Virus record (IMG/VR): IMGVR_UViG_3300028048_000001 | Span: 96,001 to 160,000 of that record | Direction: 5' to 3' (one strand) | DNA from: a virus | Lineage: Duplodnaviria > Caudoviricetes | DNA: 64,000 nucleotides | Shown: positions 1-64,000 of the stretch, piece after piece | Numbering within the stretch: the stretch's first letter is position 1 | Layout: the number at the start of each line of letters is the position of its first letter | Made by a program: the position numbers and the translations under genes | The notes under the pieces: model-generated | The model's database searches: none | Seen by the model: the letters and a program-made list of their open reading frames with translations, nothing else | What the model was told of the DNA's origin: nothing

Positions 1-85
1 TTATAATATCTTATTAAAAAGACTTTAAGTACTTTAAATAATAATAAAAGTTAACTAAATTATAATAGGAGGAATTATATATATT

Positions 86-919
86 ATGATGAATCCTAAT
101 GTATCACTTATTAAACTTGATGATATTAGAAATAGTGATGGTAAAACTTTTCATATAGGAGAACTTCCAGAAATTGAAGATACTCAAAACTATGATTTAA
201 ATTCTCAAAAGGATCTACAAAGATTTATTAAGGACGTTAAATCTGAAGTTAGAACCTCTTTTGAATATAGAGAATTAGTTAGATATCTAAAAGAATATGG
301 TGGTTTTGATAGATCTGGAATATCACAAAATATTTCAAATTCAGATGATTCTAAAGTTAAGATTGAAATTCATCATACACCATTAACTATTGAAGATATT
401 GTCAGAATTGTCTACGAAAAAAGAAGATTTTATCATGAAGATTTATCTCTTGAATCTGTTGCTAAAGAAGTAATGGAATGTCATTATAAAGGAATAGTTG
501 GATTATATCCATTAACAGCTACAGAGCATGAATTAGTTCACAATGGATATTTATTTATTCCGCCAAAAGATGTATTTGGTAGATATGATTTATTTGTATC
601 AGCTTATGGACAATTTATGGAGCCAGAGGATAAAGAAACTTTAGAAGAAATAGAAGAATTTGGAAAAAATTATGATACAAAATCTCAAAATAAAATTCTT
701 AATCAATCTAATATCTATATAGATTCTGCTGGTGCTTATGATACTCCTAAATTAGATGTAATTAAAGATGTATTTATTAATAGAATAGAAACTATTAAAA
801 ATAATATGTATTCCTTACCGATATTAAGTGAACAATTACAAGAGAAAGAACCTAAAATGAGAGAAGCTATCTGTTTTGTAGATAAAAATGGTAATCGTAT
901 TAATGAACCAGAATCTTAA
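86..919 (+). CDS. Conserved jumbo-phage protein with HNH-like His motifs; paralog of 21511..22302
   Basis: GGAGG RBS; motifs IEIHHTPLTIEDIV and LTATEHELVH match IEMHHNFLTIYDIT and LSETAHQIYH in 21511..22302. Confidence 0.6.
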   Translation: MMNPNVSLIKLDDIRNSDGKTFHIGELPEIEDTQNYDLNSQKDLQRFIKDVKSEVRTSFEYRELVRYLKEYGGFDRSGISQNISNSDDSKVKIEIHHTPLTIEDIVRIVYEKRRFYHEDLSLESVAKEVMECHYKGIVGLYPLTATEHELVHNGYLFIPPKDVFGRYDLFVSAYGQFMEPEDKETLEEIEEFGKNYDTKSQNKILNQSNIYIDSAGAYDTPKLDVIKDVFINRIETIKNNMYSLPILSEQLQEKEPKMREAICFVDKNGNRINEPES

Positions 920-1012
920 TATTAATATTATTTAGTATTAAGATTTGATAACGGGTGCACGGTTATCAAACTTTTACATAATATATTAAATTCAAAAATG
1001 GGAGTTAATACG

Positions 1013-1567
1013 ATGTCTAATAATAACATTATGTATACACTTGAAGAAGATTTTACACCCTCTAGTGCTGTAAATGTTCATTATATGTCTCCTGAAGAGT
1101 TAGAGGGAAAAGAAAAAATTCCTACAGAGATTCCAAAATCTGATGGAAGAGAAATATTTCATGACAATGATGAAGAGAAGAATAGTCAAACAATTTCTAA
1201 ATCTTTAGTTTCTGAGAAAATTGCAAAGCCAGAAACTGATACTATGAATTATAGTTTATCATATCAGAACGATTATACTCCTATTGATGTTATTAATATG
1301 ATGAGAGCTGATCCTTCTAATGTTATGATAACTAGATATAATGATAATAATTATGTCCATTATAATGATATTAAAAATTATATGAATGCATCTGATATTA
1401 GAGATTATGATGTAGCTGCAAAAAATATCATAAATTCAAATGATGATGAATCACTTCATAATAATGGCTTAAAGATTGTTTTAACTAAATCTGAGTTTGA
1501 TGAATGTTCAGAAGAAGATAAAGCTAATCTTGAAGCTGCTAATATAGAATTAGAAATCTACAAATAA
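1013..1567 (+). CDS. Acidic hypothetical protein, possible internal head protein
   Basis: ATG at 1013 follows GGGAG; the C-terminal domain (YVHYNDIKNYM...AKNIINSN) resembles the duplicated domain of the next gene. Confidence 0.55.
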   Translation: MSNNNIMYTLEEDFTPSSAVNVHYMSPEELEGKEKIPTEIPKSDGREIFHDNDEEKNSQTISKSLVSEKIAKPETDTMNYSLSYQNDYTPIDVINMMRADPSNVMITRYNDNNYVHYNDIKNYMNASDIRDYDVAAKNIINSNDDESLHNNGLKIVLTKSEFDECSEEDKANLEAANIELEIYK

Positions 1568-1581
1568 TGAGGTAAACAAAT

Positions 1582-2520
1582 ATGATTAAATATCTTAATG
1601 AAGAAGATATAGAGATGGATGTTCAAGTTGGTCCTAACGATGAGATAGATGTTAGTGCTGATCCTGAAGATGCTGCTCCTACTCAGTCTATTAATCCAGT
1701 TGATATTGCTAAATCTGCTCCAGAAAATATTCCTGTTGCTGTTGTCAAGAGTGATGACGAAAATGATACTGGTAATGAAGAGAAGCTTGAGTTTTATGTT
1801 GATTCTAGAGATGTAGAAAAGTATGCTGATCTTAATGAGTTTACTATGATTGAAGCTCTTAATAGTATTATTCATTGTTATGAAGAGTCTGGAATGAGAG
1901 CTGATAATACTACTGTTATTATTACTGAGTCTACTGCTAAGTATGCTAGAAATATTGAAAAGCATGGCGGAGCATATATGTTCATCAGAGAAGCTGATGA
2001 AGATATTAGTGTTGATGTTCAGGTTGGTCCTAATGGTGAGGACATGCAGGTTGATGCAGATCCTCAGGAAGCCAATCCTGTTGACGCTGTTAAGAGAGAC
2101 TATGGTAATGTAGTAGTTGCTAAACAGGGTGATGAATTCTTTACCGATGTCGAAGATGTTCAGAAATGTGCTGAACTGAATTGTGAATCTGTTATTTCTA
2201 CTCTCAATAACATTATTAAAGTTAACGAGGCAGATTGCGATATCTGTGCACAAAATCTGAATGTTGTTATTACGGAAAATGCATATTTTGATACGTTAGT
2301 TAATTTATATGAATCTAATGTAAATATGGTTTTTATTGATGAAGATAATGCTGTTTCAAGTAAAAAAGAATTAGTTCCTGGAACTAGAACTGCAGCTAGA
2401 GTTACTAAAAAAGGACAAGATCTTAGTAATGCTGGATTAATTAAGCATATTAAGAAAACTTATAATACAGATGATCCAAAAGTTAAAGAATTTCTTGAAA
2501 AACTTAAGAAAGAAAAATAA
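1582..2520 (+). CDS. Acidic protein with internal duplication, possible virion internal protein
   Basis: GAGG RBS; two copies of DVQVGPN..ADP....NPVD and F.D..DV.K.A.LN...LN.II. Confidence 0.6.
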   Translation: MIKYLNEEDIEMDVQVGPNDEIDVSADPEDAAPTQSINPVDIAKSAPENIPVAVVKSDDENDTGNEEKLEFYVDSRDVEKYADLNEFTMIEALNSIIHCYEESGMRADNTTVIITESTAKYARNIEKHGGAYMFIREADEDISVDVQVGPNGEDMQVDADPQEANPVDAVKRDYGNVVVAKQGDEFFTDVEDVQKCAELNCESVISTLNNIIKVNEADCDICAQNLNVVITENAYFDTLVNLYESNVNMVFIDEDNAVSSKKELVPGTRTAARVTKKGQDLSNAGLIKHIKKTYNTDDPKVKEFLEKLKKEK

Positions 2521-2538
2521 TATTATTATATAAATAAA

Positions 2539-2578
2539 AAACAAGTAAGTGATTATTCACTTACTTGTTTTATTTTTT
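2539..2578 (+). terminator. Intrinsic terminator
   Basis: AAACAAGTAAGTGA-tta-TCACTTACTTGTTT hairpin followed by a T-tract. Confidence 0.8.
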
Positions 2579-2581
2579 AAT

Positions 2582-2600
2582 TAAATATTATAATACTGAA
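2582..2600 (+). promoter_or_regulatory. Putative early (virion RNAP) promoter, representative copy
   Basis: TAAATATTATAATACTGAA; near-identical motifs at 6761, 9237, 16087, 18544 (+) and 35040, 57003, 57612 (-). Confidence 0.6.
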
Positions 2601-2629
2601 TAAAAATAAAAGAAAGGATGTGATATAAT

Positions 2630-3319
2630 ATGGCTTTAAATACAAAAGATTTTAGAGAATTGATTAAATTTATTGAGAAAAAAGATGATTATGATATTAT
2701 GAAATTTGAAGATTATACTAATCTTGAGTTTTACTCTGACATTTTTTCCAAAATAGGAAAATTTTGGTATATTTCAAGTAACAATGATGATATTATTGTA
2801 GTTGAACCAACATTATTGTCGGAGGAGTATGATATATGGAATAAAAGAAATCATTCTTTAAAATGTCCATATAGAATCACAAGACAATGGTTAAAAAGTA
2901 TCATTTATATATCTGATAGTGTAAAGCGTAGATATCCAAAACTTAACGAGAAATTAATAGCAAATCAATTATATAAATATTGCAATAGATTCGATTTTAT
3001 ACCATTGAAAGGAATTAATATTTATGATAATAAAGATTGGGTAGATATTTATAATAAATTTTCTAGTATTAATACAGAAATAGAAAAAGATAAAAATTGT
3101 ATGGGATTTTCTAATATTAAAAATGGTAATGCTTATGTAAACATAGATTCTGACTATAGTTTATGGGGTTTATTATGCCATGAAATAAGACATATTGGTC
3201 TTGAATGTAATCCTATATATTATAATATTACAGAAAAAGAAAGAGAAGAAGATTCTGTATTAGAATATGGTAAATTATGTGGATTATCATTCGATTGGGA
3301 TGATAGCTGGATGGACTGA
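2630..3319 (+). CDS. Putative HExxH zinc metalloprotease-like protein
   Basis: LLCHEIRH motif with a downstream EE; RBS AAGGATGTGA; flanked by early motif and terminator. Confidence 0.5.
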   Translation: MALNTKDFRELIKFIEKKDDYDIMKFEDYTNLEFYSDIFSKIGKFWYISSNNDDIIVVEPTLLSEEYDIWNKRNHSLKCPYRITRQWLKSIIYISDSVKRRYPKLNEKLIANQLYKYCNRFDFIPLKGINIYDNKDWVDIYNKFSSINTEIEKDKNCMGFSNIKNGNAYVNIDSDYSLWGLLCHEIRHIGLECNPIYYNITEKEREEDSVLEYGKLCGLSFDWDDSWMD

Positions 3320-3320
3320 T

Positions 3321-3357
3321 AAAATGAAGAAGAGATTTGATCTCTTCTTCATTTTTT
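3321..3357 (+). terminator. Intrinsic terminator
   Basis: AAAATGAAGAAGAGA-tttga-TCTCTTCTTCATTTT. Confidence 0.8.
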
Positions 3358-3430
3358 ATTAAAATTTAAAATCATGTTTTTTTGTTTACTTACTTATTTA
3401 TAATATAATATTATTAAAGGAATTTTAATT

Positions 3431-4186
3431 ATGAGTATTTATTCATATGAAAATACTATTAATTCAATTTTAATTAATGAAAACTGTTATGATATTGATT
3501 ATTATATTACAGAATCTGGAACTAATATTGGTCAAATCTCTGGATTTAGCCAGCTTGCCACATTTATGATTGCTACTGCTAAAAAAGTTGGTGGTAAATT
3601 AACTGGAAAAAAGAATTATACGTCTAAAAGTATAGAATATCAAATTGAGAAACTTAAAAAATTAAGTAATAATATTGATGAAGAACTTGAAGATTTAAAA
3701 AATAATAATTATAAAATTAAACCAAGTTATGTAGCTAAAAACTTTTTTGGATGTTTTATTAGTTTAACAGTAGCAACTTCTATAGAATCTGCTATTTTGG
3801 TTGGATTTAATAAACAAAATGCAAAACTTATAGTTAGACAAAATCTGAATAATAAATATAATATAGCAAAAGAAGCCATTGATAAAGTTTCTAACGGTAA
3901 TACTAATTTTGCTTCTGCTGCAAAACAAGGATTAGATCATGCATATATTGATGCTTTTGACAACAGTATGAAATCAATAGATGCTAGATATAAAGCAGCT
4001 GGAATCACTGCTCAAAAAATAGCATTAGTAATATCTGCTATTATAGCAGCTGGTACCACTATTGCTATTCTTAAAGATTATAAAAAATCTTTAATTGATT
4101 GGAAAAAGAGTGTTGATGAAAATATTAAATTATTAGAAAAAGCACATAAAAAAGCTTTAGAAAAAGAATCTCAAAAATCAAAATAA
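3431..4186 (+). CDS. Hypothetical protein with hydrophobic segments (possible virion/ejection protein)
   Basis: ORF with AAGG RBS; two hydrophobic helices plus coiled-coil segments. Confidence 0.5.
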   Translation: MSIYSYENTINSILINENCYDIDYYITESGTNIGQISGFSQLATFMIATAKKVGGKLTGKKNYTSKSIEYQIEKLKKLSNNIDEELEDLKNNNYKIKPSYVAKNFFGCFISLTVATSIESAILVGFNKQNAKLIVRQNLNNKYNIAKEAIDKVSNGNTNFASAAKQGLDHAYIDAFDNSMKSIDARYKAAGITAQKIALVISAIIAAGTTIAILKDYKKSLIDWKKSVDENIKLLEKAHKKALEKESQKSK

Positions 4187-4206
4187 CTTATAATTTGAGG
4201 TAATAT

Positions 4207-5598
4207 ATGTCTATATTTAGTCCTACTAATTCATGTCAAATAGATTGTTCTAATAATAAATATTTTCAAGAATCTATTGTTGATGATGCTAAAACATATG
4301 TTGGTAATTTAAAGGATTTGTTTGATCAATATAAAAAAATTGCTAATACTTTTACTACACATAAATGGATACAAAGATATATTGATAAAAAAACATTAGA
4401 TCAGATAAAAAAACATTATGATACTATTTGTGATGATAAAGTAAATTATTCTACTTATAAGAGATCTTTCGAATTTATTAGAAAATTTATGGGAATATCA
4501 GGAAATGTTATTATAGAGAATATTGTATTTTCTAATGTTAAAGAAGATAAAGAACTTTTTAAAATTGCTATTAAATATTCCAAAGGATTAGCAAAAATAA
4601 AAATTCCAAAAGGTATAAGATTAGTTCATGTTTCTCCTGTTGGAGGTATTAATGAACTTATTCCTTCTTTTAAATCTAAAACCAAAGGTAAATATTTTTA
4701 CCCTTCTAAAAGATGTTTCTTTACTATTATGAAAGATATTAAAGTTAATCAAGCAGGTCTTGAAAATAAAAAACTTTATAGATATTGTACTGTAAACGAA
4801 TATACAGATGCTTATATAGATCCAACATATAATACATTTGGTGAAAGAGCTATTTATATAGAAACAGATTCACCAATTAAAGTTATGCCTTTTGAAAAGA
4901 AAATGCTTAATTTATTTAAAGAAAATAATATAGAAAATTTATATAATGGAAAATATTTTATAGAAAGAAAAAATATTAATGAATTTTTTTTAGATGATAG
5001 AGAGACAAAAGAAACTATTAAAAGACTTATCCCAAGAGAATCTGTTAGTCAGTCTAAAAACAGTTTTTCTAGTTCTTTAGATAATGAAGAATATAAAGAA
5101 ATAAAAGAAATATTTAATATATTACATAACACAGAAGACTATAAAGAATACAAAAAAGCATTCGAGAAATTGTGCAAATTCTGTCATATTGCTCCAAATG
5201 GAACGATCATTACTAAACATACTATCACTGGAAATGAAGATAGTGGGTATAAATTAGATGTAGAATATTCATATAATAATAAAAAAATCACTTTACCAGA
5301 TGAAGTTGCATTATATCATATGAGTAAAGTGGATCATATTACAGAATTAGAACCTAAATTTAGAGGAAAATCTGAAAGAGGCTATTTATATTATAAACCA
5401 AGAATATATTTTACAATAAAAAGAAATATGAGTAAGATAAGTGCTGATATTAATCCATTTAGTAATTCTAAAACTCATGTTTATATTTCTACTAAAAATA
5501 TTAAAGATGTTTATGTAGATCCATTATTAAATGCTTCTCTTAATGGAGCTGTATATGTTGAAACTTTTTCAAAAATACCAGTAAAGAAATTAAATTAA
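4207..5598 (+). CDS. Protein with two tandem homologous domains, possibly ADP-ribosyltransferase-like fold
   Basis: LVHVS..INELIPSFKSK..YPSKRCFFT..AYIDP..AIYIET repeated as LYHMS..ITELEPKFRGK..YKPRIYFT..VYVDP..AVYVET. Confidence 0.45.
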   Translation: MSIFSPTNSCQIDCSNNKYFQESIVDDAKTYVGNLKDLFDQYKKIANTFTTHKWIQRYIDKKTLDQIKKHYDTICDDKVNYSTYKRSFEFIRKFMGISGNVIIENIVFSNVKEDKELFKIAIKYSKGLAKIKIPKGIRLVHVSPVGGINELIPSFKSKTKGKYFYPSKRCFFTIMKDIKVNQAGLENKKLYRYCTVNEYTDAYIDPTYNTFGERAIYIETDSPIKVMPFEKKMLNLFKENNIENLYNGKYFIERKNINEFFLDDRETKETIKRLIPRESVSQSKNSFSSSLDNEEYKEIKEIFNILHNTEDYKEYKKAFEKLCKFCHIAPNGTIITKHTITGNEDSGYKLDVEYSYNNKKITLPDEVALYHMSKVDHITELEPKFRGKSERGYLYYKPRIYFTIKRNMSKISADINPFSNSKTHVYISTKNIKDVYVDPLLNASLNGAVYVETFSKIPVKKLN

Positions 5599-5678
5599 TA
5601 AAAAGAGAGGAACCTTTGTTCCTCTCTTTTTTCTTCAACATTTCTATAATTCGCAAAGAAAAGAAAGGATTGTATTAA

Positions 5679-6215
5679 ATGAATGATCTCATAAAATTAT
5701 TCACAGAATATTCTTTTGGATCTATTCTGGTTTTTATTTTTCTTATCCTTTCATCTGTAGCTGGAGTTTATAGTGTTTTTACTAAGATTACATCTTTATT
5801 AGAAGTCTATAGGGTAAGACGAAATTCTATTGAAGATAGAGATAAGAAAATAGATGATGCAATCAAACAAGTTGAAGCTATTATAGAAGTTCAAACAGAA
5901 CGGATAAAAAAAGATGAAGACAGAATAGAAGAACTAGAAAAAAACACTAAAACTATTAATGAAAATCTTAATAAATTTAACAAAGCAACATCTAGAAATG
6001 CAGTTTACAAACTTGCTAATGAACTTATTGCTAAACAATGGATGTCTCAATCTGATTATGAATCATTACAAGAATTGTCAGATGTATATATGAAATCTGG
6101 AGATTCTCATTATGTGATTCCTAATATTATTCAAAGAGCTTTAAATCTTCCTGTATTAACAGATGAAGAGATTGAAGCTAAAATGTCAAGACATAGAGCT
6201 GACTTTAAATTATGA
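5679..6215 (+). CDS. Membrane-anchored coiled-coil protein, holin-like/lysis-associated
   Basis: One N-terminal TM helix, a coiled coil, and a C-terminal motif resembling small lysis-region proteins of Firmicute phages. Confidence 0.45.
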   Translation: MNDLIKLFTEYSFGSILVFIFLILSSVAGVYSVFTKITSLLEVYRVRRNSIEDRDKKIDDAIKQVEAIIEVQTERIKKDEDRIEELEKNTKTINENLNKFNKATSRNAVYKLANELIAKQWMSQSDYESLQELSDVYMKSGDSHYVIPNIIQRALNLPVLTDEEIEAKMSRHRADFKL

Positions 6216-6283
6216 TTTACAAAAGGGAGAGATAAGAATCTCTCCCTTTTATTTTGTACTTATTAATAAAATATTTAAGGTAG

Positions 6284-6673
6284 GTGATTTTTATTAGAAT
6301 TTTACTTATTCAAGATGTTCATATTATGCCTACAAATATTAAACAAATATTATCTACCTTTGGAGAACTTATAGTTCTTAATGATGGTATGGAATCTTTA
6401 AATAAAATAACAAATTTTAGTATAAAAAATATTGATATAATATTTATAGATATTATACTTCCTAAATTGTCTGGATTAGATGTTATTAAAAAAATAAGAA
6501 CTTTTGAAAAGAATCAAAATTTGCATAGATCTTATATTGCATTAATGATTCCACCATATTTTTTTAATCTTAATAAAAACGAACTTTTATCTAATGGAAT
6601 TGATAAAATATTTGTTAAACCTATTAAACCTAATTCAATTAAAGATTATCTTAAAGAAATTAATCTAATATAA
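6284..6673 (+). CDS. Stand-alone response regulator receiver (REC) domain protein
   Basis: GTG start after AGGTAGG; DIIFIDIILPKLSGLDV (phosphoacceptor D), G.DKIFVKPI (conserved K-P); no output domain. Confidence 0.75.
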   Translation: MIFIRILLIQDVHIMPTNIKQILSTFGELIVLNDGMESLNKITNFSIKNIDIIFIDIILPKLSGLDVIKKIRTFEKNQNLHRSYIALMIPPYFFNLNKNELLSNGIDKIFVKPIKPNSIKDYLKEINLI

Positions 6674-6789
6674 TTTGTAATTAATATAAGAGAAGATTAA
6701 ATTCTTCCCTTATATTAATTTTTATATTGTATATAACGTAAAACTAAAAACTACTATTATTAGATATTATAATATTGAAAGGTGATAAA

Positions 6790-7491
6790 ATGAAATTAAC
6801 AGATATTTTTAACGATAATTCAGTTTGTATTTTTACAGATTCTAGTTTTAAGAATATGTCAAATGATAAAAATATTGCTGTAGGTATTACAGCACCATCT
6901 ATATGTATTTACATTGGTACAGATATTGTGTATCAAGATTTTTATATATTACATAATTCAACAACTCAACAAGGTGAGTTGTATGCTATATTAATGGGTG
7001 TGATGAAATCTTATTTATATAAAGATTATAAAAATATTAGATTATTTTCAGATTCTCAAGTATCTATATTTGGTATTAGAGATAGAATATTTAAATGGGT
7101 TAGATCTACTAAAGAAGGAAAAAATATTTTAGGAGAAAATGGTTCTATTAAAAACCAAGATTATATAATGGATATAGTATACTATATTTTATATAACAAT
7201 ATTCCTATAGAATTTTATCATGTAAAAGGACATGTAAAAAAATCTTATGATAGTATATTGAAAGCTAAAAATACATTTAAAAATTCAAATAATATTATAG
7301 AAGCTGTAGATGATGCATTAATATATATGATATCAAGTGCTAATAATTATGTAGATAATTATTCTACAGATATGCTTTATAGTAATTTAAATAATTTTAT
7401 TACAAATTTAAAACCAGGAGTTAGTATTGGATATACTGATTTTAATATTAATCAGTATTATAAACTTATTAAAGGAGATTATTGTGAATAA
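6790..7491 (+). CDS. rnhA: Ribonuclease HI
   Basis: FTDSS, QQGELYAI, FSDSQ, HVKGH, NNYVD catalytic motifs; ATG 6790 after GAAAGGTGA. Confidence 0.85.
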   Translation: MKLTDIFNDNSVCIFTDSSFKNMSNDKNIAVGITAPSICIYIGTDIVYQDFYILHNSTTQQGELYAILMGVMKSYLYKDYKNIRLFSDSQVSIFGIRDRIFKWVRSTKEGKNILGENGSIKNQDYIMDIVYYILYNNIPIEFYHVKGHVKKSYDSILKAKNTFKNSNNIIEAVDDALIYMISSANNYVDNYSTDMLYSNLNNFITNLKPGVSIGYTDFNINQYYKLIKGDYCE

Positions 7492-7927
7492 CAATTATAC
7501 GTTAAATTTGATAAACTATAATTTATTATATGAAATAAATCTTCCATCAAAAATAACAGACTATGATTATGATACAAATAACTCTTCAAGAAGATTTATC
7601 AGTACACTTTTACACAAATTATCTTTTTATGATAAAATTACTAATATTAAAATATTAGATTTAAATTTTTCTACAGAAACTTGTTATAATTTAAAGCATG
7701 GATTAATTAAATTAATAGATGATAATTCAAAATCTCCAAAACCATTTTTATTAACAATTCGGGATATATATCTAGATGAGATGTATATACCAAGTGTATT
7801 ATCAATGTTTAAATTGCCAAATAATTATATCCAAATTTCTATATTAAATAATATAAATCAAAAAATATTAATATTTAATAATTATGAAATAAAAGAATTA
7901 ATTAATTTATTAAATATTGAATTTTAA
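7484..7927 (+). CDS. Hypothetical protein
   Basis: GTG at 7484 after AAGGAG, overlapping the RNase H stop. Confidence 0.5.
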   Translation: MNNNYTLNLINYNLLYEINLPSKITDYDYDTNNSSRRFISTLLHKLSFYDKITNIKILDLNFSTETCYNLKHGLIKLIDDNSKSPKPFLLTIRDIYLDEMYIPSVLSMFKLPNNYIQISILNNINQKILIFNNYEIKELINLLNIEF

Positions 7928-7976
7928 ATTCACTTTGAAATAATAAGAATTTTAAATTTTAGAAAGGGAATTAAGT

Positions 7977-8258
7977 ATGGATATAAAAATTGTTGTAGAA
8001 TTTGCTGTTGCAGCTTTAATTGCTATAGGCATATTAGTTGGAATTCTTATTGGTATTCAAGCAGATATGAGCAGAACATTGTATATTATTTTAGACGAAA
8101 ATATTAATATTCGTAAAATTATGATGAAACAATATATTGCTACTAAAATTCTTTTTAAAAATAAATATGAAATTGATATTGATGAATATGAAGAATTATA
8201 TAATTCTTCTATAGATGCTAATTATAAGAATAAAATTTCTAACAATAATGAAATTTAA
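7977..8258 (+). CDS. Small membrane protein
   Basis: N-terminal TM helix; AAGGG RBS. Confidence 0.55.
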   Translation: MDIKIVVEFAVAALIAIGILVGILIGIQADMSRTLYIILDENINIRKIMMKQYIATKILFKNKYEIDIDEYEELYNSSIDANYKNKISNNNEI

Positions 8259-8288
8259 TTTCTTAAAATAATAAGGAGGAAAATAAAA

Positions 8289-9206
8289 ATGATTAATAAA
8301 ATTAAACCTATTCATGCACAAGATTGTAACTGTGAAAATTGTAAAAATAATATAGTAATGGTACCTATTGATGTTAATTCTCTTTCTGATTCTGATAGAG
8401 AGATAATAGATAATTACATGACTAAAAATAATAATAATATAGTTTCAAATACAAATATTGATATACCTAGACCAGCTATTAGATATGATGGTTTTAATGT
8501 TTATACAAATAATGGTATCGTAAATATTCCATCGAATGTTTACAATGTTTTTTCATCATTGGGTGTTAGTATTACAGATTTAATTTCTCATGATGTTAAT
8601 AGTGATACGTTTAATTTTGATATGAATACATTAGAACTTGTTGTATCTACAAATATGTGTATATGTATTGATAATTTTATTTTAACCTTAGATAATTTGT
8701 ATTCTGTTGCTATTGAGAATATTAATAATAAATTTAAAACATATTTTATTGATAAAATATTATCAGAAATGACAGCAGAAGAAGATTATTATAATATGGA
8801 TAGCAGTATAAAGAATTTCGAATTTCGTCCATACTACCATTTCATTAATAGAACAGATCTGTCTAAAGCTATTAGTACATATATTTCAATAGGGCCTAAG
8901 GCTAGAGAAAATATGTATGATAATATAATGTCTTTTTCTATCGCTTATATAAATAAATCTGGTTTATCGATTTATAATAATCTTAGAAACGAACTTACTT
9001 CATTTTGTGAAATTAAAGAAGTTACTAAAAATGGAAATGATATTGTAAAAGATATGTTTTCGTTTATAGAAAAAGAGTTTTCTAATATAATGATATCATT
9101 TACAAGTGAAGCTGCAATATTTTCTAATAATATTGTAGAAAATTTTGATATTTTATTTAATCCTGAAAAATATATTGCTAAATATTTACAAATTGAAAAT
9201 TCTTAA
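8289..9206 (+). CDS. Hypothetical protein with N-terminal HxxxCxCxxC metal-binding motif
   Basis: AGGAGG RBS; HAQDCNCENC. Confidence 0.6.
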   Translation: MINKIKPIHAQDCNCENCKNNIVMVPIDVNSLSDSDREIIDNYMTKNNNNIVSNTNIDIPRPAIRYDGFNVYTNNGIVNIPSNVYNVFSSLGVSITDLISHDVNSDTFNFDMNTLELVVSTNMCICIDNFILTLDNLYSVAIENINNKFKTYFIDKILSEMTAEEDYYNMDSSIKNFEFRPYYHFINRTDLSKAISTYISIGPKARENMYDNIMSFSIAYINKSGLSIYNNLRNELTSFCEIKEVTKNGNDIVKDMFSFIEKEFSNIMISFTSEAAIFSNNIVENFDILFNPEKYIAKYLQIENS

Positions 9207-9349
9207 TTTGAATGTAAAAGTAAATTCGTAATTAAATAAATATTATAATTATGAATTATATAGAATGGAGGTTAATATTTAAAATTTATATTCAAATTAA
9301 CTCTCTTCTAAAGAGAGAAATGAAGATTTTATAAAAGGAGAAAATAATA

Positions 9350-10996
9350 ATGTTTGCACCCAATTATATGAATATGCAGCCTATGAATGGCTATGGGTTT
9401 AATAATATAACTAATAATTATGGTGGATATCCATTTGGATATCCACCTCAAATTGTAAATTCTGGATACAATATGTATCAGCAAAGAAATCCATACAATA
9501 ATTATGGAATTCCAAATACTATGAATGGAACATATTATCCAACAATGCAAATGCAAGAACAACAAATGTTGTTGCAAAATGGTGGATATTATGATAATAA
9601 TACAAATCAATTTATAACAAATGACAAACCTTTAAAATCCGGTCCCGATAATCCCCTTGAACAATATAGATATATTCCTGGTCAAAACACTGGATATGTA
9701 GAATTAGAAAAATCTGATGGTTCTAAAGATAAAGTGTATATTCCTGGTGGAACAATTACAAGACCAGGAGGATATAATCCAGCCACTGGAATGATTACTC
9801 AACCAATGGTTAGATATCCTGGATTAGAAAATATGACAAATGTTCCAAATTATGGTATGTTTAATGGTTCACAATATCCTATTCACATGTTACCAAATGG
9901 ATTTGGACAGAATTATTTTGGTAATTGTGTACAAGGATATTCTATGAATGAATTTGATAATTTTCTTAAAGAAATATTATATAGTGATGAGCCATATAAA
10001 TATTCAGCATTTGATGGAATTGAGATGTTAGAGAATATAATTTTAACAGATGCTGAAAGGGAGAAAATTAATCATAATAATAATGTATCTATAATTGGAA
10101 CAGATTATTATGGAAATCCTATTTATAATAATTATTATTTAGCAAATCAACAAAAGCAAGAAATTATAGAAAAAATTAGAAATAATGAAATAGAACATTA
10201 TACACGAATTTCTAAAGCTGTTCATGCATATGATGGAAAAGAATTTGATGAAGAAAAAGCTAGAGAAAGATTTGATCCAATGAGAAGATATAATCAATAT
10301 CAGCAAACTATTAATCAGCAAATGAAACCATTTAATATGTATACAGCTACAGAAAAAGAAAAGAAAGAATATTTTGAAAATATAAGAATTATAAATACAA
10401 ATAATCTTGTAAATCAAATTGAAAATTTTGATAGACAAATGGAGCAATTTAATAGATTTAGAGATATGATGAGATGTAAAATCAAAGAATCTCATGATAT
10501 TGCTCTTGGTATAAAACCAGGAGAACATTATAACCTTTCTACATTTTTAACGAATGCATATAAAATTGGAATTAATAATAAAATGCAAGAACTTAAATCG
10601 TTAAAAAGAAATGGTAAATTAAAATATAATTCTAATGATTATAAAAATGCTATATCTAGAAAGGTTAATAGAAATAATTTTATTAATAATACTCCAGATA
10701 TTGTAAGTACAAAAGATACAGAAGAATTAACTATAGAAAGTGCTTTAAGATCTGCTTATGACCATAATAGATCAGGAATGCCTATTCCTTTACCAGATCA
10801 TGGGCAATCATTAATGATCAGTTTTGGTGATGATAATTCAAAAAATAATGGAATTATGTATGAAGCTGGTAAAACTCAATTAAATGTATCAGCATATAAT
10901 GATAATCAGCTTGCTAGTAGATTAGAAGAAGTAAAACAAGAATTTTTAAAAAGAATGAATGAAAATAAAGTTAAAGCGATGGGGTATGCACAATGA
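9350..10996 (+). CDS. Protein with N/Q/Y/G/M/P-rich low-complexity N-terminus
   Basis: AAGGAG RBS; first ~90 aa nearly devoid of charged residues. Confidence 0.65.
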   Translation: MFAPNYMNMQPMNGYGFNNITNNYGGYPFGYPPQIVNSGYNMYQQRNPYNNYGIPNTMNGTYYPTMQMQEQQMLLQNGGYYDNNTNQFITNDKPLKSGPDNPLEQYRYIPGQNTGYVELEKSDGSKDKVYIPGGTITRPGGYNPATGMITQPMVRYPGLENMTNVPNYGMFNGSQYPIHMLPNGFGQNYFGNCVQGYSMNEFDNFLKEILYSDEPYKYSAFDGIEMLENIILTDAEREKINHNNNVSIIGTDYYGNPIYNNYYLANQQKQEIIEKIRNNEIEHYTRISKAVHAYDGKEFDEEKARERFDPMRRYNQYQQTINQQMKPFNMYTATEKEKKEYFENIRIINTNNLVNQIENFDRQMEQFNRFRDMMRCKIKESHDIALGIKPGEHYNLSTFLTNAYKIGINNKMQELKSLKRNGKLKYNSNDYKNAISRKVNRNNFINNTPDIVSTKDTEELTIESALRSAYDHNRSGMPIPLPDHGQSLMISFGDDNSKNNGIMYEAGKTQLNVSAYNDNQLASRLEEVKQEFLKRMNENKVKAMGYAQ

Positions 10997-12969
10997 AAGA
11001 ATCAGAAAGAGTGAATATCCTTGAAAAAATATTATTTTCTGGAACTATAACTCCTATTGAATTTGAATGGGAGCAATTATCTCCAGATGTTAATATATAT
11101 CAATTATTAACACAAGAAGATATAGATTATATGAAAAATATAATTACTTCTCCGAGATATGCTGGAAATTCTAGACTTAGACTTTCTAAACTAGATGAAG
11201 TAATGAAATTTAGAAATTTTATAAAATTCGCTGGTGGGACTAATAGAATAGTATATACTCATCCCTCAGCACCAAATATGGTATTTAAAGTAGCAGTAGA
11301 TGCTGTAGGAATTAGAGATAATCCATCGGAATATTATAATCAAAAATTATTAAAACCGTTTTGTACTAAAGTATTCCAATGTTCTTCTTGTGGAACTATA
11401 GCTTCATTTCAAAAAGTTGATAGAATTACAAGTGAAGAAGAATTTTTTAGTATTATAGACGATTATCTTTCTCTATTAGAAGTTTTAATAGATGGAAAGC
11501 ATATATATGATGATATTGGAACTAAATATTTCATGAATTATGGTATATGGAAAGGAAAAGGATTAGTTATTCTAGATTTTCCATATATGTATGAAATAGA
11601 TGGTAAAAAATTAATATGTAAAAACATACTAGATGATGGATCTATATGTAACGGTGATATAGATTATGATAAAGGTTTTAATACAATAATTTGTACAAAA
11701 TGTGGAAGAATATATAGAGCAGGAGACCTTGCAAAAACACCAGAAAGTGGAAGTTCAATAACAAAAATGAAAGGAGCAGCAAGAATGAAATTTAGTCTTA
11801 AAAGAGGAGATAAAGTAATTAAAACTTTCGAGACAGGTAATGAGGTTGAATATATTGTAAGAAGAGAAAATAATATTGCTAAAAAGAATGAAAAAAATAG
11901 AATATACAACAATGAACTTATCAAAGTTAAGAAAGTTATTAAAACAAACAATGAAACCATTAATTCTGTAGAAATTCCTAAAAATAAAACCAATACTGAA
12001 TCTTCTACAAATGATAAAGATAGTAAAGAAGAATCAGTGAAAAAAGTAGTTAAAACAATAGGTGTTAATCTTAAAAAAGAAAAAGAAAATAAAAAATCTA
12101 TTAATGGAATTAATACAGAACTTATTAAAGTTAAAAAGAAAATTAAAACAGATTCTTTTAAGAAATATAAAGTAAAAACAATTAATAATAAAAAGAAAAA
12201 TATTCTTGAAGAAAAAACAGAAAAACCTAAAGAAAAAGATACAGTGATTGAAAGGATTATTAAAGTATCTTTAGATGGTAATATAGATAATACAACAAAA
12301 ATTAATACAGAAAAAGATAACACTGTTAAAAGTGGTGTAATCAAAGTTAATAAAACAATAGCAATTCCTGAATCTGAAATCAAAAGATTTAGTAATAAAC
12401 CTTCTTTAATTTCATCAGAGAATAAAGATAATTCTGTAGTTATTGAAGAAGAAAAACAGGAAATTATTAATAATTCTAAACCTACAGAAGAAATTAAAGA
12501 AGAACAAATAGAAAATTATAATGAATCTATACCAATTTCTACTAAATCAGAAGATCAGATCAATACTGAATCTACAGATATAGAAGATAAAGATATTAAT
12601 AATGATAATGATAATAAAGATTCCTCTAATAATTTTTATTATGTAAAGTTTTTAAATCATATTCCTGATAAATCTGAGATTGAAAATGATTATATATATG
12701 CTATATATAAAGGATCAGAAAATTTTAAAGATCATATAGAATATATAGAAGATATTATGACTATTGATAGAAATCTTTATGATATTTATGGATCATTTGA
12801 TAATAAACTGTATTTGATTGATAATAAATATGATGAAGATGGTAATCTTATTTTCTTAGTAGATGAAGATTATGAAGAAAATAATATTGATGATGAAAAA
12901 GATATTGATAATGATATCATAGAAAATATTAAAAAGTCTGGAAAACCTAGCATTAATGATATATTATAA
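10993..12969 (+). CDS. Protein kinase-like domain + Zn finger + K/E/N-rich tail
   Basis: AGGTNRIVY, VFKVA, PSEY, YDDIG..MNYG, ILDFP motifs in kinase order; C..C..CTKC; ATGA overlap with the upstream gene. Confidence 0.55.
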   Translation: MKESERVNILEKILFSGTITPIEFEWEQLSPDVNIYQLLTQEDIDYMKNIITSPRYAGNSRLRLSKLDEVMKFRNFIKFAGGTNRIVYTHPSAPNMVFKVAVDAVGIRDNPSEYYNQKLLKPFCTKVFQCSSCGTIASFQKVDRITSEEEFFSIIDDYLSLLEVLIDGKHIYDDIGTKYFMNYGIWKGKGLVILDFPYMYEIDGKKLICKNILDDGSICNGDIDYDKGFNTIICTKCGRIYRAGDLAKTPESGSSITKMKGAARMKFSLKRGDKVIKTFETGNEVEYIVRRENNIAKKNEKNRIYNNELIKVKKVIKTNNETINSVEIPKNKTNTESSTNDKDSKEESVKKVVKTIGVNLKKEKENKKSINGINTELIKVKKKIKTDSFKKYKVKTINNKKKNILEEKTEKPKEKDTVIERIIKVSLDGNIDNTTKINTEKDNTVKSGVIKVNKTIAIPESEIKRFSNKPSLISSENKDNSVVIEEEKQEIINNSKPTEEIKEEQIENYNESIPISTKSEDQINTESTDIEDKDINNDNDNKDSSNNFYYVKFLNHIPDKSEIENDYIYAIYKGSENFKDHIEYIEDIMTIDRNLYDIYGSFDNKLYLIDNKYDEDGNLIFLVDEDYEENNIDDEKDIDNDIIENIKKSGKPSINDIL

Positions 12970-12998
12970 TAATGATATTATAAATAAGGAGGCTTATT

Positions 12999-13253
12999 AT
13001 GGCTTCAATAGAAATTAAAGATGACAAAATTGCTAATAATATTGATAAATATCCTAATGGAGAGAAAGTAGTTGGTGCTCAAACATTTGTAGTAAAAACT
13101 ACATTCTTAGGAGATGTATATATTAATGGTAGACATTATAGACAATTATGCTTTACTCCAAATCAAGTAGCTTTAGCTATTGAGGATTTTTTGAATGGTG
13201 AAGATTATGATGATGGAGAAGAAGAGCATAATATGAAGAATAAGGAAGAATAA
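12999..13253 (+). CDS. Hypothetical protein
   Basis: AAGGAGG RBS, operonic. Confidence 0.6.
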   Translation: MASIEIKDDKIANNIDKYPNGEKVVGAQTFVVKTTFLGDVYINGRHYRQLCFTPNQVALAIEDFLNGEDYDDGEEEHNMKNKEE

Positions 13254-13257
13254 TATT

Positions 13258-13968
13258 ATGACTATTTTAGGTACAGTTTATATTATAGATCCTACACAAA
13301 TAGATCTTCTAATATATAATTTATCTACTAATTTATCACCAGCTACTGGAATTGGTCCTAATAGACTTTTATGTATGGATATGGATGAAACTTCAGATGA
13401 TCTGGAAAAAGATTTTCCAGATCATTGTATAAAAGCTACATTATTATGTCCACCACCAATAGCGATGTATAAAGAAATAGACGGAGATCAAGAAGGATTT
13501 ATTAGAACTTATAATGAATATCTTGAATATGATTCTTCTGTACAAGAATTTATTACATCTATGCTGTATTTCTTACATACTGGTGGAAATATAATTTTAA
13601 GAATTCCTGCATATTTGGAAGACGATCCAATATGGGTTCATACATTAATTATATTCTTTTATACCAGATTTGGAATTACTATAGGAACTTCTCCACAGAA
13701 TCCTTTTAATTATGATACAAATTATGATAATGCAATAATTACATTGCTTTATCAAAGAAAAATGGTTGATGTATTTGATTTTATTAATTCTAATACGAAC
13801 ATTTTTCCAAACGGATTTCCTGCAGAATTATATAATCAAATAGTAGATGATTTAATGATCTTTTCAGGTCCGAATAATGATCCTATGGAATTATATGAAT
13901 TTATAAAAAGAAGTTATTTAGAAACAGGAATTCCTATAATTAAACCAGCAATTTATTTTGATAATTAA
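13258..13968 (+). CDS. Hypothetical protein
   Basis: Operonic ORF with AAGGA RBS. Confidence 0.6.
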   Translation: MTILGTVYIIDPTQIDLLIYNLSTNLSPATGIGPNRLLCMDMDETSDDLEKDFPDHCIKATLLCPPPIAMYKEIDGDQEGFIRTYNEYLEYDSSVQEFITSMLYFLHTGGNIILRIPAYLEDDPIWVHTLIIFFYTRFGITIGTSPQNPFNYDTNYDNAIITLLYQRKMVDVFDFINSNTNIFPNGFPAELYNQIVDDLMIFSGPNNDPMELYEFIKRSYLETGIPIIKPAIYFDN

Positions 13969-13980
13969 GGAGAATATTAT

Positions 13981-14481
13981 ATGTTAATATTTGGTCCTTA
14001 TAGAGCAATACCAGATGATACTTTTGTAATATTTAATTTATCATCACAAAACCAGGCAATTGAAAGATTGCCTGGTTTGATAAATATGCCAAATACAGCT
14101 ATTGGTAATCCATATACACCAGCAGAATATGAATATGCTTTTGATTTATGGTATTATGATTATGTATTAAATGATCCGATAGCTTGTTCATCTTTAATGA
14201 TGATATTAGATAAAATATATGAAGGATATAAAGTATATATATGCATATCTGATTATTCTTATGATAATGGAATATCAATGATAAATGAATCATTTATGAA
14301 ATTAATTCAAACAAGATATGATATAAAATATTCTGTTATAAATGAAAAAGAAGATTATTTATATATTCCTCAAGATGGTTGTGATTTTATGTCAGTACAA
14401 GGTATAATAACTTTTGATGAAGATAGAAAAAGATTTATGCAGATTTGTGAAGAGAATAGAATATTATCTGGGGGAAATTAA
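13981..14481 (+). CDS. Hypothetical protein
   Basis: AAGGAG RBS, operonic. Confidence 0.6.
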   Translation: MLIFGPYRAIPDDTFVIFNLSSQNQAIERLPGLINMPNTAIGNPYTPAEYEYAFDLWYYDYVLNDPIACSSLMMILDKIYEGYKVYICISDYSYDNGISMINESFMKLIQTRYDIKYSVINEKEDYLYIPQDGCDFMSVQGIITFDEDRKRFMQICEENRILSGGN

Positions 14482-14483
14482 AA

Positions 14484-14732
14484 ATGTCAGCAGAAATTGT
14501 AGAGCATGGCAAATTATCAAAAGAAAGAAATAAATTTATTTATTTTGAGTGTCAAAATCCAAAATGTGAATGTAAATTTAAAATAAGGGATAATGATGAA
14601 GATTTAAATATTATTACAACAAGATATGGTTTTTTTCTTAAAAAAAGAAGAATCGAATATTGCTATCGTTGCCCTGAGTGTATGGAATTAGCTAAAGTTA
14701 TAGAATTACCAGACGAATATGATGATATATAA
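14484..14732 (+). CDS. Small zinc-ribbon protein
   Basis: CQNPKC...CPEC. Confidence 0.6.
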   Translation: MSAEIVEHGKLSKERNKFIYFECQNPKCECKFKIRDNDEDLNIITTRYGFFLKKRRIEYCYRCPECMELAKVIELPDEYDDI

Positions 14733-14744
14733 AAGGAGGATAAT

Positions 14745-15206
14745 ATGAATATCACATTAAATGTAGACGAAAAATTATTTGATGAAGGTGGTATTGGTGA
14801 AGCCATTAAAGATGCTTTTATAAACATGCCTATGGAAGAAAAATCATCCGTAATGAAAGAAATTTTAAAACAATATCTTCTTGATAGTGGTTTTATTAAA
14901 AGATATTTTGTAGAAAATAAAAGTTTTAGTTCTTGGGGAACATATAAAACAGAAGAAGCTCCAACAGCAGAATTTAGAAAATTAATTTCTACTATTGATT
15001 TCTCTGAAGAGATGGATGATGTTAAAAAAATATTTGAAGAAGTTATTAAAAATGATTTAAAAGAACAAGTTATCAAACTTATGGTAGATAGCTATGTAAA
15101 TACTATAGCGAATACTCTATTTGATAGTAGTTCAGAATTTAGAGTTAGATTATCACAAAATATTTTTTCTATAGTTATTAACCAAATGAATAAAAGCAAA
15201 ACTTAA
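14745..15206 (+). CDS. Hypothetical protein
   Basis: AAGGAGG RBS. Confidence 0.6.
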   Translation: MNITLNVDEKLFDEGGIGEAIKDAFINMPMEEKSSVMKEILKQYLLDSGFIKRYFVENKSFSSWGTYKTEEAPTAEFRKLISTIDFSEEMDDVKKIFEEVIKNDLKEQVIKLMVDSYVNTIANTLFDSSSEFRVRLSQNIFSIVINQMNKSKT

Positions 15207-15227
15207 GAAAACTTAAGGTATATAAAA

Positions 15228-16040
15228 ATGACTTCTAGTCTATGGAGAAATATAAATTATAAGACACCGATAAAATATTATATAAATACTTATATTAGAG
15301 AATATGATTTATCTAAAGCAAATATAAATGCTTTGTTATATCAAAAAAGAATATCTAAATCTGAATATGATAATTTCTATTCTATGGATAAAAAAGAAAG
15401 AGAAGTTATTATAGGAAAAATGATATCTAAAGATAGAACAATATATCAAGATATTCAATCTGGTATAAAAGAAGCAAAAAGAAAATTATTTTTAACAAAT
15501 AATATAGAAGATATAGATATTGTATCTATTAAAAATGATGCAGTATTTATAGTAGGAAAATATTTACAAAATACAGAATTTCCACCTTTTAATTTTGTAA
15601 TAAAAAATGAATATAATATATTTTTACAATTACAGGAATTAGAAATATATTATTCTGATTCTATAGATAATAGCGGATATAATATAAATATAGATGTAAA
15701 AGGGATTGGAGATAATAATTTATTATTACATCAAAATGGAATGTTAGATTTAATTTGTGAAGTTTGCAGAAAATTACAAAGAGAACCTGTAGAAGAAACA
15801 ATGAATTATGTTTCTGTTATGTATAATAAATTTATAAATAGAGAATTAAATAAAGAATATTATAGAAATTTTGATTCATTCTCTATGTATATAATTCCTA
15901 CTTTTATGCAGTTTATACAAGTTCCAGATATATCTGAAGATATGAAATATGCTGTAGATATAAATAGAAATTTAAGTATAATGAGAAATTTAGTAGGTAT
16001 AATATCAGATATTTATAGACAAAAAAGGAGAAGAGGATAA
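15228..16040 (+). CDS. Possible small palm-domain polymerase-like protein
   Basis: REYDLSKAN (motif A-like), SIKNDAVF (motif C-like), DVKGIG. Confidence 0.4.
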   Translation: MTSSLWRNINYKTPIKYYINTYIREYDLSKANINALLYQKRISKSEYDNFYSMDKKEREVIIGKMISKDRTIYQDIQSGIKEAKRKLFLTNNIEDIDIVSIKNDAVFIVGKYLQNTEFPPFNFVIKNEYNIFLQLQELEIYYSDSIDNSGYNINIDVKGIGDNNLLLHQNGMLDLICEVCRKLQREPVEETMNYVSVMYNKFINRELNKEYYRNFDSFSMYIIPTFMQFIQVPDISEDMKYAVDINRNLSIMRNLVGIISDIYRQKRRRG

Positions 16041-16142
16041 TCCTCTTCTCTTTTTAATTTTATTTTTAAAAAATAATATTCTTGAATAAATATTATAATA
16101 ATGAAATAAAGGATAATATTTATTATTTTAAGGAGGATAAAT

Positions 16143-17279
16143 ATGAATAATTTAAATCTTGATGTTGATATTAAAAGTTTTGATATTTCTCAAATTTCAC
16201 AAATTTATGTTGGAATTTCAAAAAAAATAGATGTATCTATATATGCTGATCCTAAGTTTGATAGTGATCAAATGCATCAAATTCGTCTTGGTTTAGAAGA
16301 TAAATTAGATATATCTATTTATGCTGATCCTAAGTTTAGATGTGATCAAATGCATCAAATTCGTCTTGGCTTGAAAAATGGATTAAATGTTTCTATTTAT
16401 GCTGATCCTAAATTTGATGCTTATCAAATGAGTCAAATTTATATTGGTTTGAAAGATAGATTAGATGCATCTATATATGCTGATTCTGAATTTAAATACT
16501 TTCAAATGGATGAAATCCGTCTTGGTTTAAAAGATGGATTGGACGTTTCTATTTATGCTGATCCTAAATTTGACTGTTCTCAAATGCATCAAATATATCT
16601 TGGTTTAAAAGATGAATTGAATGTATCTATTTATGCTGATCCTAAATTTGACTTCTTTCAAATGAATGAAATCCGTCTTGGTTTAAAAGATGGATTAGAC
16701 GTTTCTATTTATGCTGATCCTAAATTTGACTGTTCTCAAATGCATCAAATATATCTTGGTTTAAAAGATGAATTGAATGTATCTATTTATGCTGATCCTA
16801 AATTTGACTTCTTTCAAATGAATGAAATCCGTCTTGGTTTAAAAGATGGATTAGATATATCTACCTATGCTGATCCTAAGTTTGATTGGGAACAGATGGA
16901 TGAAATTCGTATTGGATTAGAGGATAGATTAGATGCATCTATTTATGCTGATCCTAAATTTAATAATTATCAAATGAGTCAAATTCGTCTTGGTTTAAAA
17001 CATGGATTAGATGTATCTATTTATGCTGATCCTAAATTTAGTGACGATCAAATGAATGAAATCCGTCTTGGTTTAAAAGATGGATTAGATATATCTACCT
17101 ATGCTGATCCTAAGTTTGATTGGGAACAGATGGATGAAATTCGTCTTGGTTTGAAAGATGGATTAGATGTATCTATTTATGCTGATCCTGAATTTAGCAG
17201 TCTTAAAATGAATCAAATCCGTCTTGATTTGAAAGAAGGATTGTATATATCTATATATACTGATCCTAAATTTAATTAA
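16143..17279 (+). CDS. 26-aa helical repeat protein, copy 1 (13 repeats + cap)
   Basis: GLKDGLDVSIYADPKFxxxQMxxIRL repeats; AAGGAGG RBS; early motif at 16087. Confidence 0.85.
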   Translation: MNNLNLDVDIKSFDISQISQIYVGISKKIDVSIYADPKFDSDQMHQIRLGLEDKLDISIYADPKFRCDQMHQIRLGLKNGLNVSIYADPKFDAYQMSQIYIGLKDRLDASIYADSEFKYFQMDEIRLGLKDGLDVSIYADPKFDCSQMHQIYLGLKDELNVSIYADPKFDFFQMNEIRLGLKDGLDVSIYADPKFDCSQMHQIYLGLKDELNVSIYADPKFDFFQMNEIRLGLKDGLDISTYADPKFDWEQMDEIRIGLEDRLDASIYADPKFNNYQMSQIRLGLKHGLDVSIYADPKFSDDQMNEIRLGLKDGLDISTYADPKFDWEQMDEIRLGLKDGLDVSIYADPEFSSLKMNQIRLDLKEGLYISIYTDPKFN

Positions 17280-17420
17280 AAAATAAAGATATTTAAATTA
17301 AAATTATAGATAAAGAAAATAGGGATTAATCCCTATTTTCTTTTTTATTTTTTAATTAATAATTATAATAATAGAATAGAAGATAGATAATAATTTTATT
17401 TACAATTTTATAAAATGGAG
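17270..17420 (+). repeat. Duplicated intergenic cassette (terminator + promoter + RBS); second copy at ~18459..18600
   Basis: TAGATAAAGAAAATAGGGATTAATCCCTATTTTCTTTTTTATTTTT present in both spacers. Confidence 0.9.
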
Positions 17421-17426
17421 GAAAAT

Positions 17427-18458
17427 ATGAATAATTTAAATCTTAATATTGGACTTTTTAGTTTGAGTCAGATAGAAGTGATTTATCGTGGTCTTGAAGA
17501 AGGATTAGATGTATCTATATATGCTGATCCTAAGTTTGATAATGATCAGATGGAAATAATTCGTTATGGACTTAAAGATGGATTAGATGTATCTATATAT
17601 GCTGATCCTAAATTTAACTGGGAACAGATGGATGAAATCCGTCTTGGTTTAAAAGATGGATTAGATACATCTATTTATACAAATCCTAAGTTTGATTGGG
17701 ATCAGATGGAAACAATTTATCGTGGACTTAAAGATGGATTAGATGTATCGATCTATGCTGATCCTAAATTTGACTGCTCTCAAATGTATCAAATTCGTCT
17801 TGGATTAGAAGATAAATTAGATGTATCTATTTATGCTGATCCTAAGTTTGATAGTTATCAAATGAGTCAAATTCGTTTTGGTTTGAAAGATAAATTAGAT
17901 GTATCTATCTATGCTGATCCTGAATTTAAATACTTTCAAATGGATGAAATTCGTCTTGGTTTAAAAGATGGATTAGATGTATCTATTTATGCTGATCCTA
18001 AATTTAGTGGTATTAAAATGTATCAAATCCGTCTTGGGTTAGAAGATGGATTAGACGTATCTATTTATGCTGATCCCAAGTTTGATTGGGAACAGATGGA
18101 TGAAATTCATCTTGGTTTGAAAGATGGGGTAGATGTATCTATCTATGCTGATCCTGAATTTAATTGGGAACAGATGGATGAAATCCGTCTTGGATTAGAG
18201 GATGGATTAGATGTATCTGTTTATGCTAATCCTAAGTTTAATAATGATCAAATGGAAATAATTCGTTATGGTCTTAAAGATAGATTGGACGTATCTATAT
18301 ATATTGATACTAAGTTTAATTATAGTCAGATGAGAGAAATTTATCGTGGCCTTAGAGATGGATTAGACGTATCTATTTATGCTAATCCTAAGTTTGATAG
18401 TAATCAAATGGAAATAATTCGTTATGGTCTTGAAAGTAGATATTTATGGTGTTTCTAA
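17427..18458 (+). CDS. 26-aa helical repeat protein, copy 2 (12 repeats + cap)
   Basis: Same repeat; ATG 17427 after GGAGG. Confidence 0.85.
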   Translation: MNNLNLNIGLFSLSQIEVIYRGLEEGLDVSIYADPKFDNDQMEIIRYGLKDGLDVSIYADPKFNWEQMDEIRLGLKDGLDTSIYTNPKFDWDQMETIYRGLKDGLDVSIYADPKFDCSQMYQIRLGLEDKLDVSIYADPKFDSYQMSQIRFGLKDKLDVSIYADPEFKYFQMDEIRLGLKDGLDVSIYADPKFSGIKMYQIRLGLEDGLDVSIYADPKFDWEQMDEIHLGLKDGVDVSIYADPEFNWEQMDEIRLGLEDGLDVSVYANPKFNNDQMEIIRYGLKDRLDVSIYIDTKFNYSQMREIYRGLRDGLDVSIYANPKFDSNQMEIIRYGLESRYLWCF

Positions 18459-18602
18459 GTTTAATTGAAAAACAAATACATTTAAATTGAAATGTAGATA
18501 AAGAAAATAGGGATTAATCCCTATTTTCTTTTTTATTTTTAATTATATATTATAATATTGAAATAAAAGATAAATAATAATTTTATAAAATGGAGGAAAA
18601 AT

Positions 18603-19316
18603 ATGAATGATTTAAATCTTAATATTGGACTTTTTAGTTTGAGTCAGATAGAAGTAATTTATCGTGGTCTTGAAGAAGGATTAGATGTATCTATATACGC
18701 TAATCCTAAGTTTGATGTTTTTCAAATGGGAGCAATTTATCGTGGACTTAAAGATGGATTAGATGTATCGATCTATGCTGATCCTAAATTTGACTGCTCT
18801 CAAATGTATCAAATTCGTCTTGGATTAGAAGATAAATTAGATGTATCGATCTATGCTGATCCTAAGTTTGATAGTTATCAAATGAGTCAAATTCGTTATG
18901 GTCTTAAAGATGGATTAGATGTATCTATATACGCTGATCCTAAGTTTGATAGTGATCAAATGGAAATAATTCGTTATGGTCTTAAAGATAAATTGGATGT
19001 ATCTATCTATGCCGATCCTAAGTTTGATTGGGAACAGATGGATGAAATTCGTCTTGGATTAAAGGATGGATTGGATACATCTATTTATACTGATCCTAAG
19101 TTTGATTGGGATCAGATGGAAATAATTCGTTATGGTCTTAAAGATGAATTAGATGTATCTGCTTATGCTAATCCCAAATTTAACTGGGAACAGATGGATG
19201 AAATCCGTCTTGGTCTAAAAGATGGATTAGATGTATCTGTTTATGCTAATCCTAAGTTTGATAATGATCAGATGAAAATAATTCGCTATGGCATTAAAGG
19301 TAAATATTTACGGTGA
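18603..19316 (+). CDS. 26-aa helical repeat protein, copy 3 (8 repeats + cap)
   Basis: Same repeat; leader nearly identical to copy 2; early motif at 18544. Confidence 0.85.
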   Translation: MNDLNLNIGLFSLSQIEVIYRGLEEGLDVSIYANPKFDVFQMGAIYRGLKDGLDVSIYADPKFDCSQMYQIRLGLEDKLDVSIYADPKFDSYQMSQIRYGLKDGLDVSIYADPKFDSDQMEIIRYGLKDKLDVSIYADPKFDWEQMDEIRLGLKDGLDTSIYTDPKFDWDQMEIIRYGLKDELDVSAYANPKFNWEQMDEIRLGLKDGLDVSVYANPKFDNDQMKIIRYGIKGKYLR

Positions 19317-19472
19317 TTCTAAGTTTGATAGTGATCAAATGAATATAATCCGTAGTAGTTTTGATAGATGATTAAATGCATATGTGTATCTTAAGTTTGA
19401 TTAATTGAAAAACAAATACATTTAAATTCTATTTTTAATTAGATAATTTAAAATTAAAGGAGGATATAAATT

Positions 19473-20285
19473 ATGAATAATATGTATAATGGATATACTT
19501 TTAATTCTATTAAAATGAACGAAATTCGTTTTGGCTTAAAAGATGGATTAGACGTATCTATATATGCTGATCCTAAGTTTGATTGGGAGCAGATGCGTGA
19601 AATTCGTATTGGCCTTAGAGATAGATTAGATGTATCTATTTATGCTGATCCTAAATTTAATTGGAAACAGATGCGTGAAATTCGTATTGGCCTTAGAGAT
19701 AGATTAGATGTATCTATTTATGCTGATCCTAAATTTAGTGGTATTAAAATGTATCAAATTCGTCTTGGTTTGAAAGATGGATTAGATGTATTTATTTATG
19801 CTAATCCTAAGTTTGATTGGGAACAGATGGATGAAATCCGTCTTGGTTTGAAAGATGGATTGGACGTTTCTATCTATGCTTATCCTGAATTTAATGATTA
19901 TCAAATGGGTCAAATTCGTCTTGATTTAAAAGATGGATTAGATGTATCTATTTATGCTAATCCTAAGTTTGACTTCTTTCAAATACGTGAAATTCGTCTT
20001 GGTTTGAAAGAAGGATTAGACGTATCTATCTATGCCAATCCTGAATTTAGTATTTATCAAATGTATCAAATCCGTCTTGGATTAGAGGATGGATTGGATG
20101 TATCTGTTTATGCTGATCCTAAATTTAATGATTGTCAAATGCATCAAATCCGTCTTGGTTTAAAAGATGGATTGGATGTATCTATCTATGCTGATCCTAA
20201 GTTTAGCAGTGATAAAATGCATCAAATTCGTCTTGGCTTAAAAGATGGAGTGGATGTATCTATTTATAAGGAGGATAAATTATGA
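19473..20285 (+). CDS. 26-aa helical repeat protein, copy 4 (9 repeats + cap)
   Basis: Same repeat; AAGGAGG RBS; MNNMYNGY leader. Confidence 0.85.
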   Translation: MNNMYNGYTFNSIKMNEIRFGLKDGLDVSIYADPKFDWEQMREIRIGLRDRLDVSIYADPKFNWKQMREIRIGLRDRLDVSIYADPKFSGIKMYQIRLGLKDGLDVFIYANPKFDWEQMDEIRLGLKDGLDVSIYAYPEFNDYQMGQIRLDLKDGLDVSIYANPKFDFFQIREIRLGLKEGLDVSIYANPEFSIYQMYQIRLGLEDGLDVSVYADPKFNDCQMHQIRLGLKDGLDVSIYADPKFSSDKMHQIRLGLKDGVDVSIYKEDKL

Positions 20286-20842
20286 ATAATATGTATAATG
20301 GATATGCTTTTAATTCTGATGAAATGGATGAAATTCATATTGGGTTAGAAAAAGGATTAGACGTATCTATATATGCTAATCCTGAATTTAATGATTATCA
20401 AATGCATCAAATTCGTCTTGGGTTAGAGGATAGATTGGATGTATCTGTTTATGCTGATCCTAAGTTTGACTTCTTTCAAATGGATGAAATTCGTCTTGGT
20501 TTAAAAGATGGATTAGACGTATCTATTTATGCTAATCCTAAATTTAACGATTATCAGATGTATGAAATCCGTCTTGGTTTGAAAGATAAATTGGATATAT
20601 CTATCTATGCTGATCCTAAATTTAGTGATTATCAAATGGATGAAATTCGTATTGGTTTAAAAGATGGATTAGATGCATCTATTTATGCTGATCCTAAATT
20701 TAACTGGTCTCAAATGCGTCAAATTCGTTTTGGCTTAAAAGATGGATTAGACGTATCTATTTATGCTGATCCTAAGTTTAGATGTGATAAAATGTATCAA
20801 ATTCGTCTTAGTTTAAAAGATGGATTAGATGTATCTATCTAA
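20282..20842 (+). CDS. 26-aa helical repeat protein, copy 5 (6 repeats + cap)
   Basis: Same repeat; MNNMYNGY leader; ATGA overlap with copy 4. Confidence 0.85.
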   Translation: MNNMYNGYAFNSDEMDEIHIGLEKGLDVSIYANPEFNDYQMHQIRLGLEDRLDVSVYADPKFDFFQMDEIRLGLKDGLDVSIYANPKFNDYQMYEIRLGLKDKLDISIYADPKFSDYQMDEIRIGLKDGLDASIYADPKFNWSQMRQIRFGLKDGLDVSIYADPKFRCDKMYQIRLSLKDGLDVSI

Positions 20843-20922
20843 ATAAATTCATCTTAAACTCAAAAACTTTAAATAGTAACTGATATTATTAACAGTATTG
20901 CAACTGAGATAAAATATAATAT

Positions 20923-20960
20923 AAAAAGCTGTGAGAATTAATTCTCACAGCTTTTATTTT
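20923..20960. terminator. Bidirectional terminator between convergent genes
   Basis: AAAAGCTGTGAGAATT-AATTCTCACAGCTTTT. Confidence 0.8.
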
Positions 20961-21440
20961 TTAAAATGTATTAATATTTCTTAATCCAAAATTAGCGTTA
21001 TCAATATCTCCATTTTGCTTAATAGAATAATTTAATACTTCTAATTTAGCTCTATTTTTTATACTTTCTAACATCTCTTCTTCTGTTTCGAATGGATATC
21101 CAACTGATAATCGTAATTTAATACTATCAGTCATTTCTAACATTATTTTTTTCATAATATATTGAATAGAATTTTCTATATTTTGTTCATTCATATAATT
21201 TTCGCTATTTGGATCTATATTATAAATTTGCCATTCTAATAATGCTTGATTTACTAAATAGTCCATTAAATCTCTAGAATCTTTTATTGAATAATTACTT
21301 TTCTGAATAAAAACGTCTCTATCTCTGATAATTTCTGAGATGCTTTTTATAGTTTTTTGGTAATAAGTTAATTTTATAAAAACAATTATTGATATAAATA
21401 TAAAAAACAATAATAAAATTAATATAATAATTAAATTCAT
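20961..21440 (-). CDS. Membrane-anchored hypothetical protein
   Basis: N-terminal TM helix; AGGAG RBS. Confidence 0.6.
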   Translation of the reverse strand: MNLIIILILLLFFIFISIIVFIKLTYYQKTIKSISEIIRDRDVFIQKSNYSIKDSRDLMDYLVNQALLEWQIYNIDPNSENYMNEQNIENSIQYIMKKIMLEMTDSIKLRLSVGYPFETEEEMLESIKNRAKLEVLNYSIKQNGDIDNANFGLRNINTF

Positions 21441-21510
21441 ATTAAATCTCCTGTTGTAAAAGTTTTAAAGGATGTAATGAATAGGGGTGTATGATGCACC
21501 CCTTATTTTT

Positions 21511-22302
21511 TTATACCATTCCATTTATATATCCAAACGAATAATCAATTAAATTATTAGAATTGATATAATTGCTGTTATAATAATTAAATTCATTATA
21601 ATCTCCCCATGATTTTATAGTATCGGAAAGTTGATAATATTGTAAATCTGTAAGTTCATTATTTTTTTGGCAATTATTTATATATTTTATTACTTTATTA
21701 GCTATATCCATTGTAATACCATAACTATATTTTCTTAATAATTCTACCCAATTTCCAAAACACATACTGATAGGAATATACATATCAGGATTAGCATGAT
21801 ATATTTGATGTGCTGTTTCTGATAGCATTACAATAGGAATATGATTTTCTCTATGTTCTTGTATCAATAGATTTATAATATCAAAAGTTGTACATCTTCC
21901 TACTGTATTTAATATGTGTTGAGATATTAATATTGTGATATCATATATCGTTAAAAAATTATGATGCATTTCGATATCCGCCATTCCGTCTTGAATATTT
22001 CCTAGTATTTGACATCTATCTAATCCCATACTCATTAAATAAGCTTTATATCCTTTATATGCTCTAGATTTTCTAAATCTATGTATACAATTATCTATAA
22101 ACCTTTTATAGGTATCAACATCTGCTAATGTTTCTCTTGTTTGATAAAATTGTAATGGATATGGAGATATATTAAAATATATACTAGCTATTGGAGTATT
22201 TGGATTTATAAATTCTCTTGCCAAATAAATATCTATATCATTTTTATCAGCAATTTTTGTATTAGATAATTCTGTAAATTGATTTTCTATTAAATTATTC
22301 AT
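21511..22302 (-). CDS. Conserved protein with HNH-like His motifs; paralog of 86..919
   Basis: AAGGTG RBS; shared motifs with 86..919. Confidence 0.6.
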   Translation of the reverse strand: MNNLIENQFTELSNTKIADKNDIDIYLAREFINPNTPIASIYFNISPYPLQFYQTRETLADVDTYKRFIDNCIHRFRKSRAYKGYKAYLMSMGLDRCQILGNIQDGMADIEMHHNFLTIYDITILISQHILNTVGRCTTFDIINLLIQEHRENHIPIVMLSETAHQIYHANPDMYIPISMCFGNWVELLRKYSYGITMDIANKVIKYINNCQKNNELTDLQYYQLSDTIKSWGDYNEFNYYNSNYINSNNLIDYSFGYINGMV

Positions 22303-22397
22303 AATTATTCACCTTTATTTCAATTATTAAAAAGTAAATATTTTCTACTTTTACCACTTCAAATTAAAGTGATTTTTAATAATAGGAGAAAATAAAA

Positions 22398-23120
22398 ATG
22401 CCAAAATATAGATCAAAAAATTTTACAGATGCTGATATTAATAATATTATTAATTTATATGAATTAGGATATTCTATTCAGCAAATTAGAGATATTACAA
22501 AAATTGCTAAAGATGTAATAAAAAAATATCTTGTTATTAAATTTGATAATGAAATTCCTATAACTCTTGATGAAAAATCATATTTTAGAAAAACTTATAA
22601 AGCTGGAAAATCTATTACAGAGATTTCTCATATAACAGGAAGAAATTGTTCTGTTATTAGAAGATATATTAAAGATCTTATAACTGATAAAGAAAAAGAA
22701 GAAAAATGCAAAGAAAATGAATCAATATTAAAAAAGAAAGCAAATAAAAATTCTGAAGATATTATTAATATATATTTAAATTCTTCATATGAAATATCAG
22801 ATATCGCTAAATATTATAATACGTCTAATGATTCAATTAGAAAAGTTATTAAATCTTGGGTCGATAAATATACTACATATGATAAAATATTTGAAAAACC
22901 GATTAATATTATAAAAGAAAAAATATTTAAAGATTTTTATTGTAATATAGGAGATAAATATGAAGTAATAGTACATACTTTTGAAGACGGAAACAAATTA
23001 TCTGTTGCTACAATAAAAGAATTATATCCAAAAATTGTTATGACAGATAAAGGAAGTTTTTCTTATAGAGATATAATATTAAATTCTAAATTAATATCTA
23101 GAAATATTAAAAATAATTGA
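22398..23120 (+). CDS. Multi-HTH DNA-binding protein
   Basis: Three HTH-like segments: GYSIQQIRDITKIAKDVIKKYL, GKSITEISHITGRNCSVIRRYI, YEISDIAKYYNTSNDSIRKVI. Confidence 0.6.
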   Translation: MPKYRSKNFTDADINNIINLYELGYSIQQIRDITKIAKDVIKKYLVIKFDNEIPITLDEKSYFRKTYKAGKSITEISHITGRNCSVIRRYIKDLITDKEKEEKCKENESILKKKANKNSEDIINIYLNSSYEISDIAKYYNTSNDSIRKVIKSWVDKYTTYDKIFEKPINIIKEKIFKDFYCNIGDKYEVIVHTFEDGNKLSVATIKELYPKIVMTDKGSFSYRDIILNSKLISRNIKNN

Positions 23121-23153
23121 CATCTATGTAATACCCTATTAATGGAGGAATAA

Positions 23154-26100
23154 ATGGAAAAAGTAACTTTATCCAGTAAAGTATTTACTGAAAATCCATT
23201 ACTAGATGAAATAATATACAATATTAGACAATTAGCTATTGGAACAATATTAAAAGATCAAGATAAAGCTGATAATAATGAAACATTAGAATCTATTAAA
23301 GCTGGAGATGTTCTTATTAGTCTTAATAGAGGTCATTATAATTTTAATTTCTTTTATTATGATGAAACTTTATTAAGACAGATATCTGGATTAACAGAAG
23401 AAGAAATTATAGAATATTCTGCTGATAATAGTAAAATTCCTGAAAGTATAAGAAAACCGTTATTTAATATGGCATCAGAAACATTTTTAAATAATTATGT
23501 TGAATATAATAATTATTATAGAATGCTTCATGGTGAACCGGATTATGATGAAACTGGTGTATGGCAAGGACTTTGGATAGACGATAATTATATAGATGAA
23601 GAAATTCCAACATCATTAGATCATATATCTATTGCTTATAAAGAGGAATACGATAATAATGGTAATCTTATATCAAATTATAAATTAATTCATGAATTAT
23701 CTTTAGCTAAACAGATTATTCTTGATTCTAATGGTACATTGGATAATATAATAGAAAATGAAACATGGCTAACAGCTAATAATTTAGAAAGAGATAATGT
23801 ATTATATCTCTTTCATATGGGTGATAAACAAATAGAATATTATGATGCAAGAACAGCAGAAAAATTTGCTATGTTATATTGCCCATCTTGTGATTCTGAA
23901 GAAGTAAGAATAAGATATAAAGATTTATTAGAAGCTAATAGATTGTATTTATTATATACAGTATATTCTACAGCTTATAAATATAGATCTGATTATTATG
24001 ATAATTTTATGATGGTGTTTTTAATCATACAAACGATTATAGATATGATCGTAGAATTACCAGAATATTTAATAAGAAGAGATATATTTGATACAAGAAC
24101 AGCTAGATATATTTTTGAATCAAATGGTGTTAAATATTTTAAGGATATACCATTAAGATATCAAATAGCTCTTGTAAAAAATCTTAATAAATTGATTAAA
24201 TTTAAATCTACAGATAAATGTATTGTTGATATAATATCATTGTTTGGATTTAGAAATATTAATGCTTTTAAATATTATATTTTGAAAGATAGAAATGTAA
24301 ATAATCCAGACAATTTGGATTATTATGATAATACAAAAATTGTAACAGATGAAGAAGGAAATAGAGATATTGTTCCTGATAATGATACAAACTATGATGT
24401 TAAATTTATTAAAGTTCCATTATTAGATCCGATATATGATAATTATGCAAAAAAAGATCAAAATATATTAGAATATGATGAAATAACATTACCAGATGCA
24501 TATTGGACTGGAGACAAGCAATATGAAACAGTAAAATCTGGAGTTAAAGATCTTGATTTTACTGTACTTAGGTCTAAATATTATACAATAGAGGCTGTTA
24601 TAGATTTAGCAGAAAGAAATTTTTCTCTTGTATATTTTATGAATATTCTGATGTATAATAAAATAGATAAATCTTCTCTTAGAATAAATTTACCTAATAT
24701 TTCTACTACCAAAAAAGTAGAATTAGTAAATGCTATTTTAGCATTATATTCTCTTGGGTATATTTATTATGGGATAGAAGATACTATAATGGATAGTAGA
24801 TCTAAAATAGCAGAAATATTAGGATTTAATATGGAAGCAGATTTTGCAGCTATTGCTCAATATTTGCATGATAATCATAGAGGATTAACTTTAGAAGAAT
24901 TGTGTTATGGACATGATGCTGTAGAAAGACCAGGATTTACAGTACCTAGTGATGATAAAATTTATAGTTTTGAAGAGCTTAGAGCTATTTTCTTAAATAA
25001 TAGAGATATATATAAACATGTAATAGAAGTAATGCAAAATCCACCTAGCAAAGAAATATACAATGCTTATAGATATTTATATAAGACATTATTCATCATG
25101 GATATGAATCTTGAATATTTCCTTGTAGGGGATAATGATATTGTAGATGAATACAAATCTAATGGATATACAACCAGATTTATCAATATTCCAAAACCAG
25201 AAAATTATCAAAATCCAGATGTTTATGAATATGATATGAAATGTCTTACAAGTACTTGTAATGAAAATACTCTTTATTTTGAAATGAGTGATAATTTTAA
25301 TGATACTCATGAATTTAATCTGTATACTTATAATCCAGAAAATGAAGAGTTTATCTCATTAAATGCTACTGCTAAAATGGCTAGCACATATACAGAATAT
25401 ATGAGATATAATGATGGTAATGTATATAAATTTCTTGTACAAGTTGCTTCTATAGATGATGAAGAAAAAAGGCAAGAAACTTGTGTCAATGCTATTCAAC
25501 AGATTATTGGATATATTAAAGATTATGTAGATGAAGATAAAACTGAAGTTTATATGGATGATGTATTTTCTGGTTTACCATCTGTTTCGTTAGAATTTGT
25601 TAAATCTTATATAGAAGAGGTAATAGATTTCTTCAAATCCTTTAAGATATTTACTCATGAATCTTCTATTATGTATGTAATAGATGATAAGTTTGATCAA
25701 TATGTTCAATTAATAGATCATATTTTACTTAAATATTTATTTGATAAAGCTGAAATTATTAAAATTGAAGATTTTATTTCAAATTCTAAAGTAAATATTA
25801 CAGAAAAAGAACGAGCCGATCTTATAGATAAAGTATGGTTTAGTATGGATTGGTGGATAAGAAAAAATTATTCTGAATATTATGAGAATAATAGAAATGC
25901 TTTAGAGGAAAATACAAGGCATGAATTTGTATATTATTGTCCTCAGTGTGGAACTAAATTAAATTCTAATGATACAGTATGTCCTCAATGTGGGACAGAA
26001 AATAAAGTTCCTATTATATTTGATAATTATGCTTCATTTAATAAAGCAATAAGAGAGTGGATAGATAGAAGGACAACTTTTGAATTATATGATGAAATGT

Positions 26101-26615
26101 TTAATCCAGAAAATCATTATATCAAAGAACTTGAAATTTATGCAGTAGATGCTATTTTACATATGCTAGTAGATATGTATGAGTATAATCAGATTAATAT
26201 TAACGATACTATAGGAAAAATGAGTGTTACAAAATATCTTACTGAATATATTAATGAATGGATAACAGATATTGCATATGTATTTCTTAAATTAGAACTT
26301 CATGATGGAGAAATACATTGCTCTAAATATTTCTGTCCTCATTGTGGAAAAGAGATAGAATATAATACTATAACTTGTCCATATTGTGGAAAAACAATAT
26401 TAGAACCAGATTCTAAGTATCACTATATAAGTCATATTAAAGATACGTTAAGCAAATCTGCTAGACTTAATTTAAATTATGCAATTAATTTTAGAGAAAG
26501 TATTAATAATTTCAATCAAACTATGAGTTTATATGAACAACCATATAGACTTTTTGATAATTATTATGCAATTATAACTCAAGAATTTCCACCACATGAA
26601 TTTATAGATGCTTAA
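23154..26615 (+). CDS. Large virion structural protein, probable baseplate wedge, with two double zinc ribbons
   Basis: 1153 aa; late-type motif at 23119; LIKFKST..IVDIISLFGF resembles wedge proteins; CPQCG..CPQCG and CPHCG..CPYCG. Confidence 0.55.
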   Translation: MEKVTLSSKVFTENPLLDEIIYNIRQLAIGTILKDQDKADNNETLESIKAGDVLISLNRGHYNFNFFYYDETLLRQISGLTEEEIIEYSADNSKIPESIRKPLFNMASETFLNNYVEYNNYYRMLHGEPDYDETGVWQGLWIDDNYIDEEIPTSLDHISIAYKEEYDNNGNLISNYKLIHELSLAKQIILDSNGTLDNIIENETWLTANNLERDNVLYLFHMGDKQIEYYDARTAEKFAMLYCPSCDSEEVRIRYKDLLEANRLYLLYTVYSTAYKYRSDYYDNFMMVFLIIQTIIDMIVELPEYLIRRDIFDTRTARYIFESNGVKYFKDIPLRYQIALVKNLNKLIKFKSTDKCIVDIISLFGFRNINAFKYYILKDRNVNNPDNLDYYDNTKIVTDEEGNRDIVPDNDTNYDVKFIKVPLLDPIYDNYAKKDQNILEYDEITLPDAYWTGDKQYETVKSGVKDLDFTVLRSKYYTIEAVIDLAERNFSLVYFMNILMYNKIDKSSLRINLPNISTTKKVELVNAILALYSLGYIYYGIEDTIMDSRSKIAEILGFNMEADFAAIAQYLHDNHRGLTLEELCYGHDAVERPGFTVPSDDKIYSFEELRAIFLNNRDIYKHVIEVMQNPPSKEIYNAYRYLYKTLFIMDMNLEYFLVGDNDIVDEYKSNGYTTRFINIPKPENYQNPDVYEYDMKCLTSTCNENTLYFEMSDNFNDTHEFNLYTYNPENEEFISLNATAKMASTYTEYMRYNDGNVYKFLVQVASIDDEEKRQETCVNAIQQIIGYIKDYVDEDKTEVYMDDVFSGLPSVSLEFVKSYIEEVIDFFKSFKIFTHESSIMYVIDDKFDQYVQLIDHILLKYLFDKAEIIKIEDFISNSKVNITEKERADLIDKVWFSMDWWIRKNYSEYYENNRNALEENTRHEFVYYCPQCGTKLNSNDTVCPQCGTENKVPIIFDNYASFNKAIREWIDRRTTFELYDEMFNPENHYIKELEIYAVDAILHMLVDMYEYNQININDTIGKMSVTKYLTEYINEWITDIAYVFLKLELHDGEIHCSKYFCPHCGKEIEYNTITCPYCGKTILEPDSKYHYISHIKDTLSKSARLNLNYAINFRESINNFNQTMSLYEQPYRLFDNYYAIITQEFPPHEFIDA

Positions 26616-26629
26616 TACTATATAAGCAG

Positions 26630-26643
26630 AACATTCAATTAAT
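26630..26643 (+). promoter_or_regulatory. Putative late (non-virion RNAP) promoter NACW-N6-TA, representative copy
   Basis: AACA-TTCAAT-TAAT; about 18 copies with the same spacing upstream of structural, terminase, portal and polymerase genes. Confidence 0.55.
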
Positions 26644-26674
26644 TACGTTAACACATTATAGGAGGTTAATTATA

Positions 26675-27490
26675 ATGCCTAATAAAAATATCACATTATT
26701 CGATTTTCAAAAAGCGAATGATGATGTTAATCTTAAAAAGACATGGCTTAAAGGCGAAGTTATTTTCAAAAATATTGATACTGGAGAGCCTATTCTTACT
26801 GTTCATAATAAAGTAGTTATTGCTGGTTCTCAATTTGTGGCTCAAAAGGTATTTGATCTTGATGAACTTGTTCATCTTCCTACCTATAATGAGTCTCTTT
26901 CTCTTGATAATAGTAGTGATCCAGGAGCTATTCCAGAAAATACTCCTAAAGCATGCCTTTTCTGTTGTGGTACACAAGGTTGTGGACCAGAAAGCTCTGC
27001 AGTTTATCCGGTTCAATATACCAATAGAATTAAGCCTGCTGGAGATCTTGTTCCATTTAGATATCAACTTATTCAAAATGATCTTCCTGATGATTTAAGA
27101 GAAGTTTATTTTGGAAGAAAAGCAACTTCTGATAGAATTGCATATTATTTTAAAGCTTTCGAATCTGAGCCTAAATTATATATGCAATATGTAGATTCAA
27201 CTCCTATTGATTCTACTCTTTATGATTCTCAGAATACGTCTGATGCTGAAACTTATGTTGAATTTACTCTGAGAATTACTAAAGATGATTTTAGAGATTA
27301 TTTTAGAGCAACTTCTTCTATCAATGATGCTAAAATTAATTCTATTTCTATCCTTACTGCATGGTATACTACGAGTCAGGGATATAAATGGTATCAAAAT
27401 ATTATTCCTCTTACTCAATTAAATATTCCTAATGAACCTCTTATTGATCTTACAAAAGGAATTGATATTACATACCATATCTACTTCTAA
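26675..27490 (+). CDS. Virion structural protein (baseplate/tail-associated)
   Basis: GGAGG RBS; late motif at 26630; HNKVVIAG N-terminus and ITYHIYF C-terminus resemble baseplate/fibre-attachment proteins. Confidence 0.5.
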   Translation: MPNKNITLFDFQKANDDVNLKKTWLKGEVIFKNIDTGEPILTVHNKVVIAGSQFVAQKVFDLDELVHLPTYNESLSLDNSSDPGAIPENTPKACLFCCGTQGCGPESSAVYPVQYTNRIKPAGDLVPFRYQLIQNDLPDDLREVYFGRKATSDRIAYYFKAFESEPKLYMQYVDSTPIDSTLYDSQNTSDAETYVEFTLRITKDDFRDYFRATSSINDAKINSISILTAWYTTSQGYKWYQNIIPLTQLNIPNEPLIDLTKGIDITYHIYF

Positions 27491-27508
27491 TATTAGGAGG
27501 TGGATATA

Positions 27509-28738
27509 ATGGCTAAAAGAGTATCGAAAAAAATTACTAATAGTGAATTAAGAGATACTTTAATTAATATAGAAGAGAAAAATATAACTGCTTCATTTAT
27601 ATATGATTTATTTGGTGAATTTGATGGGGTTGCAAAATGCAACCCCTATGACACTATAGACATTCCACCAAATAAATATGGACCAGATAAAAAGAAAAAT
27701 AAAAATAGCTTTACCACTACAGTAGGTTTGTGGATTTTTAATAAATGGATAATAGAACCAGATTTATTTAATATATTTGGATATATAAATAAAACTATTG
27801 ATGGAAAACAACTTGATCATATGAATCAAGAATTATCATATGCTTTAATGGAAGACAGAATTGAAGTTGAAGCTTTAAAAAGATATTTAATGAAAACTCA
27901 ATTAGCTATGCAATTTGTTACTATATTAGCTCCTAATTATAATGAATCTATTTTAACAATAACAAAAACCATAGATAAAAGAAAAGAAGAATTAATTAAA
28001 AAATATAAAAAAGAATTAGATTCTGGTGACACTGTAATAGCTAAACAAATCGAAGATGAATTAATTGATTATGCTTTGAAAGTTCTTGAAGATGATCCAT
28101 CATTAGATACTTTCTTATCTGGAGCTAGAAGCAATATAAATAATAATTTTAAAAATTTATTTATTTGGAAAGGGGCTACTAGAGATCCTAATCCAGATTC
28201 TAAACAAGAATTTAGAATAGCTACATCGAATTATACGGATGGTATTAAAAGAGAAGAATATGGATTATATTCTAACTCTGGTATTGAAGGAGCATATTCT
28301 CGTGGTAAGAAAACAGAACATGGAGGATATCTGGAAAATCTAGCTACTTCAGCTTATCAAGATATTATTCTTGACGAACCAGGTACTGATTGTGGTACTA
28401 ATAGATATATTGAAGATGTAATTACTGAAAAGAATTTAAATAGATATATTTATAATAATATTATAGGTCCTAATGGTAAATTAATAGAATTAAATTCACA
28501 AAATGCTAAAAAATATTTTGGGAAAAAAGTAAAAATGAGAATGGCATTTCTTTGCCCTCATGAAAAGCCATGCAATGCTTGTGCTGGTAATTTCTATTAT
28601 AAATTAGGAATAAAGAATGTAGGACTTACTCTAATGCAAGTATTCTCTATATATAAAAATAAAACGATGAAAGCTTTCCATGATAGTACTGTTCAATTAA
28701 TTGAAATAGACACTATGAAAGCTTTCGGATTAAAGTAA
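27509..28738 (+). CDS. Multisubunit RNA polymerase beta' middle fragment (probably virion RNAP)
   Basis: TTVGLWIFN, SGAR, bridge-helix-like YSRGKKTEHGGYL, DCGT, C..C..CAG Zn site, trigger-loop-like TMKAFH. Confidence 0.85.
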   Translation: MAKRVSKKITNSELRDTLINIEEKNITASFIYDLFGEFDGVAKCNPYDTIDIPPNKYGPDKKKNKNSFTTTVGLWIFNKWIIEPDLFNIFGYINKTIDGKQLDHMNQELSYALMEDRIEVEALKRYLMKTQLAMQFVTILAPNYNESILTITKTIDKRKEELIKKYKKELDSGDTVIAKQIEDELIDYALKVLEDDPSLDTFLSGARSNINNNFKNLFIWKGATRDPNPDSKQEFRIATSNYTDGIKREEYGLYSNSGIEGAYSRGKKTEHGGYLENLATSAYQDIILDEPGTDCGTNRYIEDVITEKNLNRYIYNNIIGPNGKLIELNSQNAKKYFGKKVKMRMAFLCPHEKPCNACAGNFYYKLGIKNVGLTLMQVFSIYKNKTMKAFHDSTVQLIEIDTMKAFGLK

Positions 28739-28739
28739 T

Positions 28740-29138
28740 ATGAAAGATGATTATTATGATCTTCTTACAAATAAAACTTTTATTAGAGGGTATGAAAGTA
28801 AAAAAGTAGAAGAATCTAAACATTTAAAATATCCAGATATTTTTCCAAATATTTATATAATAACAAGAACAGGTCAAATTTATAGCACTGTAGATGACTT
28901 ATATATTAGATGGGATTATATAAATAAATTCCCTTCTGTAAATCTATTATGTAGAAAAATAGAAGGAGAACCATTTATAAAAAAGAGATATCTTATTAAA
29001 GATCTTATGGCTTATAATTATATAGCAAATGCTAATAATTATTTAGAGAGAGGTTGTAAGATCGTTAATATAGATGGAGATCCAAATAATTGTAATTATA
29101 ATAATATAATATTTTTAGATCCAGAAAAAGTATATTAA
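28740..29138 (+). CDS. Degenerate HNH (NUMOD4/HNH_3-like) protein
   Basis: YIITRTGQIYS...VNL...IKDLMAYNYI...VNIDGDPNNCNYNNI; the catalytic His position is occupied by Asn. Confidence 0.55.
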   Translation: MKDDYYDLLTNKTFIRGYESKKVEESKHLKYPDIFPNIYIITRTGQIYSTVDDLYIRWDYINKFPSVNLLCRKIEGEPFIKKRYLIKDLMAYNYIANANNYLERGCKIVNIDGDPNNCNYNNIIFLDPEKVY

Positions 29139-29143
29139 ATAAA

Positions 29144-29183
29144 AATAAATCCAGAGGAATTTATCCCTCTGGATTTATTATTT
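29144..29183. terminator. Bidirectional terminator
   Basis: AATAAATCCAGAGG...CCTCTGGATTTATT between convergent genes. Confidence 0.8.
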
Positions 29184-29990
29184 TCATAATCTATTAAATA
29201 AATCTGATAAATTTCCAACTAGTTTAGGATCTTTATTTTTATCTATATTATCTTCTCCATAAAATTCTTTATTTATATCATCTAAAATATCTGTATAACC
29301 AAGTTTAGATTCTTTTTCTAGGTAATCCATCGGTATATGATAAGCTTTACTTATAGCTTCTCTTCCATATGGTGTTCTCTTTATTTTATCTAAAGCTTTT
29401 TGGTCTTCCAACATTTGTTGTTTATATAAATCTTCAAAAGTAATATTTTTTCTAGAATTTAATATTTTTAATTGCTCTTCAGCTATTTGTACAGCAGGAT
29501 CTTCTGTCTTAAATACAGATGGATCAATATTTTCTCCTTCCATATACTCTTCTTCAAGAGAATAAGAAGTTTCATCATAATGATCATCTGTATAAATTTC
29601 AGTTTTCATCAAATGGAATCTTGTAGCAAGTTCTTCGCCATGATAAAATACATAAAGAGCCCAAAGATAAGAAAATACTAAATCGTCATGTGCATCGTCA
29701 GCATGTTCAGTTTTACCATTAGGTTTAACTACCATTGTACAAAGCTCATCATATATTTCTTTAGAATTGAACTTATCTCTATGATGTTGTACTCTTTGAT
29801 GAAGAAGTTCAATTAAAAGATTACGAGTTTGCTTTGTAGATGTACCACCATATACTTTTACTTTTCGTGTTTTTCTACGTACAGCTGTACCATCAAATAC
29901 TTCTTCTGTCATTCTATCTTTAATTTCATAATATAGATTTTTCTTGATAGAAGTTTTTAAAAGCATTTGAAGAACAGAAGAACCAAAACC
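29184..29990 (-). CDS. terL: Terminase large subunit, exon 2 (nuclease C-terminal part)
   Basis: GFGSSVL continues IENNG of exon 1; HADDAHDDLVFS nuclease motif. Confidence 0.85.
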   Translation of the reverse strand, partial: GFGSSVLQMLLKTSIKKNLYYEIKDRMTEEVFDGTAVRRKTRKVKVYGGTSTKQTRNLLIELLHQRVQHHRDKFNSKEIYDELCTMVVKPNGKTEHADDAHDDLVFSYLWALYVFYHGEELATRFHLMKTEIYTDDHYDETSYSLEEEYMEGENIDPSVFKTEDPAVQIAEEQLKILNSRKNITFEDLYKQQMLEDQKALDKIKRTPYGREAISKAYHIPMDYLEKESKLGYTDILDDINKEFYGEDNIDKNKDPKLVGNLSDLFNRL

Positions 29991-30459
29991 ATTTATGTTT
30001 AGAATCGATCGCAACTCAATTCCTCTAGTTAATTCTAGACACTCTCATTACAAGTAGTGATCAGATCATTTGTTCACCCATAAAATGGGGCAGTATTTTT
30101 CTTCCTCCATTAGCTTGAGGTTCTACTCTTCCGTAAGAAGATGATCGTTGAGCCTTAATCTTATTTAAAAATAATACCTGGAATTAAATTCAAAAACATA
30201 TATATTTTTATCTTCCTTTATAATAAAATTAATTCCAAATATTATTTTTTAAATTTAGATTATTGGTTGCTATACTTTGGCTTCTAACAAAGACTTAGGA
30301 TTTAACCATATCTTTATCCAAACTTTTCTTTCTGATTTCTCAACATTCACGCTTGTCTTTTCAGGCTACGTTGTAGTAAGTTTGGCTCTTAACCAGTGAG
30401 TCATAGCAATTAACACTGAAACATTGACAGATTACTCTATCAAGTGAGACTTTAGTTGC
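29990..30459 (-). ncRNA. Group I intron (IA2-like, ~469 nt, no homing endonuclease ORF) in terL
   Basis: P2 TTGATAGA-GTAA-TCTGTCAA; P3 CAGTGTT/AATACTG; P4 TTGCTAT/ATAGCAA; P7 GATCA/TGATC; P7.1, P7.2, P8 and P9-type hairpins; interrupts ENNG|GFG. Confidence 0.85.
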
Positions 30460-31890
30460 TCCGTTGTTCTCAATTATACAGATAGCATTTTTAGCATATC
30501 CTGTTACAAATTGATATATTAAATCTGCCAATTCTGGCATAGTAATAAAATTATTTCTAAATGTAGCAATAACTTTAGTAGTCTCAGAATCTATAACTGT
30601 TATAGCTGAAGCATCTCTATGAACTCCAGAAGCTGTATCAACACCAATGATTAGTGGGTATGTAGACCCTACTGGTATTGTATCCCAAAATTTCATTTGG
30701 AATTGTCCAGACTTGCCAAAGAATAAAGTATATCTAGGTTCTTCTTTAACCATGGAAGCTATAACTTCTAAATCTTCTCTATTGAATGGATTGTTATCTG
30801 CCATTTTAGCCCATTCAATTAATACTTCTCTTCGTATTTTAGACCAATCATTCTGTAAAAGTTTTACCATATTATCAAAATACTTAGCACCTTTACCAAG
30901 CATTTGATATGTATATCTTATATGCATGAAATTGGATTGTGTATTTGAATTGATCAAAGACATCAATTTATCATAAGGATAATCATAAAACGATTCATTC
31001 CACTGAGTAGCATTCTCAGTGATCTTATATGCAAATTGTCCTTCTCTAGTAGTAAGGTCTCCTGGAGTTGATGTAATAAGCATTCCATATGGAGATCCAT
31101 TTTTCTTTGCATTTTCTGATGCTGTAGAAAATGCAGGAGCAGCAGCTGTATATACTATATCATTATATGGTAAGAATGCAAACTCATCAAAATATAGTAA
31201 TGGAACAGTAGCACCACGACCAGCACCATCAGCTAAAGCAGGAGTACGAGCACCTGGTAAAGTTGAAATCAAATTTCTATTTATTGGATTTTGTAGAGTT
31301 TCAGCAGTATTTGGTACTCTAACTTGTTTACCATCTCTACCTATAAGAGAATCCATTCTAAGATAATCTGGTAAAGCTGATCTTAAATTCTTTAATGATC
31401 TAAGATTAGATTTAGAGTCATCATGTTTCTTATTTGCAAATAATATTTTACTGTTTGTAGTACCAAAATTAAAAGCCCACAAATAAAAACATAAAGCACT
31501 TATTGATTTACCTTGCTGTCTTGGAATACAAACCACTTGATTTATATTATATACAAACATATAACTCATTGCCAAATTAGCTCTTGTTAATTCATACAAT
31601 TTACCAGAACCAGCTTGACCACCTTCTTCAGGTATTCTTATAACTTCTCTTATATAATACCAATAATTTACACAACATTCTTTAAGAATACGTAACTTCA
31701 TTTCTCTTGATAGCATAGGATTATATGGATTTACTCCAGCTAATCCAGTATCGTATAATAATAAGAAAAATGAATTATTTTTTATTCCTTTTGCTTTAAG
31801 AAAATAATGCATTTTTAAAAAACTCTGATTATTTGTATTATAATCATAATATACTTTAATTGGAGTTTGTACCACATTTAGTACAGCCAT
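30460..31890 (-). CDS. terL: Terminase large subunit, exon 1 (ATPase + start of nuclease)
   Basis: Walker A PRQQGKS, Walker B LYFDEFAF, ITSTPG, nuclease IGVDTASG...IENN. Confidence 0.9.
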
Positions 31891-31964
31891 ATATTATTCT
31901 CCCATTAATAAATTATTATGAAGTAAACATGATATGTAATAATAAAAATTATAGAGGTATAATT

Positions 31965-32627
31965 ATGAAATCTGTAAATTATCATATTATATTTTTTGGA
32001 GTTATACTTGGAATTTTTATGCTTATAATAAAATCAAAAATTGAATATTATAAAGCTAAATCAAAAATAATGAATGAAAATATAACAGCAATAGCATCTA
32101 ATAAAGAATTTATATCATGTATAATTCAATATATTAGAAAAAATCCTAATATATCAAACATATTAAATTCATATATTCCTTTTGAGATTTTTAGATATAG
32201 ATGTTTAGAACAATTAAAAGAAGATTTTAAAAATGATTATAAAAATAATATAGAGTTTTTACCAGATACAACAATAAAAAATCCTGTTGCTTATTTAGAT
32301 ATATTTCCATATTTTAAAACATTAGAATTAAAATTAGAAGTATTTACCAAAGCTATAGAATCTTTAAGTATAGAAAAAGAATTATTACAATTATATTCAT
32401 ATCATATAGAAAATAACATAAAAGAATTAGAAAAAGAAGAGAATAATATTATTATTTTCAATAAAACTTTTAATGATAATTATGAAAAAAATAATTTACC
32501 ATTACACCCAGCAGAAAAAGATAAAAATAATTACGAAGACGTAGAATATCCTGAAGAAATAGATTTTAATAAATTAATATCTATGGAAGTAGTAGAAGAA
32601 TTTGATGATAATTTAAAAGAATTTTAA
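31965..32627 (+). CDS. Membrane-anchored hypothetical protein
   Basis: ATG 31965 after GAGGT; N-terminal TM helix. Confidence 0.55.
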   Translation: MKSVNYHIIFFGVILGIFMLIIKSKIEYYKAKSKIMNENITAIASNKEFISCIIQYIRKNPNISNILNSYIPFEIFRYRCLEQLKEDFKNDYKNNIEFLPDTTIKNPVAYLDIFPYFKTLELKLEVFTKAIESLSIEKELLQLYSYHIENNIKELEKEENNIIIFNKTFNDNYEKNNLPLHPAEKDKNNYEDVEYPEEIDFNKLISMEVVEEFDDNLKEF

Positions 32628-32670
32628 TAAAAAATAAAACAGGGGTAGACTAATGTCTACCCCCATTCTT

Positions 32671-33108
32671 TTATTTATTTGTAAGATTTCTACCACAGAA
32701 AGGACAATACAAAGCTTCTAACTCTGCTAACTTTATATTGCCCTCACCATCTGCAAAATATGCTGCTAAGATTCCTGTCCATTTTTTATTATTACAAATA
32801 GGGCAATCATCCATCTTTTCTAATATAATAGACAGAATCTTATTTCTGCTTTTTATTCTTTTATTAGAAGCAGCATTTTTCAGTAGTCTTTCTGTTTCGT
32901 TCTTATCTAATACATAAGACATTAATTTATCTGGATTGTTTAAACAATCACAGCAAATCTCATCTTTCATATTAGGATTATCTTTTATTGCTTTTTCACA
33001 TATAGAGCATCCATAATCTGCTCTATATAAAAAGAGCTCTTCATAAAGTTTATCTTTTTTGATTAGCTCTTCCATATACTTGTAATCTTTTGGAATATAG
33101 CATATCAT
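32671..33108 (-). CDS. Cys-rich zinc-binding protein
   Basis: CSIC, CCDC, CPIC, CPFCG. Confidence 0.6.
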   Translation of the reverse strand: MICYIPKDYKYMEELIKKDKLYEELFLYRADYGCSICEKAIKDNPNMKDEICCDCLNNPDKLMSYVLDKNETERLLKNAASNKRIKSRNKILSIILEKMDDCPICNNKKWTGILAAYFADGEGNIKLAELEALYCPFCGRNLTNK

Positions 33109-33114
33109 ATTATT

Positions 33115-33552
33115 TTACTTTACCCTCTGATCTTCTGCTACTCCGACAAAGACTTTGAATTTGTAGATTTTTCCATCTTTGGTCTCTGTCAGATACTTTG
33201 CAATATCATCCTGTTTAATATTCAAGGTGATATATGCAACCCTGTTTTCTTCTACCAGCCTTTTGATCTCTTCAGGAGTTATTCTGAAGATCACAGGATT
33301 TCCAGGAGCTCCATAGTTTTTCATGCACATCTTTGTGCCGTCCATACACTGAGCTTTGTATCCTGTAGCTTCAAAGGTTCCATCACACCTCTTCTTGCAC
33401 CACTCACAATATCCATCTTCAACACATTCTGCATAAGCGCAGTTAGGCTGAAAATCTTTTCTCTTGGGAGGGGTGGGCTTCTTTACAAAAGTTTCATTAG
33501 TTTCAGTGGTCGTGTTTTCATTGATCATGTTCATGTTCATTTCTTCACTCAT
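33115..33552 (-). CDS. Cys-rich hypothetical protein
   Basis: ATG 33552 after AAAAGGAG; several Cys; higher-GC codon usage. Confidence 0.6.
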   Translation of the reverse strand: MSEEMNMNMINENTTTETNETFVKKPTPPKRKDFQPNCAYAECVEDGYCEWCKKRCDGTFEATGYKAQCMDGTKMCMKNYGAPGNPVIFRITPEEIKRLVEENRVAYITLNIKQDDIAKYLTETKDGKIYKFKVFVGVAEDQRVK

Positions 33553-33608
33553 TGTTTTTCTCCTTTTCAACAATTTTAACAAGTTTCTGAGTTTATATTA
33601 TAACAGGA

Positions 33609-34787
33609 TTATTCCTGATATAACCTTTCGCACCACTCATTGTAGTATGCCCATACTTTATGAGAGTTTTTATTAGTACCTTTTTTATTATGCTTACCAG
33701 TATTGTATGAATAATAAGCATTTTCAGAAATACCATGATTTCCTACACAAATATTCATTTCATCCATTCCAGCCCGAATATTTATGTAATCATCATATTG
33801 CAACTCATCACAGGTTAATCCATGATATTCTGAAATTAATCCTTTCTTTTTCAAATCTTTCCAGTTACATGAATTAACTTGCATAATTCCAAGGTCTCTA
33901 GTACCATTGGAATTATAATTACTTCTTACTCTACCCAAATCACTTTCCTGTTGCATTACACCTAACAGAAAAGCATAATAATGTTCTGGATCTGCTGGAT
34001 AAAATTCTTTGCAAAGATCATATGTATATCTTTGCAAATCCTTACTAAATCCATATTTTTCAGCAAGATAATTTGAATATGGTGTCTTATCTAAATTATC
34101 TTGATATAATTTATATTCTTTTTCTGTGCCAATATAATCAGATTTTATATAATATGATTGATCATCATATAATATTTCTGACCAACCATTTTCATCCTTA
34201 ACAACTCTTACATCAGTACCAGTATTTAATACTGTTATTGATTCTGATTCTTCAGAAGGAGAAGTTCTTACATTTACATTGGTAAAAACTTTTTCAATAG
34301 AAGAATTATATTTCTTATATTCAGTTGTAGTTCCAAGATATTCGGATTTAATATATCCTGGATTTTCATTATATAGAACTTTTATCCAGTCTCCTTCATC
34401 TTGTAAAACATCAACCAATGTATTTTGAGAAATTTCTCCCAATATATTTGAATTTATATCAGGATTTTCTCTTACATTAACATTAGTAAAAGTTAAATTC
34501 TGATATTGAATCTGAGAATTATAATCTGCTTTTGTCTCGTTTAAACTCAGTACTAATGAATCTGTACTTGATGTTTCTACAATAGCAGAAGAATCTGTTG
34601 TTGATGCTTCTGCTATATTTTTATGCATTAATATGATAGCAAATATGATAACAAATGCAACTATTAATCCGAAAGACATATAAAAACCATTACTTTTTAT
34701 TTTTTGAATTGTCTTTCTTCTTTCTTCTCTTTTCATGTTTTTGTTTCTTATTTTCCAAAAATTTTTAGCTCTTTCTTCCCCGTTCAT
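33609..34787 (-). CDS. Membrane-anchored lytic transglycosylase with two SH3b domains
   Basis: TM helix; two NVNVR..P...W..V.Y..GYIKS.Y SH3b repeats; SLT motifs MQQES, DLGIMQVN, YN.G. Confidence 0.8.
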   Translation of the reverse strand: MNGEERAKNFWKIRNKNMKREERRKTIQKIKSNGFYMSFGLIVAFVIIFAIILMHKNIAEASTTDSSAIVETSSTDSLVLSLNETKADYNSQIQYQNLTFTNVNVRENPDINSNILGEISQNTLVDVLQDEGDWIKVLYNENPGYIKSEYLGTTTEYKKYNSSIEKVFTNVNVRTSPSEESESITVLNTGTDVRVVKDENGWSEILYDDQSYYIKSDYIGTEKEYKLYQDNLDKTPYSNYLAEKYGFSKDLQRYTYDLCKEFYPADPEHYYAFLLGVMQQESDLGRVRSNYNSNGTRDLGIMQVNSCNWKDLKKKGLISEYHGLTCDELQYDDYINIRAGMDEMNICVGNHGISENAYYSYNTGKHNKKGTNKNSHKVWAYYNEWCERLYQE

Positions 34788-34990
34788 ACTTCAAAATCAC
34801 TCCTTTCAAAAGTTCCTCCAACAAAAATATTCGTATCAAGATCTTTAATCCTGTAATACGAATTGTTGTCTTCTTTAGTGTGATGAATATAAGCCTTGAT
34901 GTGAAACATTGCTTCGCTTAAAGTTTTAACAGTAGACAAAGGTAACTCATCGTATTTCAAACTAGCAGCATATTTAATTATCTGATACAT
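34784..34990 (-). CDS. Small hypothetical protein
   Basis: AGGAGG RBS; early motif at 35040; ATGA overlap with the next gene. Confidence 0.6.
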   Translation of the reverse strand: MYQIIKYAASLKYDELPLSTVKTLSEAMFHIKAYIHHTKEDNNSYYRIKDLDTNIFVGGTFERSDFEV

Positions 34991-35127
34991 TTTTCCTCCT
35001 AAATAAAATTATATCAACATATTCATTTTTATAATATCTATTTAAAAAATATTATAAATAGATATATTTAATTATTACAAAATATTGTACTTTTTTATAA
35101 AAATTAATTTTATTAAGGAGATTAATT

Positions 35128-35931
35128 ATGACAGAATTTAATGGTATTCCTTTTCAATATAATCCTGCTATAACTAATGTAAATATAGATAATCAACTTG
35201 CTGGTATTCTATCTCAACTTGGTGATGATTATATTCTAGATATAGTTAAGGATTCTATAAATGATAGATTTAGAATCTATGATTTACCAAGACCTAATAT
35301 TGTAAATGCATTTGAAATTACATTTAAAGATTTAACTAATGGTTTTACATCAAATACAGATGAAATTTATGATACAAGAAAAAGAGTATATAATACAATT
35401 ATTAATATTATTTGTGATTATTATAATTTTACTTTTAATAGCAATGATGATACAGATTTATATTCTGCAGCATATTGGCTATATGATATATTTGTATCAA
35501 ATTTTACAACATCTCTAATTAATTTTTATACTTTATATTTAATTAGAGAACGTTATCCTATTAATACTGCTCTTGGATTATCTGAAATGAATAAAATTAA
35601 TGAAACTACTTATACTTATTCAAAAAGATTATTCAAAGATCCAAATTTAGCAAGTATTCATTGCAATCTTGAATATGTAATTGATCAGATTAGTAATTTT
35701 GATATTAGTATTGATACTATATTAAATACTATATATAATAATGCGAATAGTAGTGTAGCTTCTTATGTTACAAGTATTATTTCAGATAATACTGGTATGT
35801 TTTTTAAAAAATATTATGAATCATTTATATATGGAAAAGAAGCAGCAGATATCCTTACTCAAATTAAATTAAATTTACAACAATTAGGAAGCGAGATCGA
35901 ACCTTTAGAACCTTTTGCTCTTGGAGAATAA
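35128..35931 (+). CDS. Hypothetical protein
   Basis: AAGGAG RBS; late motif at 35088. Confidence 0.65.
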   Translation: MTEFNGIPFQYNPAITNVNIDNQLAGILSQLGDDYILDIVKDSINDRFRIYDLPRPNIVNAFEITFKDLTNGFTSNTDEIYDTRKRVYNTIINIICDYYNFTFNSNDDTDLYSAAYWLYDIFVSNFTTSLINFYTLYLIRERYPINTALGLSEMNKINETTYTYSKRLFKDPNLASIHCNLEYVIDQISNFDISIDTILNTIYNNANSSVASYVTSIISDNTGMFFKKYYESFIYGKEAADILTQIKLNLQQLGSEIEPLEPFALGE

Positions 35932-35939
35932 AAAGAAAA

Positions 35940-36173
35940 ATGGAAAAAGAAGAAGAGACTAATAAAAAACTTAAAATTCATGAAAAAGAAGAAAAATTTA
36001 CTTGCATATTTTGTGCAATGGTATATAGAACAAATGAATATTCTGATAGAGAACCATTTAGAAAATACTACGATAAAATTTGGTCAAAATGTCCAAGATG
36101 TGAATGGATTTCATATAAAGCTGTAGAAAAACCAAAAAATGAAATAGATAATTATAAAGGAGAAGATTATTAA
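35940..36173 (+). CDS. Small zinc-ribbon protein
   Basis: CIFC...CPRC. Confidence 0.55.
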   Translation: MEKEEETNKKLKIHEKEEKFTCIFCAMVYRTNEYSDREPFRKYYDKIWSKCPRCEWISYKAVEKPKNEIDNYKGEDY

Positions 36174-36174
36174 A

Positions 36175-37272
36175 ATGAATAATAATGAATCAAATAATAT
36201 AGTGCCTATTAAAGAAAAAGAAGTTAATCAAGAATCAAAAACTTTAGCTATGGAAACATATAATCCCGCTACGGGAAATATTGTAACTTCTCCAGTTAGT
36301 GATAATGATGTAAAAGCGTTATCTGATTTACATTTTGATAAATTTATTTATAATTCTGAAAATATTTTAGATAATGATGATTTAAAGAAATTATTTCCTG
36401 ATGCTATTGGCGATGATATAGAAGATATTAAAAAAGTTAATGAATTAATTAAAAGAAAAAATAATGGACAAAAAATTACTTATGAAGAACTTCCTAAATT
36501 TTTAAAAAATAGTGTTATAAATATTGTATCTAAATCTTTAGATGATAATACACCATCTTTTGCTTATATGAATAATAAAACCCAATTAAATTATATTGCT
36601 AATTTAGTAATAGGACAATTAGTTGAAGAGTATAATAAAAAGAATACTAATTTTGATATAGATACAATGTTAGCTGGATTTGATGAATCTATAGATAAAT
36701 TACAAATAGAAACTTCAAAAGAATTTGGTGATATACTTATGTCTTTTGATGAAGAAAGAAAAAAAGAAATTAATAATGCAATTGAAAGATGTAAAAGAGA
36801 AGGTAAAGAAGAAGCTGTAGAAAAATTTCAAAAAATTAAAAATGTAATTGATGAAGCTTATAATTTAGATAAATTTTCAGAATTCTGTAAACATGTTAAA
36901 ATTAAAAAATTTGATATTGAAAAACCGAAAAGAATCTTTTTATCTTTTAATACTAAATATATGAATCACACTAATAATATTAACGATATCCAATATTGTC
37001 CTGTTGTATTAGATAGGCATAATATTAGTGATCATAATTCTAATATGAAATTATGTTTAGCATTTTGTAAATATTGTATGAATTATTCTCCTGACAATAT
37101 AGAAGAACATACTTTTATGTATTATTTTATTAAGAATATTATTCTTCTTGATAGAATAAATCCAAAAGGTAAAATATATGATACCTTAGACGAAAGATCA
37201 AAGAATTTTTATGATGGGTTTATTAATAATATTTTAAAATGTATCAATAATATTAATAATAAAACATTATAA
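36175..37272 (+). CDS. Hypothetical protein
   Basis: AAGGAG RBS, operonic. Confidence 0.65.
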   Translation: MNNNESNNIVPIKEKEVNQESKTLAMETYNPATGNIVTSPVSDNDVKALSDLHFDKFIYNSENILDNDDLKKLFPDAIGDDIEDIKKVNELIKRKNNGQKITYEELPKFLKNSVINIVSKSLDDNTPSFAYMNNKTQLNYIANLVIGQLVEEYNKKNTNFDIDTMLAGFDESIDKLQIETSKEFGDILMSFDEERKKEINNAIERCKREGKEEAVEKFQKIKNVIDEAYNLDKFSEFCKHVKIKKFDIEKPKRIFLSFNTKYMNHTNNINDIQYCPVVLDRHNISDHNSNMKLCLAFCKYCMNYSPDNIEEHTFMYYFIKNIILLDRINPKGKIYDTLDERSKNFYDGFINNILKCINNINNKTL

Positions 37273-37283
37273 CATTATAATAA

Positions 37284-37500
37284 TTAAAGATATATTTTTA
37301 CTGCCCAATTCCTTTAATTATATATCTTTGATCTTCTTCGTGCTTTGTGACTCTTGTTGTTGTGTATTCATTATTTCTCCTTACTTTATTATTTTTAACT
37401 TTTATTCTTGATTGTTTCGTGTGTGTTCATGGATAAGGCCTCCTTTCGATCAATGTTCTGGCAAACCCAGTAGGAATCTCCTACTGGGTTCTTATTTTTT
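37284..37500 (+). ncRNA. Candidate small RNA with anti-Shine-Dalgarno segments
   Basis: Late motif AACA-N6-TAAT at 37271; 5' hairpin 37286-37329; pyrimidine-rich body; terminator AACCCAGTAGG/CCTACTGGGTT at 37464-37490; no long ORF. Confidence 0.45.
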
Positions 37501-37529
37501 TATTAAAACTTTATAATAAATCAAACTAA

Positions 37530-40421
37530 GTGAAAGGTATGGTATGTATAAAAATGCTCTTAGATAGTTCATATACAATCATTCCACAAATTAGGTTTAT
37601 ACTTTCTTTTGATAATGATGTAACAAAAACTGTAACTGTTAAACACGAAGATACCGTCTCTTGTACATATAAGAAGAATGGTGAAAAGTTTTCAATTGTT
37701 GGTGTTGTAACTAAGATTGGATGCAATTTTAATTCTTCTCTTGGAGCAGTAAGCACCACTGCTTATATTCAAATAGATGGTTCTTCTGAATATTCTGGAC
37801 AAGTTATTTACGTTCAGCCAACTCAAATTCTTGATATTAATGTGATATCTTCTAGTGGCACTGTAGAAAATATTGTTTGCTCTGTATCTAATGAAGATCA
37901 GAGAATTACATTAGTTAGAGAAAATGAAGTTGGAGTATTCCAATATAGCCTGGATGGTATTACTTGGAATACTGCTGTTGGATCTCAAGGCATGTCTGCA
38001 TATGAATGTGCAGTTGCTTTAGGTTTTGAAGGAACAGAAGCTGAATGGTTAACTAGTCTCATTGGTCCTAAAGGTGATACTGGAGAAGCTGGAGCTCTTG
38101 AAATTTATAGAGTATTCCATTCTATCAGAGAAGCTGAAAGAGATAGATGCGAAGTTCCAAAAGGAAAACTCGTAGCTATCGTATTAGAAGAGGATACATA
38201 TCTCTTTGTAAGAAAAGATGAAGATGATAAATCTAGTCACTGTGGGTGTGGTTGCTTCATTGATGAAGATGGAAAAACTGATCCTATTAATGTAAAAGGA
38301 TATGATTACCTCGGGTCTCTTACTGTTGGACCAGAAGGACCGGAAGGTAAACCTGGTAAATCTGCATATGAATATGCTGTTGAAGGGGGATATCCTGGAA
38401 CAGAAGAGGAATTTATTCAGACACTTGGTAAATCTGCTGTAGCTGTTACTAGTTTCTATATGGGCAAAGATCCTACATTAAGAGAGACCGTTATTGGTCC
38501 TATTGATATGAAGGTCTTTGGATATACAGATAAAGAGACTTTTAAGAGTACAGAATTATCTAGAATAGATATTTATTCTAAGATAAGAGATATTAATCAA
38601 ACTTTATTATTACCAGAAACTATTATTCTTAGAGCTGTTCCAACTAAGAATACTGCTGCTAAACCCAATTTAATTATAGATGATCAGATGTATGTTGCTG
38701 ACCATATTACAAGCTATAATGGAAAAATTGGTGTTCTTAGAAGAGTAAAATATATTGAATCATATAGTGGAGAAACTATCATTTCGGATTGGATTTCTTC
38801 TACTGGTGAATTAGATTATGGTGCTGAAATTCAATATGTTATTGATGGAGAATTTCAAGAATTCACCCCAGAAGTTCAAACTCAATATAGGAAACTTCAT
38901 ACATATGATGATATAACTACTATTGAAACTACAGAATCTACTTATATTTCAATAGTATATCCTATTGATATTACTAAATTTGTACATACATATGTAACCA
39001 CATATATTGAAGAACACAAAGAAGAAATTATAGCTCCTATTGTAAGAGAAATTATTGATCTTCCTGATGGAGAAACATTATCTACATTTGTTGATAAAAA
39101 AATTAAAGATGTAACAGGAGATCTTCCTGATGGTTATGATTCTGTTACAGATTATATTAATGATAAAATTGGACCTCTTCCAGATGGTGTTGATTCTATT
39201 GTAGATTTATTGGATAAAACAGTAGGAGAACTTCCTGATGGAATAGATTCTGTAGTTGATTATATTAAAGATATAGTAGGCGAATTACCAGATGGTGTCG
39301 ATTCTATTGTAGATTTTATCAATGATATAAAAGATACTATAGGTGAAATTCCAGATGGCTATGATTCTGTAATAGACTATATTAAAGACACTGTTGGAGA
39401 AGTTCCTGAAGAGTATGAAACTCTATCTGAATATATCACTGCTGTTAAAACTAAAGTAGGAGATATTCCTGATGAATATGAAACAGTAGCTGAGTATTTG
39501 GAAGCTATCAATGATAAAATTGGACCTCTTCCAGATGGTGTTGATTCTATTGTAGATTTTATCAATGATGAAATCGGTGAAATTCCAGAAGAATATGATT
39601 CTGTAATTGATTATCTTGATGATGTTAAAGCATCTATTGGACCAATTCCAGATGGATATAATTCTTTAGCTGAATATATTGATGATGTTATTGGTGAATT
39701 ACCAGATGAGTACAATTCTATTACTGAGTATATTAATGCACTTAAAAACGAAATCGGTGAATTACCAGATGAATATGATTCTGTAGTAGAATATTTAGCT
39801 GATCTTAAATCTAAAATTGGTGAAATACCGAATGAGTACGATTCTGTTGCAGATTACATTAAACATCTTGTTGGTGAAATTCCAGATGAATATGATTCTG
39901 TTGCAGATTATTTAGCTAGTCTTAAATCTAAAATTGGTGAAATTCCTAGTGAATATGATTCATTAGCCGATTACGTAAGTAATAATACAGAATTTCAAGA
40001 ACCATTTACTACAACAGTTTCTGTAGGAGCTGTTCCTGCTGGTACATATATTGATTCTATGGGAAAATTGATTGATCTTGTTAAAGAATCTGTCGATCCT
40101 ACTGTAGAAGAAGATAACACTATTATTTATGTAGGTGTAGTAAATGATGTACCACTTACGAATTTTGATGGATTAGAAGAAGTAACCATTAAAACTGCTA
40201 CTATAAAGTATGATAAGTTTATCAATTCTTATAGTTCTAATGATCAGCATCTTATTTATGCTGCACCGAAGACTCTTGGTGAACTTATTGCTATTAAAGA
40301 TGCTAGTACATTAAATTGTTTAAATATTTGGTCTTGTACAGAATATAATGGTTATTATATTTATTACACCAATGAACCTCTTACGCTTGAAGATTACGAA
40401 CTTATATTTTACTACAGATAA
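37530..40421 (+). CDS. Tail/fibre-associated structural protein with short collagen-like segments and acidic repeats
   Basis: SAYE.AV..GF.GTE.EW motif, GPKGDTG/GPEGPEGKPG, many IGE[LI]PD[GE]YDS..DY repeats. Confidence 0.65.
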   Translation: MKGMVCIKMLLDSSYTIIPQIRFILSFDNDVTKTVTVKHEDTVSCTYKKNGEKFSIVGVVTKIGCNFNSSLGAVSTTAYIQIDGSSEYSGQVIYVQPTQILDINVISSSGTVENIVCSVSNEDQRITLVRENEVGVFQYSLDGITWNTAVGSQGMSAYECAVALGFEGTEAEWLTSLIGPKGDTGEAGALEIYRVFHSIREAERDRCEVPKGKLVAIVLEEDTYLFVRKDEDDKSSHCGCGCFIDEDGKTDPINVKGYDYLGSLTVGPEGPEGKPGKSAYEYAVEGGYPGTEEEFIQTLGKSAVAVTSFYMGKDPTLRETVIGPIDMKVFGYTDKETFKSTELSRIDIYSKIRDINQTLLLPETIILRAVPTKNTAAKPNLIIDDQMYVADHITSYNGKIGVLRRVKYIESYSGETIISDWISSTGELDYGAEIQYVIDGEFQEFTPEVQTQYRKLHTYDDITTIETTESTYISIVYPIDITKFVHTYVTTYIEEHKEEIIAPIVREIIDLPDGETLSTFVDKKIKDVTGDLPDGYDSVTDYINDKIGPLPDGVDSIVDLLDKTVGELPDGIDSVVDYIKDIVGELPDGVDSIVDFINDIKDTIGEIPDGYDSVIDYIKDTVGEVPEEYETLSEYITAVKTKVGDIPDEYETVAEYLEAINDKIGPLPDGVDSIVDFINDEIGEIPEEYDSVIDYLDDVKASIGPIPDGYNSLAEYIDDVIGELPDEYNSITEYINALKNEIGELPDEYDSVVEYLADLKSKIGEIPNEYDSVADYIKHLVGEIPDEYDSVADYLASLKSKIGEIPSEYDSLADYVSNNTEFQEPFTTTVSVGAVPAGTYIDSMGKLIDLVKESVDPTVEEDNTIIYVGVVNDVPLTNFDGLEEVTIKTATIKYDKFINSYSSNDQHLIYAAPKTLGELIAIKDASTLNCLNIWSCTEYNGYYIYYTNEPLTLEDYELIFYYR

Positions 40422-40436
40422 TAGGGGGACTTATCT

Positions 40437-41180
40437 ATGATTACTGCTATTCAAGGTTTTGAATTAAAAACTAGAGAAGCCATAGATAATCGTCTTGTAT
40501 TATCTAAGGTAGAAATGCTTAATATTAATGATAACCATATGCCAGAAAAATATTTTGCAGTATGTAAAGACGATGGTTATCTTTATATTTACAATAAGAA
40601 TTCTGCTCTTATAACTTCTGAGACTGGTAAATTTAAGAAATATTCTTATTGTAAAATTGAATCTATTAGTATAAATGGTATAAATCTTCCTATTGATGAT
40701 AGTCTTAACGTTGAAATTCCTATTGCAACAAAAAATGAATTTGGCGTTTCTATGGCTGGATATGGAATCGTATCTGATAATGGTGTTTATAATATCGATT
40801 TTAATGCTATTGATGACGATTCTATTCCGATTGAGAAAGTTCAATGGGAAAATGCTATTATAGTACGTGGATACTATTATAATGGTGAATTCTATCAAGA
40901 TATTGAGCATAAAATAAAATATGTTCCTTATGAATATAAGATTTATATCAATATAGATACATCTAGTATTTATGTATGGAATGGTGAAAACTATATATCA
41001 GCTGAATCCAATGTGCCATATGGATCTGATACTGTACCTGGAATTATTAAATTATATCAATCTACTGGTAATAATACTGATGGTTCTATTTCTCAGAAAA
41101 CAGCTACAGAAGAACTTAATAAAAGATTTAAAGTAACTGCAAATGAAGAGGAAGAAACCATTAGTTTATTTAACAATTAA
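40437..41180 (+). CDS. Tail fibre-associated structural protein
   Basis: GIIKLYQSTGNNTDGSISQK fibre-type motif; operonic. Confidence 0.55.
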   Translation: MITAIQGFELKTREAIDNRLVLSKVEMLNINDNHMPEKYFAVCKDDGYLYIYNKNSALITSETGKFKKYSYCKIESISINGINLPIDDSLNVEIPIATKNEFGVSMAGYGIVSDNGVYNIDFNAIDDDSIPIEKVQWENAIIVRGYYYNGEFYQDIEHKIKYVPYEYKIYINIDTSSIYVWNGENYISAESNVPYGSDTVPGIIKLYQSTGNNTDGSISQKTATEELNKRFKVTANEEEETISLFNN

Positions 41181-41221
41181 ATAAATCTATAAATTAAATT
41201 CTCAAAAAGGAGATAAATATT

Positions 41222-42595
41222 ATGTCTTTTACGCCTAGTTATGATCATAATACTACAATGTCTAAACTTAATGTCAATGGTTCTATTTATTGGCTTAAGG
41301 ATGCTGATTTAAGAGCTATTATCGCTACTTTTGGTGATGCTGTTCTTAAAGATGTCGATGTTACTTTTGTTGAAGATAGCACTAATCTTGTGACTTCTGC
41401 AGCTATTCAGGCTTGGGTCGAAGATCAGATTAGTGACCTTGAAGGTGCTATGCACTTCAGAGGTGTCATTACTAGACAAGAAGGTGAGAGTGATACACAG
41501 GCTATTGCTCGTGTAGTTGCTGAGCCTGAGGCTGGTGATGTTGTTATCATGCAGGATAATGGTAAAGAATATATTTATGGCGGTTCCTCTTGGGAAGAGC
41601 TTGGTGACCAGAATATTTATCTGACCATTGCTACTGCAGCTGCTACTTATGTTCCAAAGACTACCACTGTTGCTGGTATTGCTCTCGACCATAGCATTAC
41701 TGTTTCTGAACTTGAAGCTGCTTCTGCTCTTAATCTTAAGGCTCTTGCTCATAAAGATTCTGCTACTGGTTCTGTGACTACTGCAGATTCTATTGATGAT
41801 ATAACCGTTGCTAAGGCTGGTGAATATGCTATCTCTGGTGATACTGTTGCTGTTCCTCAGACCTGGAATGCAATGGATGTTACTCCTGCTGGTACTGTTG
41901 CAATCACTGCTGGTACTGCAGCTGCTGCAACTTATCAGAAGACTTCTAGTGCTACTATTGCTGCTTCTGCTCCTGGAGATGGACAGACTGCAAACTATAC
42001 TCCTGCTGGTTCTGTTACTCTTCCGACCATCACTGCAGCTGTTACTCTTGGTAAAGAAGCTGTTGCTACCGTTACCGATGCAGGTACTGCATATACTATT
42101 AGTGATGGTGGTGTTACCAAAGCTGCAGATACTACTGCTAAGTTTGTTAAGAAGGGTGTTTCCTTTGCAATGGATACCACCGATACTGAGCAGCTGAATC
42201 TTAACTATGTTGCCACTACTGATACTGAGTTCTATACCGATGCTGTTACTGCAGCTGGTGATATTACTTATACCAAGCAGACCCTGTCTGGTGCTCTTCC
42301 GACCTTTGGTTCTAAGGATGTTGCTACTAGTGTTTCCTCTGCTACTGCAGTTTATGATGGTGATGCAACCTTTAATGGTACTGGTGCTGTTATTGGTGCT
42401 ACTCTTGCATACGAGACCGCAAATGCAACTGTTACTCAGCCTACCTTCACTGGTACGTTCTCTGGTACTGCTGCATCTGTTACTCCTACTGCTGCTACCA
42501 CTACTGATGCTCTTGCAAGCGGTAACATCACTGTTCCGACCGAGACCATTTCTCTTACTCTTAATAAGACCAGCAAGACCGTTACTGTTTCCTGA
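41222..42595 (+). CDS. Thr/Ala-rich virion fibre or decoration protein
   Basis: GAMHFRGV..AGDV..EYIY..WEELGD domain; biased highly-expressed codon usage; terminator at 42628-42660. Confidence 0.6.
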   Translation: MSFTPSYDHNTTMSKLNVNGSIYWLKDADLRAIIATFGDAVLKDVDVTFVEDSTNLVTSAAIQAWVEDQISDLEGAMHFRGVITRQEGESDTQAIARVVAEPEAGDVVIMQDNGKEYIYGGSSWEELGDQNIYLTIATAAATYVPKTTTVAGIALDHSITVSELEAASALNLKALAHKDSATGSVTTADSIDDITVAKAGEYAISGDTVAVPQTWNAMDVTPAGTVAITAGTAAAATYQKTSSATIAASAPGDGQTANYTPAGSVTLPTITAAVTLGKEAVATVTDAGTAYTISDGGVTKAADTTAKFVKKGVSFAMDTTDTEQLNLNYVATTDTEFYTDAVTAAGDITYTKQTLSGALPTFGSKDVATSVSSATAVYDGDATFNGTGAVIGATLAYETANATVTQPTFTGTFSGTAASVTPTAATTTDALASGNITVPTETISLTLNKTSKTVTVS

Positions 42596-42719
42596 TTTAA
42601 GTCTAGCTCTTATTATTAAAGACAATATGGGGAGGGAAGATACTTCCCTCCCTGTTTTTTATTATCAAACAGACATCTTAATATAAGTATTTATATATTA
42701 AGATTCGGAGATAATAAAA

Positions 42720-43738
42720 ATGAATAATTCTAATTGGTTATCAGTAATAATACCAGCATATAACTGTGTAAATACCATCGAAAGATTATTAGATTCTATT
42801 CTTGATCAGCAATGATGATGATTTAGAAATTATTATTTGTGATGATCATTCTACTGATAATTTTATGGATAAAGTTAAGCCATATTATGATAAACTTAAT
42901 ATAAAATATTATAAAACTAAAGATAGAGAAATACATTGTCCTAGTAATACAAGATTAGATGCATGGAAACATGCTACAGGAGAATGGATTACTTTTATAG
43001 ACTCAGATGATATGTGAACCTGATGTTTTTAAAGAAATAAAAAAACTTATAATAGAAAATGATGAAAAATATTTAGTATTTACTAATTTTAGAGATTATA
43101 ATTATGATACAAATAATTATAATCTTACTTTTACTGGTGGTACATGGCATCATGGTAAGTTTTATAATAGACAATGGCTAATTGATGAAGGAATAGATTT
43201 TAAAGAAAATTTATATACTAATGAAGATTTATATTTTAATGGATTAGTAATTGCTACATTAGAAGTAAAAGAATATAATTATACACAATCAGATATTTGT
43301 ACATATAAATGGGTATATAATCCAAAATCTTTTACAAGATCATTTGATTCTAGTAAGCATAGCCTACTAGAAACTTATTTTGAAGATTATTCATTTGCTG
43401 CAATTGATCCCTGGATAAATATATTACATAAATATCCAAATAAAAAAGATACTATCTTTTCACATTTATGTTTGATGATTCTTTATATGTATTTTTATAT
43501 TCAAGCTTATAAATTTTCTTTAGGAGACAAATATATTAAAAATAATGAAGATCTTATCAGAAAATCAATAATAAAAACATGTAAAAATTGCAATAAAAAT
43601 ATATCAGATATTATTAATTTAATATATTCTGATCCAAAATTTTATGATGAAATTAAACATGATGCTGAAACTGGAAGTAATAAATTTATAGAAGATGAAA
43701 GCTTTAAAGCTTTTATTAATAGAATTTTAATTTTATAA
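42720..43738 (+). pseudogene. Frameshifted GT2 glycosyltransferase, paralog of 44348..45376
   Basis: Starts MNNSNWLSVIIPAYN; +1 nt near 42810 (CAGCAATGAT vs CAACATGAT) and -2 nt near 43015 (ATGTGAA vs ATGTTTGAA). Confidence 0.85.
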
Positions 43739-43830
43739 ATAATCTATTTAAAAATGAAAATGGACTGAAATGATGTCTATTAAATAAAAATACCTTCTTT
43801 TTGAAATGAGATAAAAGGAGTAATATAGAA

Positions 43831-44079
43831 ATGAGTAATAATAAAAAAGATATAGCCATCGTTAAAAGAGACAGCACTAAAAATTGGCTAAAAGCACAAA
43901 ACTATATTCCTCCTCTTGGTACTATAATTATTATGGAGAATGAAGATGGATCAATAGATAAAATAAGATTTGGTAATGGAAGCACAAATTTACATGATTT
44001 ACCAGATTTGATACAAGAAAGATATACTTCTTCTAATAAAACTAAATATCATCAAAACGAAGAATTATTAGAATTATAA
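43831..44079 (+). CDS. Stand-alone Mtd_N/HylP-N-like fibre adaptor domain
   Basis: KRDS..NW......P.G.......KIRFGNG.T...DLP pattern; AAGGAG RBS. Confidence 0.6.
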   Translation: MSNNKKDIAIVKRDSTKNWLKAQNYIPPLGTIIIMENEDGSIDKIRFGNGSTNLHDLPDLIQERYTSSNKTKYHQNEELLEL

Positions 44080-44114
44080 AAACAAATTTTTCATAATAAT
44101 TAGGAGGAAATATT

Positions 44115-44288
44115 ATGTCAGATATTTCTAAACTTAAAGTAGAAGGTACAGTGTATAATATTAAAGATTTAACCGCTAGAAATTCAGCTTCTGATGCTTT
44201 AAAGAATGATGAAAAATATTCTAGTACGCAACCTTCTGCAGGAACCCAGAATGTTGGAGCGTTTTGGACTCAAATTCTTGACTCTTGA
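44115..44288 (+). CDS. Small 57-aa structural protein (not in the ORF track)
   Basis: AGGAGG RBS; MSDISKLKVEGTVYNIKDLTAR resembles MSKLNVNGSIYWLKDADLR of 41222..42595. Confidence 0.65.
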   Translation: MSDISKLKVEGTVYNIKDLTARNSASDALKNDEKYSSTQPSAGTQNVGAFWTQILDS

Positions 44289-44347
44289 TAAAAAATAAGT
44301 AATCAGCACTTACTTAATTTATTATTTATATTTGGGAGAAAATAAAT

Positions 44348-45376
44348 ATGTACAAACATGATCCTAATTCTAATTGGTTATCAATTATTATACCAGCATA
44401 CAATTGTTCAAAGACTATAGGGAGATTATTAGATTCTATTCTTGATCAACATGATGATGATTTAGAAATTATTATTTGTGATGATCATTCTACTGATAAT
44501 TTTATGGATAATGTTGTTCCCTATACAGATAAACTTAATATAAAATATTTTCAAACTATTCCAAGAGAACTTCATTGCCCAGGTAATACTAGATTTGACG
44601 GTTGGCATCATGCAACTGGAGAATGGATTACTTTTATAGATAATGATGATATGTTTGAACCAAATGTTTTTGGTAGGATAAAAGAAGAAATTGATAAAAA
44701 TAATGAAAGAAGATTTGTATATACATTATTCAGAGATTATATAGTTGAAACTGGTGAGTATATGCAAGTATTTGATGGTATTACTTGGATGCATGGTAAG
44801 TTTTATAACAGGCAATGGTTAATTGATGAAGGAATAGATTTTAAGGAAAACTTGTATACACATGAAGATTTATATTTTAACAGTTTGGTTGCTTCTACTA
44901 TGGTAAGTCAAGATATTACATATACTAGAATAGAAGATATTTATACTTATAAATGGGTATATAGATTAGATTCTATGAGTAGAAGATATGCCAATGCTAC
45001 AAATGGATTTATTGAAACATATTTTAAAGATTATGTGTATTCAGTCATGGAAGCTTGGCTAGGGACTTATCATAAATTTGGAAAACACAAAGACTATTTC
45101 TTCAAGCAGTTAAGTTCTACTATACTTTATCTATATTTTTATTATCAAAGTTTTGTTTGGTCTAAAGGTGCTGATAAAGTTAAAAAGGATAATATAAAAG
45201 TAATAAAATATGCATTAAATAGACTATGCAAAGAATTTGATTGCACTAGACTTGATGTTTTAAATTTCTTATATTCAGATCCTTCTTATTATAATAGAAT
45301 TAAACATGAAGCTGAAATAGGTAATTGTGAATTCATTGAAGTGACCAGTCTTTACGATTTTATTAATTCTTTATAA
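44348..45376 (+). CDS. Glycosyltransferase family 2
   Basis: SIIIPAYN, IICDDHSTD, FIDNDD (DxD), HEDLYF. Confidence 0.9.
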   Translation: MYKHDPNSNWLSIIIPAYNCSKTIGRLLDSILDQHDDDLEIIICDDHSTDNFMDNVVPYTDKLNIKYFQTIPRELHCPGNTRFDGWHHATGEWITFIDNDDMFEPNVFGRIKEEIDKNNERRFVYTLFRDYIVETGEYMQVFDGITWMHGKFYNRQWLIDEGIDFKENLYTHEDLYFNSLVASTMVSQDITYTRIEDIYTYKWVYRLDSMSRRYANATNGFIETYFKDYVYSVMEAWLGTYHKFGKHKDYFFKQLSSTILYLYFYYQSFVWSKGADKVKKDNIKVIKYALNRLCKEFDCTRLDVLNFLYSDPSYYNRIKHEAEIGNCEFIEVTSLYDFINSL

Positions 45377-45413
45377 ATACTTTTTAATATAACTTGTGAA
45401 AGGAATTAATACG

Positions 45414-48400
45414 ATGGCTGGCTTTGTTAAAACTAAAAGACATGTCTTAACCGATGATGGTTATAAGACTATATCTCAATGGAGTAATGCTAATTCTGTT
45501 GAGATGGATAATGGAACAAATGTTCAAACAGAAATTACAAATTTAAAAAATACTGCTACTAGTGCAGCTAATGGGCTTATGTCCAAGGATGATAAAGCTA
45601 AATTAGATACTGTAGCAACTTCTGCTAATAACTATACTCATCCTACATATACAGCAAAAACTAATGATCTTTATAAAGTAACAGTTGATAATACTGGTCA
45701 TGTTAATGCTGCAACTAAAGTGGTAAAAAGTGATATTACTGCTCTTGGTATACCTGCACAAGATACCACTTATGCTGTTGCTACTACTGCTAAAAATGGC
45801 CTTATGTCTTCAGCTAATGTAACAAAATTATCTACTATTGATACTAGTGCTAATAACTATGTTCATCCATCATTTACAGCTGCTGAGTCTGGATTATATA
45901 AAGTAACTGTTAATAATGAAGGACATGTATCCGCTACTGCTGCTGTTACTAAAGCAGATATTACTGCTCTTGGTATTCCTGGAGAAGATACTAATACTAC
46001 CTATGCTGTTGCTACTACTGCAGCTAATGGCTTAATGTCTAAAGATGATAAAGCTAAATTAAATAGTATAGCAGCATCTGCTAATAACTATACTCATCCT
46101 ACCTATACTAGTTCTGCTAGTGGATTTAAGAAGTTTACTGTAGATGGTACTGGACATGTATCTGCTACTGCTGCTGTTGCTAAGAGTGATATTACTGCTC
46201 TTGGTATTCCTGCACAAGATACTACTTATGCTGTTGCTACTACTGCAGCTAATGGTTTACTGTCTAAAGATGATAAAACTAAGTTAGACAGTATAGCTGC
46301 TAGTGCTAATAACTATACTCATCCTACCTATACATCTGCTGCTAGTGGTTTTTATAAAGTAGCAATTAGTGATGAAGGTCATGTTAATGAAGTTACTAAT
46401 GTAATAAAAGCAGATATAACAGATCTTGGTATACCTGCACAAGATACTACTTATGCTGCATTTACTTCTGCTGCTGAAGGATTAGTACCTGCTGCTAAGA
46501 ATGGTACTACTAACTATGCAACTTCTGGTTATGTATTAACCGGTGCTGGATGGAAAGCTGGTACTAAATATAATACCGATACTACCTATGCTGTTGCTAC
46601 TACCGCAGCTAATGGTTTGCTGTCTAAAGATGATAAGATTAAGTTAGATGGTATAGCAGAAGGAGCTAATAACTATACACATCCTACCTATACTAGTTCT
46701 GCTTCTGGATTTAAGAAGTTTACTGTAGATGGTACTGGACATGTTAGTGCTACTGCTGCTGTTGCTAAGAGTGATATTACTGGATTAGGTATACCTGCAC
46801 AAGATACTACCTATGCAGCTGTTACTACTGCTACAGACGGTTTAATGATTGCTGCAGATAAAACTAAGTTAGATGGTATAGCAGAAGGAGCTAATAACTA
46901 TACTCATCCTACCTATACTAGTTCTGCTAGTGGATTTAAGAAGTTTACTGTAGATGGTACTGGACATGTATCTGCTACTGCTGCTGTTGCTAAGAGTGAT
47001 ATTACTGGATTAGGTATACCTGCACAAGATACTACTTATGCAGCATTTACTAGTGCAGCTAATGGTCTTGTTCCGGCTGCTAAGAATGGTACTACTAACT
47101 ATGCTACTAGTGCTTATGTTCTTACTGGAGCTGGTTGGAAATCTGGTACTAAATATAATACTGATACTACCTATGCTACCGCTACTACTGCAGCTAATGG
47201 TTTGTTGTCTAAGGATGATAAAACTAAGTTAGATAGTATTGCAGAAGGAGCTAATAATTATACTCATCCTACCTATACATCTGCTGAATCAGGATTATAT
47301 AAAGTAGCTGTAGATGGTACTGGACATGTATCTAGAGCAACAGCTGTTACGAAGAGTGATATTACTGCTCTTGGTATTCCTGGAGAAGATACTAATACCA
47401 CCTATGCAGCATTTACTTCTGCAGCTGAAGGATTAGTACCTGCTGCTAAATCTGGTAGTACCAACTATGCAACTTCTGCATACGTTCTTACTGGTGCTGG
47501 TTGGAAAGCTGGTACTAAGTATAATACTGATACTAATACTACCTATGCTGCTGTTACTACTGCGGCAGATGGTTTAATGACAAGCACCGATAAAACTAAG
47601 TTAGATGGTATTGCAGAAGGTGCTAATAACTATACTCATCCTACTTATACTAGTTCTGCTAGTGGATTTAAGAAGTTTACTGTAGATGCAACAGGACATG
47701 TATCTGCTACCGCTGCTGTTGCTAAAACAGATATTACTGGATTAGGTATACCTGCACAAGATACTACTTATGCAGCATTTACTAGTGCAGCTAATGGTTT
47801 AGTACCTGCTGCTAAGAATGGTAGTACTAGTTATCTTACTTCTGCTTATGTATTAACTGGTGCCGGATGGAAAGCTGGTACTAAGTATAATACCGATACT
47901 ACTTATGCTGTTGCCACTACCACAGCTAATGGCCTTATGTCTTCAGCAATGGTTACATCTCTTAATAATTCTATTCCATCTTCTGAAAAAGGTGCCAATA
48001 ATGGTGTAGCTCCTTTAAATGCATCTGGACAGATTGATTCTGCATATCTTCCTGCATATGTTGATGATGTATTAGAATTTGAATCTAGAGATGCATTCCC
48101 AGCTACAGGAGAATCTGGAAAGATTTATGTAGATATATCTGTTGAAGAGAATAATACATATAGATGGTCAGGTAGTACTTATATTCTTATTGCTAAGAAT
48201 ACAAATACTACTTATTCTATTAGTAAAAGTGGATCTACTATTACTCTTACTGGTAGCGATGGATCAACATCCACTGTAAGTGATGCTAATACTACCTATG
48301 CAGCTGTTACTACTGCAGCTAATGGCTTAATGTCTAAGGATGATAAAATTAAGTTAAATAGCATAGATGCATCTGCTAATAACTATACTCATCCTACTTA

Positions 48401-51400
48401 TACTAGTTCTGCTAGTGGTTTTAAGAAGTTTACTGTAGATGGTACCGGACATGTTAGTGCTACTGCTGCTGTTACAAAAGCAGATATAACTGCTCTTGGT
48501 ATTCCTGGAGAAGATACTAATACTACTTATGCTGCATTTACTAGTGCTGCTGACGGATTAGTACCTGCTGCTAAATCTGGTAGTACTAGTTATCTTACTT
48601 CTGCTTATGTATTAACCGGTGCTGGATGGAAAGCTGGTACTAAGTATAATACCGATACTAATACTACCTATGCTGCTGTTACTACTGCAGCTAATGGTTT
48701 AATGATTGCTGCAGATAAAACTAAATTAGATGGTATAGCAGAAGGAGCTAATAATTATACTCATCCTACTTATACTAGTTCTGCTAGTGGTTTTTATAAA
48801 GTAGCTGTAGATGGTACTGGACATGTATCTGGAGCAACAGCTGTTGCTAAAACAGATATTACTGGATTAGGTATACCTGCACAAGATACTACTTATGCAG
48901 CATTTACTAGTGCAGCTAATGGTCTTGTTCCTGCTGCTAAGAATGGTACCACTAACTATGCTACTAGTGCTTATGTTCTTACTGGTGCTGGTTGGAAATC
49001 TGGTACTAAATATAATACTGATACTACCTATGCAGCTGTTACTACTGCAGCTAATGGTCTTATGATTGCTGCAGATAAAACTAAGTTAGATGGTATAGAA
49101 GATAATGCTAATAACTATACTCATCCTACCTATACATCTGCTGCATCTGCATTAAGAAAAGTTACTATTGATGCAACAGGACATGTATCTGCTACTGCTG
49201 CTGTTGCTAAGAGTGATATTACTGCTCTTGGTATTCCTGGAGAAGATACTAATACTACTTATGCTGCATTTACTAGTGCTGCTGACGGATTAGTACCTGC
49301 TGCTAAATCTGGTAGTACTAACTATGCTACTAGTGCTTATGTTCTTACTGGTGCTGGTTGGAAAGCTGGTACTAAATACAATACTGATACTACCTATGCA
49401 GCATTTACTAGTGCGGCTAATGGTTTAGTACCTGCTGCTAAGAATGGTACTACTAACTATGCTACTTCTGCATACGTTCTTACCGGTGCTGGATGGGCTG
49501 CTGGTACTAAGTATAATACAGATACTACCTATGCTGCCGCTACTACTGCAGCTAATGGTTTAATGTCTAAGGATGATAAAATTAAGTTAAATAGTATAGC
49601 TGCTAGTGCTAATAAATATACTCATCCTACTTATACTAGTTCTGCTTCTGGATTTAAGAAGTTTACTGTAGATGGTACTGGACATGTTAGCGCTACTGCT
49701 GCTGTTGCTAAGAGTGATATTACTGCTCTTGGTATTCCTGCACAAGATACCACCTATGCTGCTGCTACTAGTGCTGCAGATGGTCTTATGACAAGTGCAG
49801 ATAAACTTAAATCAGATAATTTATCTGGTATCTACACTGTTAAAGGTACTCAAACTGCAACTACTGGATCATGGTTAGGAGAAATTAATGTTCCAGCTCT
49901 TTATGATGGATTAACTATTGCATATTATCTTCCTTATAATGGGTCTGGTAATGCTACTCTTAATCTCACTTTAAGTGATGGTACTACTACTACTGGTGCC
50001 ATTGATTGTTATTATACTGCTGCATCTAGACTTACTACACAATATGGTGCAGGAAGTACAATAATACTTACATATTGGTCTGCTGGTAGTATTGAAGTTG
50101 CTGGTACTGCTACAACCAATAATAGATGGACACATTGCGACTATAATAGTAATACTACATATGCTTTAGCTACTACTGCTAAAATTGGTCTTATGCCAAT
50201 TCTTAGTAATAATTCTGATCAATATCTTAATGGTACTGGCAGTTGGTCTACTCCAATTGATACTACCTATGCTGCTGTTACTACTGCTGCAAATGGTTTA
50301 ATGACAAGCACCGATAAAACTAAATTAGATAGTATAGCTGCATCTGCTAATAACTATACTCATCCTACCTATACTAGTTCTGCTAGTGGATTTAAGAAGT
50401 TTACTGTAGATGCAACTGGACATGTTAGTGCTACTGCTGCTGTTGCTAAGAGTGATATTACTGCTCTTGGTATTCCTGCACAAGATACTACTTATGCTGC
50501 ATTTACTTCTGCAGCTAATGGTCTTGTTCCTGCTGCTAAATCTGGTAGTACTAGTTATCTTACTTCTGCTTATGTATTAACTGGTGCTGGATGGAAAGCT
50601 GGTACTAAGTATAATACAGATACTACTTATACTCATCCTACCTATACTAGTTCTGCTTCTGGACTTAAAAAGTTTACTGTAGATGCAACGGGACATGTAT
50701 CTGCTACTGCTGCTGTTACTAAGAGTGATATTACTGCTCTTGGTATTCCTGGAGAAGATACTAATACTACTTATGCTAATTATATTGGAGCAACAAGTAG
50801 TGCTGCTGGTGTTGCTGGATTAGTTCCTAGTGCAACAACTGCTCAAACATCATCTTATCTGAGAGGTGATGGTACATGGAATGTTCCAACTAATACTACC
50901 TATGCTGCTGTTACTACTGCAGCTAATGGTTTAATGTCTAAGGATGATAAGATTAAGTTAAATAGTATAGCAGCTTCTGCTAATAAATATACTCATCCTA
51001 CTTATACTAGTTCTGCTTCTGGTTTTAAGAAGTTTACTGTAGATGCAACAGGACATGTTAGTGCTACTGCAGCTGTTGCTAAGAGTGATATTACTGGATT
51101 AGGTATACCTGCACAAGATACTACCTATGCTGCTGTTACTACTGCGGCTAATGGTTTAATGATTGCTGCAGATAAAACTAAGTTAGATGGTATAGCAGAA
51201 GGAGCTAATAATTATACTCATCCTACTTATACTTCTGCTGCTAGTGGTTTTTATAAAGTAGCCGTAGATGGTACTGGACATGTATCTGGAGCAACAGCTG
51301 TTGCTAAAACAGATATAACAGGTCTTGGTATTCCTGCACAAGATACTACTTATGCAGCATTTACATCTGCAGCTAATGGTTTAGTACCTGCTGCTAAATC

Positions 51401-51929
51401 TGGTAGTACTAGTTATCTTACTTCTGCTTATGTATTAACTGGTGCTGGTTGGAAAGCTGGTACTAAGTATAATACCGATACTAATACTACTTATGCTGCT
51501 GTTACTACTGCTGCAAATGGTTTAATGACAAGCACCGATAAAACTAAATTAGATAGTATAGCTGCATCTGCTAATAACTATACTCATCCTACTTATACTA
51601 GTTCTGCTAGTGGATTTAAGAAGTTTACTGTAGATGCAACTGGACATGTTAGTGCTACTGCTGCTGTTGCTAAGAGTGATATTACTGCTCTTGGTATTCC
51701 TGCACAAGATACTACTTATACAGCATTTACTTCTGCTGCTGCAGGATTAGTACCTGCTGCTAAATCTGGTAGTACTAGTTATCTTACTTCTGCTTATGTA
51801 TTAACTGGTGCTGGTTGGAAAGCTGGTACTAAGTATAATACAGATACTACTTATGCATCTGCTACAAGTGCTGCTGCTGGTCTTACTAAAGCATCTTATG
51901 TAGATGGAACAACTCTTGTGGTATTCTAA
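45414..51929 (+). CDS. Very long modular repeat tail fibre protein
   Basis: Modules GLMSKDDKxKLDxIA, ANNYTHP..VDGTGHV..ITALGIP, GLVPAAK..VLTGAGW; VAPLNASGQIDSAYLPAYVDDV domain. Confidence 0.8.
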   Translation: MAGFVKTKRHVLTDDGYKTISQWSNANSVEMDNGTNVQTEITNLKNTATSAANGLMSKDDKAKLDTVATSANNYTHPTYTAKTNDLYKVTVDNTGHVNAATKVVKSDITALGIPAQDTTYAVATTAKNGLMSSANVTKLSTIDTSANNYVHPSFTAAESGLYKVTVNNEGHVSATAAVTKADITALGIPGEDTNTTYAVATTAANGLMSKDDKAKLNSIAASANNYTHPTYTSSASGFKKFTVDGTGHVSATAAVAKSDITALGIPAQDTTYAVATTAANGLLSKDDKTKLDSIAASANNYTHPTYTSAASGFYKVAISDEGHVNEVTNVIKADITDLGIPAQDTTYAAFTSAAEGLVPAAKNGTTNYATSGYVLTGAGWKAGTKYNTDTTYAVATTAANGLLSKDDKIKLDGIAEGANNYTHPTYTSSASGFKKFTVDGTGHVSATAAVAKSDITGLGIPAQDTTYAAVTTATDGLMIAADKTKLDGIAEGANNYTHPTYTSSASGFKKFTVDGTGHVSATAAVAKSDITGLGIPAQDTTYAAFTSAANGLVPAAKNGTTNYATSAYVLTGAGWKSGTKYNTDTTYATATTAANGLLSKDDKTKLDSIAEGANNYTHPTYTSAESGLYKVAVDGTGHVSRATAVTKSDITALGIPGEDTNTTYAAFTSAAEGLVPAAKSGSTNYATSAYVLTGAGWKAGTKYNTDTNTTYAAVTTAADGLMTSTDKTKLDGIAEGANNYTHPTYTSSASGFKKFTVDATGHVSATAAVAKTDITGLGIPAQDTTYAAFTSAANGLVPAAKNGSTSYLTSAYVLTGAGWKAGTKYNTDTTYAVATTTANGLMSSAMVTSLNNSIPSSEKGANNGVAPLNASGQIDSAYLPAYVDDVLEFESRDAFPATGESGKIYVDISVEENNTYRWSGSTYILIAKNTNTTYSISKSGSTITLTGSDGSTSTVSDANTTYAAVTTAANGLMSKDDKIKLNSIDASANNYTHPTYTSSASGFKKFTVDGTGHVSATAAVTKADITALGIPGEDTNTTYAAFTSAADGLVPAAKSGSTSYLTSAYVLTGAGWKAGTKYNTDTNTTYAAVTTAANGLMIAADKTKLDGIAEGANNYTHPTYTSSASGFYKVAVDGTGHVSGATAVAKTDITGLGIPAQDTTYAAFTSAANGLVPAAKNGTTNYATSAYVLTGAGWKSGTKYNTDTTYAAVTTAANGLMIAADKTKLDGIEDNANNYTHPTYTSAASALRKVTIDATGHVSATAAVAKSDITALGIPGEDTNTTYAAFTSAADGLVPAAKSGSTNYATSAYVLTGAGWKAGTKYNTDTTYAAFTSAANGLVPAAKNGTTNYATSAYVLTGAGWAAGTKYNTDTTYAAATTAANGLMSKDDKIKLNSIAASANKYTHPTYTSSASGFKKFTVDGTGHVSATAAVAKSDITALGIPAQDTTYAAATSAADGLMTSADKLKSDNLSGIYTVKGTQTATTGSWLGEINVPALYDGLTIAYYLPYNGSGNATLNLTLSDGTTTTGAIDCYYTAASRLTTQYGAGSTIILTYWSAGSIEVAGTATTNNRWTHCDYNSNTTYALATTAKIGLMPILSNNSDQYLNGTGSWSTPIDTTYAAVTTAANGLMTSTDKTKLDSIAASANNYTHPTYTSSASGFKKFTVDATGHVSATAAVAKSDITALGIPAQDTTYAAFTSAANGLVPAAKSGSTSYLTSAYVLTGAGWKAGTKYNTDTTYTHPTYTSSASGLKKFTVDATGHVSATAAVTKSDITALGIPGEDTNTTYANYIGATSSAAGVAGLVPSATTAQTSSYLRGDGTWNVPTNTTYAAVTTAANGLMSKDDKIKLNSIAASANKYTHPTYTSSASGFKKFTVDATGHVSATAAVAKSDITGLGIPAQDTTYAAVTTAANGLMIAADKTKLDGIAEGANNYTHPTYTSAASGFYKVAVDGTGHVSGATAVAKTDITGLGIPAQDTTYAAFTSAANGLVPAAKSGSTSYLTSAYVLTGAGWKAGTKYNTDTNTTYAAVTTAANGLMTSTDKTKLDSIAASANNYTHPTYTSSASGFKKFTVDATGHVSATAAVAKSDITALGIPAQDTTYTAFTSAAAGLVPAAKSGSTSYLTSAYVLTGAGWKAGTKYNTDTTYASATSAAAGLTKASYVDGTTLVVF

Positions 51930-52051
51930 AAAATAAAATATTTTATTTTTATAACATTATTTTTAAATAATTATTGGAGGAGAGGTTATCCTCTCCTCCT
52001 TTGTTAAGAAAACTTTAAATTAATAATGTTATGAAAGGATAGCCAAAATTC

Positions 52052-52585
52052 ATGGGTATCATAACTACAGATGATCAATATTATCATGATATTGCAGATG
52101 CTATTAGAGAAATTAATGAAAGCGAAGAAACATATACCCCATCATTAATGGCTGGTGCTATTAGAAATATGGGTAGTGTAAAAGGGGTTAAAGGAGATGC
52201 TGAATCTGAATATAGAAAAGGCTATGTAAATTTAACTCCTGCTGATATTGGAGCATTACCTTCTTCTGCAGCCGTTCAATCTGCAGAAAAAGCTACTAAA
52301 GATGCAGATGGTAATGTTATTAGTACAACTTATCAAAAAATTACAAATGTAACATCAAAAGGTGATGCTACAACGCCTGTATATTTTGATGCTAATGGAG
52401 CAGCAATACCAATTTCAAGTTATTCTGGTAATGCTGCTACTGCTGATAAATTACATAATCAAGTTGATATTACTGTTGGATCTTCTACTAAATCTTTTGA
52501 TGGTTCTACTAATGTACAATTTAGTAAATCAGAAATTGGATATATTACAGCTGAAGTTGATGGAGAAACATTAATATTAAAATAA
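52052..52585 (+). CDS. Small fibre-associated structural protein
   Basis: GVKGDAESEYRKGYVNLTPADIGA, GNAATADKL, FDGS motifs typical of fibres. Confidence 0.6.
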   Translation: MGIITTDDQYYHDIADAIREINESEETYTPSLMAGAIRNMGSVKGVKGDAESEYRKGYVNLTPADIGALPSSAAVQSAEKATKDADGNVISTTYQKITNVTSKGDATTPVYFDANGAAIPISSYSGNAATADKLHNQVDITVGSSTKSFDGSTNVQFSKSEIGYITAEVDGETLILK

Positions 52586-52660
52586 AATTATATAATTTTT
52601 GTTTTTATATAACATAACTCCATAATAATACCTATATATTCTGGAGGTAGTATTTTAATT

Positions 52661-53437
52661 ATGGTTAACTTTAAATATTTAGATATTCCTCCTTTTAGTA
52701 AAAGAGAAGGGGACGCTCTTTTATTTAATGAAGATGGATATCTTGAATATTATATACCAGAAGATTACTTTGAAGGAGGAAAATCTACCTCTGCTAGTAT
52801 TCAAGGTTCTTATATAGAAATTTTTGGATCTTTTATGTATAGGATATACTCCGATAAAGGTACTCCTGGAAAACTTATGGATTTTTCTTTTCCTACAAAA
52901 TTTCTTTGTAGACCTGGATCTATAGAAAAGAAAAAAGATATATCTCTAGAAGAACATTTAGACGCTTCTGATTATAGGATTTTACGATTTGAAAAAGGTG
53001 ATCAATTAATTACAAGATGTCATGTTGAACAGAATATTGATAATGTATCTGAGTTGTTTAGATTACATATTCAAACTGGTAGAATTCCAAACGATATAGA
53101 CTATTCTTCTCTTTATAAATTTCCTTTTGAAAGTATGGAATTAAATTCTAAAGGATATTCTGTACATGCTCAAGCAATGGGATTGATTTATTCTAAGATT
53201 TGTAGAGATCCAGATGATGTGTCTAAACCTTTTAGAATGTCAAAAACTATTGATAAACAAATGATTGGGTATAAACCAATCTCTATTAAAGAAGCGGCTA
53301 AATTCGTTTCTCCGTTTGTTTCTCTTACATCTGAGAATTTGGATGAATCTATTATGTCTTCTGTACTTCTGTCTGAGGAAGAAAAGAATGGAAAAGCACA
53401 TAAAGAAAGTCCATTAGAGAGAGTTCTTATGATGTAA
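52661..53437 (+). CDS. Probable RNA polymerase beta' C-terminal fragment (virion RNAP)
   Basis: VHAQAMGLIYSKICR and SPFVSLTSENLDESI...SPLERVL loosely match beta' C-terminal regions missing from 27509..28738. Confidence 0.5.
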   Translation: MVNFKYLDIPPFSKREGDALLFNEDGYLEYYIPEDYFEGGKSTSASIQGSYIEIFGSFMYRIYSDKGTPGKLMDFSFPTKFLCRPGSIEKKKDISLEEHLDASDYRILRFEKGDQLITRCHVEQNIDNVSELFRLHIQTGRIPNDIDYSSLYKFPFESMELNSKGYSVHAQAMGLIYSKICRDPDDVSKPFRMSKTIDKQMIGYKPISIKEAAKFVSPFVSLTSENLDESIMSSVLLSEEEKNGKAHKESPLERVLMM

Positions 53438-53533
53438 TTAAATATATAAGAGAATATTTAAAAAATAAAATTAATATGTATAATATTATAATTTTTGATA
53501 AAGATTTTCTATACTTAAAGGAGGATACAGCTT

Positions 53534-55366
53534 ATGTATGCTGGAACAAAAGTAAACTGGCATGAAGTACTGATGAGCAATGCTGTTGCTGAAAATAGTA
53601 ACGAATCGCTTCCTCTGTTTCTTTGTGTCTTTTCAGCAGATAAGGGTACCGAAGAAATTACAGATTTAACTTATACTGATTTTAGAAAAATGTATGGTGA
53701 TAATGCTGATTTCTTCAAGCATGGCCAACCTTTAATTCAAGCACATAAGATTTTGGCTGCAGGTGGTAGAGTCCTTGGCAAGAGACTTGTTGCTGATGAT
53801 GCTACTCTTGCTAATTTGGTTATTCTTGCTGAAATTATTGTTTCTGATATACCAACTGTTAAGTTTACTAAACAAACAGTTACTGATGCTAAAACTTTTG
53901 CTCAGGTAAAAGATGCAGCTCTTGAACTTAAGACTAGTACTACTTTTCCATTATTTATTATTTGTGATAATGGTAGAGGTGAATCTTTTAAAAATGTAAG
54001 AATTGCTCCTGATTATGATGCATCTAAGACTCTTGATTTTATGCTTTATAATATTCAAGATATCGAAGGTGTTACTGTAATGGAATCTAATAGATTTTCT
54101 CTTGATCCAGATGCTATTACTTATAGTGGAAATTCTAAGAAAAATATGGCTCTTCAGAAATCTACTATGAATCAGATCAAAGCAGAATGTCTTGTTGATA
54201 GTTTTAAAGAATTTATTGATAAACTTGGAACTGAAGCTGGATATGTTATCCCCGATGAGGAAACTGGAGAGAATATAGTTGATTATAGTACTCTCTATAA
54301 TCTTGATATCCTTAATGCTTGCAGTAAAAAAGGTCTTCCACTTACTACGTTTAATGTGGATACTACCGAATTAGATATGAAAGCTACTTATGGATATACT
54401 CTTAAATCTGGAGATAACGGTTCATTTGGTTCAGCACCGTTCCCAGGTGAAAGTGGAGCAAGCACCGAATGGGTTAACGCTGCAACTGAATTTTTAAGTG
54501 CAGAAGTTCCTAGCCCATATTATTCTTATGATGAGATTTACGATCTTGATTATCATAAGATTGATTTCTGTGTTGATGCTAACTATCCTGATGATATTAA
54601 AAATCTTATTGTAGAACTTGCTAACTTCAGAGAAGATTTCTTCTATTTCAGAGATCTTGGAATAGATATTGATAATATTGATGAAGTTATAGAAAAAGTT
54701 GGAGATGCAACATGGTCTCATAGTCCATTTGTTGGCGACTATATGACTACTTATGATATTATTGATGATTTTTCTAAGAAGCAGATTAAGGTTACTATGC
54801 TTCATGGTGTAGCTCCTCTTCTTGTAAATCATTATATGAATAATCCTAATGCTCCTATTGCTGGAGAATTTAACCATTTCATTATTACAGAAATGGTTGA
54901 TAATACTTTAAATATTATCCCAAGAATTACTCCAAAGAGAGATATGAAGACTGAACTTGATGATCTCAGGGTTAATTATGCTAATTATTCTTCTGATGAT
55001 GGAATTATTACTGTTCAGTCTACTTATACTTCTCAGGATCATTGGGGTCCTCTCAGTTATTCTTCTAATGTTATTATCACTCAGATGTGTATTAAAGATA
55101 TTAGAAGATATTGTCCAAAGATCAGATTCATGCTTATGGATGGAAATGATTTTGCACAATATAAGAAACTGATTCAGGATAATGTTATTAGTTACTATGA
55201 GAAGTACTTTAAGTCTATTGAGCTGGTTTATACTCGTGATGATGTTATGACTGCTCAGAAGATTTTTAATGCTTCTCTGTATTGTTATTATAAGGACTTC
55301 CCGCAGGGTGAAATCTTTGATGTTTTTGCTATTGAAGGAAACCCTGAATCGAATCCAGCATATTAA
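53534..55366 (+). CDS. Tail sheath protein
   Basis: 610 aa; F..MYG...F.KHGQP N-terminus, DANYP, sheath-type C-terminus; directly upstream of the tube-like gene. Confidence 0.8.
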   Translation: MYAGTKVNWHEVLMSNAVAENSNESLPLFLCVFSADKGTEEITDLTYTDFRKMYGDNADFFKHGQPLIQAHKILAAGGRVLGKRLVADDATLANLVILAEIIVSDIPTVKFTKQTVTDAKTFAQVKDAALELKTSTTFPLFIICDNGRGESFKNVRIAPDYDASKTLDFMLYNIQDIEGVTVMESNRFSLDPDAITYSGNSKKNMALQKSTMNQIKAECLVDSFKEFIDKLGTEAGYVIPDEETGENIVDYSTLYNLDILNACSKKGLPLTTFNVDTTELDMKATYGYTLKSGDNGSFGSAPFPGESGASTEWVNAATEFLSAEVPSPYYSYDEIYDLDYHKIDFCVDANYPDDIKNLIVELANFREDFFYFRDLGIDIDNIDEVIEKVGDATWSHSPFVGDYMTTYDIIDDFSKKQIKVTMLHGVAPLLVNHYMNNPNAPIAGEFNHFIITEMVDNTLNIIPRITPKRDMKTELDDLRVNYANYSSDDGIITVQSTYTSQDHWGPLSYSSNVIITQMCIKDIRRYCPKIRFMLMDGNDFAQYKKLIQDNVISYYEKYFKSIELVYTRDDVMTAQKIFNASLYCYYKDFPQGEIFDVFAIEGNPESNPAY

Positions 55367-55383
55367 TAAGGAGGAAGTAAAAT

Positions 55384-56310
55384 ATGGCTGCTGGTCTTAA
55401 TTATATTAAGATGCCCAGAAGTGTTACAGAATACACTCTGATGAAAGGCGTTACTGATTTTTCCAATTTAAAGCAGTTTGATGTCTTTGAATCAGGCTAC
55501 TCCTTCCTTACTGTTGTTGGTGTTCCTGATTTCATGAGCAAATTAGCTGCTAGAAGCCCTGCTGTTAAAAACCTTCAAGATGGTCTTGTCCATATTATGG
55601 AAGGTGAGTTTAGAGGACTTTCTGGTATTCCTGATATTACTGCTGATGCTGGTACCATCTCTAATGGTAACAACGAAATGATGATTATTAATAACGTAAC
55701 GATGGATACTTCCATAACTGTTGAAATGACATTCTGGGAGAGATCTGGTTCTCTTATTACTAATTATCTTCAGTATTATCTTACCGGTATTAAAGATCCT
55801 TATAGTAAAGCAAAGACTTATCATGGTCTTGTGGGTTCTGTCTATAATGATCCAGGTCCTCAATATGAGGTATTTACGTTCCTCTATTATGTAACCGATA
55901 ATACTATGAGAAAAGTTGAAAGAGCTTATCTTTTAGCTAATGCTCAGCCTACTATGGCTCCTAACTCTCAGCTTTATAATAGTACCAAGGGTACCATTGA
56001 GTTCCAAGAAATCAATATATCTTTTAACTGCTTCCCAATTATTGGTGATCAGGTTAACAGATATGCATCTATGATGCTTCAGAATGATATTTCTCAACCT
56101 AATGGTAATCCAAGAAAAGTTGTTCTTGACTTTAATGATTATGAATGGGCTGTTATGAAGGGTGGTTATAAGCCTGATGGTTCTGGTCAAACCAGAAACG
56201 ATGGTATTGTTGAAAATACTGGTCTTGTTAAAGATATTCTTAGTAATACCAGCCTTTCCAATACTGTTGCTGAAAAGTATAATCAGAACGTTCCTCTTGG
56301 AAACCTGTAA
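55384..56310 (+). CDS. Tail tube protein
   Basis: Follows the sheath; AAGGAGG RBS; beta-rich with FWERSG and AYLLANAQP; followed by a strong terminator. Confidence 0.7.
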   Translation: MAAGLNYIKMPRSVTEYTLMKGVTDFSNLKQFDVFESGYSFLTVVGVPDFMSKLAARSPAVKNLQDGLVHIMEGEFRGLSGIPDITADAGTISNGNNEMMIINNVTMDTSITVEMTFWERSGSLITNYLQYYLTGIKDPYSKAKTYHGLVGSVYNDPGPQYEVFTFLYYVTDNTMRKVERAYLLANAQPTMAPNSQLYNSTKGTIEFQEINISFNCFPIIGDQVNRYASMMLQNDISQPNGNPRKVVLDFNDYEWAVMKGGYKPDGSGQTRNDGIVENTGLVKDILSNTSLSNTVAEKYNQNVPLGNL

Positions 56311-56341
56311 ATAATAAAAAATAATAAGATTATAAGAATTT

Positions 56342-56380
56342 ATATCCGGTAGGTAAAAACCTACCGGATATATTTTTTAT
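56342..56380. terminator. Bidirectional terminator
   Basis: ATATCCGGTAGGT-aaa-ACCTACCGGATAT. Confidence 0.85.
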
Positions 56381-56394
56381 AAAATTCTAATATA

Positions 56395-56832
56395 TTATTT
56401 TAATTTCTTAACCCATTCGACACACAGATCAAGAAATTTATTTAATTCTGGTTCTTCTCCAAAATAAGGAGGATATAGATCGGCCATGGTATATACATAA
56501 TCATCCTCCTTATTTTTTCTAAATCCACATATTTTTGCTGATAATGATTTACCAGACATTATCTTATGATGGTTAACGACGCAAAGTGCAACCTGCCCTC
56601 TCAAATGTTCTTTAAGGCAAAAGTCTGGTAGTGATTTAAAATCTTTCATAAACAATACTGGTGATGATCCAATATCCCAATCACCATCCTCTGTCATAGA
56701 TATCTGAAACTTATAGCCCCTGAAAGGAGTAAGATATCCAACAATGTTTTCATCAGCCTTTACTGTTAACTGAGGCATATTATATTTATCGTCAATCTTT
56801 GCGTTTTCGAAACTCATTTTAAATTCTTTCAT
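56395..56832 (-). CDS. Hypothetical early protein
   Basis: AAGGAG RBS; early motif at 57003. Confidence 0.6.
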   Translation of the reverse strand: MKEFKMSFENAKIDDKYNMPQLTVKADENIVGYLTPFRGYKFQISMTEDGDWDIGSSPVLFMKDFKSLPDFCLKEHLRGQVALCVVNHHKIMSGKSLSAKICGFRKNKEDDYVYTMADLYPPYFGEEPELNKFLDLCVEWVKKLK

Positions 56833-57040
56833 TTTATTTCTCCTTTTTTATTTAATTTAAATTATCATATACAAATTACAGATACAGGATATAATAGCAT
56901 TGAGCCGATACTATTATACTAAAGAATTAAAGATTGCAACCATTGGTATCCTAATCTGCAAACAAATTAATAGTATCTCTTTAATTCACTATTATACTAT
57001 ATAATTAAAATTATTAATTTAAAAAAAAAAGAAAACAGAA

Positions 57041-57556
57041 TTAATCTGTTTTCTTTTTAATCGGTTCTATTATATCATAATTCCATATTACTATTGAATC
57101 CACGTCCCACATTGTAAAAATATGAGAATGATTATGAAAATATCTATAATTATTATGCATATGAACTTCCATAGCATCGAATTCATTGTATATCTTTTCT
57201 AAATCTAATTCATATTTATAATCATCATACCAATCTATTCCCCATAAATATTTATTTTTAATTTCTTTAAGATAAGGTTTTATATCATCGAAAGTTCTAA
57301 TTTCTAAAACCTTACTTTTTCTTTTAATTTTAAATTCAAAAGATGTTTTTAATTTATCTATTTCAAAATATTCACTTTCACAAAAATTTTTCCATCCCCA
57401 ACTACTATATTTAGGTGATGCCCAAATTCCTTTAGGCTTAACTTTTCTTGAAAAATCAAATTCTCTCATAGGTCTTTCTTTATCTAAAAAATCTGCTCCA
57501 TAATGAATATATACTTTTCTATTTTTATATTTCTTTTTTCTTTTTGCTTTCCACAT
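57041..57556 (-). CDS. Hypothetical early protein
   Basis: AAGGAG RBS; early motif at 57612; motifs HYG, KPKGIWAS, WDVDS. Confidence 0.6.
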   Translation of the reverse strand: MWKAKRKKKYKNRKVYIHYGADFLDKERPMREFDFSRKVKPKGIWASPKYSSWGWKNFCESEYFEIDKLKTSFEFKIKRKSKVLEIRTFDDIKPYLKEIKNKYLWGIDWYDDYKYELDLEKIYNEFDAMEVHMHNNYRYFHNHSHIFTMWDVDSIVIWNYDIIEPIKKKTD

Positions 57557-57661
57557 ATTTTATTTTCTCCTTTTTATTTGATTTACATTCATTTTCAATA
57601 TTATAATATCTTTTTTAAAAAATAAAAATAATAAGGTAGAGATTTCTCTCTACCTTTTATA

Positions 57662-59986
57662 TTATTCAAATTCATCTTCTCCTTTAGATTTTTGAATACT
57701 ACTATCTAAAGCAATTTGATCTTTAATCTTTTCAATTTCATCATCACTCATATAAGAAGGAATTAATTTTCTAATTAATCTCTTCTTAAATAAAGCTTTA
57801 GCTTCATCACTTTGTCCAGCCATTTCAACTTCAGTAATAGATTCAGCATATTGTACAGCACTATTAAGAAGCTGAGTTCCTTGTGTCATACTTAAGAATG
57901 CAGGAGGAGGTAATTGAACTTCAAGTGTAATATTTTCATCATATTCAAATCTATAAATTTTAGTAAAAACTTCAGATAAAAAATCTTCCATTTTAAGCTG
58001 CCTTTTTAAAACATTCCTAAGTAATTTAGCATTAGTCATAGTATATCTAACAGCAAAATCCATACCAGTAGAACTATTTACTATTTCTAATGGAACGCCT
58101 GTAGAATTAACAGCAGATTCTTCAAGATTAGCTTGTAAATCTGTTGGAAACTCAAATTGCTGGCCAGGCATTGTATCAAATTGAATAGGAGGATCTCCAG
58201 ATGGGCCCATAGGAATAACAAAATCATTAAATCTACCAACAATACCCAATATATTATTGACAGATTCCATTTGTCTTACTCCAAAGTTTCCTTTTTTTAT
58301 TGTAGTAATTACATTAAGTAATGATTGAGCAGTATTAGTATCAAGAGACTGTTTTACATAATAAACTCTTCTATCAAAGCCTCTTGTAGCCCAACCCAAT
58401 ACTGAAGTTAATGTAAGAGTAATCCACTGTTTAGCAGGTACTAAAGCATCCCAAAGATCTGATATTCCTCTATGAGTATCAGGATCTTCTTTAAATTTTA
58501 AATGATGAATATCATCAGAAGGAATGAATACAACATCCATATCTATAGTATGAGATATTTGATTATATTTATCATTAAATCTAAGAATTTTATAAATTTC
58601 TTCTTTTAAATCTGCATTAGAATTAATAAAAGCAGCATCTATCTTTTGAGAAATTTTTCCAGCTAATGTTCTTAACAATAAATTCTTTTGATTTTCTACA
58701 TCTTCATTAGTAGTAACTTGCGTAGAAATTTGTCCATTATTAAACATACCTGTTATAGAATTATATCCTTTTACATTACCACTAGCATTTAAATCTATAT
58801 TTTCGAATTGATTAAATTTAATATAATAAGCTCCAAACATTGTATCTTCAATATAAATAGGAATAATTTTATCATGTTTAATAGTTCTTAATACTGCGCC
58901 GTTTACTTTAACTTTTGTAGAATTTTGATTTTTATTTGCTATTAATCCATCAGCAGCAGATTTATCATCATCTTCCCATTCTAATTGATCATCTCTTACT
59001 GTTTTATCAAATTTTACAACTGTAGTATCTTTATTTAATTTTTCTAAATGATCAGCAAATTTATCATTAGTTTCATTGATAACAAAAGATTCTGATAATC
59101 CTTTTAAAAGTTCATTTCCAGAAGCTTTTTGTAAATATAAATTATTTTCTATTGCTTCTTTTAATACTTTTGATTTATCAAAATTAATTTTGATAATTGG
59201 TTCATTAGAATCTCCTGATTCCATTGTAACTGTAACAGGTAATTTTTTTATATCTTGATTAAACTCTTTTTTTGTTACAGATTCAGTAACAGAAAATGAT
59301 GTATTTTGTTTTCTTTTTAATAATTGTTCTAAAGCTGCAGAATATGGTACACAATACACAAATTCTTCTCCATATTTAGAAGTATCTTCATACCAAGTTT
59401 CAGCTTTATTAGAAAGATCATACTTTTTGATCATCTCATAAATATTATTTTGAATAGCAGCATTTTTATCAGATTGAGGATTTTCTCCTCTAGCATGAAC
59501 TTCAAGAAATTCTTTAGTATAAGAATCTGAGCATAAAACTGCGTCTCTTTTTATATCCAATGCTGCTTGAAGTTTAGTCATATATTTACATATAAGATCA
59601 AATTCATTATCTAATTCAGATATCCACTTAGTTTTTGAATATGCTTCCATCATAGAAGCAACCATATCTGTAGATTGAAAAAGAGAAGAAATATCATCTT
59701 CTCCACCACGACCAAAAGATTTATCTAATTTAGCTTGAGCAGAATTAGAATTATTTGTACTTTTTAAAAGTTTACGAAATAATCTAGATGTATTAGATAT
59801 GTTTTTATATTCTTCATCTTGTTGTGTAGATTTTCTAATAGCATCATCTAATTTATCTGTAACCTGGGATTTAAATTCTTCAGAAGTATCATTAGTATAA
59901 TATGTATTTGTATACAAATCATTAACTTTTTGTCTGAGAAGATCAAGAGATTTATTAATCTTTCTCTGATTTGCATTATCTGCCAT
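57662..59986 (-). CDS. Portal protein
   Basis: 774 aa; KYGEEFVY, RRVYYV (T4 gp20-like RRxxYx), TGVP; late motif at 60028. Confidence 0.75.
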   Translation of the reverse strand: MADNANQRKINKSLDLLRQKVNDLYTNTYYTNDTSEEFKSQVTDKLDDAIRKSTQQDEEYKNISNTSRLFRKLLKSTNNSNSAQAKLDKSFGRGGEDDISSLFQSTDMVASMMEAYSKTKWISELDNEFDLICKYMTKLQAALDIKRDAVLCSDSYTKEFLEVHARGENPQSDKNAAIQNNIYEMIKKYDLSNKAETWYEDTSKYGEEFVYCVPYSAALEQLLKRKQNTSFSVTESVTKKEFNQDIKKLPVTVTMESGDSNEPIIKINFDKSKVLKEAIENNLYLQKASGNELLKGLSESFVINETNDKFADHLEKLNKDTTVVKFDKTVRDDQLEWEDDDKSAADGLIANKNQNSTKVKVNGAVLRTIKHDKIIPIYIEDTMFGAYYIKFNQFENIDLNASGNVKGYNSITGMFNNGQISTQVTTNEDVENQKNLLLRTLAGKISQKIDAAFINSNADLKEEIYKILRFNDKYNQISHTIDMDVVFIPSDDIHHLKFKEDPDTHRGISDLWDALVPAKQWITLTLTSVLGWATRGFDRRVYYVKQSLDTNTAQSLLNVITTIKKGNFGVRQMESVNNILGIVGRFNDFVIPMGPSGDPPIQFDTMPGQQFEFPTDLQANLEESAVNSTGVPLEIVNSSTGMDFAVRYTMTNAKLLRNVLKRQLKMEDFLSEVFTKIYRFEYDENITLEVQLPPPAFLSMTQGTQLLNSAVQYAESITEVEMAGQSDEAKALFKKRLIRKLIPSYMSDDEIEKIKDQIALDSSIQKSKGEDEFE

Positions 59987-60114
59987 AATTCCATTAATCT
60001 CCTATATAGATTAGATTATAGTGATGTTTTTGCTATAATGAAATAGCAAAAAAAAGAAAAGGTGATTAACCTTTTCTTTTTAAAATAAAATAAAGAGAGG
60101 AATTTTTTCCTCTC

Positions 60115-60726
60115 TTATATAACAATTATATTACTATATATATCTGCTATTAATTTGAATTTGTTTTTATATAATGAATATCTAATAGTTTTTATATTAT
60201 TATCATTTTGGTTAATAATATAATTATAAATTTTAAGTCCTACTTTATCAGCTTTATTTAAATTAGTTATACTTTTACTAGCAGGAACCATAAAATTTTT
60301 TATACCATTAGATACATTTATATATCCTATTTCTGTATTAGAACTAACTACAGAAAAATTATTTATATTATAGCAATCATCTTCAGAGTATATACAGATA
60401 GTTTTATTATCTATATTATTATAAATATTAAAATACTTTATAGAATTATTACATTTAATATTAGATCCAAGAAAATATGTATTTTGAAATAAATTCATCA
60501 TACTATTTTCATCTTTTAATTTTAGTAAATCATTAATTCTAGCAGTAATCATAATATTAAATATAATAGGAATCTTAATTATATTTATAAAACTTTCATC
60601 ATCAGACATCATTATTATATATCCTGGAATATGGGTTACATATCCAGTAGTTCTTATAAATCCAGCAAATGATGTTATTATTGGATTTACATATTTACAA
60701 AAATCTATATATAGAGATGACTCCAT
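60115..60726 (-). CDS. Hypothetical protein coupled to the DNA polymerase gene
   Basis: TAATG overlap with the polymerase stop; AAGGAG RBS. Confidence 0.6.
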   Translation of the reverse strand: MESSLYIDFCKYVNPIITSFAGFIRTTGYVTHIPGYIIMMSDDESFINIIKIPIIFNIMITARINDLLKLKDENSMMNLFQNTYFLGSNIKCNNSIKYFNIYNNIDNKTICIYSEDDCYNINNFSVVSSNTEIGYINVSNGIKNFMVPASKSITNLNKADKVGLKIYNYIINQNDNNIKTIRYSLYKNKFKLIADIYSNIIVI

Positions 60727-62756
60727 TATAAAATAGCTCCTTTCTTAATATCTTCAATAATATTATTACTTATTGACTTGTCAAGAGCTATATCAAAAAT
60801 TATTGCAGAAGAAGCATTATAATTATTTTCTATAAAAGCTTGAGTCATTTTTGATTTGGTAAAATAAACAGCATCTTTAAGAGAAGTATCTATAGATGGT
60901 CCATTATTATAAGAATTAAAATTATAAAATTCTTTAATATCAGATTCTACATCATAAATATCTCCTAAATTAAGCCATCTCCAACAAAATTCTAAAATAT
61001 TAGATGTCATTAAATTATCTAAAAATTCACCACCACGAGAATATTTAACAGGATCATCATCATTACTAAACATATCTTGATGTTCATTACGAGAATAAGT
61101 TTTATTTATATCTGATTCGTCTTCAATAATTATTCTACCATATTGTGTATTTGGAGCCATGTTATTTTCAAGAACTATAGAAGGATAAAGTGAAGAATAA
61201 TCGAAATCAACACAATTTTCCATCAACATAGTTGGCTTATTATTAATATGATATGTAATATCAGGATTATTATGCAATGGATCTCCTACTTGAGCTCCCG
61301 TGAATTTTATATTAGGTTTTTCATTATATATATTTTTATTATTTCCTATAATATATCCATAATTATAAAAATCTTTAGCAAATCTATTTGCTAAATATAC
61401 ACTTTGTCTATGACATTTAGCATAGCTTGTATTATTAACTAAACATTTTGTAAATATATAATCACAATCTGCTGTTATTCTTTCTATACATTTTTGTACA
61501 ATTACGTCCATTATATTATAAAAACTAAATGTTTTAAAATCTATATATGGAAGCATATTAATATCTTTAGTTATATTAGAATAATCCAATTTTTTAACAT
61601 TTGCTACATCTTCTCCTATAGCATTAAGAGCAAAGGATGGATAAGCTCCTCTTCCTTTTCTTCTAGATGCAAATGTTATCATTTGATCATTCCAAACTGT
61701 ATGTGATGATATAGCTACAAAATCTCCTCTTTCTTCAAAATTATTTTTATTTCTTTCATCAACATAATATCTTAAAAATTTTGGAGAAATTCTTTTATCA
61801 CATATTACATCAAGTACATTTCCTTGAAGTTCATAAATTCTTGCCATTATATAAGTAAGGTCAAACGACATATTCCATATATTAATAAAATCTGGTTCTG
61901 TTTTATTGATAATATCAAACATCTTTTCTAACATTTCTAATTCATCTTTAAAAAAGACTATTTTATATTGCATATTATCAACACCATATTTTACAGCTTT
62001 TTTATATCCACCAACAGCATTAATTACAAAATCTTTTAATTCAGAAATTACATCTTTTTTAGAAAATAATCTTTTATATTCTTGTAATGCTGGATTTCTT
62101 GGATCATCAAATATAAATTGATATGTCGTATTATTTTCTTCATCACAATAAGCTATAGCATTTATTGGAACTTCTCCAGGTTCTGGAAAATCTCCCATAG
62201 CATAACGTCCATCTGTTTCTATATCAAGATAAGCTTTAGATAATTTAAATATATTATTAGGATAAGATAATCCGAATAAAAATCTATAATAATTTTCAAT
62301 ATTCATATCTGACATAAATATAGAAGGTATAGTATGTAATTTTTTATTCTCACTAAATATTTTATTATCTACATTATATTTATAATAATCCATCATATTA
62401 GTGACTTCTGCTATAGCTTGTAAAATATTAGAGTATTTACAAGTGTATGGTGTTACATATTCTTTAGGTATAAAGAATAATACATAATCTGTAGGTATGA
62501 TATCATCATTAAGCTTATAAAAAGTATATAATGGTTCATAAATTATATAAGTTTTCTTTTTCTCTTTTTTGTTATCTCTAAACAATATGAATATATAATC
62601 TTTTTCATATCTAGTATTTCCTTCTTCATCCTCTACTTTCTTTCTTGGTACATAAGATGTATTTAATACAGTTATATCGGACCCTTCTGGATATCCAGGA
62701 ATTAATAATTTATATTGTTCATTATTCAAAATAAAACTCTTTGGTTTTTTACTCAT
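60726..62756 (-). CDS. Family B DNA polymerase, exonuclease + motif A subunit (split polymerase)
   Basis: ExoI LDIETD, ExoII WNMSFD, ExoIII YNIMD, motif A DFDYSSLYPS; motifs B and C absent. Confidence 0.85.
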   Translation of the reverse strand: MSKKPKSFILNNEQYKLLIPGYPEGSDITVLNTSYVPRKKVEDEEGNTRYEKDYIFILFRDNKKEKKKTYIIYEPLYTFYKLNDDIIPTDYVLFFIPKEYVTPYTCKYSNILQAIAEVTNMMDYYKYNVDNKIFSENKKLHTIPSIFMSDMNIENYYRFLFGLSYPNNIFKLSKAYLDIETDGRYAMGDFPEPGEVPINAIAYCDEENNTTYQFIFDDPRNPALQEYKRLFSKKDVISELKDFVINAVGGYKKAVKYGVDNMQYKIVFFKDELEMLEKMFDIINKTEPDFINIWNMSFDLTYIMARIYELQGNVLDVICDKRISPKFLRYYVDERNKNNFEERGDFVAISSHTVWNDQMITFASRRKGRGAYPSFALNAIGEDVANVKKLDYSNITKDINMLPYIDFKTFSFYNIMDVIVQKCIERITADCDYIFTKCLVNNTSYAKCHRQSVYLANRFAKDFYNYGYIIGNNKNIYNEKPNIKFTGAQVGDPLHNNPDITYHINNKPTMLMENCVDFDYSSLYPSIVLENNMAPNTQYGRIIIEDESDINKTYSRNEHQDMFSNDDDPVKYSRGGEFLDNLMTSNILEFCWRWLNLGDIYDVESDIKEFYNFNSYNNGPSIDTSLKDAVYFTKSKMTQAFIENNYNASSAIIFDIALDKSISNNIIEDIKKGAIL

Positions 62757-62896
62757 TTTATTCTCTCCTAATTAATTAAAAATTATAGTAAAGTCGAGAA
62801 ATATATAATTTTTAATTTACAATACTTCTAAATAATTAAAATAGAATATTGATATATTTATCAATATTATAATATGTTTCCAAAAAGGAGTTTACA

Positions 62897-63928
62897 ATGA
62901 ATTTTCCTAATCCACCTTCTAATGGTAATAATATTTATATGGGACAAGCTTATACTACAGATGGTAAACCAATACAAACAGAAACTATTCCTCCGTCTTC
63001 TAATAATAATAAATCTACTTTAGGAGTAAATTTTTCTGGACTTATTGGAACTAATGTTCGTACTCCAATTGCTCCAATATCTGGACCTATTAATACTGAA
63101 AAAACTTCTCTTAAGAAAAAGAAAAAGGGAACCAAAGTAGTTGATCCTACAGATAAAAAAGATGATATAGATCCTACTAATTCTAGACAAGTTGTAGAAA
63201 ATACTGTTTATGCTGATTCTTATGCTACAACTAATAGAATGTCATATAATATTATTGCACAAGCAGATGAATTGCTTAAAGATTGTAAGCAAGATCTAGA
63301 TTTTATTAGATCTCAAAGAAATCTTAAAGGTAAATATCATTATACTAATGCTACTTTAGCAAGTATGAGTAGTTTATTAAGTACTAAATTAGCAGCTGTA
63401 AAAGAAATTAATAATACAATTAAATCTGTTAATGATATGGAATATAGAAGATTTAAAGATATGAGAGCTATAGATCAGGGTGATGATAATAAAGCTATTA
63501 TGGATGCATATAATGCTTATATTTCTGCTCCGATTGGTGCTCCTGCTTATAATCAACCATCTACTATGGACATAACAGCTGGATTAAATGGTATTATTAG
63601 AGGAGGAGTAGATAATGCTACTCAAAATAGTTTAGACTCTGGAATGGCTAATTATTTAGCAAATTTATCTCCTGAAGAAAATTTAATGCTTAATGATAAT
63701 AATCCCAATATAGAAGAAGTATTAATATATGATGAAGCAACAGGAGCTAGATTTTTCCAATGGGTTGATAGAAAAACTAATCAGCCTATTCCTAATATGC
63801 CAATAAGTTCTGAATTAACTGCTGCAGATTACAGTGTCGATGTGAATAGAAGAATTGCAAAAAATAATAATTTAAATGATACAAAAAGAGTTATTATAAA
63901 AAATAGTTCTAATATGTCAAGATTTTAA
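62897..63928 (+). CDS. Hypothetical protein
   Basis: AAGGAG RBS; terminator at ~63940-63970. Confidence 0.65.
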   Translation: MNFPNPPSNGNNIYMGQAYTTDGKPIQTETIPPSSNNNKSTLGVNFSGLIGTNVRTPIAPISGPINTEKTSLKKKKKGTKVVDPTDKKDDIDPTNSRQVVENTVYADSYATTNRMSYNIIAQADELLKDCKQDLDFIRSQRNLKGKYHYTNATLASMSSLLSTKLAAVKEINNTIKSVNDMEYRRFKDMRAIDQGDDNKAIMDAYNAYISAPIGAPAYNQPSTMDITAGLNGIIRGGVDNATQNSLDSGMANYLANLSPEENLMLNDNNPNIEEVLIYDEATGARFFQWVDRKTNQPIPNMPISSELTAADYSVDVNRRIAKNNNLNDTKRVIIKNSSNMSRF

Positions 63929-64000
63929 ATAATAAAAAAATAATAACGGGTTTTACCTGTTATTATTTTTTTATTTTAATCATTATATATCACCCCCTTC

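Follow-up and report, generated by a model that had tools for sequence, protein, structure and literature searches.

The closest described relatives of the locus analyzed here are of two kinds. The first are polyvalent proteins that conjugative elements and phages encode (Iyer et al. 2017, PMC5512222), whose repeat module is a true sequence homologue with the same 26-aa period; they combine several unrelated effector domains in one chain, whereas the genes in our window encode repeats only, and this repeat is not described in that paper. The second are the DUF342/FapA proteins, whose N-terminal region consists of homologous 26-aa units with the same predicted fold (TM 0.74). These are chromosomal, single-copy proteins in which about eight more degenerate units are fused to a β-helical DUF342 domain, and their helix face is conserved between orthologues, whereas the face of the array is diversified.

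Other repeat proteins resemble the array in architecture. Ankyrin/DARPin, TPR, and HEAT proteins likewise owe their specificity to variable surface positions on a fixed scaffold, and they appear among the weak structural matches, but their unit length and helix count differ and none gives a Pfam match. TALE units span 33 to 35 residues and two helices, with the variable pair in a loop and a basic DNA-binding surface. The array shares with TALE and BurrH proteins its near-identical tandem units with few hypervariable positions but differs in having a 26-aa, one-helix unit, variable residues on the helix itself, and an acidic character; the corresponding structural matches are weak (Foldseek E 0.1–0.4, TM ≈0.26; VIA Z 6.7–7.1, rmsd 12.8–14.1 Å). 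LRV units of ≈24 residues contain one α-helix and one 3-10 helix and stack into a superhelix. An LRV protein (PDB 1LRV) is among our best structural matches, with a Z of 6.9, which is below the chance level for helical repeats, and a poor superposition (rmsd 11.9 Å over 198 residues), and the Pfam LRV model returned no match at E up to 1. In its acidity (pI 4.3–5.0), the array resembles DNA mimics of the ArdA/Ocr type. Finally, the PARCEL repeat (DUF285/TIGR02167) is a 26-residue tandem repeat of surface lipoproteins that spreads on mobile elements (PMC2996958). It belongs to a different sequence family: Pfam, searched at E up to 1, gave no DUF285 (PF03382), and NCBIfam, searched at E up to 0.01, gave no TIGR02167. 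A literature search for the 26-aa repeat itself found no description.

Organization of the repeat genes

The window, a stretch of 64,000 nucleotides, belongs to a complete 274-kb jumbo phage from the cattle gut with a GC content of 25%, a phage lineage present in roughly ten bovine-gut studies. It carries five tandem repeat-only genes, each unit and cap count given in the initial annotation being matched by conserved VSIYA anchors (Table 1). These anchors lie exactly 26 residues apart, number 14, 12, 8, 10, and 6 in genes 1 to 5, and delimit 48 full 26-aa units plus partial caps with zero indels. The ATG listed for gene 2, at 17415, overlaps its GGAGG ribosome-binding site, so translation probably starts at the ATG at 17427, which opens the protein with MNNLNL as in the paralogues.

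Table 1. Features of the repeat array and its flanks, in window coordinates.
Feature	Position	Strand	Basis
Intrinsic-terminator-like hairpin, ends the upstream gene just 5' of the first repeat cassette	16023..16055	+	Terminator scan: 15-pair stem, then T run
Exact match to the promoter-like word TATTATAATAATGAAATA; an AAGGAGG ribosome-binding site follows	16091..16108	+	Word count and upstream-region alignment
Repeat gene 1 (378 aa), with 13 full 26-aa units between an N-cap and a partial C-terminal unit	16143..17279	+	
Terminator-like hairpin 3' of gene 1, identical in sequence to the hairpin 3' of gene 2	17312..17343	+	Terminator scan
Weak promoter-like word, 3 mismatches, 5' of gene 2	17361..17378	+	
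Repeat gene 2, 347 aa as listed, 12 units	17415..18458	+	
Terminator-like hairpin 3' of gene 2, duplicate of 17312–17343	18500..18531	+	Terminator scan
Promoter-like word, 1 mismatch, 5' of gene 3	18548..18565	+	
Repeat gene 3, 237 aa, 8 units; protein used for folding	18603..19316	+	
Repeat gene 4, 270 aa: 9 full units and 1 partial; own GGAGG site; no terminator between genes 3 and 4	19473..20285	+	
Repeat gene 5, 186 aa, 6 units; start overlaps the gene 4 stop (ATGA)	20282..20842	+	
Bidirectional terminator-like hairpin at the end of both the array and the minus-strand genes that converge on it	20924..20955	.	Terminator scan

The word TATTATAATAATGAAATA, with up to three mismatches allowed, has 23 matches in the window against 4.2 expected. 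It precedes genes 1, 3, and 2 with zero, one, and three mismatches, respectively, in agreement with the earlier reading that copies 1 and 3, and more weakly copy 2, sit behind a promoter motif. To judge by this recurring promoter-like word alone, the array genes may be expressed early. A scan for two-hexamer sigma-70 promoters returned 15 sites compared with 47 in shuffled sequence and, because the real sequence holds fewer sites, lends no promoter support. Bovine-gut RNA runs contain at most 0.25 of the sampled words, which we do not count as expression evidence.

Repeat anatomy and predicted fold

Per-position entropy over the units is highest at positions 24, 25, and 2 (2.8–3.1 bits), followed by positions 23, 3, and 6 (1.8–1.9 bits); I4, Y17, and F22 never vary, and G7, L8, and S15 hardly do. 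The initial annotation had placed the variation at the three residues following KF and the two following QM, and the entropy does peak there, except that at position 23, directly behind KF, 92% of units have D, N, or S. These are the usual helix N-cap residues, so position 23 is structural and not a free specificity position. Across the five genes, the 78-bp period is kept at 75 to 90% nucleotide identity, and the 43 helices display 34 distinct faces. The proteins carry a net charge of −0.8 to −2.3 per unit. Their maximum Kyte–Doolittle value over 19 residues is 0.77, and they therefore have no transmembrane helix or signal peptide, as had been noted before.

The AlphaFold2 (AF2) model of the gene 3 protein (pLDDT 96.7, pTM 0.90) conforms to the fixed-scaffold solenoid that had been proposed. 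Each predicted unit comprises one 12-residue helix, spanning position 24 to position 9, a three-residue 3-10 turn, and a loop, and the units stack upon one another. A mapping of the variable positions, as the initial annotation had suggested, places them at 0 to 140 degrees of the helical wheel, with the buried M1, I4, and L8 at 240 to 300 degrees; being opposite the core, the variable residues are predicted to form one exposed stripe. Exposure was judged from helix periodicity together with conservation, and on this basis the model supports an outward-facing stripe that makes up a single continuous face.

The same predicted solenoid fold is shared by ESM Atlas clusters (TM 0.85–0.97). Searching the PDB with the model in Foldseek gave zero matches at E <0.001, and the best match in a wide VIA structural search, to a designed repeat, had a Z of 8.5, which is under the noise level for helical repeats. 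A search of BFVD returned two uncharacterized proteins only, both from one uncultured siphovirus. As modeled, then, this is a repeat fold without a convincing solved relative.

Sequence searches of Pfam, NCBIfam, and the PDB likewise yielded no match for the array proteins, the PDB having been queried both with one protein and with a profile. The Pfam candidates Poly_export, Asp_DH_C, ORF6C, and Organ_specific were rejected as sums of many weak repeat matches; one stretch passes alone, covering 25 of the 77 profile positions of Poly_export in gene 5. PADLOC and PHROGs gave weak summed matches only, with no listed PHROG stretch passing alone, and every PHROG family so matched is of unknown function. 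No single stretch of the window proteins exceeded the threshold for a known defense or anti-defense family in PADLOC or PHROGs, and in Pfam, PHROGs, NCBIfam, and PADLOC, the five proteins showed no domain besides the repeat. No GenBank phage matched in a megablast search with 18 kb of the window.

A repeat family of Firmicute mobile elements

A 26-aa family with the consensus QMxxIRxGL-xxG-xDVSxYAxPxF, which has no database name or curated model, is carried by 2918 clusters (50% identity) at E up to 1e-3. Its homologues include more than 690 proteins of near-equal length and more than 1180 longer ones, and the 26-residue spacing recurs in 812 unit gaps across 240 of them. Sequence similarity, period, and predicted fold all place the five window proteins in this uncurated family.

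The family is common in mobile elements of Firmicutes, where the initial annotation had expected similar repeats, and the search recovered polyvalent fusions. In these, the repeats sit between enzymatic domains, and the fusion partners are ArdC-N with MPTase, RadC, LPD1, primase/Toprim, YodL, and DUF3846 (E 1e-60 to 1e-230). In Lachnospiraceae chromosomes, the repeat is instead N-terminal to DUF342/FapA (PF20250 and PF03961). Stand-alone copies also occur in islands that resemble leading regions; one of them, from Finegoldia, lies between RadC and ArdC genes with SSB genes flanking. Other relatives are found close to an AcrVA2-like gene or to genes for conjugation, and one context includes a faint T7 Gp5.9-like neighbor. 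ArdC is an anti-restriction protein (PMC7213743), and islands in leading regions are enriched in anti-defense genes (PMC11541004). The ≈2900-cluster family recurs in gene sets that Firmicute phages and conjugative elements appear to deploy on entry.

A locus search with a profile built from the five paralogues also found arrays of three to seven repeat-only genes in other phages and conjugative elements, so the novelty once claimed for a repeat-only, multigene repertoire does not hold. MT836110, although labeled a phage, is a bacterial chromosome fragment and was left out of the phage evidence. The DUF4116 assigned to neighbor genes in a Negativicoccus array proved on inspection to be a different repeat, and it has no Pfam match to the window proteins.

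The acidity of the array is a family trait. The mean charge per unit is negative in 91% of family proteins and averages −1.41 over the family, −0.97 of it on the face. Position 24 is aromatic in 42 to 45% of units.

Evolution of scaffold and face

To compare the face between lineages, we examined chromosomal DUF342 orthologues and syntenic phages. Among 30 orthologues whose DUF342 domain is 41% identical, orthologous units agree at the face with an identity of 0.52, compared with 0.20 for non-orthologous units, and this unit-by-unit retention indicates that the face is functional. The phage locus, which is conserved in related phages, behaves otherwise. In two syntenic relatives, L003 and L004, the flanking proteins are 77 to 92% identical to those of this phage, yet merely 0 to 1 of 20 to 26 face triplets are shared with it; in the best register, face identity is 0.17 to 0.39 against 0.72 to 0.81 for the scaffold. 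The number of repeat genes across the three syntenic phages is one, at least three, and, in this phage, five. This turnover of faces and change in gene number bear out the earlier description of a diversifying repertoire.

Within the array, the scaffold has an ω of 0.16 even though synonymous sites have diverged (pS 0.39), which indicates that the genes are maintained and the scaffold is under purifying selection. Positions 10, 16, and 21, which reach 3.1 to 3.4 bits across the family, fall to 0.6 to 0.9 bits here, so variation in this array is concentrated on the helix face. The excess of nonsynonymous change that the initial annotation would have looked for on the face was not established: the face ω of 1.40 is not significantly above 1 (2ΔlnL ≈0.9 versus ω = 1), and relaxed constraint in the phage copies could therefore also explain the turnover.

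The array amounts to a natural experiment, in which a scaffold whose face is conserved in a chromosomal protein has had that face fully re-patterned between sister phages. This combination points to a specificity surface engaged in an arms race.

Candidate functions of the array

The reading we favor, tentatively and with somewhat less than even confidence, is that the array encodes acidic binders or decoys that evolve fast and are put to use by mobile elements. The five products are predicted to be soluble acidic α-solenoids built around a fixed hydrophobic core (M1, I4, L8, L12, V14, I16, Y17, and F22), with an exposed stripe formed by positions 24, 25, 2, 3, and 6 of each helix and rich in acidic and aromatic residues. 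This stripe would be a surface for binding other proteins, with basic partners such as nucleic-acid-binding proteins the most likely, and several differently patterned copies would constitute a repertoire of binders or decoys directed against the host, in establishment or in anti-defense. The repertoire would change as units, and entire promoter–gene–terminator cassettes, are duplicated, lost, and recombined and as face residues are rapidly replaced. What we infer here is the binding, the type of target, the timing, and an anti-host role. Because the repeat also heads chromosomal DUF342/FapA proteins, an anti-host function is not inherent in the module, and we count against the anti-host reading both that no ArdC or RadC gene was found in the 274-kb phage and that the genes neighboring the array are uninformative. 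Should the targets be host defense or DNA-handling proteins, the family would represent a new class of anti-defense decoys. The regular 26-residue unit may also serve as a scaffold for binder design.

Unlikely, but the likeliest of the alternatives, is a structural role, with the proteins acting as rigid rods or spacers, as scaffolds, or as packaged internal proteins of the virion or of an intracellular phage structure, and with a face that varies because little constrains it. A face ω near 1 is what such proteins would show, their relatives look linker-like between the enzymatic domains of polyvalent proteins, a virion structural protein gene lies ≈2.3 kb downstream of the array, and the top structural matches are designed rod-like helical repeats. 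An unconstrained face is nevertheless hard to reconcile with its unit-by-unit conservation in DUF342 orthologues, with face aromatics, including Trp (TGG), that stay frequent despite the low GC content, with the fixation of family-variable positions in the array while the face varies, and with the retention of five differently patterned copies on a constrained scaffold. If the proteins were mere rods, the finding would reduce to a new type of solenoid.

The pronounced negative charge of the units and of most of the family raises a further alternative, which we consider quite unlikely. ArdA, Ocr, and pentapeptide-repeat proteins act as DNA mimics, and an acidic solenoid could similarly copy the charge pattern of nucleic acid and block DNA-binding defense enzymes such as restriction enzymes and nucleases; this would be a special case of a decoy whose target is generic and not specific to each paralogue. 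Fusion or adjacency of relatives to ArdC, RadC, and SSB, and the single Gp5.9-like neighbor, fit such a role. A generic mimic, however, would need a constant charge pattern, and this face is hypervariable and includes Trp, Phe, Tyr, and Cys; the chromosomal DUF342 fusions also fit such mimicry poorly.

More speculative, and improbable in our estimate, is that the face acts as a modular recognition code in which an extended ligand is contacted element by element, one per unit; the ligand could be the tail of a host DNA-binding protein, or an unfolded basic peptide read at successive residues. Phages and plasmids that shuffle units between paralogues would thereby re-program specificity. If true, nature would have an acidic counterpart of TALE/PUF logic that reads peptides, and binder design would gain a new compact scaffold of 26 aa.

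That the units instead read nucleic acid, one base per unit through the variable residues as in TALE, BurrH, PUF, and PPR proteins, is very improbable. The near-identical tandem units with few hypervariable positions, and the presence of TALE and BurrH among the weak structural matches, recall such readers, but those superpositions are poor, and a single long helix in 26 aa makes up the unit, in place of two helices in 33 to 36 aa. The proteins are acidic throughout with most of the negative charge on the face, and the initial annotation was right to hold this charge against DNA reading; the diversity of faces is also far beyond what a four-letter code needs. Hardly credible, finally, is that the frames are a nonfunctional by-product of a selfish or slippage-prone 78-bp repeat, as the regular period, the nucleotide identity between units, and the duplicated cassettes with identical terminators might suggest, since all five frames are open in exact register, the scaffold is constrained although its synonymous sites have diverged, the many family clusters share one confidently predicted fold, and the locus is kept in related phages.

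Architecture of the repeat array

The window spans bases 96001-160000 of an IMG/VR virus record of 274,241 bp. With direct terminal repeats and 100% completeness by CheckV, the record represents a complete jumbo phage; GC content is ≈25%. The array of 26-residue repeats described in the initial annotation is real: across its five genes, VSIYA anchors lie exactly 26 residues apart (14, 12, 8, 10, and 6 anchors in genes 1–5), giving 48 full units plus partial caps with zero indels, and the repeat is absent from the rest of the genome. Numbered from the Q of QM, the unit reads QM-xx-I-R-x-GLKDGLDVSIYADPKF-xxx. I4, Y17, and F22 are invariant, and entropy is highest at positions 24, 25, and 2 (2.8–3.1 bits), followed by 6, 23, and 3 (1.8–1.9 bits). 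Variation had been assigned to the residues after KF and QM, which the peaks at 24, 25, and 2 bear out; position 23, however, is D, N, or S in 92% of units, the signature of a helix N-cap, and is therefore structural. The proteins are acidic (pI 4.3–5.0; net charge −0.8 to −2.3 per unit) and contain no hydrophobic segment. Their matches to Pfam, PHROGs, NCBIfam, and PADLOC were summed-only and were rejected as spurious.

Each of genes 1, 2, and 3 is preceded by a cassette of its own, in which a promoter-like word and a GGAGG site follow a terminator-like hairpin. The word, TATTATAATAATGAAATA, matches exactly ahead of gene 1, with one mismatch ahead of gene 3, and with three ahead of gene 2; the window contains 23 matches versus 4.2 expected. 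This pattern agrees with the earlier description of a candidate early-type motif. A standard two-hexamer promoter scan gave no enrichment. The hairpins after genes 1 and 2 are identical in sequence, which shows that gene duplication took the entire cassette with it: terminator, promoter word, and ribosome-binding site. No terminator precedes gene 4, which has its own GGAGG site, and gene 5 overlaps gene 4 via ATGA. For gene 2, a start at ATG 17427 is more likely than the listed ATG 17415, because the latter overlaps the GGAGG site and the former yields MNNLNL, as in the paralogues.

Coordinates of the repeat genes and hairpins in the window
Feature	Position	Strand	Note
Repeat gene 1	16143-17279	+	ORF
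Repeat gene 2	17415-18458 as listed	+	ORF
Repeat gene 3	18603-19316	+	ORF
Repeat gene 4	19473-20285	+	ORF
Repeat gene 5	20282-20842	+	ORF
Terminator-like hairpin before gene 1	16023-16055		
Terminator-like hairpin after gene 1	17312-17343		32 nt
Terminator-like hairpin after gene 2	18500-18531		32 nt
Bidirectional hairpin closing the array	20924-20955		

Predicted fold and the variable face

An AlphaFold2 model of the gene 3 protein, built from 56 aligned sequences, reached a pLDDT of 96.7 and a pTM of 0.90. In the model, positions 24 to 9 of each unit form a 12-residue helix, which is followed by a short loop, a three-residue 3-10 turn (VSI), and a seven-residue loop. On a helical wheel, M1, I4, and L8 are predicted to be buried at 240–300°, opposite the variable positions 24, 2, 6, 25, and 3 at 0–140°. 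Because the solenoid has screw symmetry, these positions should form a single continuous exposed stripe, an assignment based on helix periodicity and conservation.

ESM Atlas models of other clusters, mostly viral or from Bacillota, share the fold with TM scores of 0.85–0.97, and one DUF342 cluster matches at 0.74. Neither Foldseek nor a wide VIA search yielded a convincing solved relative. Foldseek returned nothing below E 0.001, with TALE and DARPin structures reaching only TM ≈0.26, and the VIA matches (a designed repeat, Z 8.5; BurrH, 7.1; the leucine-rich repeat variant [LRV] 1LRV, 6.9) all fell below the tool's stated noise for helical repeats, the BurrH and LRV superpositions having an rmsd of ≈12 Å. 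Sequence and profile searches of the PDB gave no match, and none of the LRV, DUF285, and TIGR02167 models matches the array.

Selection and conservation of the face

Codon models fitted by maximum likelihood to a tree of the 46 distinct array units gave an omega of 1.40 for the six face codons and 0.16 for the 20 scaffold codons (0.32 overall); the crude pairwise pN/pS values are concordant (1.58 versus 0.27). The excess of nonsynonymous change on the face is not significant, since fixing its omega at 1 costs only ≈0.47 log-likelihood units, and positive selection is not demonstrated. The same face positions vary across the family (1557 units from 238 homologues) and are the most variable in other arrays. 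Positions 10, 16, and 21 carry 3.1–3.4 bits across the family but only 0.6–0.9 bits in the array, where 16 and 21 are nearly fixed despite synonymous change; the helix face is thus where the array concentrates its variation.

The same repeat occurs at the N terminus of chromosomal DUF342/FapA proteins. Among 30 orthologues, whose DUF342 domains are 41% identical, face identity is 52% between orthologous units versus 20% between nonorthologous ones, and scaffold identity is 70% versus 52%. In a closer set of five, face and scaffold are equally conserved (0.90 and 0.88). Each DUF342 unit therefore keeps its own conserved face, which identifies the face as a functional surface.

The picture differs in two syntenic relatives of this phage, L003:1-9757 and L004:1-9422 (IMG/VR contigs, sample 3300021256), in which the proteins flanking the locus match those of the window with identities of 92% (upstream gene), 78%, 82%, 57–59%, 76.5%, and 84–85%. 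L004 has at least three repeat genes at this locus and L003 has one, followed by two unrelated genes (190 and 263 aa) where the window has more repeat genes; the locus thus expands and contracts among close relatives. Only 0–1 of 20–26 face triplets are common to this phage and these relatives, and even in the register that maximizes face identity, the face is 0.17–0.39 identical to the array and the scaffold 0.72–0.81. Four lines of evidence combined show that a functional surface held constant in the chromosomal protein is quickly re-patterned in phages.

In the relatives, the minus strand across from the repeat genes (L003:542-1294 and L004:151-2497) carries long antisense open frames of 66–170 aa with "ISINRYIYS" repeats. 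Opposite the window array, no antisense frame reaches 50 aa, and those of the relatives are probably a by-product of repeat composition.

Distribution of the family

Homologues comprise >690 near-length proteins and >1180 longer ones; an exhaustive HMMER search recovered 2918 50%-identity clusters at E ≤1e-3 and 1473 at E ≤1e-10, and the 26-residue period is maintained throughout. The longer homologues form two groups: one consists of mobile-element polyvalent proteins that join the repeats to ArdC-N/MPTase, RadC, LPD1, primase/Toprim, YodL, or DUF3846/DUF3849, and the other comprises many Lachnospiraceae and Butyrivibrio DUF342/FapA proteins with ≈8 N-terminal units. The array belongs to an uncurated family, in which the remaining members are modules of polyvalent and DUF342 proteins. 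The repeat is not described in the polyvalent-protein paper (Iyer et al. 2017), nor was a description found in the literature searched, and the family seems to have been described by nobody so far. GenBank MT836110, labeled "Bacteriophage sp.", is probably a fragment of a bacterial chromosome. From reading its sequence, we take its genes to be trpB, trpA, a trigger-factor-like gene, a spoIVA-like gene, and one for an HD-domain protein, neighbors that mark its DUF342 copy as chromosomal. This copy is split over two frames at ≈6229-6278.

The novelty had been placed in the repeat-only, multigene repertoire itself, and here the claim gives way: running an HMM of the unit over fetched loci, we counted seven tandem genes in Negativicoccus, on a contig where a topoisomerase IA gene lies downstream of them and ParA is nearby. 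Six phage contigs of IMG/VR have arrays of 3, 3, 3, 4, 6, and 5 genes, and two repeat-only proteins in BFVD come from a single uncultured siphovirus. In Finegoldia, a stand-alone copy lies between a RadC gene and an ArdC-N/MPTase gene with SSB genes flanking, and other copies are near TraC/TraG-type conjugation genes or an AcrVA2-like gene.

In the Negativicoccus succinicivorans locus (JAWEYO010000001.1, 6683-14343), a DUF4116-type repeat gene lies in among the seven genes; two unrelated repeat families are clustered here on an apparent plasmid or conjugative element.

Possible function of the array

Mean charge across the family is −1.41 per unit, −0.97 of it on the face, and position 24 is aromatic in 42–45% of units, most commonly Trp. 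Such an acidic, aromatic ridge suits basic binding partners and is unlikely to arise by drift at a genomic GC content of 25%. We tentatively favor a reading in which the five genes encode acidic α-solenoid binders whose exposed stripe would recognize other proteins, in the manner of ankyrin, TPR, and HEAT-type binders. The phage would maintain a set of copies with different face patterns to bind host proteins or act as decoys for them, probably during establishment or anti-defense, and would alter this repertoire by replacing face residues and by duplicating or losing cassettes and units. The latter is suggested by the identical terminators, identical units within gene 1, and blocks common to genes 2 and 3. 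ArdC is an anti-restriction protein (PMC7213743) and leading-region islands are enriched in anti-defense genes (PMC11541004); the proposed role fits the gene company of the array's relatives. Comparative evidence lends partial support to the solenoid-binder reading of the initial annotation, which is plausible.

A structural role as a rod or spacer, on which the face would be mostly neutral, agrees with a face omega near 1 and the linker-like placement of repeats in polyvalent proteins, but unit-specific face conservation in the DUF342 orthologues makes this unlikely. Somewhat less probable still is a generic DNA mimic, for which negative charge and ArdC company would be expected and a hypervariable aromatic face would not. 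A nucleic-acid reader resembling TALE arrays, which the array recalls in its focused variation, is very improbable given the acidic charge and 34 distinct faces among 43 helices; the array has neither the length and two-helix build of a TALE unit nor its loop di-residue and basic surface. Nonfunctional repeat DNA is scarcely credible: the frames are open, the family is large, and the scaffold omega is 0.16.

Phage, host, and neighboring genes

Bovine gut metagenomes of some ten or more studies contain the window stretch, and its GGAGG sites and the Firmicute homologues of the repeat suggest a Firmicute host. Downstream of the array, positions 22398-26615 encode a 240-aa protein with a resolvase-type HTH and then a 1153-aa protein that matches virion structural protein family phrog_20751 and bears zinc ribbons near its C terminus; both are kept in the syntenic relatives (57–59% and 76.5% identity, respectively). 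A further repeat-family gene occurs on ENA contig k141_253207 (470,695 bp), which may be a megaphage: across the 21 kb inspected, genes are nearly all on one strand with almost none Pfam-annotated, and Thg1-like, NUDIX, and IS605 OrfB/TnpB genes are also present.
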